The notes under the pieces are model-generated. The model saw only the letters and a program-made list of their open reading frames with translations. It searched no databases and was not told the origin of the DNA. Positions 1 through 64,000 of a DNA stretch of 64,000 nucleotides are shown piece by piece. This DNA comes from Dehalococcoidia bacterium. GTDB lineage: Bacteria > Chloroflexota > Dehalococcoidia > Lucifugimonadales > UBA3495. Both the position numbers and the translations under genes were made by a program. Within the stretch, counting starts at the first letter, position 1. The number at the start of each line of letters is the position of its first letter. The stretch lies in assembly GCA_965199995.1 (NCBI GenBank), contig OZ241328.1, forward strand, positions 2,060,627 to 2,124,626, in the 5' to 3' direction.

Positions 1-173
1 GCGACACCGGCCATATCGCCATACCCGGCCCACCCTATGAGCTGTCCGGCTCCGAAGTTTCTCCCTCTCGCCCAGCGCCTGCCTTGGGTCAGCATAACAG
101 CGAAGTCTACTGCGGCGAGCTGGGCTACTCCCCCGGAGAGGTGGCCCAGCTCTACCGCGCCAGAATTATCTGA
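1..173 (+). CDS. CaiB/BaiF (family III) CoA-transferase, C-terminal fragment; 5' end lies outside the window
   Basis: Frame 3 reads ...PALGQHNSEVYCGELGYSPGEVAQLYRARII*, the same C-terminal LG(Q/E)HN...LG.S..E motif seen in the full-length paralogues at 1099, 4087 and 5954. Confidence 0.7.
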   Translation, partial: DTGHIAIPGPPYELSGSEVSPSRPAPALGQHNSEVYCGELGYSPGEVAQLYRARII

Positions 174-271
174 CCAGCGGCGCTTCTCTAGGAAAGCCCC
201 GGCTATGCTTCCATCCCCATAATCCGGCGTTCCCTGCGCGTGCCGGCAATGCGTTACCGTCCCCCATCGCC

Positions 272-372
272 CCCGCCTCTCTTCGTCATTCCCGCGAAAG
301 CGGGAACCCACGCGCTTCGTCATTCCCGCCTCTCTTCGCCATTCCCGCGAAAGCGGGAACCCACGCGCTTCG
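272..372. repeat. Tandem direct repeat (2 units, 53-bp period), each unit holding the hairpin core TTCCCGC-GAAA-GCGGGAA
   Basis: Units CCCGCCTCTCTTCG(T/C)CATTCCCGCGAAAGCGGGAACCCACGCGCTTCG at 272-319 and 325-372. Hairpin cores at 289-306 and 342-359. Confidence 0.9.
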
Positions 373-496
373 ATGCCAAGAACTGTTTCTGCGGCTGGGT
401 TATACTAGATATGCCAAGCCGCCCGGCGCGCCCTATGCCCTGCGCTGCGGCAACAACAGTGCAGCCGTTAGCTATCTGTCATTGGAAGGTTGAACT

Positions 497-1081
497 ATGG
501 TTAGCAGCGATCCATATCCGGTGCAACTCGTTGGAAGTTATCAAGGGCAAGTCAACCGTTTCCTGTGGCTCATCAAGTGGATTCTTGTCATCCCTCACAT
601 CATCGTTCTATGGCTCTTATCCCTCCCAGTCCTGCTTACCACTCCCATCGCCTGGCTAGCCGTGATAATCCTCGGCCGCTATCCGCCGTTACTGTGGAGC
701 TACCACGTCGGCCTCCTGCGCTGGGGTTGGCGAGTCAATTTCTATGCCTACGAAGTTGGAAACACCGACCAGTACCCACCCTTTTCCTTCGCCTCCCGCG
801 AAGACTATCCCGCGGACCTGGCAGTCGAATTCCCTGCCAATTCTTCGCGCCTTACTGCCTTGTTCCGCTGGCTGCTTATCATCCCTCACTGGATTGTCAC
901 CGCGATACTCACTGAAATCGTAGGCATCCTAGTGTTGTTCGCCCTGATAATTCTGCTTTTCTCAGGCCGCTACCCCGAAGGGCTATTCAACATCGTAATG
1001 GGAATGAACCGTTGGATCTACCGCGTCAACGCCTACGGCTGGCTGCTGGCGGACAAATATCCCCCCTTCAGCTTTGACTAG
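497..1081 (+). CDS. DUF4389-like integral membrane protein
   Basis: 194-aa ORF with two similar halves, each containing IPH.IV, GRYP and YPPFSF motifs and hydrophobic helices. Confidence 0.55.
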   Translation: MVSSDPYPVQLVGSYQGQVNRFLWLIKWILVIPHIIVLWLLSLPVLLTTPIAWLAVIILGRYPPLLWSYHVGLLRWGWRVNFYAYEVGNTDQYPPFSFASREDYPADLAVEFPANSSRLTALFRWLLIIPHWIVTAILTEIVGILVLFALIILLFSGRYPEGLFNIVMGMNRWIYRVNAYGWLLADKYPPFSFD

Positions 1082-1098
1082 GCCGCAAGGATTCCGAA

Positions 1099-2349
1099 AT
1101 GACATTAGACGCCGACAGCGGACAACCCGGCCCCCTGACGGGTTATCGCGTCCTCGACTTCGGCTGGGTGCTGGCCGGAGCCGTGCCGGGAATGATTCTG
1201 GCCGACATGGGGGCCGCGGTCATAAAGGTCGAAACCCGTCAGCGCATGGACTATATGCGACTAGGGCGCCCCATCACCGGTGACCGGCCCGACCCGGAAC
1301 AAAACCCCATGTTCCACAACGTGAACCGGGGCAAACGAAGCATCACCCTGAACACCACCCGCCCAGAGGCCGTCGAACTGGCCCGCCGCCTAGCCTCGGA
1401 ATGCGACGTAGTCATCGAAAACTTCTCTCCGGGCGTGATGGCCCGCATCGGGCTGGGCTACAGCGCCCTCAGCCGCGACAACCCCGGGCTGATAATGGCA
1501 TCTATCACCTCCAACGGCCAGACCGGGCCGCTGCGCGACCTTCGCGCCTACGCTCCTTCCACCGGCGCAATGTCCGGGCTAGACAGCGTTATGGGCTACG
1601 AACCCGCGGAGGGCGAGGCCGGGCGCCCTCTTGGTCTGAAGCACGCCTACGCCGACATCTGCGGCGCGCTCCACGCCGTCTTTGCTATCACCGCCGCCCT
1701 GCGTCAACGGCAGCTAACCGGGCAGGGCCAGTACATTGACGTTTCCATGCTCCGAGCCACCGTTGCCACCATGGGCGCCGGGCTGATGGAATACGAACTC
1801 ACGGGCCGCGTTCCCCAGCCGAGGGGGAACTACGACCCGGTGATGGCCCCCTACGGCAACTATCCCTGCCAAGGAGAAGACGCCTGGCTTTCCATCGCCG
1901 TGCGCACGGAACCGGAGTGGCGCGGATTGACGGCGGCCATGGGCAATCCCTCTTGGGCCGCAGAGCCGATTTTCGCCAGCCGCTATGCCCGCCTAAACCA
2001 CCGCCGGGAGATGGATGTCCGAGTGTCTGAATGGACGCGGGAGCGGGAGCCGTGGGCAGCCGCCGAATTGCTCCAGTCCCATGGCGTCGCCGCCTTCCCG
2101 GTGCTGGACGCCGAAGGGCGCCTGTTCAACCCTCACTTCCAAGAGCGCGGGCTGTATTCCGACATCGAACACCCCGCTCTGGGAATCGAACCCATCTTCA
2201 ACTTGATGTGGCAGTTAAGCCGAACCCCGCCCCGTATCCGGCGCCACGCTCCCTTGCTAGGAGAACACAACCGCGACGTATTCTGCGGCCTGCTGGGCCT
2301 CGATGAGGCCGAACTGTCGCGGCTGGAAGACGAGCAGGTAATCTGGTGA
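1099..2349 (+). CDS. CaiB/BaiF family CoA-transferase
   Basis: 416 aa. N-terminal GYRVLDFGWVLAGA...VIKVE, central ENFSPGVMARIGLGY, YADICGAL...GQGQYIDVS, C-terminal LGEHN. Confidence 0.85.
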   Translation: MTLDADSGQPGPLTGYRVLDFGWVLAGAVPGMILADMGAAVIKVETRQRMDYMRLGRPITGDRPDPEQNPMFHNVNRGKRSITLNTTRPEAVELARRLASECDVVIENFSPGVMARIGLGYSALSRDNPGLIMASITSNGQTGPLRDLRAYAPSTGAMSGLDSVMGYEPAEGEAGRPLGLKHAYADICGALHAVFAITAALRQRQLTGQGQYIDVSMLRATVATMGAGLMEYELTGRVPQPRGNYDPVMAPYGNYPCQGEDAWLSIAVRTEPEWRGLTAAMGNPSWAAEPIFASRYARLNHRREMDVRVSEWTREREPWAAAELLQSHGVAAFPVLDAEGRLFNPHFQERGLYSDIEHPALGIEPIFNLMWQLSRTPPRIRRHAPLLGEHNRDVFCGLLGLDEAELSRLEDEQVIW

Positions 2350-2374
2350 CAGGCCCACCAACGGAGATTAACCC

Positions 2375-3610
2375 ATGACCAGCCAGAATGAACACGAGCG
2401 CGTAGTCGAAACCCTGCCGGAGGTTGAGGACGGCATATCCCCCGAAGCCATCGCCCGCGCCAAAGCGATGATTGGCGCGCGGATGCGCACCGAGAACTTT
2501 GTCCGCGACGCTTCCTTGGGCGCACTCCTTAACTTCGTTAACGGCATTGGCGACACCAACCCCATATTCCGCGACCAAGAATACGCCGCTTACTCCAAGT
2601 ACGGCTCCATTATCGGCCACCCTTGCGCCCCTTATATGCGCCACTGGTCCGGGCGCACCCGCTGGGGACTACCGGGAGTCCACGGCTTTTTCGCCGGCAA
2701 TGACTGGGAATTTTTCCGCAACATCCGCCCCGGCGATGCCGTCAACTGCGTCGAGCGAGTTCTGGATGTGCAGGAACGCCAAAGCCGCTACTCGGAGACG
2801 CTGGTCCTTCAGTTCGTAGAGACCATCTACACCAACCAGCGCGATGAGGCAGTCGCCCGGGTTGTCGGCTGGTGCACCCGCCACCAGCGCCGCGCTTCCC
2901 GCCAGCGAGGCAAGTACGCCAGCGTCCCCCGGCGCCACGAATACACGCCCGAAGAGCTGGAAGCCATCGACCAGCAGGTGTTGGCGGAAAAGGCCCGGGG
3001 CGGCCAAACCCGCTATTACGAAGACACCCACATCGGCGAAGAACTCGAGCCTGTGGTGCGAGGCCCCCTGTCCTTGCAGGACGTTTCCGCCTTTTTGGTA
3101 GGCACCGGGCGCTCCAGCGCCCACGGCGTGCTGCTGCGGGAGGCACTGCGGCACCCCGACCACTTCTTCCGCAACCCTGAGGCCGGCGGCGGCTTGGAAT
3201 ACACCGGCATCGGCCACCTGCGAGACTCGGTAGCCGAGGCTGTCGGCGTTCCCGGCGCCTACGACTATGGCCCTCAGCGGGTATCGTGGATGGGAACCCT
3301 GGTCACCAACTGGATGGGCGATGACGCCTTCTTAAAGCGTCTGCGAGTCGAATGTCGCCGCTTCAACGTCTACGGCGACACCCAGTGGTGCAAGGGCCGC
3401 GTCACCGGCAAGCGCATCCATGCCGGCGCTCCCTTGGTGGACCTGGAAATCTGGGCCGAGAACCAGCGCGGCGAAATCACCGCGCCGGGCCAGGCAACGG
3501 TTATGCTGCCTTCTCGCGACCCCCGCGTCCCCTGGTTCGCCGACGGCCATGCCCTCAGCCTGCGCGACGCACCCCAGAGCGAACAAATGCCGCCCATCCT
3601 GCCGGAGTAG
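2375..3610 (+). CDS. Double hotdog-fold (MaoC-like N- plus C-domain) acyl-CoA dehydratase/hydratase
   Basis: 411 aa. N-half NFVNGIGDTNPIFRD and a C-half hotdog-like segment. It sits between two CoA-transferases. Confidence 0.55.
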   Translation: MTSQNEHERVVETLPEVEDGISPEAIARAKAMIGARMRTENFVRDASLGALLNFVNGIGDTNPIFRDQEYAAYSKYGSIIGHPCAPYMRHWSGRTRWGLPGVHGFFAGNDWEFFRNIRPGDAVNCVERVLDVQERQSRYSETLVLQFVETIYTNQRDEAVARVVGWCTRHQRRASRQRGKYASVPRRHEYTPEELEAIDQQVLAEKARGGQTRYYEDTHIGEELEPVVRGPLSLQDVSAFLVGTGRSSAHGVLLREALRHPDHFFRNPEAGGGLEYTGIGHLRDSVAEAVGVPGAYDYGPQRVSWMGTLVTNWMGDDAFLKRLRVECRRFNVYGDTQWCKGRVTGKRIHAGAPLVDLEIWAENQRGEITAPGQATVMLPSRDPRVPWFADGHALSLRDAPQSEQMPPILPE

Positions 3611-3699
3611 CGGCCTCTATCCGGCATCATCGCCAGTCAGGCACACGGCAGTAGCCTGATGCAGGAGCATCTTCCAAACCATAATCGGGGAGGGCTGTA

Positions 3700-4076
3700 A
3701 TAGGACGAACATTTGTAGAGGGAACGATTACTGGCGCATTCGGGACTAGGCGATACAATTTCTTCGTTGACACCGGCTCGGCCTTTATGGGCCTGCCGAT
3801 GGAGGAAATCGAGACCCGGGCCTAGAGATAATTCCCAACGGCCGTAGGCCCTTTATGACTGCCAACGGTATCACGAAATTCGACACCTTTCACATCAAAG
3901 GTGAAATTCGTGGCCGGGGTTTTGCCGGAATGGTCGCGCCCTGCCCCATCCCGCTGGTAGGCTACGAGATGCTGCAAAATATGCGGCTGCGGGTCAATCC
4001 CGTTAGCGAAGAAGTAGAAGAAGTGCCCGACGACGAGATTCACTCTCAATACATGATAAGCAGTTTCAGCTATTAG
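3700..4076 (+). pseudogene. Retropepsin-like (clan AA) aspartic protease, frame-disrupted paralogue of the 50599-50973 gene
   Basis: Frame 1 reads IGRTFVEGTITGAFGTRRYNFFVDTGSAFMGLPMEEIETRA* (stop 3823-3825). Frame 0 continues GLEIIPNGRRPFMTANGITKFDTFHIKGEIRGRGF...LVGYEMLQNMRLRVNP. One missing base in the CCCGGG tract (3814-3821) would join them. No canonical start codon; ATA at 3700 lies after a GGAGGG. Confidence 0.6.
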
Positions 4077-4086
4077 GGGCATTGGG

Positions 4087-5310
4087 ATGACAACCCCATC
4101 TATGGCAAATACGCCCGCCGCCCTTGCTGGTCTGCGCGTGCTGGAGCTGGGCGGCATGGTCGCCGTCCCCTACTGCGGCAAGCTGCTCGCCTCGCTAGGG
4201 GCGGATGTCGTGAAACTTGAGCCGCCCAAGTCTGGCGACCCGTCCCGCCGCCGGGGGCCTTTCCCCAGCGATGCGCCCCACCCGGAACGCAGCGGGACGT
4301 TCCTGTACCTGAACACCGGCAAACGCGGCATTACTCTGGCCGTTGACGACCCGCAAGGCCGCGAGATGCTGCGCCGCTTGGCCGCCGACGCCGACGTCAT
4401 CATCCACGACTCCTCGCCATCTCTGGCCGTAGAGCGCGGGCTGGAACAGCAAAGGCTGGCCGAGGGCAACCCTCGCCTCGTAGTCGCCGCAATAACTCCC
4501 TTCGGCTCCGCAGGCCCCAACGCCGGATATGTCGCCCATGACGGGAACGTGTTTCACGCCGGCGGAGAGGGCAACCTGCTCCCCAACGGATTGGCCCTCG
4601 ATACCTTCCCGGAACGCGCCCCCATCGCGGCCGGGGGGATGATGGCATCCTACCAGGGTGGGCTGACCGCCGCCGTAGGCCTGCTGGGAGCCGTAATTGC
4701 CCAAAGGAACGGGGAACCGGGGCAGTCCCTGGACTGCTCGATGCAGGAGGCCCAACTAGCCATCGGCTATCTGCCCATCCAAAGGCTGGAAGCCGAAGAT
4801 TTCGTGGAAACGCGGTTCTCCCGCTTCTTCAGAGTGGGCGGTGTTCTCCCGGCCGCCGACGGCTACGTGGAGCTACTGACCCTCGAACCACGCCAGTGGG
4901 AAGGGCTGGCTCGCCTGCTGGGGGAACCGGAATGGGCCTCTCCCGACAAGTTCCTCGACCCGGCAACCCACGGCCCTGCCATTAACGAAAACCTGCGCCG
5001 GTGGAGCACCGGGCATACCCGGGAATGGCTGTACCGCGAAGGCCAGGCCCACGGCGTTCCTATCGCGCCCTATTTGACTCCCAAAGAGGTGTTCGACAGC
5101 CCGCAGCAACGGGAGCGGGGCTACTACCAGGAAGTCGAACACCCCTCGGCGGGCAGCTACGATTATGCCGCCCTGCCCATACGCATGACCGAGACGCCGC
5201 CCACCCTGCGCCGCGCCCCTCTGCTGGGCGAGCACAATGCCGAGATTTACGGAGAGCTGGGCTATTCGCCGGAAGCGCTGACCATGCTCGCCAGGGCCGA
5301 GGTCATCTGA
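4087..5310 (+). CDS. CaiB/BaiF family CoA-transferase
   Basis: 407 aa. LAGLRVLELGGMVAVPYCGKLLASLGADVVKLE, C-terminal PLLGEHNAEIYGELGYS. Confidence 0.85.
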   Translation: MTTPSMANTPAALAGLRVLELGGMVAVPYCGKLLASLGADVVKLEPPKSGDPSRRRGPFPSDAPHPERSGTFLYLNTGKRGITLAVDDPQGREMLRRLAADADVIIHDSSPSLAVERGLEQQRLAEGNPRLVVAAITPFGSAGPNAGYVAHDGNVFHAGGEGNLLPNGLALDTFPERAPIAAGGMMASYQGGLTAAVGLLGAVIAQRNGEPGQSLDCSMQEAQLAIGYLPIQRLEAEDFVETRFSRFFRVGGVLPAADGYVELLTLEPRQWEGLARLLGEPEWASPDKFLDPATHGPAINENLRRWSTGHTREWLYREGQAHGVPIAPYLTPKEVFDSPQQRERGYYQEVEHPSAGSYDYAALPIRMTETPPTLRRAPLLGEHNAEIYGELGYSPEALTMLARAEVI

Positions 5311-5335
5311 TGCCGTCGGAAAAGCGGGGCGGCCA

Positions 5336-5914
5336 GTGAAATCCAGCCTCTACCTGCTCATCGGCTTCATCGGAGTGATTCTGGTCATCGAGGCGCTGAA
5401 CCACTTCATGGACCACTCCCTCAACGCCTGGGGCCTGGGGCCGCGCACTACCTTGGGCCTGGCCGGCATATTCACCAGTCCCTTTCTTCACGCAAGCTAT
5501 CTCCACGTCCAATCAAACTCCGTCGGCCTGTTGGCCTTGGGAACCCTGGCGGTCATACGCAGCGAAAACCGCTTCCCGGCCATTTGCCTCATCATCATCC
5601 TGGCCGGTGGCCTGGGCGTGTGGGTGGTGGGCCGGACAGCCACCCACGTCGGGGCCAGCGGCCTCGTGTTCGGCTTGTTCGGCTACCTGCTCGTTCGAGG
5701 CGTACTGGACAGAAGCATTCTCTCGGTTCTCGTGGCCGTCGTAGTTGTCGGCGTATTCGGCTGGATAATCTTACCCGGAGTTCTGCCCACCAACGCCTAC
5801 GTATCCTGGGAAGGCCATATATGCGGCTTGGCGGCTGGGGCGTTGGCCGCCATAATAGCCGGCAAGCGTCAGGCCCCCGTCAAACAGGACGCGGTGCCCC
5901 GTCCGCTTGCTTAA
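5336..5914 (+). CDS. Rhomboid family intramembrane serine protease
   Basis: 192 aa with multiple TM helices. FLHASYLHVQSN, GASGLVFGLFGY (catalytic Ser) and WEGHICGLAAG (His) motifs. GTG start. Confidence 0.75.
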   Translation: MKSSLYLLIGFIGVILVIEALNHFMDHSLNAWGLGPRTTLGLAGIFTSPFLHASYLHVQSNSVGLLALGTLAVIRSENRFPAICLIIILAGGLGVWVVGRTATHVGASGLVFGLFGYLLVRGVLDRSILSVLVAVVVVGVFGWIILPGVLPTNAYVSWEGHICGLAAGALAAIIAGKRQAPVKQDAVPRPLA

Positions 5915-5953
5915 GCCGACACCCTGCTGGCCTGCCAGGGCCGAGGTAAGCTA

Positions 5954-7184
5954 ATGCAACCAAATTGCGCAAACAGGCAAGACAACCGCCCAGGGCCGCT
6001 GGCCGGCATCCGCGTCGCCGACTTTTCGGTTCACGCCGCCGGGCCTTTCGCCGGGCTAATGCTCGCCGAGATGGGAGCCCAGGTCATCAAGATTGAAAGC
6101 TCCGCCCGCCTCGACATCACCCGCCGCCCCCATGCCATGTACGGCAAGCCGCCTTCCAGCTTCGAGCAGATAAACGCCAACAAGCTGTCGGTATGCCTTA
6201 ACCTCAAGGAACCCCGGGCCGTCGAGCTGGCCCTGGAACTGGTCAGCGTGTCCGAACTGGTCCTGGAAAACTTCCGTCCGGGCGTGTTAAGCCGACTGGG
6301 GCTAGGCTATGAAGCCATGCGAGAGGTTCGGCCCGACATTATCCTTGTATCGTTGTCTTCCAACGGGCAGACCGGTCCTGAAAGCAACTACGCTGGGTAC
6401 GCCCCCATGTTCTCAGCCCTCGGCGGACTGGGCCACCTGACCGGCTATGCCGACGGCCCGCCCGTCGAACTGCGCCACGCAATGGACCACACCGGCGGAA
6501 TGCTGGCCGCTTTTTGCCGCTGTAACCGCCCTGTCGGCTCGGCAGCGCACCGGAATAGGGCAGCACGCGGACGTTTCGGTGCGAGACTTGGCTACATCCT
6601 TTATCGGGGCGGAACTGCTGGACGTAGCCATGAACTCCCGAGAGCCGCACCGAAACGGCAACCGGGATGCCTCGGCGGCCCCTCAAGGGGTTTATCCCTG
6701 TATGGGGAAGGATAAATGGGTCAGCATATCGGTAGCGTCAGAAGCCGAATGGCAAGGCTTCGTATCGGCCCTCGGCTCCCCGGAATGGGCTTCCGGCGAC
6801 CAGTTCGGCGACGCTTTCCGGCGCTGGCGCCGACACGACGAACTGGACGCCTTCATCTCAGAGTGGACGGCGCGGCACACCGCCGCAGACGTTACGCAAA
6901 AACTCCAAGGCCGGGGGGTTGCCGCCTTTCCGTCCCTGCCCCCGGATGGGATGATGCAGGAGATGCACCTGCTGGCTCGCAATGCCTTCCCTGCGATTCA
7001 GAACGAAGACACCGGAGAGCGGCAACGGGCCGTGACCCCGCCCTGGCGTTTCTCCCGAACTCCCGCTCGCATAGACCGCTGGACTCCGACTCTGGGGCAG
7101 CACAATATGGATGTTTTCTCCGGCATTCTTGGTCTTCCCGAAGCCGAAGTTCAGGAACTGGAGCAGGCGCAAGTTATTTGGTAA
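5954..7184 (+). pseudogene. CaiB/BaiF family CoA-transferase interrupted by a single frameshift in a T5 run
   Basis: ORF 5954.. reads normally to ...HTGGMLAAF, then nonsense. ORF 6447..7184 in the next frame resumes FAAVTALSARQRTGIGQHADVSV...LGQHNMDVFSGILGL. The junction is at TTTTT 6511-6515, where one extra T breaks the frame. Confidence 0.8.
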
Positions 7185-7258
7185 GGCGCGCCGGGGATGA
7201 TGCAAAATCTTAGCGGCGCAGGTATTATTGCCCCAATAATTCCGCCGTTCTGGGAACT

Positions 7259-7927
7259 TTGGAGATGGACATGGCTAAGAAAGGCACCGGACTGATGATT
7301 GTGTGGGCCGACATTCCCGCCGAAATGGAAGACGACTTCAACCGCTGGTACAATGAAGAGCATCTGGCCGAGCTGCTCTCCGTTCCGGGCGTGCTGAGCG
7401 CCGCCCGCTATGAGGCCACCAGCAGTGGCCCCAAGCATATGGCCGTTTATGAACTGGAAAGCCCCGCCGTGATTGAAACCGACTCCTTCAAGAACCGCCC
7501 GCGCACCGAGTGGGGCAGCCGCGTCAGCCCCAGCATCATCGGCTCCAACTTTATGAACAACGTCTACGAAATGATTCACCCGGGGCAGCTCTCCGACACC
7601 ATCGCTGACAGCGATATGGCTCCTGCGCTCCAAATCGGGCGCATGGACGTCCCCGACGCCAGCGACGCCGAGTGGAACGAGTGGTACTCCGGCGTCTATG
7701 TTCCCAATTACGAAAAAGTGCCAGGCTGCATCCGCGGCCGCCGCTGGAAGGCCGTCCGGGGCGCCCCTTCCTACGCCACCGTCTACGAGTTTGAGGACGA
7801 AAACGTCTCCCAGACCGCCGAATGGCTACGGCAGCGGGACATTCACCCCGACAACCAACGAATGCGCGACGTTATGACCCATGCCCCAGGCTCCCCCGGC
7901 ATCTGGAAAAAGACATTCCAGCTTTAG
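7259..7927 (+). CDS. Hypothetical protein with an internal duplication (two ferredoxin-like/EthD-like halves)
   Basis: VWADIPAEMEDDFNRWYNEEHLAELLSVPGVLSAARYEA in the N-half and GRMDVPDASDAEWNEWYSGVYVPNYEKVPGCIRGRRWKA in the C-half. The start could be a downstream Met. Confidence 0.4.
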   Translation: MEMDMAKKGTGLMIVWADIPAEMEDDFNRWYNEEHLAELLSVPGVLSAARYEATSSGPKHMAVYELESPAVIETDSFKNRPRTEWGSRVSPSIIGSNFMNNVYEMIHPGQLSDTIADSDMAPALQIGRMDVPDASDAEWNEWYSGVYVPNYEKVPGCIRGRRWKAVRGAPSYATVYEFEDENVSQTAEWLRQRDIHPDNQRMRDVMTHAPGSPGIWKKTFQL

Positions 7928-7972
7928 GCACCGCATCGAGCCGCCTATCCTAAACCCCGGTGGAGGACAAGT

Positions 7973-8926
7973 ATGGAAACTGGCCTCCAACAGCAGAACG
8001 CGGGCAGGTCTCAAGGGGGAGGCGTCGGCCATCGCAGCTTAATTATCGCCCTCGTCCTGATTCTGGGCATAATGATTGCCGAGATTATCGGCGGACTGCT
8101 CACCGGCAGCTTGGCCTTGCTGTCCGACGCCGGGCATATGCTCGCCGCGGCCGCGGCCATTGCCATTGCCTTGTTCGCATCCTGGGCCGAAAACCGCCCA
8201 GCCTCCATCGAGCGCACCTTCGGCTATCATCGCGCCGAGGTAATCGGCGCCATGCTCAGCGCCCTAGCCCTCTGGCTCGTCGCCGCCTGGGTTCTCTTCG
8301 AGTCCATCAACCGACTTCGCGACCAGTCCGAACTGGAAATTCAGGGTGGCGCAATGCTGGCGCTTGGCGCCATCGGAATGGGCGTCAATCTCCTCGCCGC
8401 CCTCATCCTCCGCTGGGGCGGCCACCAAAGCGATCGGGCGGGCGACGCCATGCGGCATCTGCTGACCGACCTCCTGGCATCCATCGCCGTGGTTGTCGCC
8501 GCCGTCCTAGTGCTGGTCAACGACTGGACCATTGTAGACCCCATAGTATCCATCGGTGTTGCTGCCCTTACCGCCGCCAGCTCCTGGCGCCTGATTCTGC
8601 AAGTGTTCCATACCCTGCTGGAAGGCACTCCCGAGCACATCGACCTATACCGCCTCTGCGCCGACATCGAGGACGAACCGGGAGTCACCTTGATTCACGA
8701 CGTCCATGCTTGGAGCATCTCGGATAACTACGACGCTTTCACCGCCCATATAATTCTGGAGCCGGGGTATATCAACACTGAGGAGCTTCTCTCCCGATTA
8801 CGACGGCTGGTATACGAGAAACACGGGGTTAACCACTTGACGCTCCAATTTGAAGAATCCGCTTCTGAGTGTCTTGAAGACCATCATCTCAGCCATCTTG
8901 AAGCCATATCCCGGCCCGACGCATAG
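7973..8926 (+). CDS. Cation diffusion facilitator (CDF) family divalent metal efflux transporter
   Basis: 317 aa. LLSDAGHMLAA, FGYHRAEVIGA, six TM segments, then a C-terminal cytoplasmic domain with IHDVHAW. Confidence 0.8.
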   Translation: METGLQQQNAGRSQGGGVGHRSLIIALVLILGIMIAEIIGGLLTGSLALLSDAGHMLAAAAAIAIALFASWAENRPASIERTFGYHRAEVIGAMLSALALWLVAAWVLFESINRLRDQSELEIQGGAMLALGAIGMGVNLLAALILRWGGHQSDRAGDAMRHLLTDLLASIAVVVAAVLVLVNDWTIVDPIVSIGVAALTAASSWRLILQVFHTLLEGTPEHIDLYRLCADIEDEPGVTLIHDVHAWSISDNYDAFTAHIILEPGYINTEELLSRLRRLVYEKHGVNHLTLQFEESASECLEDHHLSHLEAISRPDA

Positions 8927-9059
8927 CTGCCCGCCTCGCAAGCCCTGACTCGCAGGGCAATCGCCTTTGAAATTTCAGACCCGTTACCCCTGCGGAAACA
9001 GGAGACCGGAAGGCGAAATTCTCTGAATTTATGCCTCACCGATATTCGATTCAGACCCT

Positions 9060-9109
9060 GGATTCCCGCTTTCGCGGGAATGACGGGGACAAGCTTCGCG
9101 GGAATCACG
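9060..9109 (-). repeat. Hairpin repeat element, inverted orientation, plus an adjacent partial copy
   Basis: 9063-9080 TTCCCGCTTTCGCGGGAA is the reverse complement of the core. The flank TGAC equals GTCA. A partial CGCGGGAATCAC lies at 9096-9107. Confidence 0.85.
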
Positions 9110-9248
9110 GGTATTAGGCCGCCCATACTCGATTGCCCGGCCCTGGCCCGCAACGGGCCGTGCGTATTTCGTCGCGGCGCGTTATACTGGAATCAGGCCC
9201 TGCGGCCCCAGTCCACCCCTTTGGGCCCAAGGCGGACGCGAGCGCGAA

Positions 9249-9836
9249 ATGACTTCCATCACACTCTTGCGGCTGTCTCCGTTCCAGGTTGCGCCGGCGA
9301 CCCTCGCCGCTCTGCTGGCATTAGCCGCCCTGATTCTGTTGCCCGCCACTACTGCGGCTCAGGAAACGCGGCGGGAAGAAGTGCTATACACCGGAGCCCA
9401 CGCCATCCGGGTAATGCCAGTTAATCTCCACCTAGGGTCCGGATCCGCTCAATTCGCGGTCATCGTCACCAACCCCGAAACCGGCGAACCCGTGCCCGAC
9501 GCCCGCGTTGTGATGGTCACCTCCCACGGGGAAGAAAGCGATTCCGGATGGGCCTTCGCCACCAACTCGCCAGCAGCCCCGGAATACTACAGCGTGAATC
9601 TGAAGCTGGAATCCACCGGCGAATGGAACATCAGCGTAGACGTTTCTTCCGCTCTCGGCGCAGACCTCGTTGAAGTCACCACCCTCGAAGTGCCTTCGCT
9701 GAACCGGCTGACTCAAGGCTCGTGGGTATTCTTCGGAATGTTCGGGATAATCGTTCTGGGTATCGTCTACGTCTGGTGGAGTGCGCGCCGCGACTATCTT
9801 CGCAAGCGGGCCGCCGCCCAAACGGATTCTCCGTGA
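9249..9836 (+). CDS. Secreted/membrane-anchored hypothetical protein (YtkA/FixH-like Ig-fold suspected)
   Basis: N-terminal signal-like helix, a beta-rich middle and a C-terminal TM helix. GTGA stop/start overlap with the downstream CtaG-like gene. Confidence 0.35.
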   Translation: MTSITLLRLSPFQVAPATLAALLALAALILLPATTAAQETRREEVLYTGAHAIRVMPVNLHLGSGSAQFAVIVTNPETGEPVPDARVVMVTSHGEESDSGWAFATNSPAAPEYYSVNLKLESTGEWNISVDVSSALGADLVEVTTLEVPSLNRLTQGSWVFFGMFGIIVLGIVYVWWSARRDYLRKRAAAQTDSP

Positions 9837-10792
9837 AAACTCTCACTGCCCTGCCAGCAGTAGGCCGCCGGCTTCTTCTACTGTCGCTGGCCCTGGTCGC
9901 CCTTCTGGCGGCCCTGTCGTGGATTGCCGCAACCGTCCAGGCCCACGGCGGCATCGACGCCGGCCAAGAGCCGTGGACCGCCTGGAACACCAACCCTCTT
10001 CCCGTAATCCTTGTCCTCCTGGCCGCTTACGTCTACCTGAACGGCCTCAACAACTGGGATCGCCCCACCCACCCGGTCAACAACTGGCAGAAGGCATCCT
10101 TCTTGTTCGGGCTGTTCCTAGTCTTCTTTGCCTTGCAGTCTCCGCTGGACCCCTTATCCGACCATTTGCTCTCCTTCCATCAAGTACAGCATTTCATCCT
10201 GCGGATGGTCGCTCCCATGTTCATCTTGCTAGGCGCGCCGCTGACCCCCATGCTCCGCGGAATGCCGGCCTGGGCACGGCAGGGCGTCATCCGCCCTATG
10301 GTGAAAAACTCCTACGCCCGCCAAGTTTACCGGCTGCTGACCAATCCCATTTTCACCATATTCTTCTTCCTAGGAAGCCTCTACCTCTGGCAGTTCCCGG
10401 GGGCCTTCAACCTCGCCCTTCGCAACGATGAAGTGCACGCCTTGATGCACCTGACCATGAGCGCCTCCGGGTTCCTCTTCTGGTGGGTAGTCATAGACCC
10501 GCCGCCGCACCGTTCTCGGCTGCATTACGGGCTGCGGGTGCTGTATCTTGGTCTAATCGTGCTGCCTAACACGCTGCTGGGCGCAGCCATCACCTTCTCC
10601 GACGGGCTGATATACAGCGCCTACGCCGACGTGACCCAGCCCTATGGCTTGACGCTGGAGACCGACCAGCAGTTGGGCGGGCTGATGCTCTGGGTTCCCG
10701 GTGATATGATGAGCATCGTAGCCGCCGGCATCGTGATGGTGATGTGGTATCAGCGGGAAGAGGGATCCAACCACGCCAAGGCGCGAGCTTAG
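9833..10792 (+). CDS. ctaG: Cytochrome c oxidase assembly factor CtaG (caa3-type, membrane)
   Basis: Polytopic membrane protein with HQVQHFILRMVAPMFILLGAPLTP and LWVPGDMM motifs. GTG start at 9833 chosen over the long upstream extension. Confidence 0.6.
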   Translation: MKTLTALPAVGRRLLLLSLALVALLAALSWIAATVQAHGGIDAGQEPWTAWNTNPLPVILVLLAAYVYLNGLNNWDRPTHPVNNWQKASFLFGLFLVFFALQSPLDPLSDHLLSFHQVQHFILRMVAPMFILLGAPLTPMLRGMPAWARQGVIRPMVKNSYARQVYRLLTNPIFTIFFFLGSLYLWQFPGAFNLALRNDEVHALMHLTMSASGFLFWWVVIDPPPHRSRLHYGLRVLYLGLIVLPNTLLGAAITFSDGLIYSAYADVTQPYGLTLETDQQLGGLMLWVPGDMMSIVAAGIVMVMWYQREEGSNHAKARA

Positions 10793-10850
10793 CAGACCCT
10801 TCTCTATCCCCAATTGCGAAGCCCCACTTTCGACAAGGACAGCATCGGCT

Positions 10851-11954
10851 ATGGTTAACGGAGGCGCAGACGGCATACGCTTTAGTTGGTTCATCCCCAT
10901 AGACGGCGATGGTCGCCGCGCAGGAACAATGCGGGCGGAGCGGCCGCCGGACTTCGATTACCTCCGCCGCGTGGTGGAAACGGCGGAGGAATGCGGCTAT
11001 TACTCCCTGCTCATTCCCACCCGCTTCGCCAACGGGCTGTTCGCGGAAGACGCCCCCCTGGCCGAGACTTGGACCACCGCTACGGCCCTAGCCGCTGTGA
11101 CCAGCCGCATCCGCTTCCTTATCGCCGTCCGGCCCGGCTTTATCGCTCTGGGCCTCTTCGCGCAGATGGCCGCCGCGTTGCACCAGATTTCCCAGGGCCG
11201 GGTAGACATCAACATCGTCCCCGGCGGCATACAGAACGACTTCGAGCGCGTGGGCGAGGAAAGCACTCATGAAACCCGCTACGAGCGGGCCGAAGAGTTT
11301 ATCGCCGCCTGTCGCAGGCTCTGGACCCAGCCGGGCCCGGTGGATTTCCACGGCGAATACTACCGGCTGCGCGACGCTTTCTGCGCCCCCCAGCCGGGCG
11401 AACACAGCCCCCGCTTCTATCTCGGCGGCGCTTCGCCCCGCGCCCTCGGGCTGTCGGGACGCCAGGCCGACGTGCATCTGTCTTGGATTGAGCCGCTGGA
11501 GGCTACCGCCCGCCGCAATGTGGAAGTCGCCGCCGAGTTTGCCAAGGCTGGCAGAACCCCTGAGCTGGGGCTGCGGACTCACCTGGTCGTGCGCGATTCG
11601 GAAGCCGACGCCTGGAACGCCGCCAACGAACTCATCTCCCACGCCGACCCGGCCGTGAAGGCCCAGCGCCAAGCCGCCATTGCCGGCACTCAGATGGTGG
11701 GGCAGCAGGCCCAAGCCCGCGAGGCTCCCGACCACCGCGTAGGTCCCCACCTCTGGAACGGGCTATCCGAAGTCCGGGTGAACTGCGGCACCGCCATCGT
11801 TGGGACACCCCAACAGGCCGCGGACACCCTGTATGACTATGCCAAGCTGGGCTTCCGCGAGTTCATCCTCTCCGGCTTTCCCCACGTCGAGGAATGCCAG
11901 AGAGTTTCCGCCGAAGTACTGCCCCGCCTACGCGAAAAGCTGGCTGACGGCTAA
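10851..11954 (+). CDS. LLM-class flavin-dependent monooxygenase (SsuD/alkanesulfonate monooxygenase-like)
   Basis: 367 aa. N-terminus FSWFIPIDGDGRRAGT resembles the SsuD start, followed by a TIM-barrel luciferase-like pattern. Confidence 0.65.
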   Translation: MVNGGADGIRFSWFIPIDGDGRRAGTMRAERPPDFDYLRRVVETAEECGYYSLLIPTRFANGLFAEDAPLAETWTTATALAAVTSRIRFLIAVRPGFIALGLFAQMAAALHQISQGRVDINIVPGGIQNDFERVGEESTHETRYERAEEFIAACRRLWTQPGPVDFHGEYYRLRDAFCAPQPGEHSPRFYLGGASPRALGLSGRQADVHLSWIEPLEATARRNVEVAAEFAKAGRTPELGLRTHLVVRDSEADAWNAANELISHADPAVKAQRQAAIAGTQMVGQQAQAREAPDHRVGPHLWNGLSEVRVNCGTAIVGTPQQAADTLYDYAKLGFREFILSGFPHVEECQRVSAEVLPRLREKLADG

Positions 11955-13369
11955 TAGAAGCCCGCCGGGATTTTATCCGCCCACGGACTGGCCTGCTCGA
12001 AGGCAGCGCACGCCCGCAGTACCCGGTCTTCGGCGCGGCGCGGCCCGATGATGTGCAGGCCGATGGGCATCCCGTCCGACGAGAATCCGCAAGGCACGCT
12101 GGCAGCAGTCTGCCCTGTCATATTGATGGGGTAGGTAAAAGGCAGAAAGCCCCACTGAGGATCCACTTCTTTCCCACCGATGACCGTCGGCCGCTGGCCT
12201 ATCTCGAAGGCCGGCGTTGCCATGGTCGGGGACAGCAGCAAATCGTAGCTGTCGAAGAAGTCCTCCATATGCCGTCCCAACTGGTCCGCCCGCAGGATGG
12301 CCCGGGAAAGCCGCGCTCCGTCCACCCGTGAGCCATGCTCGATGGAATACAGACCGGGCTGGGAAAAATCGTCCCGGCGCTCCTCCAGCAAGTGGCCATA
12401 TGAGGTGTATGCGGCGGTGGCGAACACATCGAAGAAGGCATCGAAGGGATCTTCCAGCTTGAGCGGCGCATCCTCGACGATAGCTCCCATCCCCTCAAAG
12501 ACGCGAGCAGCGCGGGCCGTAATCTCGGCCACCTCTGGATCAACCCCGGCATAGCCGAAATCGGGACTCCAGGCAATCCGCATCCCCACCACTCCGCGCC
12601 TCAGACCGGCGCTGAAGTCCGGCGGCGTTTCCTTGATGGAATTTGGATCGCGGCTGTCGGGCCCGGCCAGCACCTGCAACAGCAAGGCAGTGTCGGCCAC
12701 TGTGCGGCTCATCGGCCCCGACTGCGAGAAGTGGTTCGCTGCAGGCCGGCCGTAGCCGCCGTACCGGGGAACCCGGTGCTGCGTAGGCTTGATGCCGAAG
12801 ACGCCGCTGAAGCTGGCCGGGATGCGTATCGAGCCGCCCCCGTCGCTTCCGATGGCGATGGGGCAGAGTCCGGCGGCCAGGGCCGCCCCCGCCCCGCCGC
12901 TGGAGCCGCCGGGAGTGCGCTCGGTGTTCCAGGGGTTACGGCAAGGATCACTGACCCGGTTCTCGGTGCTCCCTGACTGCCCAAACTCCGGAGTATTGGT
13001 CTTGCCTAGGATGATGGCCCCGGCCGCCTTCACCCGCTCGACCACGACCGAATCCAGTTCGGGCGTGCGGTCGCGGAATATCGCCGAGCCTAGGGTGGTG
13101 GGCAAGTCCCGGGTCATTTCGAGGTCTTTGACGGAGATGGGAACGCCATGCAACGGCCCTACCGCCCAACCGCGAGCTACAATGTCATCCGCCGCCCGAG
13201 CATCGGCCAGGGCCTGCTCCGGCCGCAGGGCCAGGTACGAATTCAACTGGGGGTCCAGCCGTTCAATCCGCCGTAAAAACAGCTCGGTAACTTCCGCGGA
13301 TGACACCTGCCCCCGGCGGATAGCCCGGCTCAACTCCGTAGCGGGCATAAATGCAAGTTCACTGCTCAT
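11951..13369 (-). CDS. Amidase (amidase-signature family)
   Basis: 472 aa. GGSSGGAGAALAAG signature, GSDGGGSIRIPA. Confidence 0.85.
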   Translation of the reverse strand: MSSELAFMPATELSRAIRRGQVSSAEVTELFLRRIERLDPQLNSYLALRPEQALADARAADDIVARGWAVGPLHGVPISVKDLEMTRDLPTTLGSAIFRDRTPELDSVVVERVKAAGAIILGKTNTPEFGQSGSTENRVSDPCRNPWNTERTPGGSSGGAGAALAAGLCPIAIGSDGGGSIRIPASFSGVFGIKPTQHRVPRYGGYGRPAANHFSQSGPMSRTVADTALLLQVLAGPDSRDPNSIKETPPDFSAGLRRGVVGMRIAWSPDFGYAGVDPEVAEITARAARVFEGMGAIVEDAPLKLEDPFDAFFDVFATAAYTSYGHLLEERRDDFSQPGLYSIEHGSRVDGARLSRAILRADQLGRHMEDFFDSYDLLLSPTMATPAFEIGQRPTVIGGKEVDPQWGFLPFTYPINMTGQTAASVPCGFSSDGMPIGLHIIGPRRAEDRVLRACAAFEQASPWADKIPAGFY

Positions 13370-13584
13370 AACAACTCCTTATGACGGGAATAGCGTTTCG
13401 TACTCCCGCTTCGTATTCCAAAGATTCTTACGGCTGATAATGACGCCTGCCCCATCATAGCGCAACCGCCCGGCCATTGAAAAAGGCGGCGGCGTCATTG
13501 AAAATAGGCCACCGGGGTCAATGGACCACCGGGGCGCAAGATAAAAGAACCGGCATCTATGACCGAACCGACAGGAGGCAGCCT

Positions 13585-14703
13585 TTGGCGTTAGTAGGAA
13601 TCATCGCCAACCCGGCGGCGAGCAAAGACATCCGGCGTCTGGTGGCCCAGGGAAGGGTAGTGCCCGACTGGGAAAAAGTGAACATCGTCCGGCGGGCGCT
13701 TATGGGCTTGCAGTCGGTGGGCATCCAGCGCGTGCTGGCGATGCCCGACAGCTCCCACCTGGTGCAGCGCGCCGCCGATGATCCCCATCTGGCGATGGAA
13801 GTGGACTTGCTTCCAATGACTGCCCTATTCAATGAGGGGGACACCGTTCGCGCCGCGGCCGCCATGGCCCAGCAGGGCGTGAAATGCGTGATAACCCTGG
13901 GCGGCGATGGCACCAACCGGGCCGTGGCCAAAGGCTCCCGCGATATGGCCATGGTTGCCATATCCACCGGCACCAACAATGTCTTTCCCGTTATGGTGGA
14001 GGGCACCACCGCCGGCATGGCCGCCGGCCTAGTGGCCACAGGCGCGGTCTCTTTGGAACAGGCGGCCGTCCGAAGCAAGACCATCGCCGTCATGGTGAAC
14101 GGCGAAGACCGCGACATCGCCTTGGTGGACGTGGCCCTCTCCAAAGAGCGTTTCGTTGCCACCCGCGCCATCTGGGACATGAACACCATCTACGAAGTGT
14201 TTCTGACTCGCGCAGAACCTTCGTCCATCGGCCTGTCGTCCATCGGAGCACGACTGCAAGCGGTGTCCCTTACCGACGCCGGCGGCCTGCACTACAAAAT
14301 CGCGGACCTGCGGCAGATGCAGACCGAACCGGCAGAGGGCAGTCCGTCCCCCACGTCTACATCCCCGCCTAACCCGTTACCTTCGCCCGATTCGTCGTCC
14401 CCGCCTGACCCGTCATTCCCGCGAAATCGGGAACCTGCTGGCCCGGTCCAAGTTTATGTCCGCGCTCCCATCGCGCCCGGCTCGGTGCCGGTGGTAGGAA
14501 TCGAAGCATGGCAGCGCCTCGCCGACGGCCAGCGCCTTGCCGTCGAGCGCCGGCATTCCACAGTGGCGCTCGACGGCGAACGATCCTTCTCGGTGAACCC
14601 GGACAACCTGCTGGAAATCGAAATTCGGCGCGACGGCCCGCCCGTGGTCAGCGTGGAAGCGACTCTTGGCCACGCCACCGCCGCGGGACTGTTCCACGTC
14701 TAG
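13585..14703 (+). CDS. ATP-NAD kinase family protein (AcoX-like) carrying a Pro/Ser-rich insertion
   Basis: ITLGGDGTNRAVAKG motif. TTG start at 13585 follows an AGGAGG; the ORF track extends to 13477. The insertion is described separately. Confidence 0.6.
   Translation: MALVGIIANPAASKDIRRLVAQGRVVPDWEKVNIVRRALMGLQSVGIQRVLAMPDSSHLVQRAADDPHLAMEVDLLPMTALFNEGDTVRAAAAMAQQGVKCVITLGGDGTNRAVAKGSRDMAMVAISTGTNNVFPVMVEGTTAGMAAGLVATGAVSLEQAAVRSKTIAVMVNGEDRDIALVDVALSKERFVATRAIWDMNTIYEVFLTRAEPSSIGLSSIGARLQAVSLTDAGGLHYKIADLRQMQTEPAEGSPSPTSTSPPNPLPSPDSSSPPDPSFPRNREPAGPVQVYVRAPIAPGSVPVVGIEAWQRLADGQRLAVERRHSTVALDGERSFSVNPDNLLEIEIRRDGPPVVSVEATLGHATAAGLFHV
14411..14435 (+). repeat. Hairpin repeat element copy located inside the 13585-14703 CDS
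   Basis: CGTCATTCCCGCGAAATCGGGAACC matches the intergenic copies except for one base. It translates in frame as SFPRNREP. Confidence 0.85.
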
Positions 14704-14763
14704 CGCGACGAGAAAGGTTGCGTCCCGGCTTCCGGCGCCAGCCGCGGCGCAGCGGGTCTGACC

Positions 14764-15516
14764 ATGCTTTTCGGCACTGAATTTTCCTTGACAGAATTGT
14801 TCTTTTCGTTGCTGGTGGTCACCGCGGCGGGGGTGGTGCTCGGGACGGTCAGCTTCGGCTTCGGAGTAGTTTCCTCTCCTCCGTTGCTGCTTTTCGTTGA
14901 GGCCAAGACTACTATCGTAGTGGTCAATTCGCTGACTACCATCCTGCTGTCGCTGGTGTTACTAAGAACTTGGCGGCACATGGACCTGCGAAACAGCAAG
15001 GGGATGATTCTGGGAGGGCTGGCGGCGGCCCCGGTAGGGGTGTTCGTGCTGAACGTAGCAGATCCGGGCATATTGCGCATCGTTATCGGCGTGGTCATAG
15101 TGGCGCTGGGGCTGCTCAACCTGCGCGACGCGCAACTGCCCATAGCTACCTTTCCCGGTTCCGGTTTGTTTTTCGGTTTCGTAACCTGTCTGGCAGTGAC
15201 TGCCATAAGCATCGGTGGGATGCTGGGCGCCGTATACGCCATAGCCCAGCGCTGGCCGGCGCAGACGGTGCGGGCGTCGCTCGCCGCTATGTTCGTTCTG
15301 TCCGGCTTGGTCTCGGTAGGACTTTACGCGGCTACCGGGCTTTATACCCGCGAGACGCTGGCCACCGTGGGGCTGCTGGTTCCCGGTATGCTACTGGGCT
15401 TTGGCCTTGCCGGGCTATTGGTGGGACGACTGAACGAGCGGGTATTCCGATACGTGGTCATCGCCCTAGTGGTGCTAGGCGGCAGTATGCTGCTGGTCCG
15501 GGAGCTGCTGGGTTAG
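14764..15516 (+). CDS. TauE/SafE (TSUP) family sulfite/anion exporter
   Basis: 250 aa, about 8 TM helices, two-fold internal symmetry, G-rich helix starts. Confidence 0.65.
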   Translation: MLFGTEFSLTELFFSLLVVTAAGVVLGTVSFGFGVVSSPPLLLFVEAKTTIVVVNSLTTILLSLVLLRTWRHMDLRNSKGMILGGLAAAPVGVFVLNVADPGILRIVIGVVIVALGLLNLRDAQLPIATFPGSGLFFGFVTCLAVTAISIGGMLGAVYAIAQRWPAQTVRASLAAMFVLSGLVSVGLYAATGLYTRETLATVGLLVPGMLLGFGLAGLLVGRLNERVFRYVVIALVVLGGSMLLVRELLG

Positions 15517-15520
15517 CCAG

Positions 15521-15563
15521 AAAGCGAAGGGGGCGCGTACTTGTCTCGCGCCCCCTTCGCTTT
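15521..15563. terminator. Bidirectional intrinsic-terminator-like hairpin between convergent genes
   Basis: Perfect 17-bp arms AAAGCGAAGGGGGCGCG / CGCGCCCCCTTCGCTTT with a 9-nt loop. Confidence 0.6.
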
Positions 15564-15582
15564 CCCTGTTGGAAACGGCGGC

Positions 15583-16512
15583 TTATTCCTGCATATCGTG
15601 ATATGCGGCGAGCGCGGCGGTGATGCCGTCGCCGACGGCCGCCCCGAGCTGGCGCGTTGAGTCGGCGCGGGCGTCGCCGCAGGCGTAGATGCCCGGGACG
15701 CCCGTGCGCATATGAATGTCCGTGTATACGTGCCCCAGGGCATCCATCTCCAGCATACCCTTCAGATATTCCGTGTTGGGGTGGAACCCAACGTAGATGA
15801 AAGCCGCGGCGGTGTTGTAGTCATAGACCTCTTCCGTCTTGAGGTTTTTGACCCGCGCCGCTTCCAGGGCCTCGTTGCCAACGAACTCCTCAACGACATG
15901 GCTCCAGAGGAACTTGACTTTTTCGTTATTGAACGCCCGTTCCTGCAACACTCTGGTGGCCCGCAGCTCATCGCGACGGTGAATGTAGGTAACGGAGTTG
16001 ACGATCCCGGTGAGGTAGTGGCCTTCGTCCATAGCCGCGTCCCCGCCACCCACTACCACCACGTCTTGGCCGCGGAAAAAGTTGCCGTCGCACACCGCGC
16101 AGTAGGATACGCCGCGCCCTGAAAATTCGTCCTCGCCGGGGACGCCTAGCTTGTTGTGCGACCCTCCGGTGGCGATGATGAGGCTCTTGGCCGTATAAGT
16201 GGCGTCATCGGTGTGAACGGTCTTGACCGGCTCGTCGGCGCGCTCAATTCCCTGAACTTCCGAGTACTCAATCTCGGCCCCGAACCGGGTCGTCTGCTGC
16301 TCCATCATCGTCGCCAGTTCTTGCCCTTTGACACCTTCGGGGAAGCCCGGGTAGTTCTCGATTTCGTCGGTAATCAGAAGCTGGCCGCCCGGGCCAAGCT
16401 GCTCGATTATCAACGTCTTCAGCATCGCCCTCGTAGCATAGAGACCGGCGGCGAGGCCCGCAGCGCCGGCTCCCAGGATGATAGTGTCGTAGTTTGTCGC
16501 GGGTGTCGCCAT
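15583..16512 (-). CDS. trxB: Thioredoxin-disulfide reductase
   Basis: 309 aa. GAGAAGLAAGLY FAD site, redox CAVCDG, VVVVGGGDAAMDEG NADPH site. Confidence 0.9.
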   Translation of the reverse strand: MATPATNYDTIILGAGAAGLAAGLYATRAMLKTLIIEQLGPGGQLLITDEIENYPGFPEGVKGQELATMMEQQTTRFGAEIEYSEVQGIERADEPVKTVHTDDATYTAKSLIIATGGSHNKLGVPGEDEFSGRGVSYCAVCDGNFFRGQDVVVVGGGDAAMDEGHYLTGIVNSVTYIHRRDELRATRVLQERAFNNEKVKFLWSHVVEEFVGNEALEAARVKNLKTEEVYDYNTAAAFIYVGFHPNTEYLKGMLEMDALGHVYTDIHMRTGVPGIYACGDARADSTRQLGAAVGDGITAALAAYHDMQE

Positions 16513-16562
16513 ACTTGGTTGCCTTCCTCCCTAAAAATTAAGCGATTATAGGCCCGTCCGCC

Positions 16563-17510
16563 CTAACGCACTGCCTCCGGAACGTTGCCGCTCATATACT
16601 CCACTGTCCGGGTCAACCCTTCGACCAGGCTGGTGCGCGGCCTCCAGCCCAGGGACTCAGCGGCCAGCGCGCAGTCCAGACTGATGCGGTAAACATCGCC
16701 CGCTCTGGACGGCGCATGGCTGGCGTCCCAGCGGTAGCCGGTGATCTCCTTGAGCAGTTCGTACAGCCGGTTGATGCTGGTTAGCTCGCCGCTGGCGATA
16801 TTCATCGCTTTGCCGCTGCCGCGCCCAATCGCGGCGATGTTTGCATCCACCACATCGTCCACGGCAATGAAGTCTCGTTCCTGCCCCCCGTCTCCGAAGA
16901 TAACCGGCCGGCTGCCCTTAAGCATCGCTGCGATGAATATCGCCACCACACCGGCCTCGCCGGCCGGGTCTTGCCGCGGCCCATATACATTCCCATAGCG
17001 CAACGAGGTGTAGTTAACCAGATACTGCCTCCGGTAGAACTCTAGGTATTGCTCGGCAATATACTTGGACATCCCATAGGGCGATATAGGGGCCACTGGG
17101 GTATCGTCGGGGCAGGGCACTGTCGCGGGTTCGCCATAGAGGGCCCCGCCGGTGCAGGAATAGATGACCTTATCCACCCCCGTCCGGCGGGCCGCGTCCA
17201 GCAGGCGAAGGGTTCCTAGCACATTGATTTCGCTGTCAAGAATCGGTTCCTGGGTGGAACGAGAAACGCTGGACTGGGCCGCCATGTGAAACACCAAGTC
17301 GGGCTTCTCGCGATTGAACACTTCATGCAGCGTGGGCTGGGTGATGCTCATATGATAGAAGGTTGCGTGGTGGGCAACGTTCTTCAGCTTGCCGGAGGAT
17401 AAGTCGTCAACGATTACCACCCGGTATCCTTCTTCCAGCAAGCGGTCCACCATGTGGGAACCGATGAATCCCGCCCCCCCGGTCACCAGCGCCGACCGCC
17501 CAGTTGCCAT
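16563..17510 (-). CDS. NAD-dependent sugar epimerase/dehydratase (GalE-like SDR)
   Basis: 315 aa. VTGGAGFIGSH, SPYGMSKYIAE (YxxxK). Confidence 0.8.
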   Translation of the reverse strand: MATGRSALVTGGAGFIGSHMVDRLLEEGYRVVIVDDLSSGKLKNVAHHATFYHMSITQPTLHEVFNREKPDLVFHMAAQSSVSRSTQEPILDSEINVLGTLRLLDAARRTGVDKVIYSCTGGALYGEPATVPCPDDTPVAPISPYGMSKYIAEQYLEFYRRQYLVNYTSLRYGNVYGPRQDPAGEAGVVAIFIAAMLKGSRPVIFGDGGQERDFIAVDDVVDANIAAIGRGSGKAMNIASGELTSINRLYELLKEITGYRWDASHAPSRAGDVYRISLDCALAAESLGWRPRTSLVEGLTRTVEYMSGNVPEAVR

Positions 17511-17639
17511 TATCCCGCTCCAGTGTCGCTCACTGCCCTTTTATTCGCGGCAAGACAGCGGCTCCATCTCAAATCCGGCGCGGCGCCGGAATAGCCGCCT
17601 TTATGATAACCCGCCGGGCTATCCGGCACAACGGCCCCT

Positions 17640-17812
17640 CTGACGCCTGACATATACCCTGCGAATATATGTCGCCGTATATCTGTATTCTGAGTAAATG
17701 TATTAACTTATTTATATAATCGTGTAGTATTTCAAAATAATTGTTGCATCTATTATATATTTAGCTAGTATACTGTTATGAAACCATACCAGCCATAATT
17801 ATTTAATTGGCG
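17640..17812. other. AT-rich islet, strong compositional outlier
   Basis: Runs such as TATTAACTTATTTATATAATCGTGTAGTATTTCAAAATAATTGTTGCATCTATTATATATTTAG within an otherwise ~60% GC context. No ORF. Confidence 0.8.
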
Positions 17813-17871
17813 AGCCGCCGTAAGGAATCCCAGATTCCCCTCAGCTCGCCGCTTCCTCGTTACTTGTAATA

Positions 17872-18659
17872 ATGGCGGCTCTCTTTGTCGTAGCCCTTTT
17901 CGCCAACATCGGACTAGGGGCAGTTGAAATTCCCCGGTCAGGCCCTGTCCATCTTTTTCAGCCGCGCCGGTATTTATATCGGCATATCCTTCGAGTCTCG
18001 CACCGAGCCATCCTATGGAACATCCGGCTCCCCCGGATTGTCCTGGGGATCCTGGCTGGAGGCAGTCTGGGATCGCCAGCGCCGCCTTGCAGGGCGTCTT
18101 TCGCAATCCTTGGCCTAACCGGGCATCATCGGCGTATCCAGCGGCACCGCCGTGGGGGCAGTAGCAGCCATCGTCTTGGGTTTCAATATGCTCGGCGGAA
18201 TCGGTCTTGCCTTTCTTTCTGGTGGGCCTGATTCTGCTACCCTTTTGGTCCCGTTCGCTTAACCTCCTCACTTTGGGCGGCCGGAAAGCCCGGCATCTTG
18301 GCATATCCACCGAGCGGGTCCGCCTGAGCGTGATTGTGATCAGCGCGCTGTTGACCGGCGCGGCGGTCTCCGTGGCCGGCATCATCGGGTTCCTGGGCTT
18401 GGGGGTTCCGCACATCATCCGGCTGATTGCCGGGCCAAACCACAGCTTTCTCCTGCCCGTCAGCATCCTTGGGGGAGCGACAACGCTTCCGCTGGCCAAC
18501 CTCCTATCCCGAACAGGGGTAGTCCCAGCAGAGCTGCCCATTAGGGTAGTAACCACCCTGATCGGCGGCCCTTTCTTCTTGTGGCTTGTTCACAAAACGC
18601 GCTCAATCCGCGACAACATGGGAGGCATGGTGGGACTACCCCAACGGCAATTGGGTTGA
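17872..18659 (+). pseudogene. FecCD-family ABC importer permease (iron-siderophore/heme/B12 type), heavily decayed
   Basis: Pieces lie in three frames: ...WNIRLPRIVLGILAGGSLG / IASAALQGVFRNP / LA*PGIIGVSSGTAVGAVAAIVLGF (in-frame TAA) / ...LNLLTLGGRKARHLGIS...GIIGFLGLGVPHIIRL. About 100 central residues are missing relative to family length. Confidence 0.75.
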
Positions 18660-19387
18660 AAGCCCATTCCGTCGGCTACACAATTCGAGGCAGGCCCCTG
18701 GTGAAAGACGTGAATCTGCAAGCCCGGCCCGGCGAACTGTCGGTAATCGTCGGCCCCAACGGCGCCGGCAAATCAACTCCCTGCGGGCTACTGGCCGGCG
18801 ACTTTCCACCCACAATGGGAGAGGTGGAAATTTGCGGCCGCTCAGCCAGAGGCATACCGCCCAGAGATCTGGCGAAAATGCGCTCAATGCTAAGCCAGCA
18901 TACGTTCTTGCGATTCCCTTTCACTGCTTGGGAGGTCGTCCTGATGGGGCGCCATCCCTACATTTCCCGCTGGAAATCACCCTCAGAAACCGATTATGTC
19001 TTGGCAGACGCCGCTATGCGCAGCGTGCAGGTTTCCCATCTGGCCGAGAGGATCTACTCAACCCTCCCGGGCGGCGAGTAACGGCGCGTATCCCTGGTGC
19101 GCGTTCTGGCTCAAGACACTCCCGTTGTTATTTTGGACGAACCCAGATTCCCCCTCGACATCGGTCATCAGCAGTTGGTGACGGCACTCTGCCGACAATT
19201 TGCCGACGAAGGCCACTGTATTCTGGCGGTGTTGCACGACCTAAACCTGGCCGGTTCTTATGCCGACCGCGTGATGGTGATGTCGGAAGGCGAAGTAGTA
19301 GCCGAGGGAAGCCCGGACTATGCTCTCCGCCCTGAGCGGCTTTCCGCCGTGTTCCATCAGGAAGTCGTCGTTATTCCCCAGCCCTAG
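18656..19387 (+). pseudogene. ABC transporter ATP-binding subunit (HmuV/FecE-like) with an in-frame TAA
   Basis: Walker A GPNGAGKST, then LPGGE followed by TAA (19079-19081) where family members have Gln. The same frame continues RRVSLVRVLAQDTPVVILDEP...LHDLN. TTGA start/stop overlap with the permease. Confidence 0.8.
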
Positions 19388-19617
19388 ACTAACCGGCCCG
19401 TCATTCTCGCCTCCCACGCGGGCGCCCCAAAGCACCCAGTATCCGTACAGCGCCTTTTGCCCTCTCAAATCGGGGCCATTGGCTGAAAGACGGAACCGCC
19501 ACCCGCGGGAAGCAGCCGTTTGGATACGCCGAACATCTGTGGTACAGTTTTTCCGCACGGCGGCGCAGCTACGGCTGCCTTTGACGGGACGTGAATTGAA
19601 AGCCAGGAGGCCGAAAT

Positions 19618-20514
19618 ATGGCCGAAAAAATCGGTTTCGTAGGTTTGGGCATCATGGGCAGGCCCATGGCCCGCAATCTGCTCAAAGCCGGGTATGAACT
19701 GACCGTATACGACATCGTGGGCGAGGCGGTGGAGGAAGTCGCCGGCGACGGAGCTACCCCCGCGTCTTCCAGCAGGGAAGTCGCCGAAGCTACCGACAAA
19801 ATTATCACCATGCTGCCCGACTCCGCCGACTCCGAGAGGGCCATCCTCGGCCCCGACGGCGTGCTGGAGGGCGCCTCGGCGGGCAAGACCATCATAGACA
19901 TGAGCTCCATCGCCCCCCTGGTCTCTCAGCGCATCGCCGCCGAGTGCGCCGGCAAGGGCGTGGAGATGCTGGACGCCCCGGTGAGCGGCGGCGAACCCGG
20001 CGCCATCAATGCCACCCTCGCCATTATGGTCGGCGGCAAGCAGGAGATTTTCGACCAGAACTACGGCCTGCTCAAGACCATGGGCAGCAACGTCGTGCTG
20101 ACAGGCGATGTAGGCGCTGGCGGCGTCACCAAGCTGGCTAACCAGATTATCGTAGCCGCCAACATCGAAGCTCTAGCCGAAGCCCTAGTCTTAGCCACCA
20201 AGGCCGGCGTTGACCCGGAGAAAGTGTTCAACGCTATTCGCGGGGGCCTCGCCGGCAGCAATGTAATGGAAGCCAAAGCCCCCATGATGCTGTCCCGCAA
20301 CTTCCGCGCCGGTTTCCGTATCCGCCTGCACCAGAAAGACCTTCGCAATGTGCTGCAAACGGGCCAGGAGCTTAACGTCCCGCTGCCCGTAACCGCCCTC
20401 CTGCAACAAATGCTCGGCGCATTGGTCAACGAAGGCGAACAGGAAGCCGACCACTCGGCCCTGCTGAAATTCGTTGAGGGTCTAGCCGGTGTCGAAGTCA
20501 AGGCCGCGGGCTAG
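19618..20514 (+). CDS. NAD(P)-dependent 3-hydroxyisobutyrate / 2-hydroxy-3-oxopropionate reductase family dehydrogenase
   Basis: 298 aa. IGFVGLGIMGRPMARNL, DAPVSGG, KLANQ motifs. Confidence 0.85.
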   Translation: MAEKIGFVGLGIMGRPMARNLLKAGYELTVYDIVGEAVEEVAGDGATPASSSREVAEATDKIITMLPDSADSERAILGPDGVLEGASAGKTIIDMSSIAPLVSQRIAAECAGKGVEMLDAPVSGGEPGAINATLAIMVGGKQEIFDQNYGLLKTMGSNVVLTGDVGAGGVTKLANQIIVAANIEALAEALVLATKAGVDPEKVFNAIRGGLAGSNVMEAKAPMMLSRNFRAGFRIRLHQKDLRNVLQTGQELNVPLPVTALLQQMLGALVNEGEQEADHSALLKFVEGLAGVEVKAAG

Positions 20515-20567
20515 GGAAGCCCGGGGCACTCACAAAGCCGTCCCGGTTCAATCTCCCCGGATACACT

Positions 20568-20592
20568 CGTCATTCCCACGAAAGCGGGAACT
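20568..20592 (+). repeat. Hairpin repeat element copy with one stem mismatch
   Basis: CGTCATTCCCACGAAAGCGGGAACT lies between convergent genes. Confidence 0.8.
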
Positions 20593-21415
20593 AATCCAAT
20601 TCCTTGAAGCGGGCGTCCCTCCAGTTGAGGGCCGCCCTTAGGCCTTCCTCTGCCGCGACCGCGTTAAACTCTTCCTGTTCCGGGCTGGTGCTGGTGTCGA
20701 AGATGGTCATTAGCTCCAGATTTTGCGAAACGGCGTTGAGAAAGCCCATATTCTCCAAAGCCCGGTTCACGGCCACTTTAGTCAGCTTGATGCCGAGCTG
20801 CGACATCAGGCACATCTTGCGGGCCACCCGCTCACATTCCGCCATCAACTGGTCGTGGGGAACCACCCGGCTCACCAGGCCGATCCGCGCCGCCTCGTAG
20901 GCGTCCACGGTATCGCCGGTAAGCAACAGTTCCTTTGCCGCCGCGAGGTTCACGCTATAGGGCGTGATAAGCAGCGGCGGTCCAAAACCGGCCCGAATCT
21001 CCGGCTCCCCCAGCACAGCCCGGTCCGAAGCAATTTTCACATCGCACACCTGCACCAGCTCGCAGGCCCCGCCCAAAGCATACCCGTTCACTGCCGCAAT
21101 AACGGGCTTGGGCAGGTTCCAAACCTTCATAAATGTGTCTATCAGTTCCTGAAGATGCCCCCGCCACTGGTCAACGCTGCCGTCGCGGGGACTGGGGGAA
21201 CCCGGGTCCGGGTTGATGTCGAATCCAGCGGAAAAAGCCCGGCCCGCGCCGGTAATGATGGCTACGCGAACATCCGGGTCGGCCTCCACTACGGCCAGCG
21301 CATCCTGCAAGTCCGCAATCAGACCCGCATTCAGGGCGTTAAGCTTGTCCGGCCGGTTGAGCGTGATATAGGCAATAGCCTCCCGGCGTTCGTAAATAAT
21401 GTTATCCAATGCCAC
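20591..21415 (-). CDS. Enoyl-CoA hydratase/isomerase (crotonase) family
   Basis: 274 aa. ITLNRPDKLNA, ITGAGRAFSAGFD, AAVNGYALGGACEL. Confidence 0.85.
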   Translation of the reverse strand: MALDNIIYERREAIAYITLNRPDKLNALNAGLIADLQDALAVVEADPDVRVAIITGAGRAFSAGFDINPDPGSPSPRDGSVDQWRGHLQELIDTFMKVWNLPKPVIAAVNGYALGGACELVQVCDVKIASDRAVLGEPEIRAGFGPPLLITPYSVNLAAAKELLLTGDTVDAYEAARIGLVSRVVPHDQLMAECERVARKMCLMSQLGIKLTKVAVNRALENMGFLNAVSQNLELMTIFDTSTSPEQEEFNAVAAEEGLRAALNWRDARFKELD

Positions 21416-21457
21416 TAACAGTACTCCTGATAGGCTCTGCCCGAATTGATGCCCCTA

Positions 21458-22201
21458 TTAGCGGGGCGTCTTGGTAATGTCTATCCGTTCAATAACCACC
21501 CTCTGAAGCGGGGCATCCTGGGAATTGGTGTCCACGCGGGAAATTGCGTTCACCACCCCCAGCCCTTCGGTAACTTCCCCGAAGATTGTATGGTTGCCAG
21601 TAAGCCAGTCCGTTGCCGCCACCGTAATGAAGAACTGGCTGCCGTTCGTTCCAGGCCCGGCATTAGCCATTGCCAGCTTGCCGGGCGCGTCAAAGACCAG
21701 CCCAGGAACGATTTCGTCTTGGAACACATATCCCGGGCCTCCCCCGCCGGTGCCGGTGGGGTCGCCCCCTTGGATCATAAACCCTTCGATGACCCGGTGG
21801 AAAATCAGCCCGTCATAGAAGCCCTGCTGAGCCAGATATACGAAGTTATTGACCGTTACCGGGGTCTGATTTGCAAACAACTTCACGGTGAAGTTACCCT
21901 GATTGGTGCGAATGTTGGCTACGTAATCCGACCCCGTGTCCAGACTCACCGGCGGAAGCCCAGAGGAAGACGTCTGCGCGCCTGTAATACTAGACGTTAC
22001 CGCCGGGGTGTACACCGGCGTCGCCGCCGCCGCCATAGTAGCGCTCGCCGTAGGGTTGGCCGTCACCGCCGCCGTTGCCGCCGGCTCGACTTCCTCTTCT
22101 TCGGTTTCGGGCGCTTGCAGCACACAACCCATCGAGGCAAGCAGGGCTACAATTATCGCAACTATCACGGGAATTCTCATAACATACGCATCCGAGGCCA
22201 T
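21458..22201 (-). CDS. Cyclophilin-type peptidyl-prolyl isomerase, probable lipoprotein
   Basis: FHRVIEGFMIQGGDP and GKLAMANAGPGTNGSQFFIT. The N-terminus carries a LASMGC lipobox. The start may be the internal Met (MRIPVIV). Confidence 0.85.
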   Translation of the reverse strand: MASDAYVMRIPVIVAIIVALLASMGCVLQAPETEEEEVEPAATAAVTANPTASATMAAAATPVYTPAVTSSITGAQTSSSGLPPVSLDTGSDYVANIRTNQGNFTVKLFANQTPVTVNNFVYLAQQGFYDGLIFHRVIEGFMIQGGDPTGTGGGGPGYVFQDEIVPGLVFDAPGKLAMANAGPGTNGSQFFITVAATDWLTGNHTIFGEVTEGLGVVNAISRVDTNSQDAPLQRVVIERIDITKTPR

Positions 22202-22291
22202 CAGTGTTTGGGGCTATTCTGTTTCGCCTTTCTATTTCGCCAACAATCTTGGCGGCATCAGGATAGCCGGGCCAGAAACCGGCTTCGAAAC

Positions 22292-22600
22292 TCAGGGTTC
22301 GGCCCGAATACGCTGCTGAAAACCAAAGACCATCCCCACGGTATATCCTTGACCAGCAATGGATCCAAGCCCGAGACCGTACTTCGTTTTAACCATCCGC
22401 ACCGTGCGCCCGCTGTCTATCAGGTCATCCACCGATACAGCAACGCAGGCAGCCTCGTCTCCTCAGACCACCGCCGCAGATATGAATACCATGCCCCGAA
22501 AGGCAACGCCATGCTCAGCGCGATGCAAGGAGGGAAGCGTTCTCCGCCCCAACCACGGCCCGCCGCCGAAACTACCGCTCCCTAACCGTACCCCTAGGGA
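22292..22600 (-). pseudogene. Possible relic of a phosphoribosyltransferase gene
   Basis: The minus strand reads ...GVAFRGMVFISAAVV*GDEAACVAVSVDDLIDSGRTVRMVKTKYG...*, a PRPP-binding-loop-like VDDLIDSGRT preceded by an in-frame TGA. No start codon or intact ORF in a 500-bp gap. Confidence 0.35.
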
Positions 22601-22702
22601 CTGCCGAAAGACAGGAACCGGCCCGGTTTTCTGCCGCCCAAGAATATAACAGAGAAAAGCCCGCTAACACAAAAGCGGCCCTCTCGAAAATTCACCGGAG
22701 TT

Positions 22703-24139
22703 TCAAAAATCCCAATCGTCCCTACCCGTCGAATAATCATCTTCGGCCCGGCGGTTGCGGCGCAGACGGGTATAAACAAAGCGAAAGCCGATGACGGAGA
22801 CGGCCAGAAGGGCCACCCCGGCCAGAATCCAAACGTCAAAGAATACGAAGGGCGACGGCTCGTCCCGCCGCTCCTGGGGGGGCGCCGAAGGCAGAGGCGA
22901 CGGGGGCGCGGTCGCAGCGGGCGCGACCGGCGCCAAGCCTCCGTTCTCCGCCGTCGCCCTGGGCTGCGGGGCTGAAGCGGCTGCATCTGCGGCTGCGTCC
23001 GGCTCCGACAACCTTGGGGCGTCCGGCGGCGCTAGGGTAGCTGCCGGTTCCACCGGCAACCCAGCCCAGCGGCCTTCCAGACCGTACACGTCGAAACCGT
23101 ACACGGTTAGAAGAGCATCCTCCATCGTCCACCCGGCTCTCAGCTCCCCTAGCATCCTGCGGAAGCTGTCCTCACCGTAATTCTCGATGAGGTAAGCCAC
23201 GACGCTCACCGATTTTTGATAGAAAAGCGGGATGGTGTCGGGAGTGCCGGATATGCGATTCATCCCCCTCAGCGGAGGCGTCCTGCCGTACAGATAGCCG
23301 CTGCCGCGAATCCGGACGTTGGGCTCGCTGTAAGTCGCGAATCCCTCATTCAGCCAAGCCGGCACGTCGATAGCTCGATCTCCCAAAGCGTCCTCAAACA
23401 GAATGTGCGTGGACTCGTGAACAATAATGCGGCGATCCAGCCCTTGCCCCACAAACACCCTCTGCTCCGGAAAGGCGAAACCGGCGAAAGTTCCCTGATC
23501 CGTAGTAGTTTGACTCTGCACTGGGAAAACGGCGTTGGCATCGGCGTAGCTGTTATAAATAACTCCCTTGAAGTCCTGGCTCGGTTTATGCTGCAACAGG
23601 TCCACCACCCGCTGCAAATCGCGCTCAAGCTCCCGGGCGGCGTCGGCAATCCGGCCATCGTCAATGGCGTGATACACCAGTTCCAGCGGGCCGATATTCA
23701 CCCGCCGCCACTCGAACCGGTTATCCAGATATTCCACCGTGGAGCGCTCGGTCTCGAGAAACCCGCCGTCCGCGTCCCGAATCCGGTAAAAATACTCCAC
23801 GTCCACCCCCGGGGCTAGATACCCCGCCTCGCCTACGGGAATGGAGCGCCTGGCTACTACACGGGAACCCGGCTCAAAATCGGCATAGGCATAACCCCAA
23901 CTCCGGGAACTGGCCGCCCGGAAAAACACCGTCACTTCCACAATGTCCGCATCCGATTCCGCCGTCAGCGTGAGTTCAACGCCCTCGGGAAAATTCACTT
24001 CCTCCTCAATCTGCAATACCTCAATCGCTCCCCCGGCGGCATAGACCCCAACCGGGGCCAGAGCCATCCCCCCAGCCAGCAAAAGGACGGTCACCACGAG
24101 CGACCCTAACGCCGGACCCATCGGCTTGATCACCGGCAA
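22703..24139 (-). CDS. Membrane-anchored MA-clan zinc metallopeptidase (peptidase_MA_2-like)
   Basis: 478 aa. N-terminal signal/anchor, HESTH (HExxH) at IIVHESTHILFED, Ala/Pro-rich linker and C-terminal TM helix. TTG start after GGAGAGGAG. Confidence 0.6.
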   Translation of the reverse strand: MPVIKPMGPALGSLVVTVLLLAGGMALAPVGVYAAGGAIEVLQIEEEVNFPEGVELTLTAESDADIVEVTVFFRAASSRSWGYAYADFEPGSRVVARRSIPVGEAGYLAPGVDVEYFYRIRDADGGFLETERSTVEYLDNRFEWRRVNIGPLELVYHAIDDGRIADAARELERDLQRVVDLLQHKPSQDFKGVIYNSYADANAVFPVQSQTTTDQGTFAGFAFPEQRVFVGQGLDRRIIVHESTHILFEDALGDRAIDVPAWLNEGFATYSEPNVRIRGSGYLYGRTPPLRGMNRISGTPDTIPLFYQKSVSVVAYLIENYGEDSFRRMLGELRAGWTMEDALLTVYGFDVYGLEGRWAGLPVEPAATLAPPDAPRLSEPDAAADAAASAPQPRATAENGGLAPVAPAATAPPSPLPSAPPQERRDEPSPFVFFDVWILAGVALLAVSVIGFRFVYTRLRRNRRAEDDYSTGRDDWDF

Positions 24140-24181
24140 CTAATCTCCTCTCCCCAACTGTTGCTGCCGATTATACGTCAG

Positions 24182-24264
24182 CCCCCTGCAAGACGGACTT
24201 ATCCTGCTCGGCATACATGGCTACTGCAATGGGCGGGCCAACCCCCTGCAAGACGGACTTATCG
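24182..24264. repeat. Two exact 22-bp direct repeats (CCCCCTGCAAGACGGACTTATC) exactly 60 bp apart
   Basis: Copies at 24182-24203 and 24242-24263, in the gap between the ada-ogt stop and the peptidase start. CGTCAG flanks the outer side of each copy. Confidence 0.9.
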
Positions 24265-25467
24265 TCAGTCCTTCGACGGCGGCGTTCCGCCTGTCCGGTC
24301 AGAGGGGTCATTTGCGCCATGGCGGCGGGCCTCCTGCCCGCGGCGTTCCATCTCCAGCAGGGCTTCCTTCCGGTGCAGTCCCCAGCGGTATCCCGCCAGA
24401 CCCCCATCCTTCCGCACCGCGCGATGGCAAGGAACGATAGGAGCTACTGGATTCGTGGCGCAGGCCCTCCCCACGGCGCGGCTCGCGGTCGGGTGATCCA
24501 GCTCTTCGGCTAACTGCTGGTACGTCCTGGTCTCCCCTGGGGGTATCGCCTGGAGCATTCTCCATACCCGCCCCTGGAATGCGGTGGCAATCACGTCCAG
24601 TGGAAGGTCTATATTCCCGCGAAGTCCTTCCAGGTACTCCAGAATGATACCGGTCCAGTCCGCTATTCCGGCGGATTCGTTATCTCCGTGCTCGACGCGG
24701 CGTAGTTCCGCCGCCGGAAACTCTTCCCTCAATTCGGCGTAAAGGGCATCCCCGTCATCCCCCAGCTTTACTGCGCATACGCCGCTGGCGGTACCGGCCG
24801 CCAGCAGCCCGCCCAGCGCCGAATCCGCGACGATATACCGAATCACTGCCCCCGCGCCTCCTTTGCGGTAACTGGCCGGCGTCATTCCCAGTTGCTCCGT
24901 AGCACTTTCGTAAACCCGGCCGGAAGAGCCATACCCGGCCTCATAGGCGGCCGACGCCACATTCCCGCCCTCCCGCAACAACGCCTTAAAGCGCTCCAGC
25001 CGTCTCGCCCGCGCATACTGAGCTGGGGTAATTCCCGTTTCCTCCCGGAAAATCCGCCGCAGCCGCGCATCGGAAACTCCCGCCGCCTCAGAGACTTCCG
25101 CGAGCGACGGCAGGGCGTCGTTCGCCTCGATGTAGCCCTCAATGTACGCCGAAACCCGCCGTATCAGTTCCCCATTCCCGGCGGGACGGTCCGGGACGCA
25201 GCGGCGGCACGCGCGATAGCCCTCGCTCCGGGCCTCTTCCGGCGCCGGGAAAAAGACCGCCTGCGCCTGACTAGGGCGCCGACTGGGACAGGTAGGCCGA
25301 CAGTAGATGCCGGTGGAACGCACGGCATAGACGAAGCGGCCGTTGAAACTGGCATCCCGCCGCAACACCGCCTCCCATAACTGCTGCTGGTCCGGCAAGG
25401 AAAGCTCCGCCGTGGTCATTTCCCAAACCTCCATTGTGATGCGCTTTACCGCGAGACCGGGCGTCAC
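24265..25467 (-). CDS. ada: Bifunctional Ada-type regulator (Zn methylphosphotriester acceptor + AraC HTH) fused to O6-methylguanine-DNA methyltransferase
   Basis: GIYCRPTCPSRRP Cys cluster, AraC-like helix-turn-helix, C-terminal IVPCHRAV active site. GTGA overlap with the upstream thioesterase gene. Confidence 0.8.
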   Translation of the reverse strand: MTPGLAVKRITMEVWEMTTAELSLPDQQQLWEAVLRRDASFNGRFVYAVRSTGIYCRPTCPSRRPSQAQAVFFPAPEEARSEGYRACRRCVPDRPAGNGELIRRVSAYIEGYIEANDALPSLAEVSEAAGVSDARLRRIFREETGITPAQYARARRLERFKALLREGGNVASAAYEAGYGSSGRVYESATEQLGMTPASYRKGGAGAVIRYIVADSALGGLLAAGTASGVCAVKLGDDGDALYAELREEFPAAELRRVEHGDNESAGIADWTGIILEYLEGLRGNIDLPLDVIATAFQGRVWRMLQAIPPGETRTYQQLAEELDHPTASRAVGRACATNPVAPIVPCHRAVRKDGGLAGYRWGLHRKEALLEMERRGQEARRHGANDPSDRTGGTPPSKD

Positions 25468-25928
25468 CGCCCAGCCGTCGGCGGACGGACAAAGTGAGTC
25501 GAATTAACCAGCGCCAGCAGCCGGCCATTGCCGTCGGAAACGCGGGTGGCCGCGGCCATCAGCGTGCGCCCGGGATGGGGAATCGTGGCCTCCGCAACCA
25601 GCAGCCCCTCTTGGATGTTGCCCACTATCTGGCTGGAGATATAGACGGCCACCGGCAACTGCTCTGGCTCCAGTTCCCCCCGGTAAGCCGCCATCGAAGC
25701 GATGGTTGCCGCGGTGTCGGCCAGCGAGAGCATCACCCCGGCATGAATATAGTGATGCGGCGTGTACAGGCCGGGATGCACCGGCAACTCCACCACCGCC
25801 CGCTCCGGCCCGGCTTCCAGTACCTGCATCTGCAAATGGTTCATCAACGTTTCTTCGCCATATTGCTCATTGAGCCACTCCGCCAGTTCCTGGGGCGAAA
25901 GGCCCTTGGGCCATCTTTGTTCAAACAT
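25464..25928 (-). CDS. PaaI-family hotdog thioesterase
   Basis: 154 aa. HAGVMLSLADTAA motif. Confidence 0.7.
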   Translation of the reverse strand: MFEQRWPKGLSPQELAEWLNEQYGEETLMNHLQMQVLEAGPERAVVELPVHPGLYTPHHYIHAGVMLSLADTAATIASMAAYRGELEPEQLPVAVYISSQIVGNIQEGLLVAEATIPHPGRTLMAAATRVSDGNGRLLALVNSTHFVRPPTAGR

Positions 25929-26169
25929 CCTTCCAACCCAAACCGTGAAATTTCCCTCGCCGCCCCAGATTATCCGATGCAGTTCGGCAATTCTATCCGG
26001 TTTTGGCTGTCAAACTTCCTCGTCCTTCCGGCGCGGTTTAATACCCGTCCTTTCCACAAAAGCGGGAAAGCTCTCGAATCAGGGGTAGCAGGACATATCC
26101 GCCCTTGTGTTTCGTACAAATGTTCTTTATAATCCAACCCGCAATGCTCTCAATCCCTTTCGATTTCCA

Positions 26170-26886
26170 ATGACCGATTCCACCATCGCCTGCCTGCTGG
26201 TTACTCGCCTGCCGGTCAAAGCCGAGCGACAGCGATACCCGGCCCTTCGCCGCCGTCCTCTAGTGATAACCGAGAGCTGCGGCCCAGACCCTATCGTGCT
26301 GGACAGTTCCCAGGAAACCCGTGGCGTAACGCCCGGAATGTCCGTACCGCAGGCCCTGGCCCGCTGCCCGGAGGCCATCGTACTGACCGCCGATCCGCAG
26401 CTCTACGCCGAAGTGTCCCAGAGGATGGCCGCCGCCCTAGCTCAGCGCTGCCCGGTGGTGGACGAGGGCGAGCCGGGCTGCGTTTACGCCGGACTGGAGG
26501 GCATCGCGCCCGGCTACGGCGGCGAAGCGCGGCTGATTGCCTCCCTGTTTCAGATTCTCCCGCCCGTTTTCGAACTGCGCATAGGCATAGCCTCCGCCAG
26601 GTTCCCAGCATACGTTTCTGCCGCGTCATCCCCGCCGGGCCGGGTCATCAAAGCTCCTCCCGCCGCCTCAGGCTTCCTAAGCAGCCGCTCTGTCCAACTG
26701 CTCCCCATATCCCCGGAGGGCAAGGCGCGCCTACATCGCGCCGGCATCCATACCCTCGGCCATCTAGCCGCCCTGACTCTCGGCCAAGCCCAGGCCCATC
26801 TAGGGCCCGAGGGCCGCCCGGCCTGGGAATTAACCCACGGCATAGACCCTCTTGCTAACACTGTCCTTTCTCGGACGGCCGCCTGA
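26170..26886 (+). CDS. Short Y-family polymerase-like protein (ImuB-like, no obvious catalytic acidic N-terminal motif)
   Basis: IACLLVTRLPVKAE...RRPLVI...GVTPGMSVPQALARCPEAIVLTADPQLY...RIGIASARFPAYVSA. Only about 238 aa, versus roughly 400-500 aa for ImuB/DinB. Confidence 0.45.
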   Translation: MTDSTIACLLVTRLPVKAERQRYPALRRRPLVITESCGPDPIVLDSSQETRGVTPGMSVPQALARCPEAIVLTADPQLYAEVSQRMAAALAQRCPVVDEGEPGCVYAGLEGIAPGYGGEARLIASLFQILPPVFELRIGIASARFPAYVSAASSPPGRVIKAPPAASGFLSSRSVQLLPISPEGKARLHRAGIHTLGHLAALTLGQAQAHLGPEGRPAWELTHGIDPLANTVLSRTAA

Positions 26887-26973
26887 TTCCCTGGCGTTAA
26901 TGCTAAAATAAAGCATCAACGAATATATCACCATCGTCGGTATTCCTTGCCCCGGCGAAGTCAGGAGGCCGCT

Positions 26974-28119
26974 ATGGACAATCTCCTCGTCATCTCCTCA
27001 GATTCCCATGTCTTCGAGCCTCCCAGCCTGTGGACGGAACGGATTGACCCGGAGTTCCGCGACCGGGCTCCCCGCATGGAGCGCGTGGGCGACGCCGACC
27101 ACCTCATCGTCGAAAAAGACCAGATGGTTGCCGGAATCGGCCTGATTTCCAATGCCGGCGCCCGCTTCGATAACCCGGAACAAATCTCCGCCCACGGACG
27201 CTTCGAGGACGTTCACGTCGGCGGCTATGACCCCGCCCAGCATATCCGAGACATGAAGATAGACAGCGTTTCCGGGGAGCTTCTCTATCCTTCCCAGGGA
27301 CTGTTCTATTTCAAGGTCGCCGACTCCCGGCTGATGTCCGCAATCTTCCGCGCCTATAACGATTGGCTGGCCGAGTTCTGCTCCTTCAATCCCGCCCGCC
27401 TCAAGGGAGTGGCGATGATAAACCTCGACGACGTTGCCGAAGGCGTCGCAGAACTCCAGCGCTGCGCCAACATGGGCATGGCCGCGGCCATGATTACCGA
27501 GTACCCCCAGGAAGACCGCCGGTACGACAGCCCGGAATACGAACCCTTCTGGGCCGCCGCCCAAGACCTAGATATGCCCATAAGCCTCCACACCGCCACC
27601 CGCCGCGAGGGCCGCAGCCGGGGCGCCGGCGCAAAGTCTGTCCGCGATGCCAGCGGCCGCGCCACCAAGGTCTTCTATCCCGCAACCTCCATGTGCGACA
27701 TCATCTTCTCCGGAGTCTTCGAGCGTTACCCCAAATTCAAGCTGGCCATCGTAGAGTTCGAGCTTTCCTGGGTTCCATATCTCCTCGACTCCATGGACTA
27801 CACCTACGTCGAGCGTCAGGAAGAAGCCCTCTATCGCTTCAGGGGCAACGTCCGTCCCAGCGATTTCTTCCGCAACAACGTATATCTCAGTTTCCAGGAA
27901 GACGCCGTAGGCATCCGCCTGCGCGACATCATCGGCGTTGACCGCCTCATGTGGGGCAGCGACTACCCCCACTCCGAGTCTACCTTCCCTCGCTCCCGCG
28001 AAGTGCTGAGCGAAATTCTGGAGGGCGTGCCGGAGGCGGAGCAGGCCAGCATCGTCGGCGGAGCCGCCGCTGCTCTATACGGCTTCAACGTCGAGGGGCT
28101 GTCCGAACCTATCCCCTGA
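26974..28119 (+). CDS. Amidohydrolase-2 family metal-dependent hydrolase/decarboxylase
   Basis: 381 aa. N-terminal ISSDSHVFEP, LHTAT, C-terminal MWGSDYPH. AGGAGG lies 6 nt upstream of the ATG. Confidence 0.75.
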   Translation: MDNLLVISSDSHVFEPPSLWTERIDPEFRDRAPRMERVGDADHLIVEKDQMVAGIGLISNAGARFDNPEQISAHGRFEDVHVGGYDPAQHIRDMKIDSVSGELLYPSQGLFYFKVADSRLMSAIFRAYNDWLAEFCSFNPARLKGVAMINLDDVAEGVAELQRCANMGMAAAMITEYPQEDRRYDSPEYEPFWAAAQDLDMPISLHTATRREGRSRGAGAKSVRDASGRATKVFYPATSMCDIIFSGVFERYPKFKLAIVEFELSWVPYLLDSMDYTYVERQEEALYRFRGNVRPSDFFRNNVYLSFQEDAVGIRLRDIIGVDRLMWGSDYPHSESTFPRSREVLSEILEGVPEAEQASIVGGAAAALYGFNVEGLSEPIP

Positions 28120-28167
28120 GCCTTCGCTTCTCATCGTGAATTTGCAAGCATAAGGTGAAAGGCAGCC

Positions 28168-28579
28168 TTGTCGGAAGAAATACGCTGGCATTACCGCTTC
28201 CACAACTTTTCCCGGGCTTATGCGCTGTTGAGCCAGGCTCTTGATGCAGAGGTGGAAGAGTTGACGACTTGGAAAAAGATGGGGTTATCCAAAGGTTCGA
28301 GTACACCTTCGAGTTGGCCTGGAACACACTGAAAGACCACCTAGAGTATGACGGCGTTTTATGAATTCGGTAACGCCCCGAAATGTTATTCGCACAGCCG
28401 CCGCCACGGGTCTAATCGCCGAAGGCCAAACCTGGATTAGTATGCTGGAAGACCGGCGAAACACCTCCCATCGCTACGACATCAATCTGCTCGTGGAAGT
28501 GCTGGGCAACATCCGCGCGCAATACCTGCCGGCGCTGGCAGCGCTGCGCTGGAGGCTGTCGGCGGAGATGGCCGAATGA
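28168..28579 (+). pseudogene. HI0074-family nucleotidyltransferase substrate-binding (HEPN-like) protein, at least two frameshifts
   Basis: Three frames give SEEIRWHYRFHNFSRAYALLSQAL..ELTT / DGVIQRFEYTFELAWNTLKDHLEYDGV / TPRNVIRTAAATGLIAEGQTWISMLEDRRNTSHRYD. The breaks lie near 28268-28278 and 28355-28362, next to A5 and T4 runs. Confidence 0.7.
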
Positions 28580-28911
28580 CGGAACATTCTCTGCCCCCAA
28601 ACATCCTTCAACAACTGCGGCGGGTCTTCGCCCAATATCCCGACCTGAAGGCCGTCAACCTGTTTGGCTCTTATGCCACCGGGCGCGCCACTTCGCGCTC
28701 CGACATAGACTTAGTAACCCTAGGCATCGCCGACCGCCACCGCCTCGGCCGCCTGGCCTTGGACTTGGATGACCTGCCTATCCCCCAAAAGTGCGACGTA
28801 CTGGCCTACGAAAAGATTACATACGAACCCCTCAAGCGTCATATAGACCAATGGGGCGTAGTCATATATCAGAACCATTCAGGGGCGGGAACCGCCATGA
28901 CATCGCCATAA
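28576..28911 (+). CDS. Minimal nucleotidyltransferase (MNT, HI0073-like)
   Basis: 111 aa. LFGSYATGRATSRSDIDLV (GS...DxD). ATGA overlap with the upstream HEPN-like gene. Confidence 0.75.
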   Translation: MTEHSLPPNILQQLRRVFAQYPDLKAVNLFGSYATGRATSRSDIDLVTLGIADRHRLGRLALDLDDLPIPQKCDVLAYEKITYEPLKRHIDQWGVVIYQNHSGAGTAMTSP

Positions 28912-29029
28912 ATGACCAGCCCCCATCTTCCCGCAACTTCACGGCTCTCCTGCCGGCTAACAGTACCGGCGGATAACAGTGCCGGAACTGATAGCCTCTC
29001 TCATAAACAACCACTAAGGAGGCAAGACG

Positions 29030-30481
29030 ATGCTGGATATGCTGATTAAGGGCGGACAAGTCGTTACTCCCTCAGGCGTCGGCAACTGGGATGTCGGGGT
29101 GGAGGGCGAGCGTATCGTCGCCGTGGCCCTCCCCGGCGTGCTACCGGAAGAAGGCGCCGCCATAATCGACGCCACCGGCAGAATCGTCGTCCCCGGCGGT
29201 GTTGAAGCCCACGTCCATGCCGCCGCCAACGTCCAGCCCGGCGCCAGCGAATCCGTGCCCGGCACCCCCAACGCCGGCCCCGCCGTCCACTCCCTCGGCG
29301 CCATCTGGGGCGGCACCACCACCGTCGTTGACTTCGCTCCCGTCCCCAGTGAGGGAGACCTCGCGGCCGGCATCCACGGCTTTATGACCGTCTGGCAAGG
29401 CAACGCCTATACCGACTACACCACTCACTGCATCTATCGCAACTCCAACTCCCCGGACTCCATCGCCCGGTTCCACGAGCTGGTGGAAGCGGGTTTCCCC
29501 AGCGTAAAGATTTTCACCACCAACATCCGACCGCCCGACGCCGAAGGAACCAGCCTTACCCCCATCGGCAGGATTGATACTGGCCGCCTCGGCGACTTGA
29601 TGGAGCAGATGCACCGCCACGGCGGAGTTCTCGCCGTCCACGGTGAAGACGACGAACTCGTCATGTACAACTATCTTCTGGCCCGCGAGCGCGGCCTGTG
29701 GGACTGGCACAACGTCCATCTCATTCACTCCAAGGCCGTCGAGGACCTCGCCTTCCGCCATATCGTGCGACTGGCCCAGCGCACCGGAGTCGGGATGTAT
29801 TTCGTCCATGTCACCGCCTCCGACGGGCTGGACGTCATCTCCGAGGCCCGCGCCGCCGGTATGCCCGTCTATGGCGAAGTCCTAACCCTGGCTCTATCCT
29901 TCGAGGCCGAGCAGTACAAAGAACCCGACGGCATGAAGTACCACACTTACCCGTCCCTCAAATTTGACCAGGACCGCACCGCCCTTTGGGACGGCATCAT
30001 GAAAGGCGACCTCTCTTTCACCGCCACCGATAGCAGCTTCACCACCTACATCGACAAGGTTGCCGGCACCAACGTCCGAGACATCCGCGGCGGAAACGTC
30101 GGTATCGAAATCCGCATGGGAGTAAACTACACTGAAGCCGTCGTCAAGCGCGGTATGCCCCTGGAACGCTACGTAGACGTAACTTCCGCCAACCCCGCCA
30201 AGCTCTTGGGAATGTACCCCCGCAAAGGCTGCATCGCCGCTGGCAGCGACGCCGACTTCGCCATCATTGACCCCACCTTCAAGAAGCCTCTCGAGCTTTC
30301 CGACCTACATGTGCGCGATTACAGCCCCTGGGAAGGCTGGGAAGTCGAAGGCTGGCCCACCACCGTTATCCTGCGCGGCAAGGTAATGGTGGACGGCGGA
30401 CAGTTGCTCGGCAGCCCCGAAGATGGCCGCCTCATCCTGCGCAAGGTTGATCAGTCCGTCCTCAACCGCCCCGCTTTCTAA
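29030..30481 (+). CDS. Dihydropyrimidinase / D-hydantoinase family cyclic amidohydrolase
   Basis: 483 aa. VVPGGVEAHVH, SVKIFT (carbamylated Lys position), HGEDDE, FVHVT, TDSS.. Confidence 0.75.
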   Translation: MLDMLIKGGQVVTPSGVGNWDVGVEGERIVAVALPGVLPEEGAAIIDATGRIVVPGGVEAHVHAAANVQPGASESVPGTPNAGPAVHSLGAIWGGTTTVVDFAPVPSEGDLAAGIHGFMTVWQGNAYTDYTTHCIYRNSNSPDSIARFHELVEAGFPSVKIFTTNIRPPDAEGTSLTPIGRIDTGRLGDLMEQMHRHGGVLAVHGEDDELVMYNYLLARERGLWDWHNVHLIHSKAVEDLAFRHIVRLAQRTGVGMYFVHVTASDGLDVISEARAAGMPVYGEVLTLALSFEAEQYKEPDGMKYHTYPSLKFDQDRTALWDGIMKGDLSFTATDSSFTTYIDKVAGTNVRDIRGGNVGIEIRMGVNYTEAVVKRGMPLERYVDVTSANPAKLLGMYPRKGCIAAGSDADFAIIDPTFKKPLELSDLHVRDYSPWEGWEVEGWPTTVILRGKVMVDGGQLLGSPEDGRLILRKVDQSVLNRPAF

Positions 30482-30542
30482 CTCCGGTCTTCGCGTCCTT
30501 CCCGTGGCGGTTCACCCTCATCTCGGCGAATTTAAGAGGAAC

Positions 30543-30580
30543 TTGAAAAATCAGGTTTCCTTCAAAATTTCTTAAAAATG
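30543..30580 (+). promoter_or_regulatory. Three AT-rich direct repeats upstream of the His-rich protein gene (candidate response-regulator site)
   Basis: TTGAAAAAT (30543), TTCAAAATT (30561) and TTAAAAATG (30572). This is the only AT-rich patch in the intergenic region. Confidence 0.25.
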
Positions 30581-30654
30581 CGCGAGTAAATTATTTCTAA
30601 CAGCGGGGTGGCGCCGCCCGGCGAGTACGCGAGCATGAAGGAGCAGAGAACATT

Positions 30655-31416
30655 ATGGGCAAAAAGTGGATTATCATATCCTTAGCCGTCGGGCTGCTCA
30701 CCGTAGCCATCACCGGCAGCGTGGCCCTGGCCGGCGGACTAGGGAATGGCCATAACGAGACCCGGCTTTTGGCTCTGGCCGGCAAGGTTGCCGCAATCCT
30801 AGGCACCGACGCCGACGCTACTGCCGACGCTATCGCTCAAGCCCGCCAGGAACTTCACGATGAAGCTCACGAAGAAGCTCTGAACGACCTCGCCGGGCGC
30901 GTCGCCACAACCCTCGGCACCAGTGCCGACGCCACCGCCAGCGCCATCGAGCAAGTGGCGATGGAAATGCGCAACGAAGCCTTGGAAAGCAAGCTGCAAG
31001 AAGCCATAGCCAGCGGCAAAATCACCGAGGAAGAAGCCCAGGAAACCCGCGATATGGCGGCCTCCAGCGGCTGGCACACCAAGGGATTCGCCTTAAAGGG
31101 CGACGCATCTGAAGACTTCGGCAACCGGGTTGGCGCGATCCTAGGGGTAGAGGGCGCCGATGTTACCAACGCCGTCGAGCAGGCCATCGCCGACTCCCAC
31201 GCCGAGGCCGTGGAGGCCCAGATCCAGGCCGCCGTTGAAAGCGGTAAAATTACCGAAGAAGAAGCTGCCCAAATCCGCGAGAAAATCGCCTCCGGCGATT
31301 GGAAAGGCTTCGGCAAGCACGGTCATCACGGCAAACGCGGCGGCAAACACCATCACGGCTTTGGCGGCTTGGATGGTTCCCCTAATACTTCTACCGGCGA
31401 CGATGATTCTGTCTAA
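30655..31416 (+). CDS. Secreted repeat protein with His-rich C-terminus (DUF2680-like GKITEEEA repeats)
   Basis: Signal peptide. Three LAG(K/R)VA..LG..ADAT..AI.QA units. Two ..ESGKITEEEA.QIRE.IASGDW units. Tail GKHGHHGKRGGKHHHGFGG. Confidence 0.6.
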   Translation: MGKKWIIISLAVGLLTVAITGSVALAGGLGNGHNETRLLALAGKVAAILGTDADATADAIAQARQELHDEAHEEALNDLAGRVATTLGTSADATASAIEQVAMEMRNEALESKLQEAIASGKITEEEAQETRDMAASSGWHTKGFALKGDASEDFGNRVGAILGVEGADVTNAVEQAIADSHAEAVEAQIQAAVESGKITEEEAAQIREKIASGDWKGFGKHGHHGKRGGKHHHGFGGLDGSPNTSTGDDDSV

Positions 31417-31455
31417 CGGCTAACCGGGCACCGGCTCAACCCATCCAAACTCAAC

Positions 31456-31490
31456 GGGCGTAGGGCAGGCTTACTGCCCACGCCCTGTTT
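31456..31490 (+). terminator. Intrinsic-terminator-like hairpin
   Basis: GGGCGTAGGGCAG-GCTTA-CTGCCCACGCCC with one bulge, followed by TGTTT. Confidence 0.4.
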
Positions 31491-31525
31491 GGCCGTAAAT
31501 TCAGCCACATCCAGCAGGACTCGCC

Positions 31526-32263
31526 ATGAACGCTAACCCTAGCGAACCCGAACAAACCGTTCTGGTGGTAGACGACGACGCCAACGTGGTGGAGTTGGTT
31601 CAGCTTTACCTCGAGCGCGACGGCTACCGCGTAGTCTCCGCGATGGACGGCGCTCGCGGCCTGGCTCTGGCGAGAAAGGAAAACCCCAGCCTCGTCGTGC
31701 TGGACGTGATGCTCCCACGCCTGAGTGGTTTGGACGTATGCCGGGCCCTGCGCCAGGAATCTCCAGTTCCCATCATCATCCTCACCGCCCGCGTCGAAGA
31801 GGACGACCGGCTCGCTGGCCTAGACCTGGGCGCCGATGATTATGTCACCAAACCCTTCAGCCCCCGCGAGCTGGCCGCGCGAGTCCGCGCCGTCCTCCGC
31901 CGCGCCGCCCGCGACAGTTCCAACGAGGATCAGCCCACCCTTTCCTGCGGCCTCGTCCGCCTCGACCTGCGCGCCCGCTGCGTAACCGTTTCCGGCGCGG
32001 AAGTCCGCCTTACGCCCACCGAGTTCCGACTGCTCACCCTCCTGATGCGCCAGCCGTCCCGCACCTTCACTCGCGACGAAATCATAGACAAAGCCTTGGG
32101 CTGCGATTTCGACGGCTTCGACCGCACCGTAGACGCCCACGTATCCAGCCTCCGTCGCAAGCTCGCCGCCATGCCCGGCGGCAATGCCAAACTCATCCAG
32201 ACCGTCTACGGCAGAGGCTACCGGTTGAACCATTCCCTTGAGGTTCCTTCACCGGAAATGTGA
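31526..32263 (+). CDS. OmpR/PhoB-family response regulator
   Basis: VLVVDDD...VVLDVMLP...TKPF receiver, followed by a winged-helix C-terminus (LTPTEFRLLTLL...VYGRGYRL). Confidence 0.9.
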   Translation: MNANPSEPEQTVLVVDDDANVVELVQLYLERDGYRVVSAMDGARGLALARKENPSLVVLDVMLPRLSGLDVCRALRQESPVPIIILTARVEEDDRLAGLDLGADDYVTKPFSPRELAARVRAVLRRAARDSSNEDQPTLSCGLVRLDLRARCVTVSGAEVRLTPTEFRLLTLLMRQPSRTFTRDEIIDKALGCDFDGFDRTVDAHVSSLRRKLAAMPGGNAKLIQTVYGRGYRLNHSLEVPSPEM

Positions 32264-32285
32264 GGGCGCCAGGAATGTTAGGGTT

Positions 32286-33710
32286 ATGCCCGATTTTCCC
32301 TCTGGTCTGTTTTCCAGCTTGCAATTTCGCCTTGCCCTGGGCTTCATCTTGGCCCTAGCCCTGGCGTTGTCCCTAATTGGTGTCGCCGCCGGAGTCGTCG
32401 CCAACCAGCAGACCGAACAGTTCGAGAGAGACCGAGATTCCGCCCAGGTCGAGCGGGTGCGGCAATTGGTCTCCGACTATTCCGCCAAGCGGCGTGACCG
32501 CCGAACCGACATCGCCGCCTTGCAGGAAATCCTGGAAAGAGCTGGCCCCGTGTCTGGAGCGCGCATCCGGGTCTACGACGCCAACGGTATCCTTATCGCC
32601 GACTCCCACGCCAGTGCCATCCTAGAGCACGAACACTCCGACGCTAAGGATGGGCGGCCACCCGTCCTTAGCTCAAAGAAGTTCCCCATCTTCCAGGGCG
32701 GCCAATTGGTCGGCGCCTTCACCGTTTCCGGCACAGTCTTGCCCGGCCCCGAATCCGTGGCCCTTGCTCAGGCCGACCCGGTGGCCTCTCGCATATCGGG
32801 AGTAGTCAACCGTTCCCTGCTGTGGGCCGGCCTCAGCGCCGCCGCCCTCGGCATCCTCATGGTATGGCTGCTGTCCCGCCGCACTCTGGCTCCCTTGCAG
32901 AATTTGGGCTCCGCCGCCCGGCTGCTGGGCCGGGGCGACCTTTCCCAGCGCGCCGACACCACCGGCCCCACGGAGCTTCGCGAACTCGCCTACAGCTTCA
33001 ACGCGATGGCCGCGGGTCTGGAGGAAGCCGAACGCCAGCGCCGCAACCTCACCGCAGACGTAGCCCACGAGCTGCGAACTCCCCTCTCCAACATACAGGG
33101 CTACTTGGAAGCGATTAAAGACGGCCTGATAGACCCCACCCCTGAAACCATCGACACCATCCACGGGCAGGCCCTTCAACTATCCCGCCTGATTGAAGAC
33201 CTGCGTCTGCTGGCCCAGGTCGAAGCCGGCGCCTTACAGCTACAACTCTCCCCCGTCCGCATAGGCGAGCTGTTCCATTCTTCCATCATGGCGGTACGCC
33301 CCCGCGCCGAAGCCAAGGGTGTGGCCCTGAATCTCGACGCCGATAACGCCCCGCCAACGGTGAACTTGGATGCCACCCGCATCTCTCAAGTCATCGGCAA
33401 CCTGCTGGAAAACGCCATCACCCACACGCCTCAAGGCGGCAGTGTCTCAGTATCCGTCTTCGCTAGCGCCGCCACCCTGGAATTAGTGGTTTCGGACACC
33501 GGCTCCGGCATATCCCCGGAAGACCTGCCCCGGGTGTTCGACCGCTTCTATCGCGCCGACCCCTCCCGAGACCGCGCCACTGGTGGCGCCGGTCTCGGCC
33601 TCACCATCGCCCGAAGACTCACCGAAGCCCACGGCGGAACCCTCGAAGCCCACAGCGAGCTAGGCCGCGGCAGCCGCTTCACCCTGCGCCTCCCCGTCAT
33701 CCCCATATGA
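32286..33710 (+). CDS. Sensor histidine kinase (2 TM, HAMP, HisKA, HATPase_c)
   Basis: H-box VAHELRTPLSNIQGY, N-box LLENAITHTP, G-boxes DTGSGI and GGAGLGLTIA. Start set at the ATG after the regulator stop. Confidence 0.85.
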   Translation: MPDFPSGLFSSLQFRLALGFILALALALSLIGVAAGVVANQQTEQFERDRDSAQVERVRQLVSDYSAKRRDRRTDIAALQEILERAGPVSGARIRVYDANGILIADSHASAILEHEHSDAKDGRPPVLSSKKFPIFQGGQLVGAFTVSGTVLPGPESVALAQADPVASRISGVVNRSLLWAGLSAAALGILMVWLLSRRTLAPLQNLGSAARLLGRGDLSQRADTTGPTELRELAYSFNAMAAGLEEAERQRRNLTADVAHELRTPLSNIQGYLEAIKDGLIDPTPETIDTIHGQALQLSRLIEDLRLLAQVEAGALQLQLSPVRIGELFHSSIMAVRPRAEAKGVALNLDADNAPPTVNLDATRISQVIGNLLENAITHTPQGGSVSVSVFASAATLELVVSDTGSGISPEDLPRVFDRFYRADPSRDRATGGAGLGLTIARRLTEAHGGTLEAHSELGRGSRFTLRLPVIPI

Positions 33711-33971
33711 GCTTATCTCCGTGAAAATGGAGGCAAGCTCCCAAGGCAAGGCTTGATTTAGGGAGCTAAACAGGTATAGCATTTCACTGCGCGGAAATAC
33801 TGGAACTACTCCCAACAAGGAACGCCCCCGCAAGCAACCGCATAGTCTTCGCGAATAACCGCCCCATCCTGAGCTACAACTCCGCGCTGGAATCGCCCGA
33901 GAATCCGTTCCTGCTCCGCGTTCTAGGACCCGTTTTCCTCTACCGAACCCCGCCTGGAGGCATTACTCATC

Positions 33972-34883
33972 GTGGCTGAGCCGCCTACCATACGCCCATC
34001 AGGCCATGTTCCTCGCCGGATGGGTCTTTTCTCGGAGGGGAACAATCCTCAATGGTCTGGTCTGTTCCGGCGCTGTGTTGCCGAAATGATAGGCACCTGG
34101 CTCCTGGTGTTCGCCGGAACGGCAGCCGTCGCCGCCGCAGTGCTGACCGGCGCGCAGACCGGGCTATGGCAGGTAGCAGTGGTATGGGGCTTGGGCGTCG
34201 CTCTGGCCATATACCTGACGGCAGCCGTCTCCGGCGCGCACCTCAACCCGGCCGTCAGCCTAGCCTTCGCCATATTCCGCCCCAGCGACTTCCCCCGCCG
34301 TTTCCTAATTCCCTATTGGGTTTCCCAATTCATCGGGGGCGTGCTGGCCGGCATATCGGTGCTCACGCTCTACGGCTCCTTCCTTCGCCGGTTCGAGGAA
34401 CAGAACGGGATTATCCGAGGAGAACCGGGCAGCCAGCTTTCCGCCATGGTTTTCGGCGAATACTTTCCCAACCCCGGGGTAGCCGGAACCAGCGAAGCTG
34501 CCATGTCCCTGGTGTCGCCCTTGGGAGCCATGGCCGTAGAAGCCGTCGGAACCGGAATACTCGTGATGGTCATATTCTCCCTGGTAGACCGCCGCAACAC
34601 CAGCCTTACCGCCAAATACCTTGCCCCCGCGCTGATTGGCCTTACCGTCGCCCTGCTCATCAGCACCCTTGCCTCTCTGACCCAAGGGGGATGGAACCCG
34701 GCTCGCGACTTCGGCCCGCGGGTGGTAGCTTTCTTCGCCGGATGGGGCGAAATGGCGATACCTGGCCCATCCAGCGGTTTCTGGGCCTACATCGCCGGGC
34801 CGACGATCGGCGGCCCCCTCGGAGCAGCGGTGTACGAATTCCTGCTTCGCCCATCTCTACCCCCGGAAGCCAAATCACCCTAG
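33972..34883 (+). CDS. MIP-family channel (aquaporin/glycerol facilitator-like)
   Basis: Two NPA boxes (HLNPAVSLA, WNPARDFGPR). The start codon is uncertain; 33972 is GTG and internal Mets are available. Confidence 0.8.
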   Translation: MAEPPTIRPSGHVPRRMGLFSEGNNPQWSGLFRRCVAEMIGTWLLVFAGTAAVAAAVLTGAQTGLWQVAVVWGLGVALAIYLTAAVSGAHLNPAVSLAFAIFRPSDFPRRFLIPYWVSQFIGGVLAGISVLTLYGSFLRRFEEQNGIIRGEPGSQLSAMVFGEYFPNPGVAGTSEAAMSLVSPLGAMAVEAVGTGILVMVIFSLVDRRNTSLTAKYLAPALIGLTVALLISTLASLTQGGWNPARDFGPRVVAFFAGWGEMAIPGPSSGFWAYIAGPTIGGPLGAAVYEFLLRPSLPPEAKSP

Positions 34884-34932
34884 TACTCCCGTCTACCGTT
34901 GGAGCGCCATAGAATACGGGCGGCTACATATC

Positions 34933-34990
34933 CGTCATTCCCTTAATACCTATCATTTAATACCTATCATTCCCGCATCCGCGGAAACCG
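34933..34990 (+). repeat. Variant hairpin-element copy split by a 14-bp tandem duplication
   Basis: GTCATTCCC + TTAATACCTATCAT x2 (34943-34956, 34957-34970) + TCCCGCATCCGCGGAAACC. Confidence 0.7.
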
Positions 34991-35271
34991 CACAACCCGA
35001 ATTAGGCGGCATCGTTCCGAAAATCAGGCATCCCCAACCCATCAGACTCCGGCTTTGCTCCGCAGCGGCCGGGTTGTAATCTCATATGCGATTGCCCTGT
35101 CTCCCTCAGCGGGGGCTGTTGCGCCCATTAGCCGCAACTTATACAATAGCGTATCCTTCCGCTTAGGGCGCAGCTTGCGCCGTTGCGGTTTGCGATGCAC
35201 CATTGGCCATTCTTTCCTTCCAGGTGTCGAGCCAATAAAGATAAAAAAAGCTAGAGGGAGCAAACCCAATT

Positions 35272-37311
35272 ATGGATGCCAACAGTATAAGAAACGTAGC
35301 CCTGCTGTCCCATTCCGGCGCCGGCAAAACTTCGCTCTGCGAGTCGGCTCTCTTCAGCACCAAGGCGGTGACCCGCCAAGGGAGAATCGAGGACGGCAAC
35401 ACCGTATCCGACTACGAGCCGGAGGAAATCAAGCGGGGCGGTAGCATCCAGACCACCCTCATCGCCGTCACCGACGGAGGCTGCAAAATTAACTTCCTCG
35501 ACACCCCTGGATACGATGACTTCCGCGGCGAAGTCGTTAGCGCCTTGCGCGTCGTCGAAGCCGCGGCCATCCTGGTAGACGCCACCTCCGGCGTGGACGT
35601 CGGCACCGAACGCGGCTGGAGTATGTGCGAAGAGGCCGGTCTCGCCCGCCTCATCGTAATCAACAAAATGGACCGGGAAAACGCGGACTTCAACCGTAAC
35701 GTCGCTGATATTCAAGCTACCTTTGGCCGTCAGTGCATCCCCTTCCAGATACCCCTTGGCCAGGCCGCCGACTTTGCGGGCGTCGTCAGCGTGACCGGCC
35801 CCAACGCCGCCGTCCCCGCCGAACTGGCCGACGAAGTCGAAGCCGCCCGGGAGCGTCTCATCGAGGCGGCCGCCGAGAGCGATGACGAATTGGCCGACCG
35901 CTATCTCAGCGGCGATGCGCTGACCGCCGAAGAGATTGAATCAGCCCTGCGAGGTGCTGTCCTCCGCGGCGAGCTTGTCCCAATCCTCGCCACTGCCGCC
36001 ACCGAAGGCGTCGGCGTCCTCGATTTCCTGGCCATGACCCGATCCTATATGCCTTCGCCGCTGGACGGCCTCAAGCCCACCCTCACCAAGTCCGGATCCA
36101 CCGATGAAGTATCCTTCGAGGCCAACCCAGGCGCTCCCCTAGCCGCCTTCGTCTTCAAGACCACCGCCGACCCGTTCGTCGGCAAGCTCTCCCTCTTCCG
36201 CGTGTATCAGGGAACCCTCAAGAGCAACTCCGAAGTCTATGACGCCAACCAAGGCCAGTCGGAAAGGGTTGGCCAGCTCTACCTGCCAAAAGGCAAGAAT
36301 CAGGAGAACCTGACCGAGGTAACCGCCGGCGACATCGGCGCGGTGGGCAAGCTGTCCTCCACCGTAACTGGCGACACTCTTTGCGCCCGCGACAATCAGG
36401 TAACCTTCGACCCCATCCGAATTCCTGTGGGATACTACCGGGTGGCCGTGTCTCCGGCCTCCAAGGCCGACCTAGACAAGATGTCCCTGGCCCTGGGCCG
36501 CATCGTTGAAGAAGACCCCAGCCTCCAGATGTCCCGCAACGCCAGCACCAGCGAAACCCTCATTACCGGCTTGGGCGAGGCCCAGATTGACGTTGCCATA
36601 GACAAAATTAAACGCAAGTTTGGCGCCGAACTCCGCGTCAGACTCCCTCGCGTACCCTACCGCGAGACCATCACCCGCACCACCCAGACCGAATACCGCC
36701 ACAAAAAGCAGTCCGGCGGGCATGGCCAGTTCGGCCACGTGTTGCTCCGCCTCGAACCCATGGATCGCGACCAGGGTTTCCAGTTCGGCAATGAAGTCGT
36801 CGGCGGCCGTGTTCCCAGGGAATACATCCCCTCCGTCGAGAAGGGCGTGGTCAAGGCCATGGACGAAGGCTCCCTCGCCGGATACCCCTTGGTTGACCTC
36901 CGCGCCATCCTCTATGACGGCAGCTTCCACAGCGTAGATTCCTCTGGGATGTCCTTCGAGATAGCCAGCATTCAGGCCATCAAGAAAGGCGTCAGCGAGG
37001 CCAGCCCCATTCTGCTGGAGCCGGTTATGCGCCTCTCGGTCACGGTGCCCGACGCCTACACCGGCGACGTGATGAGCGACCTGAACGGCAAGCGTGGCCG
37101 CATTTTGGGAATGAACCCAGAGGGCCGCGTAACGGTCATAGACGCGGAAGTCCCCCAGTCCGAGTTGTTGCGATACGCTCAAGACCTCCGCTCCCTCACC
37201 CAGGGGCGCGGCTACTACTCCATGGAGTACGACCACTACGAACCCGTACCCCAGAACCTAGAAGGGAAAGTTATCGAGGAAGCCAAGCGTCTCCGCGAAG
37301 AGGATGACTAA
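35272..37311 (+). CDS. Elongation factor G family GTPase (EF-G2-like paralogue, outside an str operon)
   Basis: 679 aa. G1 SHSGAGKTS, G3 DTPGYDDF, G4 NKMD, and a full five-domain length. Confidence 0.85.
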   Translation: MDANSIRNVALLSHSGAGKTSLCESALFSTKAVTRQGRIEDGNTVSDYEPEEIKRGGSIQTTLIAVTDGGCKINFLDTPGYDDFRGEVVSALRVVEAAAILVDATSGVDVGTERGWSMCEEAGLARLIVINKMDRENADFNRNVADIQATFGRQCIPFQIPLGQAADFAGVVSVTGPNAAVPAELADEVEAARERLIEAAAESDDELADRYLSGDALTAEEIESALRGAVLRGELVPILATAATEGVGVLDFLAMTRSYMPSPLDGLKPTLTKSGSTDEVSFEANPGAPLAAFVFKTTADPFVGKLSLFRVYQGTLKSNSEVYDANQGQSERVGQLYLPKGKNQENLTEVTAGDIGAVGKLSSTVTGDTLCARDNQVTFDPIRIPVGYYRVAVSPASKADLDKMSLALGRIVEEDPSLQMSRNASTSETLITGLGEAQIDVAIDKIKRKFGAELRVRLPRVPYRETITRTTQTEYRHKKQSGGHGQFGHVLLRLEPMDRDQGFQFGNEVVGGRVPREYIPSVEKGVVKAMDEGSLAGYPLVDLRAILYDGSFHSVDSSGMSFEIASIQAIKKGVSEASPILLEPVMRLSVTVPDAYTGDVMSDLNGKRGRILGMNPEGRVTVIDAEVPQSELLRYAQDLRSLTQGRGYYSMEYDHYEPVPQNLEGKVIEEAKRLREEDD

Positions 37312-37337
37312 CTCCAGGGCGCACGTCCCGGCTAATC

Positions 37338-37372
37338 CTGAGAGGGGCGGGTATGAAACCCGCCTCTCTCAG
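37338..37372 (+). terminator. Intrinsic-terminator-like hairpin after the EF-G paralogue
   Basis: CTGAGAGGGGCGGG-TATGAAA-CCCGCCTCTCTCAG with one mismatch. The U-tract is weak. Confidence 0.45.
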
Positions 37373-37899
37373 TTGTAATACTTAGGTGCTTACAAGAGGG
37401 GCATAAACTCACTGCTTGTTGTTCGTCTGCGAGAAGGCTGCATACAACTCTGATACGGGTGTTCGTTGCCGCCAATGCAGCGAAAATGCAGAAACCAGCC
37501 TCAGCGAGCCGTCGCGCCAGAGTTATCAGAATCTGTGATGAATTTATACTGTAATGTAGTAATAAGGAGTTACAGGGGTTAGTAATACAAATGAAATACA
37601 GTGGGATTTACGCCCGGAAGGACGCGCTTGGAGGGCTGAGGGCCTCTCCCGCTACCCTATGGCTCCGGAAAAATTGAGCTAATTCAAGGCAAGCTATTCT
37701 GGGGGGAAGAACAGCGGCTGACTATGCTGGCTCTCCTGTTGGAAAATGTGGGGGTTGACCAAGCCGTGCGCATAGGAGACCCCGCCGTCTGGCGGGCCGC
37801 AGTAGCAAAGCTCCGGCTTTCCTGGCACCATACCTGCGGCCCGGCCTTTCTCTGCCCGTCCGCATCGGACAAACAGCAGTCTCAAAGCAGCCGACGCGG

Positions 37900-39564
37900 C
37901 TAGAACGCCCAGGAAGGTTGATATTCCCCAAATACGTTGCGGAAAACGTCCATCATCTCGCCCAGCGTCGCATACGACTTCACTGCGTCAATCAGCGGCG
38001 GCATCAGGTTTTCGTTGCCCCTCGCCGCAGCTTCCAAGGCTCGCAGCTTCTCCGCCACGTCGCGGTTATCGCGGACACGGCGCACTTCGTTGATGCCCTC
38101 AATTTGCAAACGCTCGCCCTCTCGATCCACGCGGAGCAGCGGTATGTCTATTTCTTCGCCAGTATTATATTCGTTGACGCCCACGGTAATGCGTTCCTTG
38201 CGGTCCTCTTCCATCTGGTAGATGTAGGCGGCTTCGGCTATTTCCCGTTGCAGGAAGCCGGTCTCCAGTGCGGGAATCACCCCACCCACATCCTCGATGC
38301 GCCGGAAGTAATCGTAGCTGCCGGATTCCATCTGATCCGTCATCACCTCTAGGAAATAGCTGCCCCCCAGCGGGTCAACTGTGTCGGTCACGCCGGTTTC
38401 GTGGGCGATTATCTGCTGGGTGCGAAGGGCCTGCAAGGCCGCCTCTTCTGAGGGCAGCGCCCAAGCCTCGTCCTTGCTGTTGGTGTGGAGGGACTGGCAG
38501 CCTCCCAGGACGGCGGCCAGGGCCTGGAGCGAAACGCGAACCACGTTGTTATCCGGCTGCTGGGCGGTCAGCGACTGGCCGGAGGTCTGGGCGTGGAAGC
38601 GTAGCTTGTGGGAACGGCTGTCGGTGGCCCCAAAGGTGTCGCGCATTTCTTGGGCCCAGATACGGCGGGCGGCGCGAAACTTTCCGATTTCTTCAAAGAA
38701 GTTGTTATGCACATTGAAGAAAAAACTCAGCCGCGGCGCGAACTCGTCCACGCTTAAGCCTCGCTCCTGGGCATGGCGCACGTACTCAAAGCCGTCGGCT
38801 AGAGTGAAGGCCAGTTCCTGAACGGCGTTGGAGCCGGCCTCGCGAATGTGATAGCCGCTGATGCTGATGGGGTTCCAACGCGGCACGTGCCTTGCGGCGA
38901 ATTCCACCGTATCCGTAACCAGCCTCATGGATGGCTGTGGCGGGAAGATGTACTCGTTCTGGGCAATGTATTCCTTCAGAATATCGTTCTGGATGGTGCC
39001 GCCCACTTTCTCCAGCGACGCGCCCTGCTTCTCGGCCAGCGCCAAATACATGGCCCAGATAATGGCGGCAGGAGCGTTGATGGTCATAGAGGTAGTTATT
39101 CCATCCAGCCGGATGCCGTCGAACAGTGTCTCCATATCGGCTAGAGAGGAAACGGCCACGCCGCAGGTGCCGAACTCTCCGAAGGCGCGAGGGTCATCGG
39201 TATCGTATCCGTAGAGGGTGGGCATATCGAAGGCCACCGAGAGGCCGGTCTGTCCCTGCTCCAGCAGGAACTTGAATCGCTCGTTAGTTTCCTGGGGGCG
39301 CCCAAACCCAGCAAACATACGGAAGGTCCACAGCCGCCCCCGGTATCCGGAGTCGTGTATGCCCCGCAGGTAGGGGAATTCCCCTGGCAGACCCACCGAC
39401 TCCATATAGTCCTCGCGGGCGGTGTCGGCAGCGGTGTAAAGCTGCTCCACCGGCAACTGCGAGGGCGTGCGAAACTCCGGGCGGCGCTGGGCCGCCGAGT
39501 CCTGACGATCCCGCCAACTGGCGGCGCGCTCGTTCAGCTTCTGCAATTCCTGGTCGAAACTCAA
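37900..39564 (-). CDS. Methylmalonyl-CoA mutase family, large catalytic (substrate-binding barrel) subunit without a B12-binding domain
   Basis: 554 aa. [34 protein letters not shown]-type region. TTG start. Confidence 0.85.
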
Positions 39565-39789
39565 GGGAATACCTCACTGTGCGATGGATTTACTCCCACC
39601 CCAATCCTTTCGTTCTACAGAGGATGGGGAAGAAGCAACGGCACAAATCAGCGGCCGGTAGAGATCTCTGTAATGGTCAGTCTAGTCAGCGGCGACGGCC
39701 AGTGTCAACGCGGGAGGAAAGGGCGCCACGTGAGTATCGCCCCGCGAATGCGGACGCAGTTTGTTCCACCAGCTATCTTCTAGGGTATA

Positions 39790-40164
39790 ATGGCGTTGAC
39801 GGCAGAGCGGACAACGATAGTATATTTGCAAGCAGGAGCATACATCGGTATTATGCTCGCCGTTTTGGGAGTGCCGCAAATGCTGTCCAGCTACTTCGAC
39901 CTTAGAGCGCGCCGGCAGGCGGAAGAGCGGCGCTGGGAAGAACAGCGGCAGGGCGAAGAGCGGCGCCGGCAGGACTTAGATGCCGCCGAGCGCCGTCATC
40001 AAGAAATTATGACCCTGCTCATCGCCTCTCTAAACAATGGCAGCCGACAGGAGACCGGTCAAAGCGAACTCGTTCGCACCCTGCAACAGACCGTAACGGA
40101 ACTCCAGGCCGAGAACGAGAGACTTCGCCAACAGAACGGCAACGGCTCGTCACAATCGCCGTGA
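39790..40164 (+). CDS. Hypothetical protein with one TM helix and an Arg/Glu/Gln-rich coiled coil
   Basis: ORF only. A TATAAT box overlaps the annotated ATG, so the true start may be Met at 39853. Confidence 0.3.
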   Translation: MALTAERTTIVYLQAGAYIGIMLAVLGVPQMLSSYFDLRARRQAEERRWEEQRQGEERRRQDLDAAERRHQEIMTLLIASLNNGSRQETGQSELVRTLQQTVTELQAENERLRQQNGNGSSQSP

Positions 40165-40203
40165 CCGCTCTCTTTCGCCGGATGAGGATTAGGGGGGCGG
40201 CAA

Positions 40204-41469
40204 CTAGGCCGTAAAGCGGACGAAGCGGCGGCGGCCCGCCCGCAGTACGTCGCCGACGGACGGAGAGAGGTCGGCCCGGTCATCCTCAAGACGAGTGGAG
40301 ACTCCTGTGGGAGGTATAAGCTCAACGGCTCCTTGCGAGAGCAACCGGCGGGCCTCGCCGTTACTGGATGCTAGGCCGGCGGCCACCAGCAAGCGGTCAG
40401 CCCGGATGACCGGGCTTTCGTCCTCAGCCTTCAGCGAGAGGGTATGTAGTGCGGACAGCGACACTTCCGGCACCTCATCCGGCAGGCTGCGGCCTTGCAC
40501 CACGCGCTCGAAGTGGGACTGGGCAGCGGCAGCGGCAACGGCGCCATGGAACTGGTTGGTAATATCCCATGCCAGCCGCTTTTTATGCTCCATCGGATTG
40601 ACGGCGTCCTGGTCTATGTCGCGTTCCAAGTCTGTCAGGTCAGAGGATGGCAAGTCGGTTAGCAGTTCGAAATACCGGACAATCATATTGTCGGCGATGG
40701 ACATTACCTTGCCGTACATATCCACCGGGGCCTCGTCAACGGCGATATAGTTGTCGAGGCTCTTACTCATCTTCTGCACGCCGTCGGTGCCGGGGAGAAT
40801 GGGCATCATGAAGCACTGCTGCGGCGTCTGGCCCATCATTTCTTGCAGTTCCCGGCCAACCAGAAGGTTGAACATCTGGTCGGTGCCGCCAAACTCCACA
40901 TCGGACTCAATAGCCACGGAATCATAGGCCTGGAGCAGCGGATAAAGCAATTCCGTGATAGCTATGGGGCGCTGCTCGGAGAATCGCTGAGCGAAGTCGG
41001 ACCGTTGCAGAAACTGGGCTACCGTGAAGCGCCCGGTCAGGCCGATGACGTCAGCCAGGGTGAACTTGCCGAACCACTCGCTTTGCTCAACCACTTGGGT
41101 ACGGTCTCGGTCTACCACCTTGAAGAACTGGCGCAGATAGGACTGGGCGTTGTCCATCACCTGTTCGTGGGTCAGCATGGGACGGGTCGCCGATTGTCCG
41201 CTGGGGTCGCCAATCTGAGCTGTCCAGTCGCCAACGATGAGGATGACCTGGTGGCCGCCCAAATCCTGCAATTGACGCAATTTGCGGAGTCCGACTGTAT
41301 GGCCGAGGTGAATATCAGGACGGCTAGGGTCAAAACCCATCTTGAGGCGCAAAGAACGGCCCGATTGCAACAGACGAACGAACTCCTCCTCGGAAATGAT
41401 GTGGTCAACACCACGTTTAGTAATCGCGTCCAGCGACTCGGCGCTGAGCATGGATTGAGACTCTACCAT
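40204..41469 (-). CDS. tyrS: Tyrosine--tRNA ligase
   Basis: 421 aa. HLGH (HIGH), KMSKS, C-terminal S4-like domain. Confidence 0.9.
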   Translation of the reverse strand: MVESQSMLSAESLDAITKRGVDHIISEEEFVRLLQSGRSLRLKMGFDPSRPDIHLGHTVGLRKLRQLQDLGGHQVILIVGDWTAQIGDPSGQSATRPMLTHEQVMDNAQSYLRQFFKVVDRDRTQVVEQSEWFGKFTLADVIGLTGRFTVAQFLQRSDFAQRFSEQRPIAITELLYPLLQAYDSVAIESDVEFGGTDQMFNLLVGRELQEMMGQTPQQCFMMPILPGTDGVQKMSKSLDNYIAVDEAPVDMYGKVMSIADNMIVRYFELLTDLPSSDLTDLERDIDQDAVNPMEHKKRLAWDITNQFHGAVAAAAAQSHFERVVQGRSLPDEVPEVSLSALHTLSLKAEDESPVIRADRLLVAAGLASSNGEARRLLSQGAVELIPPTGVSTRLEDDRADLSPSVGDVLRAGRRRFVRFTA

Positions 41470-41475
41470 GCTAAT

Positions 41476-42459
41476 CTATACCTGAGCGCAGGGTGGGGAA
41501 GAAGGCGGTCTTTCTTCTCCAGGGATGGGGATGGAAGACTCGGCTCCAGCCAGCGCATCTCGTGAGTCAGCTACGTCCTGTCCAATCTGGGCAATCAGAT
41601 TGTCGATGTCCGCGAAGGTCTCTTGGTTCCGGACCTTCTCGACAAACTCCACCGTCATCTGCTGGCCGTAAAGGTCGCCGCTGAAGTCCATCACATATAC
41701 CTCCACCAGCCGCTGCGTCAGACCGAAGGTCGGGCGAACTCCGATGGACGTGGCCGAAAAATGGCGCTTTCCGCCGAAGTGGGCCCATGTGGCGTAGATA
41801 CCGTCCCCGGGCCACAATAGACCTGGATAGACTTCTATGTTAGCCGTAGGAAATCCCAGAGTGCGGCCCCGCTGGTCGCCAACAACCACAGTTCCGCTCA
41901 AGGAGTGATTGCGGCCCAGAAGTCCGGCCCCCCGGGAGACGTCTCCGGCAACCAGGGCCTCGCGGATGACGCGGCTCTTTACAGGTTGGCCGTTTATCTC
42001 CAAGGGCGGCACCGAACGCACCCAGAAGCCCAGCCTCTCGCCCTCCGCCTGCATATAGGCCAGGTCGCCCTCGCGCCCTTGCCCCAGGGCCGAGTCGGGG
42101 CCAAGCACCAAGCCCTTCATTCGCAGGGAGTTGCACAGCAGTTCGGCGAACCGGCGCGCAGAAACGCGGGAAAGCTCCTCGGTAAACTCTAGGGGGGCAA
42201 CCAGCTCTATACCTGCCTCCAAGAGCAAGCTAACCTTTTGCTCGGGTGTGGTAAGGTAGCTGGGGAAAGTGCCGGGGCGGAAAACGGTGACCGGGCGGTT
42301 AGAGAAGGTAACAACGCCGGGAGCGCAGCTTGGACCGGCCCAGGCAATCAGGTGGTCGAGCAGGTGCCGGTGGCCCAGATGCACGCCATCGAACACGCCG
42401 ACGGTAAGCACCGTGTCCCTCTCCGGCGCGTATCCGGCCAAGCGCTGGCTGAAGCTCAT
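41476..42459 (-). CDS. ribF: Bifunctional riboflavin kinase / FMN adenylyltransferase
   Basis: 327 aa. GVFDGVHLGH, GFPTANI, ...FVEKVRNQETF. Confidence 0.9.
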   Translation of the reverse strand: MSFSQRLAGYAPERDTVLTVGVFDGVHLGHRHLLDHLIAWAGPSCAPGVVTFSNRPVTVFRPGTFPSYLTTPEQKVSLLLEAGIELVAPLEFTEELSRVSARRFAELLCNSLRMKGLVLGPDSALGQGREGDLAYMQAEGERLGFWVRSVPPLEINGQPVKSRVIREALVAGDVSRGAGLLGRNHSLSGTVVVGDQRGRTLGFPTANIEVYPGLLWPGDGIYATWAHFGGKRHFSATSIGVRPTFGLTQRLVEVYVMDFSGDLYGQQMTVEFVEKVRNQETFADIDNLIAQIGQDVADSRDALAGAESSIPIPGEERPPSSPPCAQV

Positions 42460-42676
42460 CGGTTTTGTGTTCCCCTACTCGTCACCGAATGCCAGTTGTC
42501 CGCTGCGGAGTGTATTCCGTGGCGCGGATGTTAGCACAGCGCTCCAAGAGCGTCAACTTGGGCAACGCCTGAGTACGTCCTCATATTTTGGTAAAATTCT
42601 TAAAATTGGAAAAAATTCGCGCCAGCTATCAAGTAGCGAGAGATTTAGGCTTGTATAATTTCAACTTGTCCGAACC

Positions 42677-43249
42677 ATGCGCATAGGTGGCGGGGAGGCT
42701 CGAGGGCGGCGGCTCAAGGGCGCAGTGGCTCCGGGAGTACGCCCCACCACTGAGCGCGTGAGAGCAGCGATTTTTAACATCCTGGATACGGGACAATACC
42801 AGGATAGCCGTGTTCTCGACCTGTTCGCAGGCACCGGCAGCCTGGGCATAGAAGCCCTCAGCCGGGGCGCAGGATGGGCCGACTTCGTTGAGCGAGACCG
42901 AAGACAGTGCGCCGTTATCAGGGATAACCTGATAACGGCGGGGTTCGACGAAAGGAGCGCAGTATATCAGGGAGACGCTATCCGCTTCCTGAACGCACTG
43001 CCAGGCGACTACTCTCTGGTGCTGCTGGACCCCCCGTATCGAGCCGGGGCGTTCCATCCGGTTATGGAAGCTATCGCGCGCCGGCCCAACCTCACGGCTC
43101 TGAACGCGATAGTAGTAGCCGGGCACTCCCGTCAAACGGAACTGCGGGCCGCCTATGACGCCCTGCGGCGGATTATTCTTCGGCAGTATGGAGACAATGT
43201 GGTTGAGTTCTATCTGAACGATCCGAAGGGGGCCGGAACTGCATGGTAG
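42677..43249 (+). CDS. rsmD: 16S rRNA (guanine966-N2)-methyltransferase
   Basis: RPTTERVRAAIFNIL, DLFAGTGSLGIEALSRGA, LDPPY. Confidence 0.85.
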   Translation: MRIGGGEARGRRLKGAVAPGVRPTTERVRAAIFNILDTGQYQDSRVLDLFAGTGSLGIEALSRGAGWADFVERDRRQCAVIRDNLITAGFDERSAVYQGDAIRFLNALPGDYSLVLLDPPYRAGAFHPVMEAIARRPNLTALNAIVVAGHSRQTELRAAYDALRRIILRQYGDNVVEFYLNDPKGAGTAW

Positions 43250-43737
43250 TCGCGCTGTATCCCGGCAGTTTCGACCCGGTCACCGTGGGCCATCTGGACA
43301 TTGCCGCCCGCGCCTCGGCTTTATTCGACGAGGTAGTGGTCAGTGTCTATGACACGCCGTCCAAGAGCCTGCTGTTCACCACCAACGAGCGGGTTGAACT
43401 GCTGGAGAAAGCCTGCGAACACCTGCCCAACCTGCGGGTAGTCAAGTATTCCGGGCTTACCATCAGGTTCGCCCGCGAAATCGGCGCCGGGGTCGTCGTG
43501 CGGGGCCTGCGGAGCGGGGTTGATTTCGAGTATGAATTCGAGATGGCCTTTATGAACCGCAAGCTGGAGCCGGGGGTGGACCTGGTTTGCTTTATGACCT
43601 CGCAGGACTATATGTTCGTGAGTTCCAGTTTATTGAAGGAGGTTGCCAGACTCGGCGGAGACATCAGGGAGATGGTTCCTCCCAATGTGGCGGATGCCTT
43701 ATACGCGAAATTTGGAGATCCGGTCGAAGAAGGGTAG
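43243..43737 (+). CDS. coaD: Pantetheine-phosphate adenylyltransferase
   Basis: YPGSFDPVTVGHLDI, VRGLR...DFEYE. Confidence 0.9.
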   Translation: MVVALYPGSFDPVTVGHLDIAARASALFDEVVVSVYDTPSKSLLFTTNERVELLEKACEHLPNLRVVKYSGLTIRFAREIGAGVVVRGLRSGVDFEYEFEMAFMNRKLEPGVDLVCFMTSQDYMFVSSSLLKEVARLGGDIREMVPPNVADALYAKFGDPVEEG

Positions 43738-43785
43738 TGACCGGGAGAGGGGGCTATCATAGATATTATAAATGTCATCGACAAG

Positions 43786-44286
43786 ATGGAGGCTCTCATA
43801 GACACCAGCAAGGCGGCCCGCGCCGGCGGCCACATTCTGGTTGACCGCACCAAGGCCATGGAGCTGCTTGACCAGTTGCGGCTGGCCGTTCCCAAGGAAG
43901 TGCGCGCCGCCGAGGAAGTGCTGTCTCAGAAAGACCACATCCTCAACTTGGCCCAGACCGAAGCCCGCCGCACCAAGTCCTCGGCAGAGGAAGAATACCG
44001 GGAGCGGCTCAACAAGCACGAACTGGTGCTTCAGGCCGAGCAACGAGCCATGAATATGCTGCGCGACGCCGAGGAACGGGCCCGCCGCATGGTGGACCAG
44101 GCGGAAACTCAGGCCCAGGCCTGCCGAACCGACGCCGACGCCTACGCCTTGCGCAGCCTGCGAACCCTGGAGCGGGAAGTCAGCAACATCAACTCCGTGG
44201 TGCGCCAGGGCATAGATGTGCTCTCCGGCCCGGTCTCGGCCAACCTGTCCTCGCACTACTTCGACGAGCCGGAACTGGTTCGATAG
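43786..44286 (+). CDS. Hypothetical coiled-coil protein (ATPase b/H-subunit-like heptad pattern)
   Basis: ORF with a charged helical repeat. An upstream in-frame AIIDIINVIDK suggests a non-ATG start near 43756-43768. Confidence 0.35.
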   Translation: MEALIDTSKAARAGGHILVDRTKAMELLDQLRLAVPKEVRAAEEVLSQKDHILNLAQTEARRTKSSAEEEYRERLNKHELVLQAEQRAMNMLRDAEERARRMVDQAETQAQACRTDADAYALRSLRTLEREVSNINSVVRQGIDVLSGPVSANLSSHYFDEPELVR

Positions 44287-44355
44287 CGCAATCCCCGGCC
44301 GGCTCGCCCTTTAACCGGCAACGGATAGAGGAGGATTGCCGGAAAGGAAACCATA

Positions 44356-44378
44356 AGGGCAACCGTAACGGTTGCCCT
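44356..44378 (+). terminator. Intrinsic-terminator-like hairpin
   Basis: Perfect 10-bp stem AGGGCAACCG-TAA-CGGTTGCCCT followed by CTTT. Confidence 0.5.
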
Positions 44379-44431
44379 CTTTAGTCCTGGTTGCAACGAG
44401 GTAATGACTGCCGAAGTCCACGCCAGTCGGG

Positions 44432-44461
44432 TTGACACGCAATTTAAGTCAGGAATACAAT
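44432..44461 (+). promoter_or_regulatory. Sigma-70-like promoter candidate
   Basis: TTGACA (44432-44437), 18-nt spacer, TACAAT (44456-44461), about 37 nt upstream of the 44498 start. Confidence 0.4.
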
Positions 44462-44497
44462 TTTTGACTAATTCGGGCTCGTTCGGAGGCATCGCCA

Positions 44498-45049
44498 ATG
44501 AAGCAGATGACTGTTGATAGCATCCGGGTAAGTCCGATGAACTACCAGAGGGTCGTAATCCTGCGGGAGAACGATTCCGATCGATATCTCCCAATCTGGA
44601 TCGGGCCGGCGGAAGCCGACGCCATCGCGGTAAAGCTCCAGGACTTGAGCGTACCGCGCCCTCTGACCCACGACCTGCTGCGCGAGGTCATCGACAAGCT
44701 GGGTGGCTCCATCCGGCATATACTGGTCAATGACTTGCAGAATGACACTTTCTTCGCCACCATTACCATCGACGTAAACGGCTCGCAGGAAGACATTGAC
44801 TGCCGTCCGAGCGACGCCGTAGCCTTGGCCGTGCGCGCTCAAGTCCCTATTTTTGCCAACGAGTCCGTTCTCGACAAGGCAGGCATACAGTTGGACAAAG
44901 AGGGCAACCGGCTCTCCCCGCCGCAACCCGAACAGGCCGTAACCTCCGGGGAGCGGCGCACCGAGGTCAAAGAAGAAGAGTTGGAAGGGATGTCGGCCTT
45001 TACTGATTTTATAGATTCCCTAGACTTGGAAGATTTCGACAACAAGTAA
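44498..45049 (+). CDS. Bifunctional nuclease (BFN/DUF151) family protein
   Basis: RYLPIWIGPAEADAIAVKL....PRPLTHDLL motif. Acidic C-terminal tail. Confidence 0.75.
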   Translation: MKQMTVDSIRVSPMNYQRVVILRENDSDRYLPIWIGPAEADAIAVKLQDLSVPRPLTHDLLREVIDKLGGSIRHILVNDLQNDTFFATITIDVNGSQEDIDCRPSDAVALAVRAQVPIFANESVLDKAGIQLDKEGNRLSPPQPEQAVTSGERRTEVKEEELEGMSAFTDFIDSLDLEDFDNK

Positions 45050-45126
45050 AGGCGCCCAGCCACCGGCCTTGCTGAAATTTCGGCCCTGGCGTTTTCCGCC
45101 GGGGCCGTCTTGGCGAAACCCAGAGT

Positions 45127-45155
45127 TTGACTTTGACTGTATCTGGTGATAAAAT
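45127..45155 (+). promoter_or_regulatory. Sigma-70-like promoter candidate for the ATP synthase operon
   Basis: TTGACT (45127-45132; a second TTGACT follows directly), 17-nt spacer, TAAAAT (45150-45155). Confidence 0.4.
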
Positions 45156-45193
45156 TCCGCCGTTTGAGTTAAGAGCCCTCCGGCCAGAGCGGT

Positions 45194-45445
45194 ATGATGA
45201 ACCGTCGGCTAGTCGCCTTGCGACTCTTGGGGTTGGGATGGTATGTAGCCACCTGCATAGTGGCGGGTGTGGCAGCCGGGATTTTCTTGGACTCCCTTCT
45301 AGGGACAAGGCCGATCCTTACATTGCTGGGCGTTCTGCTCGGAACCGCCGCGGCATTTTACGGACTCTACAAGATGGTGAGCCCCTTGCTTAATCCTGCC
45401 CCGAAACAGCAAAATCCCGGCAGCGACGGGAAGACAAACCCGTGA
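45194..45445 (+). CDS. AtpZ/AtpI-family small membrane protein
   Basis: 83 aa, two TM helices (GLGWYVATCIVAGVAAGIFLD, ILTLLGVLLGTAAAFYGLY). GTGA overlap with atpB. Confidence 0.65.
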   Translation: MMNRRLVALRLLGLGWYVATCIVAGVAAGIFLDSLLGTRPILTLLGVLLGTAAAFYGLYKMVSPLLNPAPKQQNPGSDGKTNP

Positions 45446-46515
45446 GCCGCGGCGTTCTGCTATTCGGGCTTCTGGTCGTGGCAGCGTTGGCCATCGCCGG
45501 GCTTATCACCGGAGCTATCGGGGCTGGTTTTGCTCAGAGCGAAGAAGATAAGGCTGCTGGCAAAACGGCGGAAGGGCCTTTTATTCCCAAGCCCGCCGTT
45601 CACCTTCCTCCCCAAGTAATCACCCCCAGCGGCGCCTACGAGCATTACGTCGAGTTTCTCCACGCCGAACACAAAGAAAGGGAATACGGCGAGGAAAAGC
45701 TAGATGAGCATGCCCACGAAGTGCTGGAGGAAGGGCCTTACAAAGGCACCAACTTCATCATTACCAACACTCTCCTGTCCTCTTGGATTGCCAGCATAGT
45801 TCTGGTCGCTATATTCGTTTTCGGGGCACGGAAGGCCCAACTGGTGCCGGGGCGATTCCAGAACTTCTGCGAAATAGTCGTTGAGGCACTGTTGCGGTTC
45901 ATCGAAGGCACCGTTGGCCCCAACCGCTCACGGATGCTCTTCCCGGTCATCGCTACCATATTCCTCTTTGTTCTCATCAACGCTTGGATTGGGCTATTGC
46001 CCATCTACCCGGCTCTCGGCTCCAAGGTCGATGGAATCATCGAAGTCCACCTGTTGCGGCCTGCGGGAACAGACATAAATATGCCGCTGGCGCTGGCGCT
46101 GGTGTCCTTCGTCTTCGTCGAATTCCTCGGAATAAAGATGCTAGGCATCGGCTACTTCGGAAAGTTCATTCGGGTGGCCAGCCTAGGGCGCGGCATCAGC
46201 GCCCTGTTCCGCTTCAAGCTACTGGACGCTTTCCAAGGGCTGCTGGATTTCTTCTTCGTAGGGCCGCTGGAAGCGTTCAGCGAGTTCGTCCGGCTGGTCA
46301 GCTTCACCTTCCGTCTCTTTGGGAATATGACGGCAGGCGAAATCCTCGTGCTTATCTCCGCTTTCCTGGTGCCATTCATAGCCACTGTGGGCGTCTACGG
46401 TCTCGAACTGCTGGTCGGTCTTATCCAGGGCCTCATCTTCGCCGGACTGACTCTGGTATTCGCCGCCATAGCAATGACGGCTCACGAACACGAGGGACAC
46501 GAAGAACACCATTAA
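45442..46515 (+). CDS. atpB: F0F1 ATP synthase subunit a, with a long N-terminal extension and His/Glu-rich ends
   Basis: 357 aa. C-terminal FRLFGNMTAGE (essential Arg) motif. Confidence 0.9.
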   Translation: MSRGVLLFGLLVVAALAIAGLITGAIGAGFAQSEEDKAAGKTAEGPFIPKPAVHLPPQVITPSGAYEHYVEFLHAEHKEREYGEEKLDEHAHEVLEEGPYKGTNFIITNTLLSSWIASIVLVAIFVFGARKAQLVPGRFQNFCEIVVEALLRFIEGTVGPNRSRMLFPVIATIFLFVLINAWIGLLPIYPALGSKVDGIIEVHLLRPAGTDINMPLALALVSFVFVEFLGIKMLGIGYFGKFIRVASLGRGISALFRFKLLDAFQGLLDFFFVGPLEAFSEFVRLVSFTFRLFGNMTAGEILVLISAFLVPFIATVGVYGLELLVGLIQGLIFAGLTLVFAAIAMTAHEHEGHEEHH

Positions 46516-46573
46516 TGGAGCAGGGCAAGCATCCTGCGCTACCCTTTCCCTTCAGGCAGAGAGGATTCCCTAA

Positions 46574-47008
<435 letters not shown>

Positions 47009-47026
47009 TGCCGCAAAGGGGACGAT

Positions 47027-47530
47027 ATGTTTGAGACATTGGGAATCCACTTCCCAAGCCTGCTCATATACCTCGTCAACTTCCTGCTGGTCCTGGGGAT
47101 TCTGCGCCTGTTCGCTTACAAGCCTATTCTTCGCCTCATGGACCAGCGGGCCGAGCGTATCCGGGAAAGCCTGGCGGCTTCGGAACGCGCCCGCGAAGAG
47201 GCCGCCAGTTCGCAGGAAGCCATCGAATCGCAGTTGGTGGAAGCCCGCCGCGAGGCGCAGCGAATCGTTGAGCAGGCCCGGGAATCGGCGGAACGCTACC
47301 GCGCCGAGGAAATGGAGCGCGCCCGCAATGAGGCTGAAAACTTTGTTGAGCGGGCCCGCGCCGACATCCAGCGGGAACGCGACGTGGTCATCGAGGAAGT
47401 CCGGGCCAGTTTCGGCGACTTGGCCATTACCGCCGCCGAGCGCGTGGTCCGCCGCTCCCTTGACCGGCAAGCCCACGAGGACCTGATAACCCAAGTGCTG
47501 GAAGAAGGCGAAAGCCTGCGAAGGAATTAA
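47027..47530 (+). CDS. atpF: F0F1 ATP synthase subunit b
   Basis: 167 aa. N-terminal TM helix plus a long charged helix, at the expected operon position. Confidence 0.85.
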   Translation: MFETLGIHFPSLLIYLVNFLLVLGILRLFAYKPILRLMDQRAERIRESLAASERAREEAASSQEAIESQLVEARREAQRIVEQARESAERYRAEEMERARNEAENFVERARADIQRERDVVIEEVRASFGDLAITAAERVVRRSLDRQAHEDLITQVLEEGESLRRN

Positions 47531-47536
47531 CGGCCC

Positions 47537-48076
47537 ATGGCGGGACAGGTATCGGGCAGACGGTACGGACAAGCGATTTTTGAACTGGCCCAAGAGCAGG
47601 GCGAGGCCGGTCAGTGGGGGCAAGACGTCGCTTTGGTGGCGGAAGCCTTCTCCAACCCGGACTTCAATGCCCTGCTCAAGCACGCAGGAGTGTCTGCGGA
47701 AGACAAGCAGAACGCGGTGGATACAGTGCTGGGCGGCGTGAACCCCATGGTGCACAATATGGTCAGCCTCCTGGTGGCCCGGGGATTGGTGGACGCCATC
47801 CCCGACGCTTGCCAGGAGTTTTCTGTGTTGCTGGACCGTCAGGAAGGCCGCCAGCGGGTGGAAGTCACCACCGCCGTGCCGCTGGCCCCCCCGGAAGTCG
47901 AGCGCATCACCCGTTTCATCTCCGGCCTCATCGGGCGAGAAGTGGTGGTGACCCCGCGAGTAGACGAGGAAATCCTCGGGGGATTAGTCATCCAGATAGG
48001 CGATCGCCTGTTAGACGGCAGCGCCCGAGCCCGACTGGACGGACTGCGGGAACGGCTGTCCGCCGGTATAAGATAA
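47537..48076 (+). CDS. atpH: F0F1 ATP synthase subunit delta (OSCP)
   Basis: 179 aa. YGQAIFELA start, ...[16 protein letters not shown]-terminal motif. Confidence 0.85.
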
Positions 48077-48174
48077 TCCCGCGCACCGCAAATAGAGAAG
48101 CATTATCATTAAGCGTCGGACATGGGGGCCAATATCCTCATTTCCTAGATTCACCTAGCGAAGGAGATCCCGTC

Positions 48175-49686
48175 ATGGCAACCAGGGGACAGGACATAGT
48201 TTCGCTGATAAAGCGCCAAATTGAGGAATTCGGCGGCGACCTGACCCTGGTGGACGTCGGCACCGTAGTCCAGGTGGGCGACGGTATCGCCAGCATCCAG
48301 GGGCTTCAGGGCGTGCGCTCCAACGAGCTTTTGGATTTCGGCAATGACATCCTGGGGTTGGCCTTGAACCTGGAGGCCGACCTCGTTGGCGCAGCCATCC
48401 TGGGCGACCCTAACGCCGTCAAAGAAGGCAACCGAGTGCGCTCTACGGGACGCATCATCGAAGTGCCGGTAGGCGAGGGTCTTATGGGCCGCGTGGTTGA
48501 CCCTCTTGGCCGCCCGCTGGACGGCAAGGGCACCGTCAGCACCAGTGGAACCCGTTCCGCCGAGACCGTGGCCCCTAACGTAGTGGTGCGCCAGTCGGTG
48601 GACACGCCGGTGCAAACCGGCATCAAGGCCATTGACTCCATGATCCCCATTGGCCGCGGCCAGCGGGAGCTGATAATCGGCGACCGCTCCACCGGCAAGA
48701 CCGCCATCGCCATTGACGCCATCATCAACCAGAAAGGCGGCGACCTTATCTGCATCTACGTCGCCATCGGCCAGAAACAGGGCAAGGTGGCGCAGGTTGT
48801 GAGTTCCCTGGAAGAGGCCGACGCCATGAGCCACACCATCGTGGTCACCGCCGGAGCTTCCGACTCTGCCCCGCTGCAGTACTTGGCCCCCTATGCCGGC
48901 TGCGCCATGGCCGAAGAGTTTATGGACCAGGGCAGGGATGTGCTGATTGTATACGACGACTTGACTAAGCACGCCTGGGCCTACCGGCAGATGTCGCTGC
49001 TGTTGCGCCGCCCGGCCGGTCGCGAGGCCTACCCCGGCGACGTGTTCTACCTGCACAGCCGGCTGCTGGAACGGTCGGCGAGGCTGGACCAGGAACACGG
49101 CGGCGGCTCCATTACTGCCCTGCCTATTATCGAAACCCAGGCCGGCGACGTATCGGCATATATCCCCACCAACGTCATTTCCATCACCGACGGCCAGATA
49201 TACCTGGAGCCGGAGCTGTTCAACTCCGGCATCCGCCCGGCGGTGAACGTGGGGCTGTCGGTGTCCCGCGTGGGCGGCGCCGCCCAGACCAGGGCCATCC
49301 GAAAGGTGGCCGGCCGCCTGCGTCTTGACCTCGCTCAGTACCGCGAGCTTGCAACCTTCGCCCAGTTCGGCACCGCCGACCTGGACGCCGCTACCCGGGC
49401 GCAACTGGCGCGGGGGCAGCTTGCTACCGAGGTGCTGAAACAGGCGCAGTACGAGCCTCTTTCCCTCGACCAGGAAGTGGTAATCCTCTTTGCCGTCAAC
49501 TCCGGAGCCATGGAAGACGTACCGCTGGATCGTACCTCCGAATTCGAGCAGGGCCTGCTTCGCCATATTTCCGGCAGCCACCCGGACATCTTGCAAAGCA
49601 TCATGGAAACCCGGGACATCACCGACGAGACCGAGGCCAAGCTGAACCAGGCCATCGCAGCCTACAAGTCCACTTTCGGGGCCTAG
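48175..49686 (+). CDS. atpA: F0F1 ATP synthase subunit alpha
   Basis: 503 aa from ATG 48175 after GAAGGAG. Walker A GDRSTGKT. The long upstream extension in the ORF track is spurious. Confidence 0.95.
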
Positions 49687-49732
49687 CTTAGCGCCCCGCC
49701 CCATCCTCGAAGAGGGGAATAAGGCGGATAGA

Positions 49733-50596
49733 ATGCCCAGCGTAAGAGACATACGCCGCCGTATACGCAGCGTGGAGAACACTGGCAAGGTAACCAACGC
49801 TATGTCGCTGATTGCCGCATCGAAGATGCGCCGCGCCCAGAACGCAGTCTTGCTGGGCCGCCCCTACGCCGAGAAGATTCAGGACGTAATCGCCCATCTG
49901 GCAGCTCAACCCGCTGACGACGTGTCCACGTCGCAGCCGTTATTGCAAGTGCGGCCCGTGGCCAACATCGCTGTGCTGGTCATCAGCCCCGACCGGGGAC
50001 TGTGCGGCGGAATGCACGCCAACCTGAACCGGCGCGTGGGCCAGTTCATCCTCGACCAGGAAGTTCCGGTTCAGGCCATCGCCGTGGGACGCAAGGGACG
50101 CGACTTCATGGTGCGCTCCGGGAGCGACTTGCGGGCCGTCTTCACCGACTTGGGCGAGACCCCCACATTGCTGGACACAGTAGTCATATCGCAGATTCTG
50201 ATTGACGCTTATTCCGAAGAACAAGCCGATGAAGTTTACGTTGCCTACACTCGCTTCAACTCCACCCTATCCCAGACGCCGGTGGTGGAGCGCCTATTGC
50301 CCATAATTCCCTCGGAGTTGTCAGGCCCCCAGCGTGTCGGATACTACTATGAACCGGATAACCTGACAGTGCTTCGCAATCTGCTTCCCCGCTACGTGGA
50401 GATGGAGGTCTATCACGCCCTGCTGGAGTCCATCGCCAGCGAGCAGTCCGCCCGGATGGTCGCCATGCGCAACGCCACCGACAACGCCAAGCAGCTTAGC
50501 GAGGAGTTGACCTTGGTGATGAACAAGCTGCGCCAGGAAAGCATTACCAACGAGCTGCTCGACCTCATCGGGGGCATGGCCGTGCTAGAGGGGTAG
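49733..50596 (+). CDS. atpG: F0F1 ATP synthase subunit gamma
   Basis: 287 aa. IRRRIRSVENTGKVTNAMSLIAASKMRRAQ, C-terminal ITNELLDLIGG. Confidence 0.9.
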   Translation: MPSVRDIRRRIRSVENTGKVTNAMSLIAASKMRRAQNAVLLGRPYAEKIQDVIAHLAAQPADDVSTSQPLLQVRPVANIAVLVISPDRGLCGGMHANLNRRVGQFILDQEVPVQAIAVGRKGRDFMVRSGSDLRAVFTDLGETPTLLDTVVISQILIDAYSEEQADEVYVAYTRFNSTLSQTPVVERLLPIIPSELSGPQRVGYYYEPDNLTVLRNLLPRYVEMEVYHALLESIASEQSARMVAMRNATDNAKQLSEELTLVMNKLRQESITNELLDLIGGMAVLEG

Positions 50597-50598
50597 CT

Positions 50599-50973
50599 GT
50601 GGGCATCATAATTGAAGAATACACTGTTACCGGAAACCGCGGCACTGACACCATGCGGGTGTTATACGACACCGGGGCAAGCGCCTCTTTCGTCCGCCAA
50701 GACATTGCGGAACCTTTGGGCGACTTTGCAGCCTCGCCCATTTCCATGAAGTTCATGATGGCCGATGGGGAGGAGACGTTTACCGTTGACCGCACCATCA
50801 ATTTGGTTGTAGATGTGGATAATGCCCGGCTGGTGCATAGCTTCTATGTTGCTGAGGAACTCGCCGAGGAATTAGTTATTGGCGCAGACATGATGCAGAA
50901 ATACAGGATCACCCTTAACATGGAGGGCGAGGCTGTTAGCATCGATCCCCGCGCCATATACCTGCGGGCGTAG
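50599..50973 (+). CDS. Small stand-alone retropepsin-like (clan AA) aspartic protease
   Basis: 124 aa. VLYDTGASASFV (catalytic D-T-G-A) and LVIGADMM (hydrophobic-hydrophobic-Gly). GTG start 3 nt after the atpG stop, with GAGGGG upstream. Confidence 0.65.
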   Translation: MGIIIEEYTVTGNRGTDTMRVLYDTGASASFVRQDIAEPLGDFAASPISMKFMMADGEETFTVDRTINLVVDVDNARLVHSFYVAEELAEELVIGADMMQKYRITLNMEGEAVSIDPRAIYLRA

Positions 50974-50984
50974 AGCCTCTGTGA

Positions 50985-52412
<1,428 letters not shown>

Positions 52413-52418
52413 GCCGCC

Positions 52419-52862
52419 ATGCCGATGATGCTGGAAATCACTACTGCCGAGCGGCAGGTATACGGCGAAGAAGTGGATATGGTCATCGCCCCGGGCATCG
52501 ACGGGCAGTTGGGCATTCTGCCCAGGCACGCCCCGCTGATGACTATGCTGCAGCCGGGGGAACTAACTATCCGCAAGGGCGGAACGGACAGCTTCTTCAC
52601 CGTCACCGGCGGTTTCATGGAAGTGTTGGGCGACCGGGTAATCATCCTAGCCGACGCCTGCGAACGCTCGGATGAAATCAACGAAGAGCGGGCTCAGGAA
52701 GCAATGCGCCGCGCTCAGGAACGAATTGCCAACCGTCCCTCCGATATGCAGATGCAAAGGTCATTGGCATCCCTGCGCCGGGCGCAAGTGCGCTTGGAGA
52801 CCGTGCGCCGCCGTCGCGCCCGAGGCGGCGGGCAGTTGCCGCCTTCCGTCAGCAGTTCATAG
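52419..52862 (+). CDS. atpC: F0F1 ATP synthase subunit epsilon
   Basis: 147 aa. GILPRHAPL motif, helical C-terminus. Confidence 0.85.
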   Translation: MPMMLEITTAERQVYGEEVDMVIAPGIDGQLGILPRHAPLMTMLQPGELTIRKGGTDSFFTVTGGFMEVLGDRVIILADACERSDEINEERAQEAMRRAQERIANRPSDMQMQRSLASLRRAQVRLETVRRRRARGGGQLPPSVSSS

Positions 52863-52932
52863 CGACTGCGGGACTCCGCCTCCAGCAGAACAATCGCGTT
52901 TCCCCAGCAAGCCCGTTGCGCTCCCGTGGGCT

Positions 52933-53598
52933 TTAGCAGTCCTCCGTCGGACTGTTGATATAGTAGGTCATTGACTGAAGGGATAACACCGGGTCTATGT
53001 TGCGAATCCTGACCCCTTCCCGAACGTGGGGAATAATGGGGGCATAGTTTAAGATGGCGCGGACGCCGCAAGCTACCAGTTGATCTACCACTTCCTGCGT
53101 ATAAGATACCGGCACAGCCACAATAGCGATACTTATCTTGCGCTCGGTAACTATTCGTTTCAGATCGTCTAGAGACTGGACGGTCAAACCGCCCACGTCC
53201 TCGCCTATGACCTCCTTATTGATGTCGAAGGCGGCCACCAAGTGAAAACCGTCGGGCGTGAAGCCGGGATAGTTTACGATGGCCCTTCCCAAACGGCCCA
53301 CGCCTACCACGGCGACGTTCCAATAAGCATTTACACCGAGAATCTGACGCAGCCGGTCCAGCAGGTCGCGAACGCTATATCCCCGGCCCTGCTTGCCGAA
53401 CCGACCGAAATAGCTGAGGTCTTTGCGAATCTGGGCCGGCGTAACCTGGAGTTGCTCTCCCAGTTGCTTGGAGCTTACCACCATGATGCCGTCTTCCATC
53501 AGGCGGTTCAGAATACGAAGATACTGGGGCAGCCGACTAACCACGACTTCCGGCACTTCCATGCGCGATTCATCCGGTGTGAGAGGAGCGCCAACCAT
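52933..53598 (-). CDS. rex: Redox-sensing transcriptional repressor Rex
   Basis: RLPQYLRIL winged helix. VAVVGVGRLGRAI Rossmann motif. Confidence 0.85.
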   Translation of the reverse strand: MVGAPLTPDESRMEVPEVVVSRLPQYLRILNRLMEDGIMVVSSKQLGEQLQVTPAQIRKDLSYFGRFGKQGRGYSVRDLLDRLRQILGVNAYWNVAVVGVGRLGRAIVNYPGFTPDGFHLVAAFDINKEVIGEDVGGLTVQSLDDLKRIVTERKISIAIVAVPVSYTQEVVDQLVACGVRAILNYAPIIPHVREGVRIRNIDPVLSLQSMTYYINSPTEDC

Positions 53599-53760
53599 AG
53601 GCCATTACCGTCCTAGGGGGGCAGATTTCAAAGACCCTTTTTTTCAAGCTGTCCTATTGTGTAATTTTTAATTGCCGTTGATTGGGGTCAATATATCACG
53701 CAATCACCGGAACAAGTCAGGACTCAATCCCAAAAATCGCCCGGCCCCGCGGGAGGAAAG

Positions 53761-54054
53761 ATGCACGTTGGAGTTTGCAGATTAACGCTGCATCTGCCGG
53801 AAGTCTCCAGCCTGAAGGAAAAACGGCAGATCGTTCGCTCCCTTTCAGACCGCCTTCGCAACCGCTTCAACGTAGCCGTCGCAGAGGTGGAGGGCGCCGA
53901 TATGCGGCAGCGGCTCACCTTGGGCCTGTGCTGCGTCAGCAACGACCGGGGCCATGCCGACTCCATGCTCTCCAGACTGATCGATTTCGTCGAGGAGTCG
54001 CGCCTTGACGGGGAGATACTGGACGTCCAGACGGAAATTATCAGCGGTGTTTAG
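53761..54054 (+). CDS. DUF503 (YlxP-like) family protein
   Basis: 97 aa. L.LHLPEVSSLKEKRQIVRSL..RLRNRFNVAVAEV. Confidence 0.7.
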   Translation: MHVGVCRLTLHLPEVSSLKEKRQIVRSLSDRLRNRFNVAVAEVEGADMRQRLTLGLCCVSNDRGHADSMLSRLIDFVEESRLDGEILDVQTEIISGV

Positions 54055-54862
54055 CCTGCTTCCAATTGCCGGTAGCCACCCCGTCTCGAAACTCCAGCAA
54101 AGCGCCGGCCATTACATCGGCGGCGACGTATTGGGCATTGTTATGAGAAGCGGCAGGCATAGTTACGAAACGCTTAGGAGAATTTGCTGCCTCAAAGAGC
54201 TTGATGCCTTGGGAATAAGGAACAATCTCATCTAGCTCGCCGTGCAGGATTAAGAGGGGGGTATGAACCTTGGGCATCAGGGCCATCGAATTGTAGTGAT
54301 TGCGCACTATCCATCCGGCCATCGGCAACGGCAAGACCAGCTTAGCCATATCACGGATGGATGAAAAGGGAGCTATCAGCGCCATTCCCGCCGGGGGGCG
54401 GAACGCCGCCAACTCCACTGCCACTGCCGCGCCGAGCGAATGCCCGAAGTAAACAACTCGGCTAGAGTCAACGTCGGGGCGATTGTCCAGATAGGCTAGA
54501 GCGGCGCGGGCGTCCAAGTATGTGCCTTGCTCCGACGGCCTGCCTTCGCTGTTCCCATAACCCCGGTAGTCGAAGATGAACTGCTGAACGCCCAACAGAC
54601 GGTGCGCCCGCTCCAGTTGGCCGACCCGGGTGCTTATATTCCCTCCGTTGCCGTGGAACCAAAGCCAAGTTTGGGCGCCCGGGCTGGGAGCGTCGTGAGG
54701 CGCCGGCAGGAACCAGCCGTGCAGCACTACCCCGTCCGGGGCCATGAAGTAGACGTCCTCATACTGCAATCCCGCTTGGGCCGGGGCGCCAACGACTTCC
54801 GGTTCCGGGAAGAACAAAAACCGCTTTTCAGCCCAGGCCCACAACATTTCCGGGAATCGCAA
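54041..54862 (-). CDS. Alpha/beta hydrolase (BEM46/prolyl-oligopeptidase-like serine hydrolase)
   Basis: 273 aa. GHSLGAAVA nucleophile elbow, LILHGELDEIVP. Confidence 0.75.
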   Translation of the reverse strand: MRFPEMLWAWAEKRFLFFPEPEVVGAPAQAGLQYEDVYFMAPDGVVLHGWFLPAPHDAPSPGAQTWLWFHGNGGNISTRVGQLERAHRLLGVQQFIFDYRGYGNSEGRPSEQGTYLDARAALAYLDNRPDVDSSRVVYFGHSLGAAVAVELAAFRPPAGMALIAPFSSIRDMAKLVLPLPMAGWIVRNHYNSMALMPKVHTPLLILHGELDEIVPYSQGIKLFEAANSPKRFVTMPAASHNNAQYVAADVMAGALLEFRDGVATGNWKQAKHR

Positions 54863-54864
54863 CT

Positions 54865-55305
54865 CTACGCGGAGATAACTGACTGTCCCCTAGTTCCCAT
54901 CAGTTCCAGCAGGCGCTGCGAGAAATCGCGCTTGGTCAGCACGGCGTCGCACCCCAGCCGCCGCGCTTTGCGCAGCGTCTCAGCGTCGCCGTGAGGCCCG
55001 TAGGCGATGATCGGCGCGGGCGCGCTATGGTTATCTTTACCGTCCTGCGGCTTGGCTTTCAAAGCTGCGCCCAATACGGATAGGCCATCTTCCCAGACCG
55101 CTTCCTCTGTCTCCAGATCCACCAGCGCCAGAGCCACGTCGCGCCCCGCGGTGGACTTGAGCAGCCCGGCGGCGGAATCCCCGTAAATCGCCTCCATGCC
55201 AGAGCGGATGGCGGCGGACTCGATACGCGGGATGAAGAACAGATTGCTGGTCAGCACCAGGGTTACCTGCGGAAGGGCCTCATTTTCTTCAAGTTGACCG
55301 GTCAT
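54865..55305 (-). CDS. CheY-like receiver-fold protein lacking the N-terminal acidic pair (pseudo-receiver?)
   Basis: VTLVLTSN / LALVDLE / IIAYGPHGD / AVLTKRDF spacing mimics the beta1/3/4/5 positions of a receiver domain. Start set at Met 55305. Confidence 0.35.
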   Translation of the reverse strand: MTGQLEENEALPQVTLVLTSNLFFIPRIESAAIRSGMEAIYGDSAAGLLKSTAGRDVALALVDLETEEAVWEDGLSVLGAALKAKPQDGKDNHSAPAPIIAYGPHGDAETLRKARRLGCDAVLTKRDFSQRLLELMGTRGQSVISA

Positions 55306-55306
55306 G

Positions 55307-55555
55307 TTATCGCACCGGCGGCACGCCGAAAGGCTCCGCCATCTGAGACTGGGGATACGACGCCTGTTCCCGCTGGATGGTCTCGATGCGTCCGGCAATG
55401 TCGCGGCGTTCAGGGCGCTCCGCCTCGCAATTGGGACACCAGATTAGCGCCTTCGACGAAAGCATCATATTGTCTTTTTTGACTTGCATTGTCTCGATTT
55501 CCGTGTTGCAGACGCTGCACTTGCGGACGATGGTTACTTGGTCAATGGGGGGCAT
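55307..55555 (-). CDS. Small zinc-ribbon protein
   Basis: 82 aa. CSVC...(25 aa)...CPNC. Its stop abuts the downstream start. Confidence 0.4.
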   Translation of the reverse strand: MPPIDQVTIVRKCSVCNTEIETMQVKKDNMMLSSKALIWCPNCEAERPERRDIAGRIETIQREQASYPQSQMAEPFGVPPVR

Positions 55556-55641
55556 CGTCTCTGACCTCCTCTACTCCATTTCCTTAGGAAAGCAGGCGCA
55601 AGCCGGATGTTCTGTCTGTATCCCGGCTGACTTCTACAGGG

Positions 55642-57672
55642 TTACCCTTCCAGGCTCTCGGAGAGTAGCTCCAGCACGTCCTTGGATTCCTTCTGGTCCG
55701 CCAAACCTTTGGACTGAATGCCTTCGGTCATCATCTGCAAGCAGAAGGGGCAAGATACACCCACAGTCTGGGCGTTGGTCTCCAGGAAATGGTCGGTGCG
55801 GACATGGTTCACTCGCTCGCCCTGGCTTTCTTCAATCCACATATGCCCGCCGCCGGCGCCGCAACAGAAACCACGCTGCCGGCACCGTCCTTCCATTTCC
55901 ACCAGCTTGAGGCCGGGGATGGCACGGGCCACGTTACGCGGCTCATCATAAACCCCGTTGTGCCGGCCCAGGAAGCATGAATCGTGATAGGCCACGGTCA
56001 CGTCCATCATCTTGACCGGCTTGATTCTCCCCTCTCGTATCAGTCCATCAACGAACTGGCTGTAATGCAGCACCTCGAAGTTTCCGCCCAGTTGAGGGTA
56101 CTCGTTCTTGATGGTGTTGAAGCAATGCGGGCAGATGGTAACTACTTTCTTTACATTGTAGCCGTTCATAGTCTCGATGTTCTGTGTCGCCATTATCTGG
56201 TACAGGTACTCGTTGCCCATCCGCCGCGCCGGGTCGCCGGTGCAGGTCTCCTCGTCGCCCAGGATAGCAAAGTCCACTTTGGCGGACTTTAAGACCTTTA
56301 CCATGGAGCGGGCAACGGACTGGCTGCGCTGCTCCAGCGCCGGGGTGCATCCCACCCAGAAAAGGATCTCGGCTTCCGGGTTATCCGCCAATGTCGGCAC
56401 ATCCAGTCCTTCAGCCCAGTCGGTGCGCGAAAACTGAGTGCCCCGCCAAGGATGCCCCCGCTGTTCCATGCTGATGAGGGCGTTCATCGCCGTATCCGGC
56501 GCGTTGGATTCCTCCAGAACCATGTAGCGGCGCATATCCATAATAGTGGGGACGTGTTCCACGGTGACCGGACATTCCTCCATGCAGGCGCCGCAATTGA
56601 GGCAGTCCCATATGGCGGTCTCGGGAATGGCGTTGTTCAGTATGGGTATGGGCTCAACGTGTTCCGCGTCGCGCGCTCCCTGATGCCCAATCTCTATCAT
56701 ATGGTCTTTCAAGTTCTCGACGATGTGCATCGGAGACAACAGTTTCCCCGTAACGTTGGCCGGGCACACGTCAGAGCAGCGTCCGCAGACGGCGCAGGCA
56801 TAACCGTCGAGGAGCTGTTTCCAGGTAAAGTCCTGCACCCGGGATGCGCCGAATCGTTCGGCGTTCTCTAAGTCCATGGCTGGCAATGCCCCCCGCGAGT
56901 CCAGGGTGCGGAAGAAAGCGTTAATAGGCGCAGCCACCATGTGCATATGCTTGGAGAAGGGTATGTACACCGTGAAGAACAGAATGATGGCAAAATGAAT
57001 CCACCAGAACAGTCCATGAAGAATGCTGGCAGCGGACTGGCTGATACCCCAGGCGCTGAACAATCCGCCCAGCGCGCCGCCGATGATAACATCGGCCTCC
57101 GGCCCGGTGCCTCCCTCTGCGACATAGAAGCTGTGGGTCAACAGCGTGGAGGCCATCAAACCCGCAATCATGCCTACTATGATGATGGCGTCCGGGTTGC
57201 GGGTAAGGTCGAAGCTGAGACGCCGGGGCTTGACCACCCAACGGCGAACGGCCGCCCAGATAAGGACTGCCAGCAACACGGCCGCCAGTATGTCAAGGTA
57301 GCTGCTGTACACCATCGCGCCGGTCTCGGTCAGCAGCCACTCAGGGAAGGGCTTCCATACTGCCGCAGCGAAAATAAAGATGGCGTAAGACAGCATAAAG
57401 GTAAGGAATCCCCAGAAAATGGCCGCATGGCCCAAGCCGGCCCAGTCGCCGAAGGGCACCCGCTGCAACACCTTCTTCTGTCCCAGCACTATGGCCATGG
57501 CGCCGGTGAGCCGCTCCAACGGGCGGTCGAAGCGGGCCTCGGCGCGGCCTTGCAGCACCAAGCGGAAAACCCGCTGGTAGATGGCATAACCGCCGGCGGC
57601 CAGCGCCAGCGCGAAAAGAACGTAAACGCCTACCCAGAGGGGAATGGGGCCAATGTCACCGGGAGGAACCAA
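55642..57672 (-). CDS. Membrane-integral Fe-S oxidoreductase: N-terminal polytopic (NarI/DsrM-like) domain fused to 2x[4Fe-4S] and two CCG domains (HdrD/DsrK/GlpC-like)
   Basis: 676 aa. CAVCGRCSDVCP and CLNCGACMEECP ferredoxin motifs. CPHCFNTIKNEYP and CCGAGGG CCG-domain motifs. About 6 N-terminal TM helices. Confidence 0.7.
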   Translation of the reverse strand: MVPPGDIGPIPLWVGVYVLFALALAAGGYAIYQRVFRLVLQGRAEARFDRPLERLTGAMAIVLGQKKVLQRVPFGDWAGLGHAAIFWGFLTFMLSYAIFIFAAAVWKPFPEWLLTETGAMVYSSYLDILAAVLLAVLIWAAVRRWVVKPRRLSFDLTRNPDAIIIVGMIAGLMASTLLTHSFYVAEGGTGPEADVIIGGALGGLFSAWGISQSAASILHGLFWWIHFAIILFFTVYIPFSKHMHMVAAPINAFFRTLDSRGALPAMDLENAERFGASRVQDFTWKQLLDGYACAVCGRCSDVCPANVTGKLLSPMHIVENLKDHMIEIGHQGARDAEHVEPIPILNNAIPETAIWDCLNCGACMEECPVTVEHVPTIMDMRRYMVLEESNAPDTAMNALISMEQRGHPWRGTQFSRTDWAEGLDVPTLADNPEAEILFWVGCTPALEQRSQSVARSMVKVLKSAKVDFAILGDEETCTGDPARRMGNEYLYQIMATQNIETMNGYNVKKVVTICPHCFNTIKNEYPQLGGNFEVLHYSQFVDGLIREGRIKPVKMMDVTVAYHDSCFLGRHNGVYDEPRNVARAIPGLKLVEMEGRCRQRGFCCGAGGGHMWIEESQGERVNHVRTDHFLETNAQTVGVSCPFCLQMMTEGIQSKGLADQKESKDVLELLSESLEG

Positions 57673-57739
57673 ACTTATTCACCTTCTTTGAGCGCCGGTT
57701 TCCCTGCTTCCGACGGTGGCGGGGCGTAAAGCGGCGCGG

Positions 57740-58501
57740 CTAATCCTCGGCCGTCAGGCGGCGCAGTCTCTCTTGCAGTTCCCGTATCAGGAGCTGGTCG
57801 GATTCGCGGGAGGCCCGTTCCGACTGCAGGGCTTCCAGGGTGGACTGGTGGGCAGTCTGCTCATCCCGAAGATTCCTGAGATAACTGCCGGTGTCGGGGT
57901 CATAAAAAAGCAGTCGTTCCTCAAAGGCCGTCAGACTCAAATTAAGAATGCTGCTATAACCTTTCAGCAACCCGTCCGGCGCAGTAGTTAAGGGGATGGG
58001 CCGGTAAACCCCTTCCAGCAAAACCTCTCCGGCCAAATGTTCCCCGTAGTATTCCTCGCCGGTGGGGTCGAACCGCCAGTACTCGGGGATGCCGATTTGG
58101 GCATAAATTCTTCTCTTGGCCGACACGTCGTTGTCTTTTGTTGTATCAGAGGCGATTTCCAGGGCAAAATCCGGCGCCTTGCCCACTTCCCAAGGCAGAT
58201 ACAGCCGCCTTCTCCGAATGGATGCCGTGTCCACCCCGAAAGCGATATAGCAGTCCGGCGCCACTCGCACATTCAGGTTGCGGCGGTCATAGCAGATGAA
58301 GGTATTGCTGCTGAGAAAGTTGCTGGTGTTGAACCCCAAGCCCAAAACTCCGATATGGACCGCGAGAATCTGCATACACTCTTGCAATACGGTGTCTTGG
58401 TACATAGATAGCGGATCAGGCTCATCTGGGTTGAATTCCAGTTTGCTGTAATCAATGTCAGTGCAATGCTGGTAGGGCAGAATCCTAGCTTTCGTCGTCA
58501 T
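57740..58501 (-). CDS. Uma2 (DUF820) family PD-(D/E)xK endonuclease with a C-terminal coiled coil
   Basis: 253 aa. PDCYIAFGV, APDFALEIASD, KRRIYAQIGIPEYWRFDP. Confidence 0.7.
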   Translation of the reverse strand: MTTKARILPYQHCTDIDYSKLEFNPDEPDPLSMYQDTVLQECMQILAVHIGVLGLGFNTSNFLSSNTFICYDRRNLNVRVAPDCYIAFGVDTASIRRRRLYLPWEVGKAPDFALEIASDTTKDNDVSAKRRIYAQIGIPEYWRFDPTGEEYYGEHLAGEVLLEGVYRPIPLTTAPDGLLKGYSSILNLSLTAFEERLLFYDPDTGSYLRNLRDEQTAHQSTLEALQSERASRESDQLLIRELQERLRRLTAED

Positions 58502-58694
58502 TCTGGGCCTCTGTCAAACGCCTGATTGCCAGTGCCTTACCATTATACGTCATGCGCCTATACGCCATACGCCGCTCCCCCCATTTATGCGGCGGCGATA
58601 GTTGGCGCCACCGGGCGAAACCCTGCTCTCGCCTCGGTTATTCGCTCCCAGGATACCCGGCAGCAACTTTCCCGCCCTCGGCACTGGATAACCG

Positions 58695-59705
58695 CTAGAA
58701 ATCCGCCACCTGGGGAATGACCTCCCGACCCAGCAGCTCAATTTGTTTCAACACTTGCTCCTGGGGCATTCCAGGCCACTGCATCCGGAAAATCATCATA
58801 TTGACGCCCAGCTCTTCCGAGTAGCGCTTCAGATCGGCCACTACGTCATCGGGCGATCCCAAAAGGAAACGGTCTTTCGCCAGCTCTTGATAAGGAACCG
58901 TGAACGATTCCTCGCCGGGCAGGGCCTTGTCCTGGCCCCAGGCGGCGTATGCAGCGTATTTGCCTTCCAGGTAGGGCTGGCTCTCGATGTAGGCCGTTTC
59001 GCGGTCGGAAGCCACGTACATCTCGCGCATCATCGGCAGGTCGGCAGGAACCGGATTGCCGGAGGCCTCCAGATGGGCGGTGTAACGAGTCCACTGGTCA
59101 GCCACCATCGGCACAGTGGCGTGGGGATTGATGAGCCAAGGGTAGCCCCAACGGGCGGCGCGGCGAATCGCCACATCATTGTTGGCGGCCACCCAGATGG
59201 GCGGATGGGGCTGCTGCACCGGGCGGGTGATAAGCTGCGTCTTAGGGATGGTGTAATACTTTCCTTCGTACTCCAGCTCGTCTTCTACCCAGAGCCGCTT
59301 AACGATGTCCAGCGACTCGTTCATCCGGCCAACGCGCTCCTCGCGTTTGACGCCAAAGGCAGTATACTCCTCGTCCCGGTAGCCAAGACCGATACCGAAG
59401 ACGAAACGTCCGCCGGTGATGCAGTCGAGGGTAGCGATGCTCTCCGCTAGCTCCACCGGGTTATGCAACGGCAGCAACAACACCGTGGCAGCCACCTGCA
59501 TATCGCCGGACTCGGCGGCGAGGCGCGACAGCAGCGGGAACACGGTGCTCATCTGGTAGGGCGCGGCCAGATAGTGCTGTCCGGTGGCGATGAGGCTGAA
59601 CCCCGCATCGCGGGCGGCGGCCACCTGCTCTACGCTGTCCTGGATTTTCTGGGGCATGGACTCGCCGGGGAGATACTGGTTGGTTACGAAAAATCCCAGC
59701 TTCAC
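58695..59705 (-). CDS. LLM-class flavin/F420-dependent oxidoreductase
   Basis: 336 aa. MKLGFF..., GGRFVFGIGLGY, luciferase-like pattern. Confidence 0.75.
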   Translation of the reverse strand: MKLGFFVTNQYLPGESMPQKIQDSVEQVAAARDAGFSLIATGQHYLAAPYQMSTVFPLLSRLAAESGDMQVAATVLLLPLHNPVELAESIATLDCITGGRFVFGIGLGYRDEEYTAFGVKREERVGRMNESLDIVKRLWVEDELEYEGKYYTIPKTQLITRPVQQPHPPIWVAANNDVAIRRAARWGYPWLINPHATVPMVADQWTRYTAHLEASGNPVPADLPMMREMYVASDRETAYIESQPYLEGKYAAYAAWGQDKALPGEESFTVPYQELAKDRFLLGSPDDVVADLKRYSEELGVNMMIFRMQWPGMPQEQVLKQIELLGREVIPQVADF

Positions 59706-59891
59706 GATTGCTCCTTATGCTTGGATGCCCTACCGGGCCCTGCTTCGTCGGCCCCTATTGTATACCAGATTTGCCACCCGCGAGAGACGGCTGAACCGGC
59801 GCTGCGGGCGTTGGAAGGTTGCCAGAGTCGTCCTAAGAAGCTAAATTTTCCGCAGATCAGCCTCAATTTTATGAAACCGGGAGCAATACGG

Positions 59892-60680
59892 ATGAGAATC
59901 GCCAGGTTCCAGTGCAATGAACATACTGCCCACGGAGTAATCGAGGGCGATGAGGTAGTGGAGATCGAGGGAGATATATTCTCCAATTTCCAGGCCAGCG
60001 GAGAGCGCCGAAAGTTGGCCGATGTCAAGCTTCTGGCGCCGACGGACCCGAAAGAAATCTGGGGGCCAGGATTGAATTTCGCCAACCACCTGGAGTTCGC
60101 TGCCGGAGTGCTAGGCGATGAAGACCCCCACGTGCCGGAGCACCCGGAGCCGTGGATTAAGGCCCGCAACTCCCTCACCGGCACCGGCGAGAATATCATA
60201 CTGCCCTACGACACCGCCGGCGAGGTGCATTACGAGGGCGAGGCAGTGGCCGTCATCGGGAAGCCCTGCCGCCGGGTCAGCCCCCAGGAAGCGGGCAGCT
60301 ACATTTTCGGCTATACCTGCGGCAACGACGTTTCCGAGCGGGCTTGGCAGAAGGATGACTGGACCTTCTGGAGAGCCAAGGGTGCAGACACTTTCGCTCC
60401 GGTCGGCCCGTGGATTGAGACCGACATCAACCCTCAGGCGCTGGAAATGATTGTACGGCTTAACGGCGAAGAAGTGCAGCACGGCTATACTCAGGAAATG
60501 CTGTTCACCTTCGCCGAAATCGTCAGCTATATCAGCCAGCAGATTACGCTTCAACCGGGCGACCTGATTTTCTCGGGATCCACCGGCGTAACTACCGGGC
60601 TGAAGGACGGCGACTTGGTAGAAATCGATATACCGGGCATCGGCGTGCTGTCAAACCCAGTGGTTCTGGAAAAGGAGTAG
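59892..60680 (+). CDS. Fumarylacetoacetate hydrolase (FAH) family protein
   Basis: 262 aa from ATG 59892. HYEGEAVAVIGK, GYTCGNDVSER, GDLIFSGSTGV. Confidence 0.8.
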   Translation: MRIARFQCNEHTAHGVIEGDEVVEIEGDIFSNFQASGERRKLADVKLLAPTDPKEIWGPGLNFANHLEFAAGVLGDEDPHVPEHPEPWIKARNSLTGTGENIILPYDTAGEVHYEGEAVAVIGKPCRRVSPQEAGSYIFGYTCGNDVSERAWQKDDWTFWRAKGADTFAPVGPWIETDINPQALEMIVRLNGEEVQHGYTQEMLFTFAEIVSYISQQITLQPGDLIFSGSTGVTTGLKDGDLVEIDIPGIGVLSNPVVLEKE

Positions 60681-60746
60681 CCTCCGGTGTAGGCTTACCG
60701 GCGGGCCGAGTAATAGAGCCTCAGAGGCCCGCCGCCACGGGCAACT

Positions 60747-61166
60747 TCAGCCCAGGCTGACCACGGCCCGGGCGCGGGCTACGGGTTCGCCCCGGTCGTT
60801 CTCCACGGCTACGACGCACTCAACCAGGCGAAACTCGGCATCCCTGTGCTTGTCCACCACCCAGGCGGACAGGCTGATAGTGTCATTGGCGAGGATGGGC
60901 CGAAGATATTCGACGTCCAGGCTGCTGCCCTCGGCTTGCAGACTCTCGGGCGGAAAGCCCTTACTCAACAGTTCCCTCACATAGCCTTCGACTGTCTTTG
61001 GGGGCAGCGCATCGGATGCTGAGGCGCCGAATTCATCACCTCCTTCGCCGTACAGGGCGGTGTATCGTTGAATACTCTCTTCCGTTTCCCACTTTATGAT
61101 GACCGGAAGAGTATCGCCCGGTTCGATGGAATCGAAATCAACGGTCACCGCCCACAGCCTAGACAT
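60747..61166 (-). CDS. Hotdog-fold (MaoC-like) protein
   Basis: 139 aa. C-terminal ...LVECVVAVENDRGEPVARARAVV strand pattern. Assignment is weak. Confidence 0.4.
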   Translation of the reverse strand: MSRLWAVTVDFDSIEPGDTLPVIIKWETEESIQRYTALYGEGGDEFGASASDALPPKTVEGYVRELLSKGFPPESLQAEGSSLDVEYLRPILANDTISLSAWVVDKHRDAEFRLVECVVAVENDRGEPVARARAVVSLG

Positions 61167-61326
61167 CGAGGACTGCCTCCCGGGGCTTCTTTCCTTTGCT
61201 GAAGCTAAAATCGCTAAGCATCCGCGGCAACAGCGGCTGGAAAGCAGCTGATAGTTACGCTAACCTATTCTGCGGCATTCGGCCTCACTTGAGAATACTT
61301 GCTTGAGAACACTTGAAGGTAAAGCA

Positions 61327-62046
61327 ATGGCAGATTCAGAAAGGGAAGAAACCTACAGCAGAGCGATGGTTATCATGGCCCACGCCGATGATATGGAGTG
61401 GACCTGCGCGGCAACCCTCGCAAAATTGTGCACCGAGGGCTGGGAGGTGGTGCTAGTCTTATGCACCGATGGCTCCAAAGGCAGCGACGACCCGGCAATG
61501 ACTTCAGAGCGTTTGTCAAGAATTCGGGCAGAGGAGCAGCAGGAGTCGGCTCGAATCCTGGGCCTGAAGGACGTGGTGTTCTTGGGTTATCCCGATTCGT
61601 ATCTGGAACCGACGCTGCAACTACGGAAGGACCTTGCCCGAGAGATACGCCGCTACCGCCCCCATGTGGTCATTACCGAGCCACCGACCCGCGACATTGA
61701 CAGCCGTTACTACGGCAGCCACCCGGATCACCTGGCCACGGGGGAGGCCGCCCTTGCCGCCGTCTTTCCCACGGCCCGAGACCGGCTCACTTTCCCGGAA
61801 TTGCTGGAAGAAGGTCTAGAACCCCACAAGGTGCGCGAAGTCTGGATTGTCGGGGGACTGGAAGGCTCTGACCATTTCGTAGACGTGGACGGCTACATGG
61901 AAACGGCCATCGCCGCGCTAAAGTCCCACAAGTCGCAGGTAGACCCGCAGGACGCCGAAAAGTACTTCCCCATAGGCCGCGCCGACACCGCCGCCAAAGT
62001 CGGGCTGAAGTATGCCGAGGCGTTCAAGACGATTAAGTATTACTGA
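61327..62046 (+). CDS. PIG-L/LmbE family N-acetylglucosaminyl deacetylase
   Basis: VIMAHADDMEW (AHPDDE-type), HPDH, SHKSQ. Confidence 0.75.
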   Translation: MADSEREETYSRAMVIMAHADDMEWTCAATLAKLCTEGWEVVLVLCTDGSKGSDDPAMTSERLSRIRAEEQQESARILGLKDVVFLGYPDSYLEPTLQLRKDLAREIRRYRPHVVITEPPTRDIDSRYYGSHPDHLATGEAALAAVFPTARDRLTFPELLEEGLEPHKVREVWIVGGLEGSDHFVDVDGYMETAIAALKSHKSQVDPQDAEKYFPIGRADTAAKVGLKYAEAFKTIKYY

Positions 62047-62050
62047 CGGG

Positions 62051-62491
62051 ATGGTGAGGGCGGGGAAGGGATTGAGTTTCGGTTATGGGGAGAACGCCGT
62101 GACTTTGAGCCAGGTAGAATACGAGGACATCATTAAGGATACCACCAAAGAAGGATACCACCAAAGAATTACCGAAGATATCTCGTGGGAGGGCGGTTCT
62201 AATTCGCGAGCTAAGGAATTTAGAATCGACATTGATTCCGGGGAAGGGTACCTCATATTTGTAAAGGGTTGGTTCAATCCCTTTTCCGGTAAGTTGTCTT
62301 ACGCCATTATTCATCGAACTGTGGGCAGAATCTATGGCCTTGACCTAGGGGCAGACCATTGCAATCCTGATGGCGAATTTGTAGGGGAGAAGCACAAGAA
62401 CTACTGGGTGCCGGACAGCCGGGATAAATGGGCTTATGTGCCAGAGGACATTACTGAGACTTGGAATCATCCGGTAGCTGCCTGGGAATAG
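62051..62491 (+). CDS. Hypothetical protein (low-GC islet gene A) with motif H-x-NPDG-x6-HK-x-YW-x7-KWAY-x-P
   Basis: 146-aa ORF with codon usage visibly less GC-biased than its neighbours. No named family recognised. Confidence 0.5.
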   Translation: MVRAGKGLSFGYGENAVTLSQVEYEDIIKDTTKEGYHQRITEDISWEGGSNSRAKEFRIDIDSGEGYLIFVKGWFNPFSGKLSYAIIHRTVGRIYGLDLGADHCNPDGEFVGEKHKNYWVPDSRDKWAYVPEDITETWNHPVAAWE

Positions 62492-62562
62492 TTCTGCGCC
62501 GAGGCAAATTTGCGGCACTCGGGTACAATTCAGGAGCCGGCGCCACGGAGGCGAATGCAACT

Positions 62563-63348
62563 ATGAATATAAACGAGCTTTGCGCTTCTATCGGTCAGGC
62601 GTTGCCGCCTCTGTTTATGTGCTCCCCTGCCCCAACGGAGGGGGTGCGTATCCGCACGCCTTTGCTGTACCCCGACGGCGATGTTGTGGACGTATTTGTT
62701 CTGGAGCGCGGCAGTAATTATACTGTTACTGATTATGGGGATGCGCTGGGCTGGCTTAGTTTGCAGTCTATAAGTCGGCAGCGTTCACCCAAGCAGCAAA
62801 TGCTGATACGCGACGTATGTCAAACGCTCCGTATAGATCCAGATCTGTTTCAAGATCAGTTGATGATTCGCGGAGTAATGAAGGGCGCTTTGGGAGAATC
62901 CGTGATTCGCGTCGCGCAGGCAGCCGTGCGGGTTTCCGACTTGTGGTTCACATTTCGGAGCCAATCGCATCAGACAACGGCAGAAGAAGTGGACGAATGG
63001 CTGCGCGAAAAGGAGATACATTTCGAGCGGCAAGTTGTAAGGCAAGGTCGTTCTACCCAAAACTGGACAATTGATTTCGAGATACGCATCAACAACCGGA
63101 CATCTTTGACATTTCTGTTGAGCACCGGGTCTCGCGGCGCCGCCAACAGAATTATGGAGCACGTTCTAGCTGGTTGCGTTGATTTGAGCCATCTCAAAGA
63201 AAGACAACCCGGCCTGGAGTTTGTTTCCCTGTTCTATGACCTGTCGGATGTCTGGCAGGAACAGAATTTCAATCTAGTGAGTCAACACTCAGAAATTGCC
63301 CGGTGGTCCGACCCGGACCAATTTGAGCGAATCCTGAAAGCGTTATGA
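62563..63348 (+). CDS. Hypothetical protein (low-GC islet gene B), DUF1828/DUF1829-like architecture suspected
   Basis: 261 aa. N-terminal ...IRTPLLYPDGDVVDVFVLERGSNYTVTDYGDALGWL resembles DUF1828. The C-half is of unknown type. Confidence 0.45.
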   Translation: MNINELCASIGQALPPLFMCSPAPTEGVRIRTPLLYPDGDVVDVFVLERGSNYTVTDYGDALGWLSLQSISRQRSPKQQMLIRDVCQTLRIDPDLFQDQLMIRGVMKGALGESVIRVAQAAVRVSDLWFTFRSQSHQTTAEEVDEWLREKEIHFERQVVRQGRSTQNWTIDFEIRINNRTSLTFLLSTGSRGAANRIMEHVLAGCVDLSHLKERQPGLEFVSLFYDLSDVWQEQNFNLVSQHSEIARWSDPDQFERILKAL

Positions 63349-63438
63349 CCGGCCGTCACAAGAGACGGCGCCCAATCTCCGCGCGCCCTTTGTATTCCCC
63401 GGCCATCGCCAAGGGTGGAGTTGGAGCGTTGGTGGGGT

Positions 63439-63472
63439 GCCGCGTCCTGTCTGGATTCAGGGTGGACGCGGC
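63439..63472 (+). terminator. Hairpin after islet gene B
   Basis: GCCGCGTCC ...16 nt... GGACGCGGC followed by ATCCCTTTTG. Confidence 0.35.
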
Positions 63473-63493
63473 ATCCCTTTTGCGGCTTCTGGG

Positions 63494-64000
63494 TTATGCC
63501 GGTTTGCGGGCGGTTACTTTGAAGCTGGCGGTGTTGGTGTAGGTGGCCTTTTCGGAGTCTTTCCAGAACTCGATGCCTTCGCCGCTGATTTCGATGCCCT
63601 CGAAACCGGCGCGGCGGAGGCGTCCCATATAAGTCTCGTGGAACTCGGCCCCCGCCGCGCAGGAAACCCAGCTTTCGGCGTCGTTCGCCACCGGGCCTTC
63701 GGGCGTCAATGCCAGCACATCGGACAGATGGATGCGTCCACCGGGGGCCAGCACGCGGAAGCTCTCGCTGAATACAGCGTCCTTGTCCGGAGACAGGCAG
63801 ACAACGCAGTTGGAGATAATCACGTCGTAGGCGTCGCTGGGCAAGGGCATAGCCTCCATCTCGCCCTGCACGAAATCGACATTGGTCAGGCCTAGGTTGT
63901 CCCGGTTTTTGCGGGCCAGCTCCAGCATAGACGGCGTCATGTCCAGTCCGGTAACGCGGCCGGTTTCGCCCACTTGCTGGGCGGCGAGGAAGCAGTCGAT
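63494..64000 (-). CDS. arsM: Arsenite S-adenosylmethionine methyltransferase-like class I methyltransferase; N-terminus lies outside the window
   Basis: ...DCFLAAQQVGETGRVTGLDMT, VIISNCVVCLSPDK, SDVL..., VSCAAGA Cys positions typical of ArsM. Confidence 0.65.
   Translation of the reverse strand: MDCFLAAQQVGETGRVTGLDMTPSMLELARKNRDNLGLTNVDFVQGEMEAMPLPSDAYDVIISNCVVCLSPDKDAVFSESFRVLAPGGRIHLSDVLALTPEGPVANDAESWVSCAAGAEFHETYMGRLRRAGFEGIEISGEGIEFWKDSEKATYTNTASFKVTARKPA

Follow-up and report, generated by a model that had tools for sequence, protein, structure and literature searches.

The kinase-like gene and its loop

The window, by which we mean the whole 64,000-nucleotide stretch of DNA analysed here, belongs to a single-contig MAG of a marine member of the Dehalococcoidia (3.07 Mb, 60% G+C; hereafter G000). 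It contains a gene on the forward strand (13585..14703) for a COG3199-type NAD-kinase-like protein of 372 aa (P0001). The open reading frame runs from a TTG at 13477 to 14703, and an ATG at 13585 opens the peptide MALVGII. As all homologues begin with MALVGIIANP, we place the gene start at the ATG and not at the TTG. The original prediction had labelled this frame as NAD-kinase-like, and the label is correct. The N-terminus matches the Pfam family NAD_kinase (PF01513), overlapping with DAGK_cat (PF00781), and includes the motif GGDGT; the C-terminus forms a beta-sandwich. A Foldseek search with the predicted structure retrieved NAD kinases, DgkB/YegS lipid kinases and sphingosine kinase, and relatives of P0001 are named 'ATP-NAD kinase family protein' or 'predicted polyphosphate/ATP-dependent NAD kinase' in the databases. 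No match was found in a sequence search of the PDB with the protein.

Within the C-terminal domain lies a hypervariable loop (residues 241–291, DLRQMQTEP...PAGPVQVY; 14305..14457, forward strand), which we delimited using alignments, loop tables and a structure model. The loop comprises 51 codons in this gene compared to 19 in the basal form found in relatives, which amounts to 96 nt of extra DNA. The frame reads ...PAEGSPSPTSTSPPNPLPSPDSSSPPDPSFPRNREPAGP... through this region with no stop and no change of frame, and the sequences on either side align colinearly with those of all orthologues, so that the reading frame is indeed kept on both sides, as had been claimed from the sequence of the window. 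In an alignment of 144 homologues, P0001 retains 48 of the 48 invariant columns, including GGDGT. This conservation suggests that the enzyme is probably intact despite the insert.

The AlphaFold model, which used the 144-sequence alignment, reached a pLDDT of 85.6 and a pTM of 0.83. In this model, residues 246–289 are coil with a pLDDT of 43–56, located between the strands 234–239 and 290–293, and the 10-residue blocks flanking the coil have a mean pLDDT of at least 90. An initial model based on 31 close homologues was discarded, as its pLDDT was 49.6 and its C-terminal domain was too poor. The block is thus predicted to be an unstructured, low-confidence loop between two strands, which answers the question whether it forms a loop, and according to the model the insert is accommodated there without disturbing the fold of P0001.

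A repeat copy at the end of the insert

The extra DNA ends in CGTCATTCCCGCGAAATCGGGAACC (14411–14435), a slightly decayed copy of a hairpin repeat that also occurs in intergenic DNA. This hairpin (14411..14436, forward strand; read as SFPRNREP) was recognised by a core search, by BLAST and by comparison with the NTS consensus. It is of the CGTC-1 REP or NTS type, consisting of a CGTC tag, an ATTCCCG stem, a loop and CGGGAAC. The tag occupies 14411–14414, directly before ATTCCCG, and the 18-nt core TTCCCGCGAAATCGGGAA is found at 14416–14433 on the forward strand. Relative to an intact element, the copy ATTCCCG-CGAAAT-CGGGAAC has lost the closing C-G pair (G>T, which also turns a Lys into an Asn) as well as the outer A-T pair (T>C), so that 6 bp of the stem remain. 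Its tail is CCTG, a partial fit to CYRG. Overall, the copy agrees with the published NTS consensus at 25 of 28 positions and is identical to the family consensus at 27 of 28 nt. When the region 14290–14470 was compared with the whole genome by BLAST, hundreds of matches of 25–28 nt at 96% identity were obtained, each with an E-value of about 1e-6 and all on 14408–14436. The claim that the DNA of the block ends in an intergenic hairpin element is therefore confirmed by the core and by these genomic matches.

Upstream of the hairpin, we distinguish about four degenerate 18-nt half-units (14340..14411, forward strand), each composed of tag, left arm and spacer and together read as SPSPTS/TSPPNP/LPSPDS/SSPPDP; those at 14358–14375 and 14394–14411 are recognisable. 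One of them, GTCGTCCCCGC, matches GTCATTCCCGC at 9 of 11 positions and lies exactly 18 nt upstream of the hairpin, with a chance probability of about 0.0017. Furthermore, TACATCCCCGCCTAACCC (14358–14375) and GTCGTCCCCGCCTGACCC (14394–14411) are identical at 14 of 18 positions at an offset of 36, a level seen in 174 of 200,000 background comparisons. Tandem Repeats Finder reported nothing on 14280–14480, and the statistics support no more than one or two of the upstream half-units. It had also been proposed that the upstream part echoes the flank of the repeat copy at 272–372. This holds in so far as there is one clear half-unit at 18 nt and a second one at 14/18, whereas the likeness of CCGTCCCCCA / CCCCGCCT to the 258–282 flank is generic to the C-rich half-units of the family.

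The block could in principle be an ordinary Pro/Ser-rich low-complexity linker that resembles the repeat by chance. In line with this, Tandem Repeats Finder does not recognise most of the upstream block, which is too degenerate, and many homologues have a compositionally biased loop. Nevertheless, the near-complete match to the family consensus includes the non-palindromic CGTC tag and recurs in hundreds of genomic matches, the half-unit stands at the canonical offset, and no other protein among the 116 close homologues has the sequence. We therefore give next to no weight to a chance resemblance.

The beginning of the loop has a different origin. The peptide LRQMQTE (14308..14328, forward strand) derives from a second palindromic repeat that has decayed, as found by comparing codons with the related loci L013–L016, L024 and L027. 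The intact form of this repeat in relatives is CCCCTTCGACAGGCTCAGGGTGAAGGGG, translated as LRQAQGE(G), and the family is weakly represented in the window's own genome. We considered whether 'D[LV]RQ' represents frameshifted codons of the basal 'DGGI' and rejected this after hand translation, as the shifted frames give no LRQ and LRQAQGE is another palindromic repeat. Hence, in place of the ancestral loop, the gene has a composite in which a decayed 'LRQAQGE'-type remnant, degenerate half-units and the hairpin are combined. The view that the element was absorbed as a Pro/Ser-rich linker is essentially right, with the refinement that the 19-residue loop was replaced by this composite and not simply interrupted. 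As the ancestral loop was not cleanly interrupted, more than one event is needed. Looking by eye for direct repeats that flank the block, we found only ACCTGC (14306–14311 and 14433–14438), 127 nt apart; this spacing does not fit the length difference of 96 nt, and we thus regard the pair as a chance occurrence.

Because the genome is a single-contig MAG, a repeat-mediated chimera or a collapsed repeat might have placed the element in the gene. A separate 7.7-kb ENA contig, however, encodes the same 372-aa protein (P0390, in the 90% cluster of P0001; 370/372 identical, 99%) with the whole insert, and one of its two substitutions lies inside the insert (SPPNP to SPHNP). A chimera is therefore very unlikely. 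An assembly artefact is further contradicted by the intact frame, by the flanks that are colinear with those of all orthologues, and by analogous inserts in relatives from independent assemblies. A scan of JGI metagenome contigs for the exact pattern of the junction found nothing.

The repeat family in the window and the genome

Further copies of the hairpin are present at all four places in the window that the original prediction had named, with cores within one or two mismatches. They form an intergenic tandem pair on the forward strand (285..362; cores 289–306 and 342–359), an intergenic copy in reverse orientation (9058..9085, reverse strand; core 9063–9080) and an intergenic copy with two mismatches (20568..20595, forward strand; core 20573–20590). 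Together with the copy in the gene, the core thus has five matches in the window compared to 0.15 expected, and none of 100 shuffled sequences reached five. No Rfam family matched anywhere in the window.

Across the 3.07-Mb genome, we detected about 305 copies of GTCATTCCCGCGAAAGCGGGAA within three mismatches. The great majority carry the CGTC tag, and the family fits the pattern ATTCCCGC-GMAV-GCGGGAAT, in which an 8-bp stem begins with AT and encloses a 4-nt loop. Of the 305 copies, 224 have the loop GAAA and 263 (86%) a loop of the type GNAA; TCCA tails occur in 117 copies and CCCA tails in 48. Many copies form inverted, head-to-head pairs that are 63–72 nt apart, and some are organised in arrays (for example at G000 192191–192642 and 2248770–2249402). 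Furthermore, tandem half-units, each consisting of GTCATTCCCGC and about 7 nt, precede 47% of the copies; they number from 1 to 12 or more, and their period is 17–21 nt, most often 18. Comparing copy orientation to GC skew, we found an excess of forward copies in the first 1.25 Mb (87 forward and 42 reverse) and observed no clean replication-linked switch. Within the genus, the number of copies per genome ranges from 0 to 325; a control with the reversed pattern gave 0.

Variation of the loop among relatives

To place the insert in context, we compare the loop between orthologues. The 19-residue basal loop DGGIPEDGxxPExSDGQLY, located between GGLHYRIA and VRAPIAPG, is present in 66 of 116 close homologues (73–100% identity). 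Nearly all of the best 150 distant representatives (35–63% identity, about 325–345 aa) align in two separate parts, with residues ~242–290 left unmatched; the loop of distant orthologues comprises 11–20 residues. Other Dehalococcoidia genera have acidic or Gly/Ser loops of 11–44 residues with no repeat. The block is thus absent from most orthologues, as expected if it was acquired. The absence does not result from an absence of the repeat family, since the repeat-rich genomes G006, G022 and G015 still have the basal loop. An empty-site allele from the same species was not found. The records of related loci are Dehalococcoidia MAGs, some of them labelled SAR202; one contig is labelled TARA, and we read one bin label as sponge-derived.

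The forward element occurs in the loop of the window's protein only among the 116 close homologues. In seven homologues the same loop contains the element reversed, and the DNA of four relatives' loci (including L013–L015) carries a perfect element in opposite orientation. The translation of this element is GLDSRFRGNDGG, with GNDGG half-units after it; its reverse-complemented DNA has the sequence ...GTCATTCCCGC half-units...CCGTCATTCCCGCGAAAGCGGGAATCCAAACC. We rejected an in-situ inversion of this reversed copy as the source of the forward copy, as a comparison by eye showed that, apart from the motif, they have neither half-units nor flanks in common. Being unique among the 116 homologues and sharing only the motif with the reversed copies, the forward copy is best regarded as a separate event. 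A different hairpin repeat, RPHPNPPPEGEG, occupies the same loop in 17 homologues. The different states of the loop intermingle on a tree of the sequence that flanks it; for instance, P0004, which has the reversed element, is the starred sister of P0005, which has the PHPNP element. Alleles with identical flanking protein and different loops have a DNA difference of about 7% in their flanks. Loop turnover is therefore not demonstrably fast, and we dismissed a very recent turnover on these grounds.

Perfect hairpins are kept inside the gene in some relatives, and the prevalence of GNAA tetraloops suggests that RNA-level structure matters for intergenic copies. The intragenic hairpin might hence have been co-opted, either as an mRNA structure (ribosome pausing or RNase processing) or as a flexible linker that alters oligomerisation or regulation of the kinase. 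The predicted RNA fold of the hairpin in the window's gene, however, has an energy of -9.9 kcal/mol (z -0.83), compared to -13.5 (z -3.36) for the intergenic copy at 282–313; the hairpin in the gene is thus weakened and no better than shuffled sequence. In addition, inserts vary in family, orientation and length between species, and most orthologues have no insert at all. We consider co-option improbable, and the insert would rather be neutral, or nearly so, for the enzyme.

In-frame copies in other genes and the search for a mobilising partner

The kinase-like gene is not the only gene of this genome with a translated copy. Copies in frame, flanked on either side by Pfam domains, occur in five further genes, namely mfd (GSRFRGNDGTSGNGGAGGNDG), a heavy-metal P-type ATPase (VPAFAGMTEGG...), a MiaB-like methylthiotransferase (3 x LPPSFP followed by SFPRKREP, in the linker that joins the UPF0004 domain to the radical-SAM domain), a family III CoA-transferase (HSREGGN) and cobA-hemD (GSRFRGNDGEERNDGEERDDG). 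Four of the five open frames of the element are in use, and the stop-containing frame (GFPLSRE*) is used by none of the five genes.

The MiaB-like gene is informative across relatives. Seven of them (G001, G002, G004, G006, G007, G012 and G013) are 13–23 residues shorter over the aligned region. In G014, G015 and G008, the element is present in the same frame beside an RPHPNP-type repeat, and G009 has a decayed copy. This series shows the path from a fresh insert to an anonymous Pro-rich linker. Moreover, the three repeat families of the kinase loop also co-occur in the MiaB-like linker.

We searched for genes that could mobilise the repeats. No match to a Y1/RAYT transposase (PF01797) was found in G000, and no IS110 transposase (PF01548) was found. 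For SsnA-like GIY-YIG proteins (PF01541), G000 contains only UvrC and one 110-aa UvrC-N-like ORF that has no motif within 1.5 kb. Likewise, no SsnA-like gene beside a motif was detected in the repeat-rich genomes G006, G008, G015, G019 and G022, whose only GIY-YIG matches were UvrC and unrelated ORFs lacking a motif within 1.5 kb. The absence of a partner agrees with the published view that CGTC REPs have no dedicated transposase (Di Nocera, De Gregorio & Rocco 2013, BMC Genomics 14:522, PMC3733652).

That two loops each contain several repeat families might be a sign of targeting rather than mere tolerance. The loop would then be an active landing pad, where several hairpin families insert adjacently or recombine, as proposed for Neisseria NIME arrays, such that the repeats themselves drive variability. 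More generally, disordered loops of housekeeping enzymes in this genus might be shared landing pads for at least three hairpin families (CGTC-1/NTS, RPHPNPPPEGEG and 'LRQAQGE'), which are inserted adjacently or swapped by repeat-mediated recombination. Several observations point in this direction: the kinase loop holds CGTC-1 in forward and reversed orientation as well as the other two elements, all three families meet in the MiaB-like linker, and the loop states are interspersed on the flanking-sequence tree. On the other hand, the loops of other genera vary between 11 and 44 residues without any repeat, so that tolerance alone explains much of the pattern. The differing alleles have also diverged in their flanking DNA, and no recombinase, transposase or Ssn nuclease was found. 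We therefore treat shared landing pads as a tentative and rather unlikely alternative. If true, repeats would actively generate protein-loop diversity in both orientations without a recognisable transposase or Ssn nuclease, which would point to a host-encoded or replication-linked mechanism of spread for orphan CGTC repeats.

Origin of the insert

Taken together, we propose that a member of the CGTC-1 REP family, with its usual upstream half-units, became coding sequence of the NAD-kinase-like gene in a variable, disordered loop of the beta-sandwich, a reading to which we assign a probability of roughly 0.88. The element would have entered a loop of the C-terminal beta-sandwich domain that is naturally variable and disordered. 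Insertion may be more or less untargeted, with purifying selection leaving only those copies that lie in tolerant loops and open frames. No frame of the forward element contains a stop codon, and its half-units here have an 18-nt (6-codon) period; hence, the gene stayed open. The inserted DNA would then be translated as a Pro/Ser-rich extension (...SSPPDPSFPRNREP...), and the element may subsequently have decayed neutrally by point mutation, by which the hairpin was weakened and the half-units were blurred.

Comparison with known repeats

The repeat belongs to the CGTC-1 REP family, which includes Neisseria dRS3 and RPE-6 of Rickettsia conorii (PMC3733652). Taken as a family, the copies of this genome share with it the CGTC tag, the 8-bp stem starting with AT, the 4-nt loop, the CCA tail, the head-to-head dimers and the lack of a dedicated transposase. 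In-frame intragenic CGTC and GTAG REPs have been described in known proteins, many of them encoded by DNA-repair genes (PMC3733652), and mfd is occupied in the present genome too. In contrast to the published cases, the host here is a Dehalococcoidia (Chloroflexota) MAG, and copies often have 1–12 or more tandem half-units with a 17–21-nt period, of which we found no description in the part of PMC3733652 considered. Furthermore, REP clusters and arrays are called rare outside Neisseria and Wolbachia in that text, whereas they are common in this genome.

The NTS motif CGTCATTCCCGCGMAVGCGGGAATCYRG is the single-stranded DNA target of SsnA, a GIY-YIG single-strand nuclease of Neisseria (Chenal et al. 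2025, Nat Commun 16:2388, PMC11893778). The consensus is identical to that of this genome, and in both cases there are hundreds of oriented copies per genome. An SsnA-like small GIY-YIG gene is reported for 81% of genomes with more than 200 motifs (PMC11893778); in contrast, searches of the present genome and of five repeat-rich relatives revealed no such gene flanked by the motif.

For the Rickettsia palindromic elements (RPEs), insertions that keep the reading frame of protein-coding genes were reported (Ogata et al. 2000, cited in PMC3733652). They are similar to the present repeat in being genome-wide palindromic repeats that are translated in tolerant loops of conserved genes, with orthologues that lack the insert and several affected genes per genome. 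They differ in that the unit here is a 28-nt hairpin with variable half-units, and that among sister species one and the same loop contains either orientation of the element or members of different families. RPE-1 is longer, at 100–150 bp.

In NIME arrays, dRS3-type hairpins with short spacers are described as intergenic (Bentley et al. 2007, PMC1797815). The arrays of this genome are comparable, whereas the copy studied here is a single unit within a gene. Other small repeats fit less well. The repeat shares with GTAG REPs and REPINs that it forms short GC-rich hairpins, often in inverted pairs, which are mostly intergenic and occasionally intragenic. GTAG REPs and REPINs are mobilised by RAYT tyrosine transposases; the tag here is CGTC instead of GTAG, and the genome lacks a Y1/RAYT gene. 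Unlike in MITEs, the only inverted repeat is the hairpin stem of 7–8 bp, there is no fitting target-site duplication and neither an IS110 nor a Y1 transposase accompanies the repeat.

As in-frame REPs and, earlier, Rickettsia RPEs have been described (PMC3733652), both the phenomenon and the family were already known. What appears to be new is the host lineage, the half-unit architecture that is carried into proteins and the repeated occupation of one loop, in both orientations and by members of three repeat families.

Implications

Our analysis provides a well-documented case, in environmentally abundant Dehalococcoidia, of selfish hairpin repeats that were turned into protein sequence, with the states before and after the insertion and the decayed state found across sister species. 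With these states at hand, the locus is useful for studying the spread of orphan CGTC/NTS repeats and the origin of disordered linkers. To our knowledge, there is no transposase for the orphan CGTC/NTS repeats. Translated repeats leave signature peptides, namely SFPRKRE, VIPAKAG, HSRESGN, DSRFRGND and PAFAGMT, and in the annotation of such MAGs these peptides should not be taken for domains or mis-assemblies.

In-frame copies and loop growth

Outside the window, in-frame copies of the CGTC-1 hairpin repeat were found in five more genes of the same genome (G000; positions 370115, 449034, 634887, 1302696 and 2696900), and Pfam domains flank each copy on both sides. The genes affected are mfd, a heavy-metal P-type ATPase, a MiaB-like methylthiotransferase, a family III CoA-transferase and cobA-hemD.

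In the relatives, two further families of palindromic repeats are read as protein in the MiaB-like linker (locus L103, genome G008) and in the loop of the NAD-kinase-like protein (loci L013–L018). The first reads 'RPHPNPLPEGEG' (DNA CCCTCTCCC-AGA-GGGAGAGGG) and the second 'LRQAQGE'/'VLSPSRG' (DNA of the CCCCTTCGACAGGCTCAGGGTGAAGGGG type). These two families and the hairpin repeat tend to adjoin one another.

The loop of P0045, a homologue of the kinase-like protein, reads AHPEDNGQAQDNATPQRSGSQPPVEDNGASQDNATPERSGGRLLY; here the basal loop looks to have been duplicated in tandem, with no repeat inserted. Such duplication is a second route of loop growth. The extra block of the window is itself flanked by ACCTGC on either side (14306–14311 and 14433–14438); this direct repeat is probably due to chance, since its spacing of 127 nt does not match the length difference of 96 nt.

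Repeat arrays and copy number

We observed arrays in G000 that resemble Neisseria intergenic mosaic elements, each with 4–11 hairpin copies at a period of 39–72 nt (29268–29626, 72413–72929, 192191–192642, 202703–203098, 205690–205980, 608032–608348, 1156539–1156828 and 2248770–2249402). Long spurious ORFs arise across these arrays, because the forward element is free of stop codons in every frame. At around 2911700–2912280, the 18-nt half-unit alone is repeated in tandem several tens of times, with one complete hairpin at the array end; the translation runs CPRHSR... and then PVIPAA.... Half-units are evidently able to expand independently.

At 1821597–1821836 of G000 (locus L098), an AT-rich patch contains a UvrC-N-like GIY-YIG ORF of 110 aa, followed by an ORF whose start is putatively DGQHR/DndB-like. 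As no hairpin copies occur within 1.5 kb of the GIY-YIG ORF, it probably belongs to a defence island rather than acting as an Ssn partner.

When counted as a 22-mer with at most one mismatch across genomes G000–G024, the hairpin varies from 0 to 325 copies among species of one genus, which implies recent bursts or losses.

Follow-up and report, generated by a model that had tools for sequence, protein, structure and literature searches.

A low-GC PDC-M24 cassette, a catalogued phage defence candidate, with a truncated first gene in a Dehalococcoidia genome

The locus described here is a compact islet of two adjacent same-strand genes, A and B, lying between a PIG-L gene and a convergently oriented methyltransferase gene in a 64-kb stretch of Dehalococcoidia DNA (the window; all positions refer to it, and the features are collected in Table 1). 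It stands out by composition. The A-B segment has a GC content of 0.507, that of the whole window being 0.604, and is the minimum among 1250-bp stretches across all 64 kb. Sliding GC drops right after the PIG-L stop, from about 0.60-0.63 to 0.46-0.52, and rises again past position ~63400, and the GC3 values of A (0.54) and B (0.56) compare with 0.71 ± 0.07 for the ORFs of the window. A preliminary description of this DNA had reported precisely such an abrupt fall in GC and codon bias after the PIG-L stop, with a recovery near a hairpin, and both parts of that observation are borne out. The islet is a genuine 1.4-kb insertion carrying a two-gene cassette.

The hairpin that probably terminates the A-B transcript has two 14-bp arms (63434-63447 and 63464-63477) with 93% complementarity, and a TTTT run occupies 63478-63481. 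The intergenic region in which it lies folds better than shuffled sequence (z = -3.1), and GC-rich hairpins are found 3' of B in the syntenic loci as well. At the boundaries of the islet neither an integrase gene nor flanking direct or inverted repeats beyond chance-level 10-13-mers were found, in agreement with the same description; repeats of this kind were ruled out as insertion scars, and the 11-mer pair at 61904 and 63400 sits partly within PIG-L. A scan for sigma-70 promoters, which is uninformative for this phylum, gave no hits. A 65-aa ORF on the forward strand (63345-63542), whose ATG overlaps the TGA of B, was considered as a third gene and rejected: it is unconserved, has matches elsewhere only in its tail antisense to the methyltransferase gene, and is judged spurious. 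The same ORF is called as a gene in Logan assemblies.

Table 1. Features of the A-B islet, in window coordinates
Feature	Position	Strand	Remarks
Inserted islet	62047..63493	+	Between PIG-L stop and stop of convergent methyltransferase gene; lowest-GC segment
Gene A (DUF6978 / PDC-M24A), truncated	62099..62491	+	GTG start, 130 codons, then TAG
Perfect 16-nt tandem duplication (AAGGATACCACCAAAG twice) inside A	62135..62166	+	Also in Logan assemblies L151 and L152
Premature amber codon	62489..62491	+	CAG to TAG; replaces a Gln conserved in at least 90% of homologues
Untranslated A remnant	62492..62566	+	Last 24 codons (FCAEANLRHSGTIQEPAPRRRMQL) and original TGA
Gene B (PDC-M24B), 261 aa, intact	62563..63348	+	DUF1828 ~1-135; restriction-endonuclease-like domain ~139-261
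GC-rich hairpin and T-run	63434..63481	+	Probable intrinsic terminator of A-B transcript

The islet had been described as two ORFs separated by 71 bp. The ORFs are indeed present at 62051-62491 and 62563-63348, but the gap between them, to judge from its translation, is a remnant of the coding sequence of A, that is, a lesion rather than the native architecture. When the frame of A is read through the TAG, it gives FCAEANLRHSGTIQEPAPRRRMQL and stops at the TGA at 62564-62566, in a 4-nt overlap with the ATG of B. This translation fits the family consensus QFCxEANLRHxGTxxxP; every conserved position in it has been retained, which points to a recent lesion. The Shine-Dalgarno sequence of B (GGAGG, 62547-62551) also lies inside the remnant. 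At the other end, the ATG at 62051 is probably not the true start of A, since its homologues begin at the residue encoded by the GTG at 62099, which is preceded at a distance of 6 nt by a Shine-Dalgarno sequence (GGGGAG, 62087-62092).

Full homologues of A are about 150 aa long and reach about 25 residues past the stop in the window: the protein encoded here has lost its conserved C-terminal helix through a real nonsense mutation, which had been overlooked previously. A sequencing or assembly error was rejected as the source of the TAG, since three Logan assemblies from separate runs (SRR33960554, SRR33991098 and SRR33991072) contain the islet at 99.9-100% identity with the identical stop; one of the three departs from the window at five other positions. 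Recoding or read-through of the stop is unlikely, because TAG serves as the normal stop of 28 of the 56 ORFs in the window, more than any other codon. A second lesion is the tandem duplication inside A, which adds a net 15 nt and thereby a five-residue insertion just past a conserved Lys, and is absent from all homologues. As 16 nt were duplicated, a second event of 1 nt must have restored the frame.

The A protein matches the Pfam family DUF6978 (PF22398) above threshold (1.3e-9; 38.9 bits against a gathering cut-off of 29.6), covering only positions 1-118 of the 133 in the profile, where full-length homologues cover 1-131 or 1-133. It likewise matches the PADLOC model PDLC04533 (PDC-M24A; 3.7e-44, residues 19-146), with the C-terminal 25 residues missing. 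The family is small: a set of 1.84 billion proteins contains 410 cluster representatives of it (50% identity), and these are stand-alone proteins of about 150 aa with essentially no domain fusions. A model built on the full-length homologue P0002 (pLDDT 91.7, pTM 0.86) has a helix at each end, the C-terminal one at residues 120-130, with an antiparallel region of seven strands between them; the TAG of the window maps to residue 126 of the C-terminal helix. Foldseek searches with this model returned nothing significant from the PDB (best E = 0.3) or BFVD (best E = 0.03), and searches of PDB sequences with family profiles returned nothing below E = 0.1. The most conserved positions are K17, W25, F36, R72, G79, H82, H94, H96, F127 and G137, the last two of which are lost from the protein of the window by truncation; H94 is invariant, and H96 is replaced by Asn in the subfamily found in the window. 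In the model, H82 lies on one strand and H94 and H96 on the adjacent one, an arrangement that suggests a metal or catalytic site. A motif of His, Asp and Lys residues in A had earlier been likened to such a site. It does correspond to the conserved core of the family (H..N..H-K-N/H), and residue conservation is what suggests the catalytic or metal-binding role proposed for it.

Gene B encodes a protein of two predicted domains (AlphaFold pLDDT 88.5). The DUF1828-like N-terminus noted previously is a significant match to PF08861 (E = 4e-8; 33.9 bits against a cut-off of 22; profile positions 1-91 of 91), and conservation within B is highest in this half; the protein as a whole is matched over residues 4-258 by the PADLOC model PDLC04540 (PDC-M24B; 6.5e-83). 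A Pfam scan of the C-terminal half alone matched no family. The matches of the B model in the PDB by Foldseek are almost all PD-(D/E)xK proteins: Can2 (2e-4), Cdn1, AF1548, the RLE domain of R2, Bax1, Nt.BspD6I and Hjc. The order of elements in residues 139-261 (α-β-β-β-α-β) fits the PD-(D/E)xK core, and the conserved residues of this half are D171 (at least 80%), E173, E199/H200, D207 and D225/D226. No canonical D...(D/E)xK motif can be recognised among them, and strand 3 has no conserved ExK. The C-terminal half fits a restriction-endonuclease-like or PD-(D/E)xK-like fold and is a putative nuclease. Its predicted core is shared with Can2/Card1/Cdn1, AF1548, the R2 RLE domain, Bax1 and Hjc (Foldseek E from 2e-4, probability up to 1.0), and B resembles Can2 further in joining an N-terminal domain to a nuclease-like one. 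It differs from these nucleases in several respects, however: the TM-scores (0.2-0.44) are low, DUF1828 takes the place of CARF as the N-terminal domain, no canonical catalytic motif was identified in B, and no cyclic-oligonucleotide synthase is encoded nearby.

Although the islet had been put forward as a possible undescribed system, the pair is a candidate already catalogued as PDC-M24 in PADLOC-DB v2 (Payne et al., 2024; preprint 10.1101/2024.01.29.577857, supplement file 8). There it is cassette CAS_00098, FAM_00129>>FAM_00065, with a count of 153, one of the 145 'phage defence candidates' picked for their embedding in BREX, DISARM or type I restriction-modification (R-M) loci (10.1101/2024.01.29.577857). 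Besides the strong matches to both the M24A and M24B models, the order and adjacency of the genes agree, A preceding B on the same strand as in FAM_00129>>FAM_00065, and relatives of the pair are embedded in type I R-M loci as in the definition of the candidate. The copy in the window differs in being solo, in belonging to a Dehalococcoidia genome and in the truncation of A by a nonsense codon; embedding in a known defence system was the basis on which PDC-M24 was discovered and is not required of each member. A literature search found no experimental report on PDC-M24 and no mention of it in any main text, while DUF6978 and DUF1828 appear in a few incidental mentions, in annotations of S. aureus and Avibacterium. 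In one study, eight other candidate systems were assayed and only four gave protection.

A scan for relatives with one genome per species yielded 70 loci, mostly in Dehalococcoidia MAGs, with further hosts among the Caldilineaceae, Latescibacterota, Thermoanaerobaculia, Gemmatimonadota, Planctomycetota, Vicinamibacteria and Proteobacteria. A is directly followed by B in 69 of them, mostly with a 4-nt ATGA overlap of stop and start: the two genes are an obligate, translationally coupled pair. Across phyla about 40 positions in each of A and B are invariant or nearly so. Two of the checks proposed in the preliminary description, whether homologues of the two genes are neighbours elsewhere and whether they lie in a defence-like context, therefore gave positive results, the latter by virtue of the two PADLOC matches and of the 23 loci (of 70) in which the pair is found inside a same-strand type I R-M operon; R-M genes lie within 10 kb in 6 more. 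The embedded arrangements are HsdM-HsdS-[variable]-A-B-HsdR or HsdM-A-B-...-HsdS-HsdR, with stops and starts often overlapping, including overlaps with the start or stop codons of hsdS or hsdR (for example in loci L009, L014, L028 and L032). ApeA-like, HEPN/MNT and PIN proteins are co-embedded neighbours in the R-M loci. In the remaining 41 loci no R-M gene lies within 10 kb, and A and B are both intact in the majority. At such solo loci the pair is found among metabolic genes at many sites, 150 sampled neighbours spanning 119 Pfam families. The window belongs with them, since no HsdM, HsdS or HsdR homologue was found within its 64 kb and the pair is not R-M-embedded here. Two side observations concern the embedded loci. 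The slot beside A-B also houses other cassettes: a nucleoside 2-deoxyribosyltransferase-like protein, DUF2806, an ApeA-like protein and a HEPN/MNT pair (L009:9027-9986, L014:8733-9761, L039:3085-4491 and L005:9006-9864). The Thermoanaerobaculia contig OZ246956.1 has two copies of A-B (L040 and L042), each within a different type I R-M locus.

The history of the insertion can be approached through the site itself. In marine contigs (L072-L088, L093 and L121) the site is empty: PIG-L lies beside the methyltransferase gene without A or B, at a distance of mostly 140-260 bp and at most about 800 bp. These relatives have the order MaoC-PIG-L-methyltransferase, and their PIG-L is 63-71% identical to that of the window. 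Five other Dehalococcoidia genomes (L013, L017, L019, L021 and L025) possess the pair where the window has it, with PIG-L on one side and the convergent methyltransferase gene on the other. From this pair shared within the clade and the empty sites in distant marine relatives, we conclude that the cassette was gained by an ancestor of this clade within the Dehalococcoidia, and is an old insertion. In the syntenic loci A and B are 65-74% identical to those of the window, as against mostly 78-94% for PIG-L, FAH and the methyltransferase; the cassette has since either evolved faster than its neighbours or been swapped between lineages. The GC of the pair is below that of the 8-kb flanks in 68 of 69 loci (median 5.6 points lower). 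Together with the empty marine sites and the many chromosomal positions occupied, this supports the view, held from the outset, that the pair is a horizontally acquired accessory module. An origin from phages or plasmids was considered and rejected, only isolated weak matches having been found: A had no match in 50,697 phage records and B a single weak one, to a haloarchaeal virus, and among plasmids A had one weak match only, to a Haloarcula plasmid.

Damage to the pair is unevenly distributed between its two genes. In 9 of the 70 species representatives (L039, L048, L052, L057, L062, L063, L066, L069 and L070) a stop, a frameshift or a truncation has broken A, whereas B is disrupted in 3 (L033, L034 and L066) and absent from L069; true decay and assembly indels are both possible causes. 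Loci in which just one of the two genes is disrupted number 8 for A, the window among them, and 2 for B, even though A is the shorter gene (binomial p about 0.007 by our own calculation). Some of the frameshifts in A may be sequencing or assembly errors, many of the comparison genomes being, on our assumption, possibly error-prone assemblies. The more frequent breakage of A alone fits a role for A as the costly partner of the pair.

We consider it fairly probable that the islet is a solo copy of a mobile PDC-M24 cassette whose products act as a complex, most likely as an anti-phage or abortive-infection system, with the copy in the window probably inactive or reduced to B alone. This reading is favoured by the coupling of the genes and their embedding in R-M operons, by the rapid evolution and patchy distribution of the pair, and by the endonuclease-like fold of B. 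Against it are the lack of R-M genes in the window, the fact that most loci are solo among metabolic genes, the protection by only four of the eight other candidates assayed, and the failure of the C-terminal half of B to show a canonical nuclease motif or to match a Pfam nuclease family. In such a system A and B would form a complex, in which the highly conserved DUF1828 domain of B may bind either A or a phage cue, while its PD-(D/E)xK-like domain may bind or cut nucleic acid; A, a predicted small β-protein whose clustered His residues (H82, H94 and H96/N) sit on two neighbouring strands, would supply a metal-dependent activity or act as a costly effector. PrrC, an anticodon nuclease, is a single ABC-ATPase-type protein, and prrC sits within the EcoprrI type I R-M locus between hsdS and hsdR. 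Relatives of the A-B pair occupy the same M-S-X-R operon position as PrrC (and RloC), and by analogy the cassette might act as a latent back-up effector coupled to restriction, called upon when restriction fails. The two are otherwise different: there is no sequence or fold similarity, and A-B is a two-protein cassette. A more specific proposal, which we regard as speculative and would not expect to hold, is that DUF6978 is a new-fold His-cluster metalloenzyme that forms, with a DUF1828 sensor and endonuclease-like partner, a mechanistically new R-M-linked defence module firing when type I restriction is evaded or inhibited; the frequent inactivation of A would then reflect its autoimmune cost.

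Several of these observations could also be read in terms of a toxin-antitoxin (TA) or addiction module, in which one partner (A, going by its frequent inactivation) is toxic and the other neutralises it, and which persists by post-segregational killing, stabilising the R-M operons or sites that carry it, without a primary anti-phage role. Like type II TA modules, the pair is a small, overlapping two-gene operon that is mobile, patchy and often found in defence loci. The compact arrangement with its 4-nt overlap, the solo insertions scattered among housekeeping genes, the disruption of A alone far more often than of B, and the presence of bona fide TA-type genes (PIN, HEPN/MNT) in the same R-M-embedded niches all speak for it. 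However, neither A nor B matches a toxin or antitoxin family in Pfam, NCBIfam or PADLOC, both exceed the size of typical type II partners, and no DNA-binding antitoxin domain was detected. We regard this explanation as unlikely, with the proviso that one module could play both a TA and an abortive-infection role.

The pair might instead be an accessory factor of type I R-M, modulating HsdR, alleviating restriction or processing DNA after cleavage, with the solo copies as decaying leftovers. It is indeed always on the same strand as the operon, often overlaps the starts and stops of hsdS and hsdR, and is damaged in the solo copy of the window. Yet the solo loci, 41 of 70, mostly have both genes intact, the solo pair has been retained at one site in at least 6 diverged genomes, and unrelated cassettes fill the same embedded position, which points to a permissive slot and not to a dedicated partner; we think such a role improbable. 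It is equally doubtful that the pair is a selfish or neutral passenger that does nothing for the cell, or that this genome harbours a pseudogenised relic of it. The two recent lesions in A, the TAG and the perfect 16-nt duplication, would suit such a reading. Against it stand the strong conservation across phyla, with its ~40 invariant or near-invariant positions per protein, and the conserved gene order and overlap; moreover, B has escaped damage in this genome and the remnant of A retains its full match to the consensus, which marks the damage as recent. An anti-phage or abortive-infection role remains the reading that we prefer for the family.

What had been an anonymous low-GC islet, correctly perceived as an accessory, linked and defence-like module though not a novel one, is now assigned to a catalogued candidate defence family. 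For those who would test that family, the relevant properties are the obligate linkage of A and B with overlapping codons; the location of about one-third of the copies within type I R-M operons; a distribution centred on Dehalococcoidia and other uncultured lineages; the preferential loss of A in nature; a confidently predicted fold of A without counterpart in the PDB or BFVD and with a conserved His cluster; and an endonuclease-like C-terminal domain in B. It is the family, more than the copy in the window, that merits experiment: the latter is damaged and unsuited to functional work, for which intact relatives such as those at L005 or L009 are preferable.

Two further genes in the neighbourhood of the islet have diverged more than the genes next to them. 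The MaoC-like dehydratase gene adjoining PIG-L (60747-61166, reverse strand) is far more diverged than PIG-L, its product being 31-49% identical in marine relatives (metagenome loci L071-L093) and 62-68% within the clade. A gene for a putative restriction endonuclease of the Uma2 family (57740-58501, reverse strand; Pfam E = 3e-12) is 55-60% identical in the syntenic genomes, where the adjacent FAH is 88-94% identical, and is hence another fast-evolving gene of this block.
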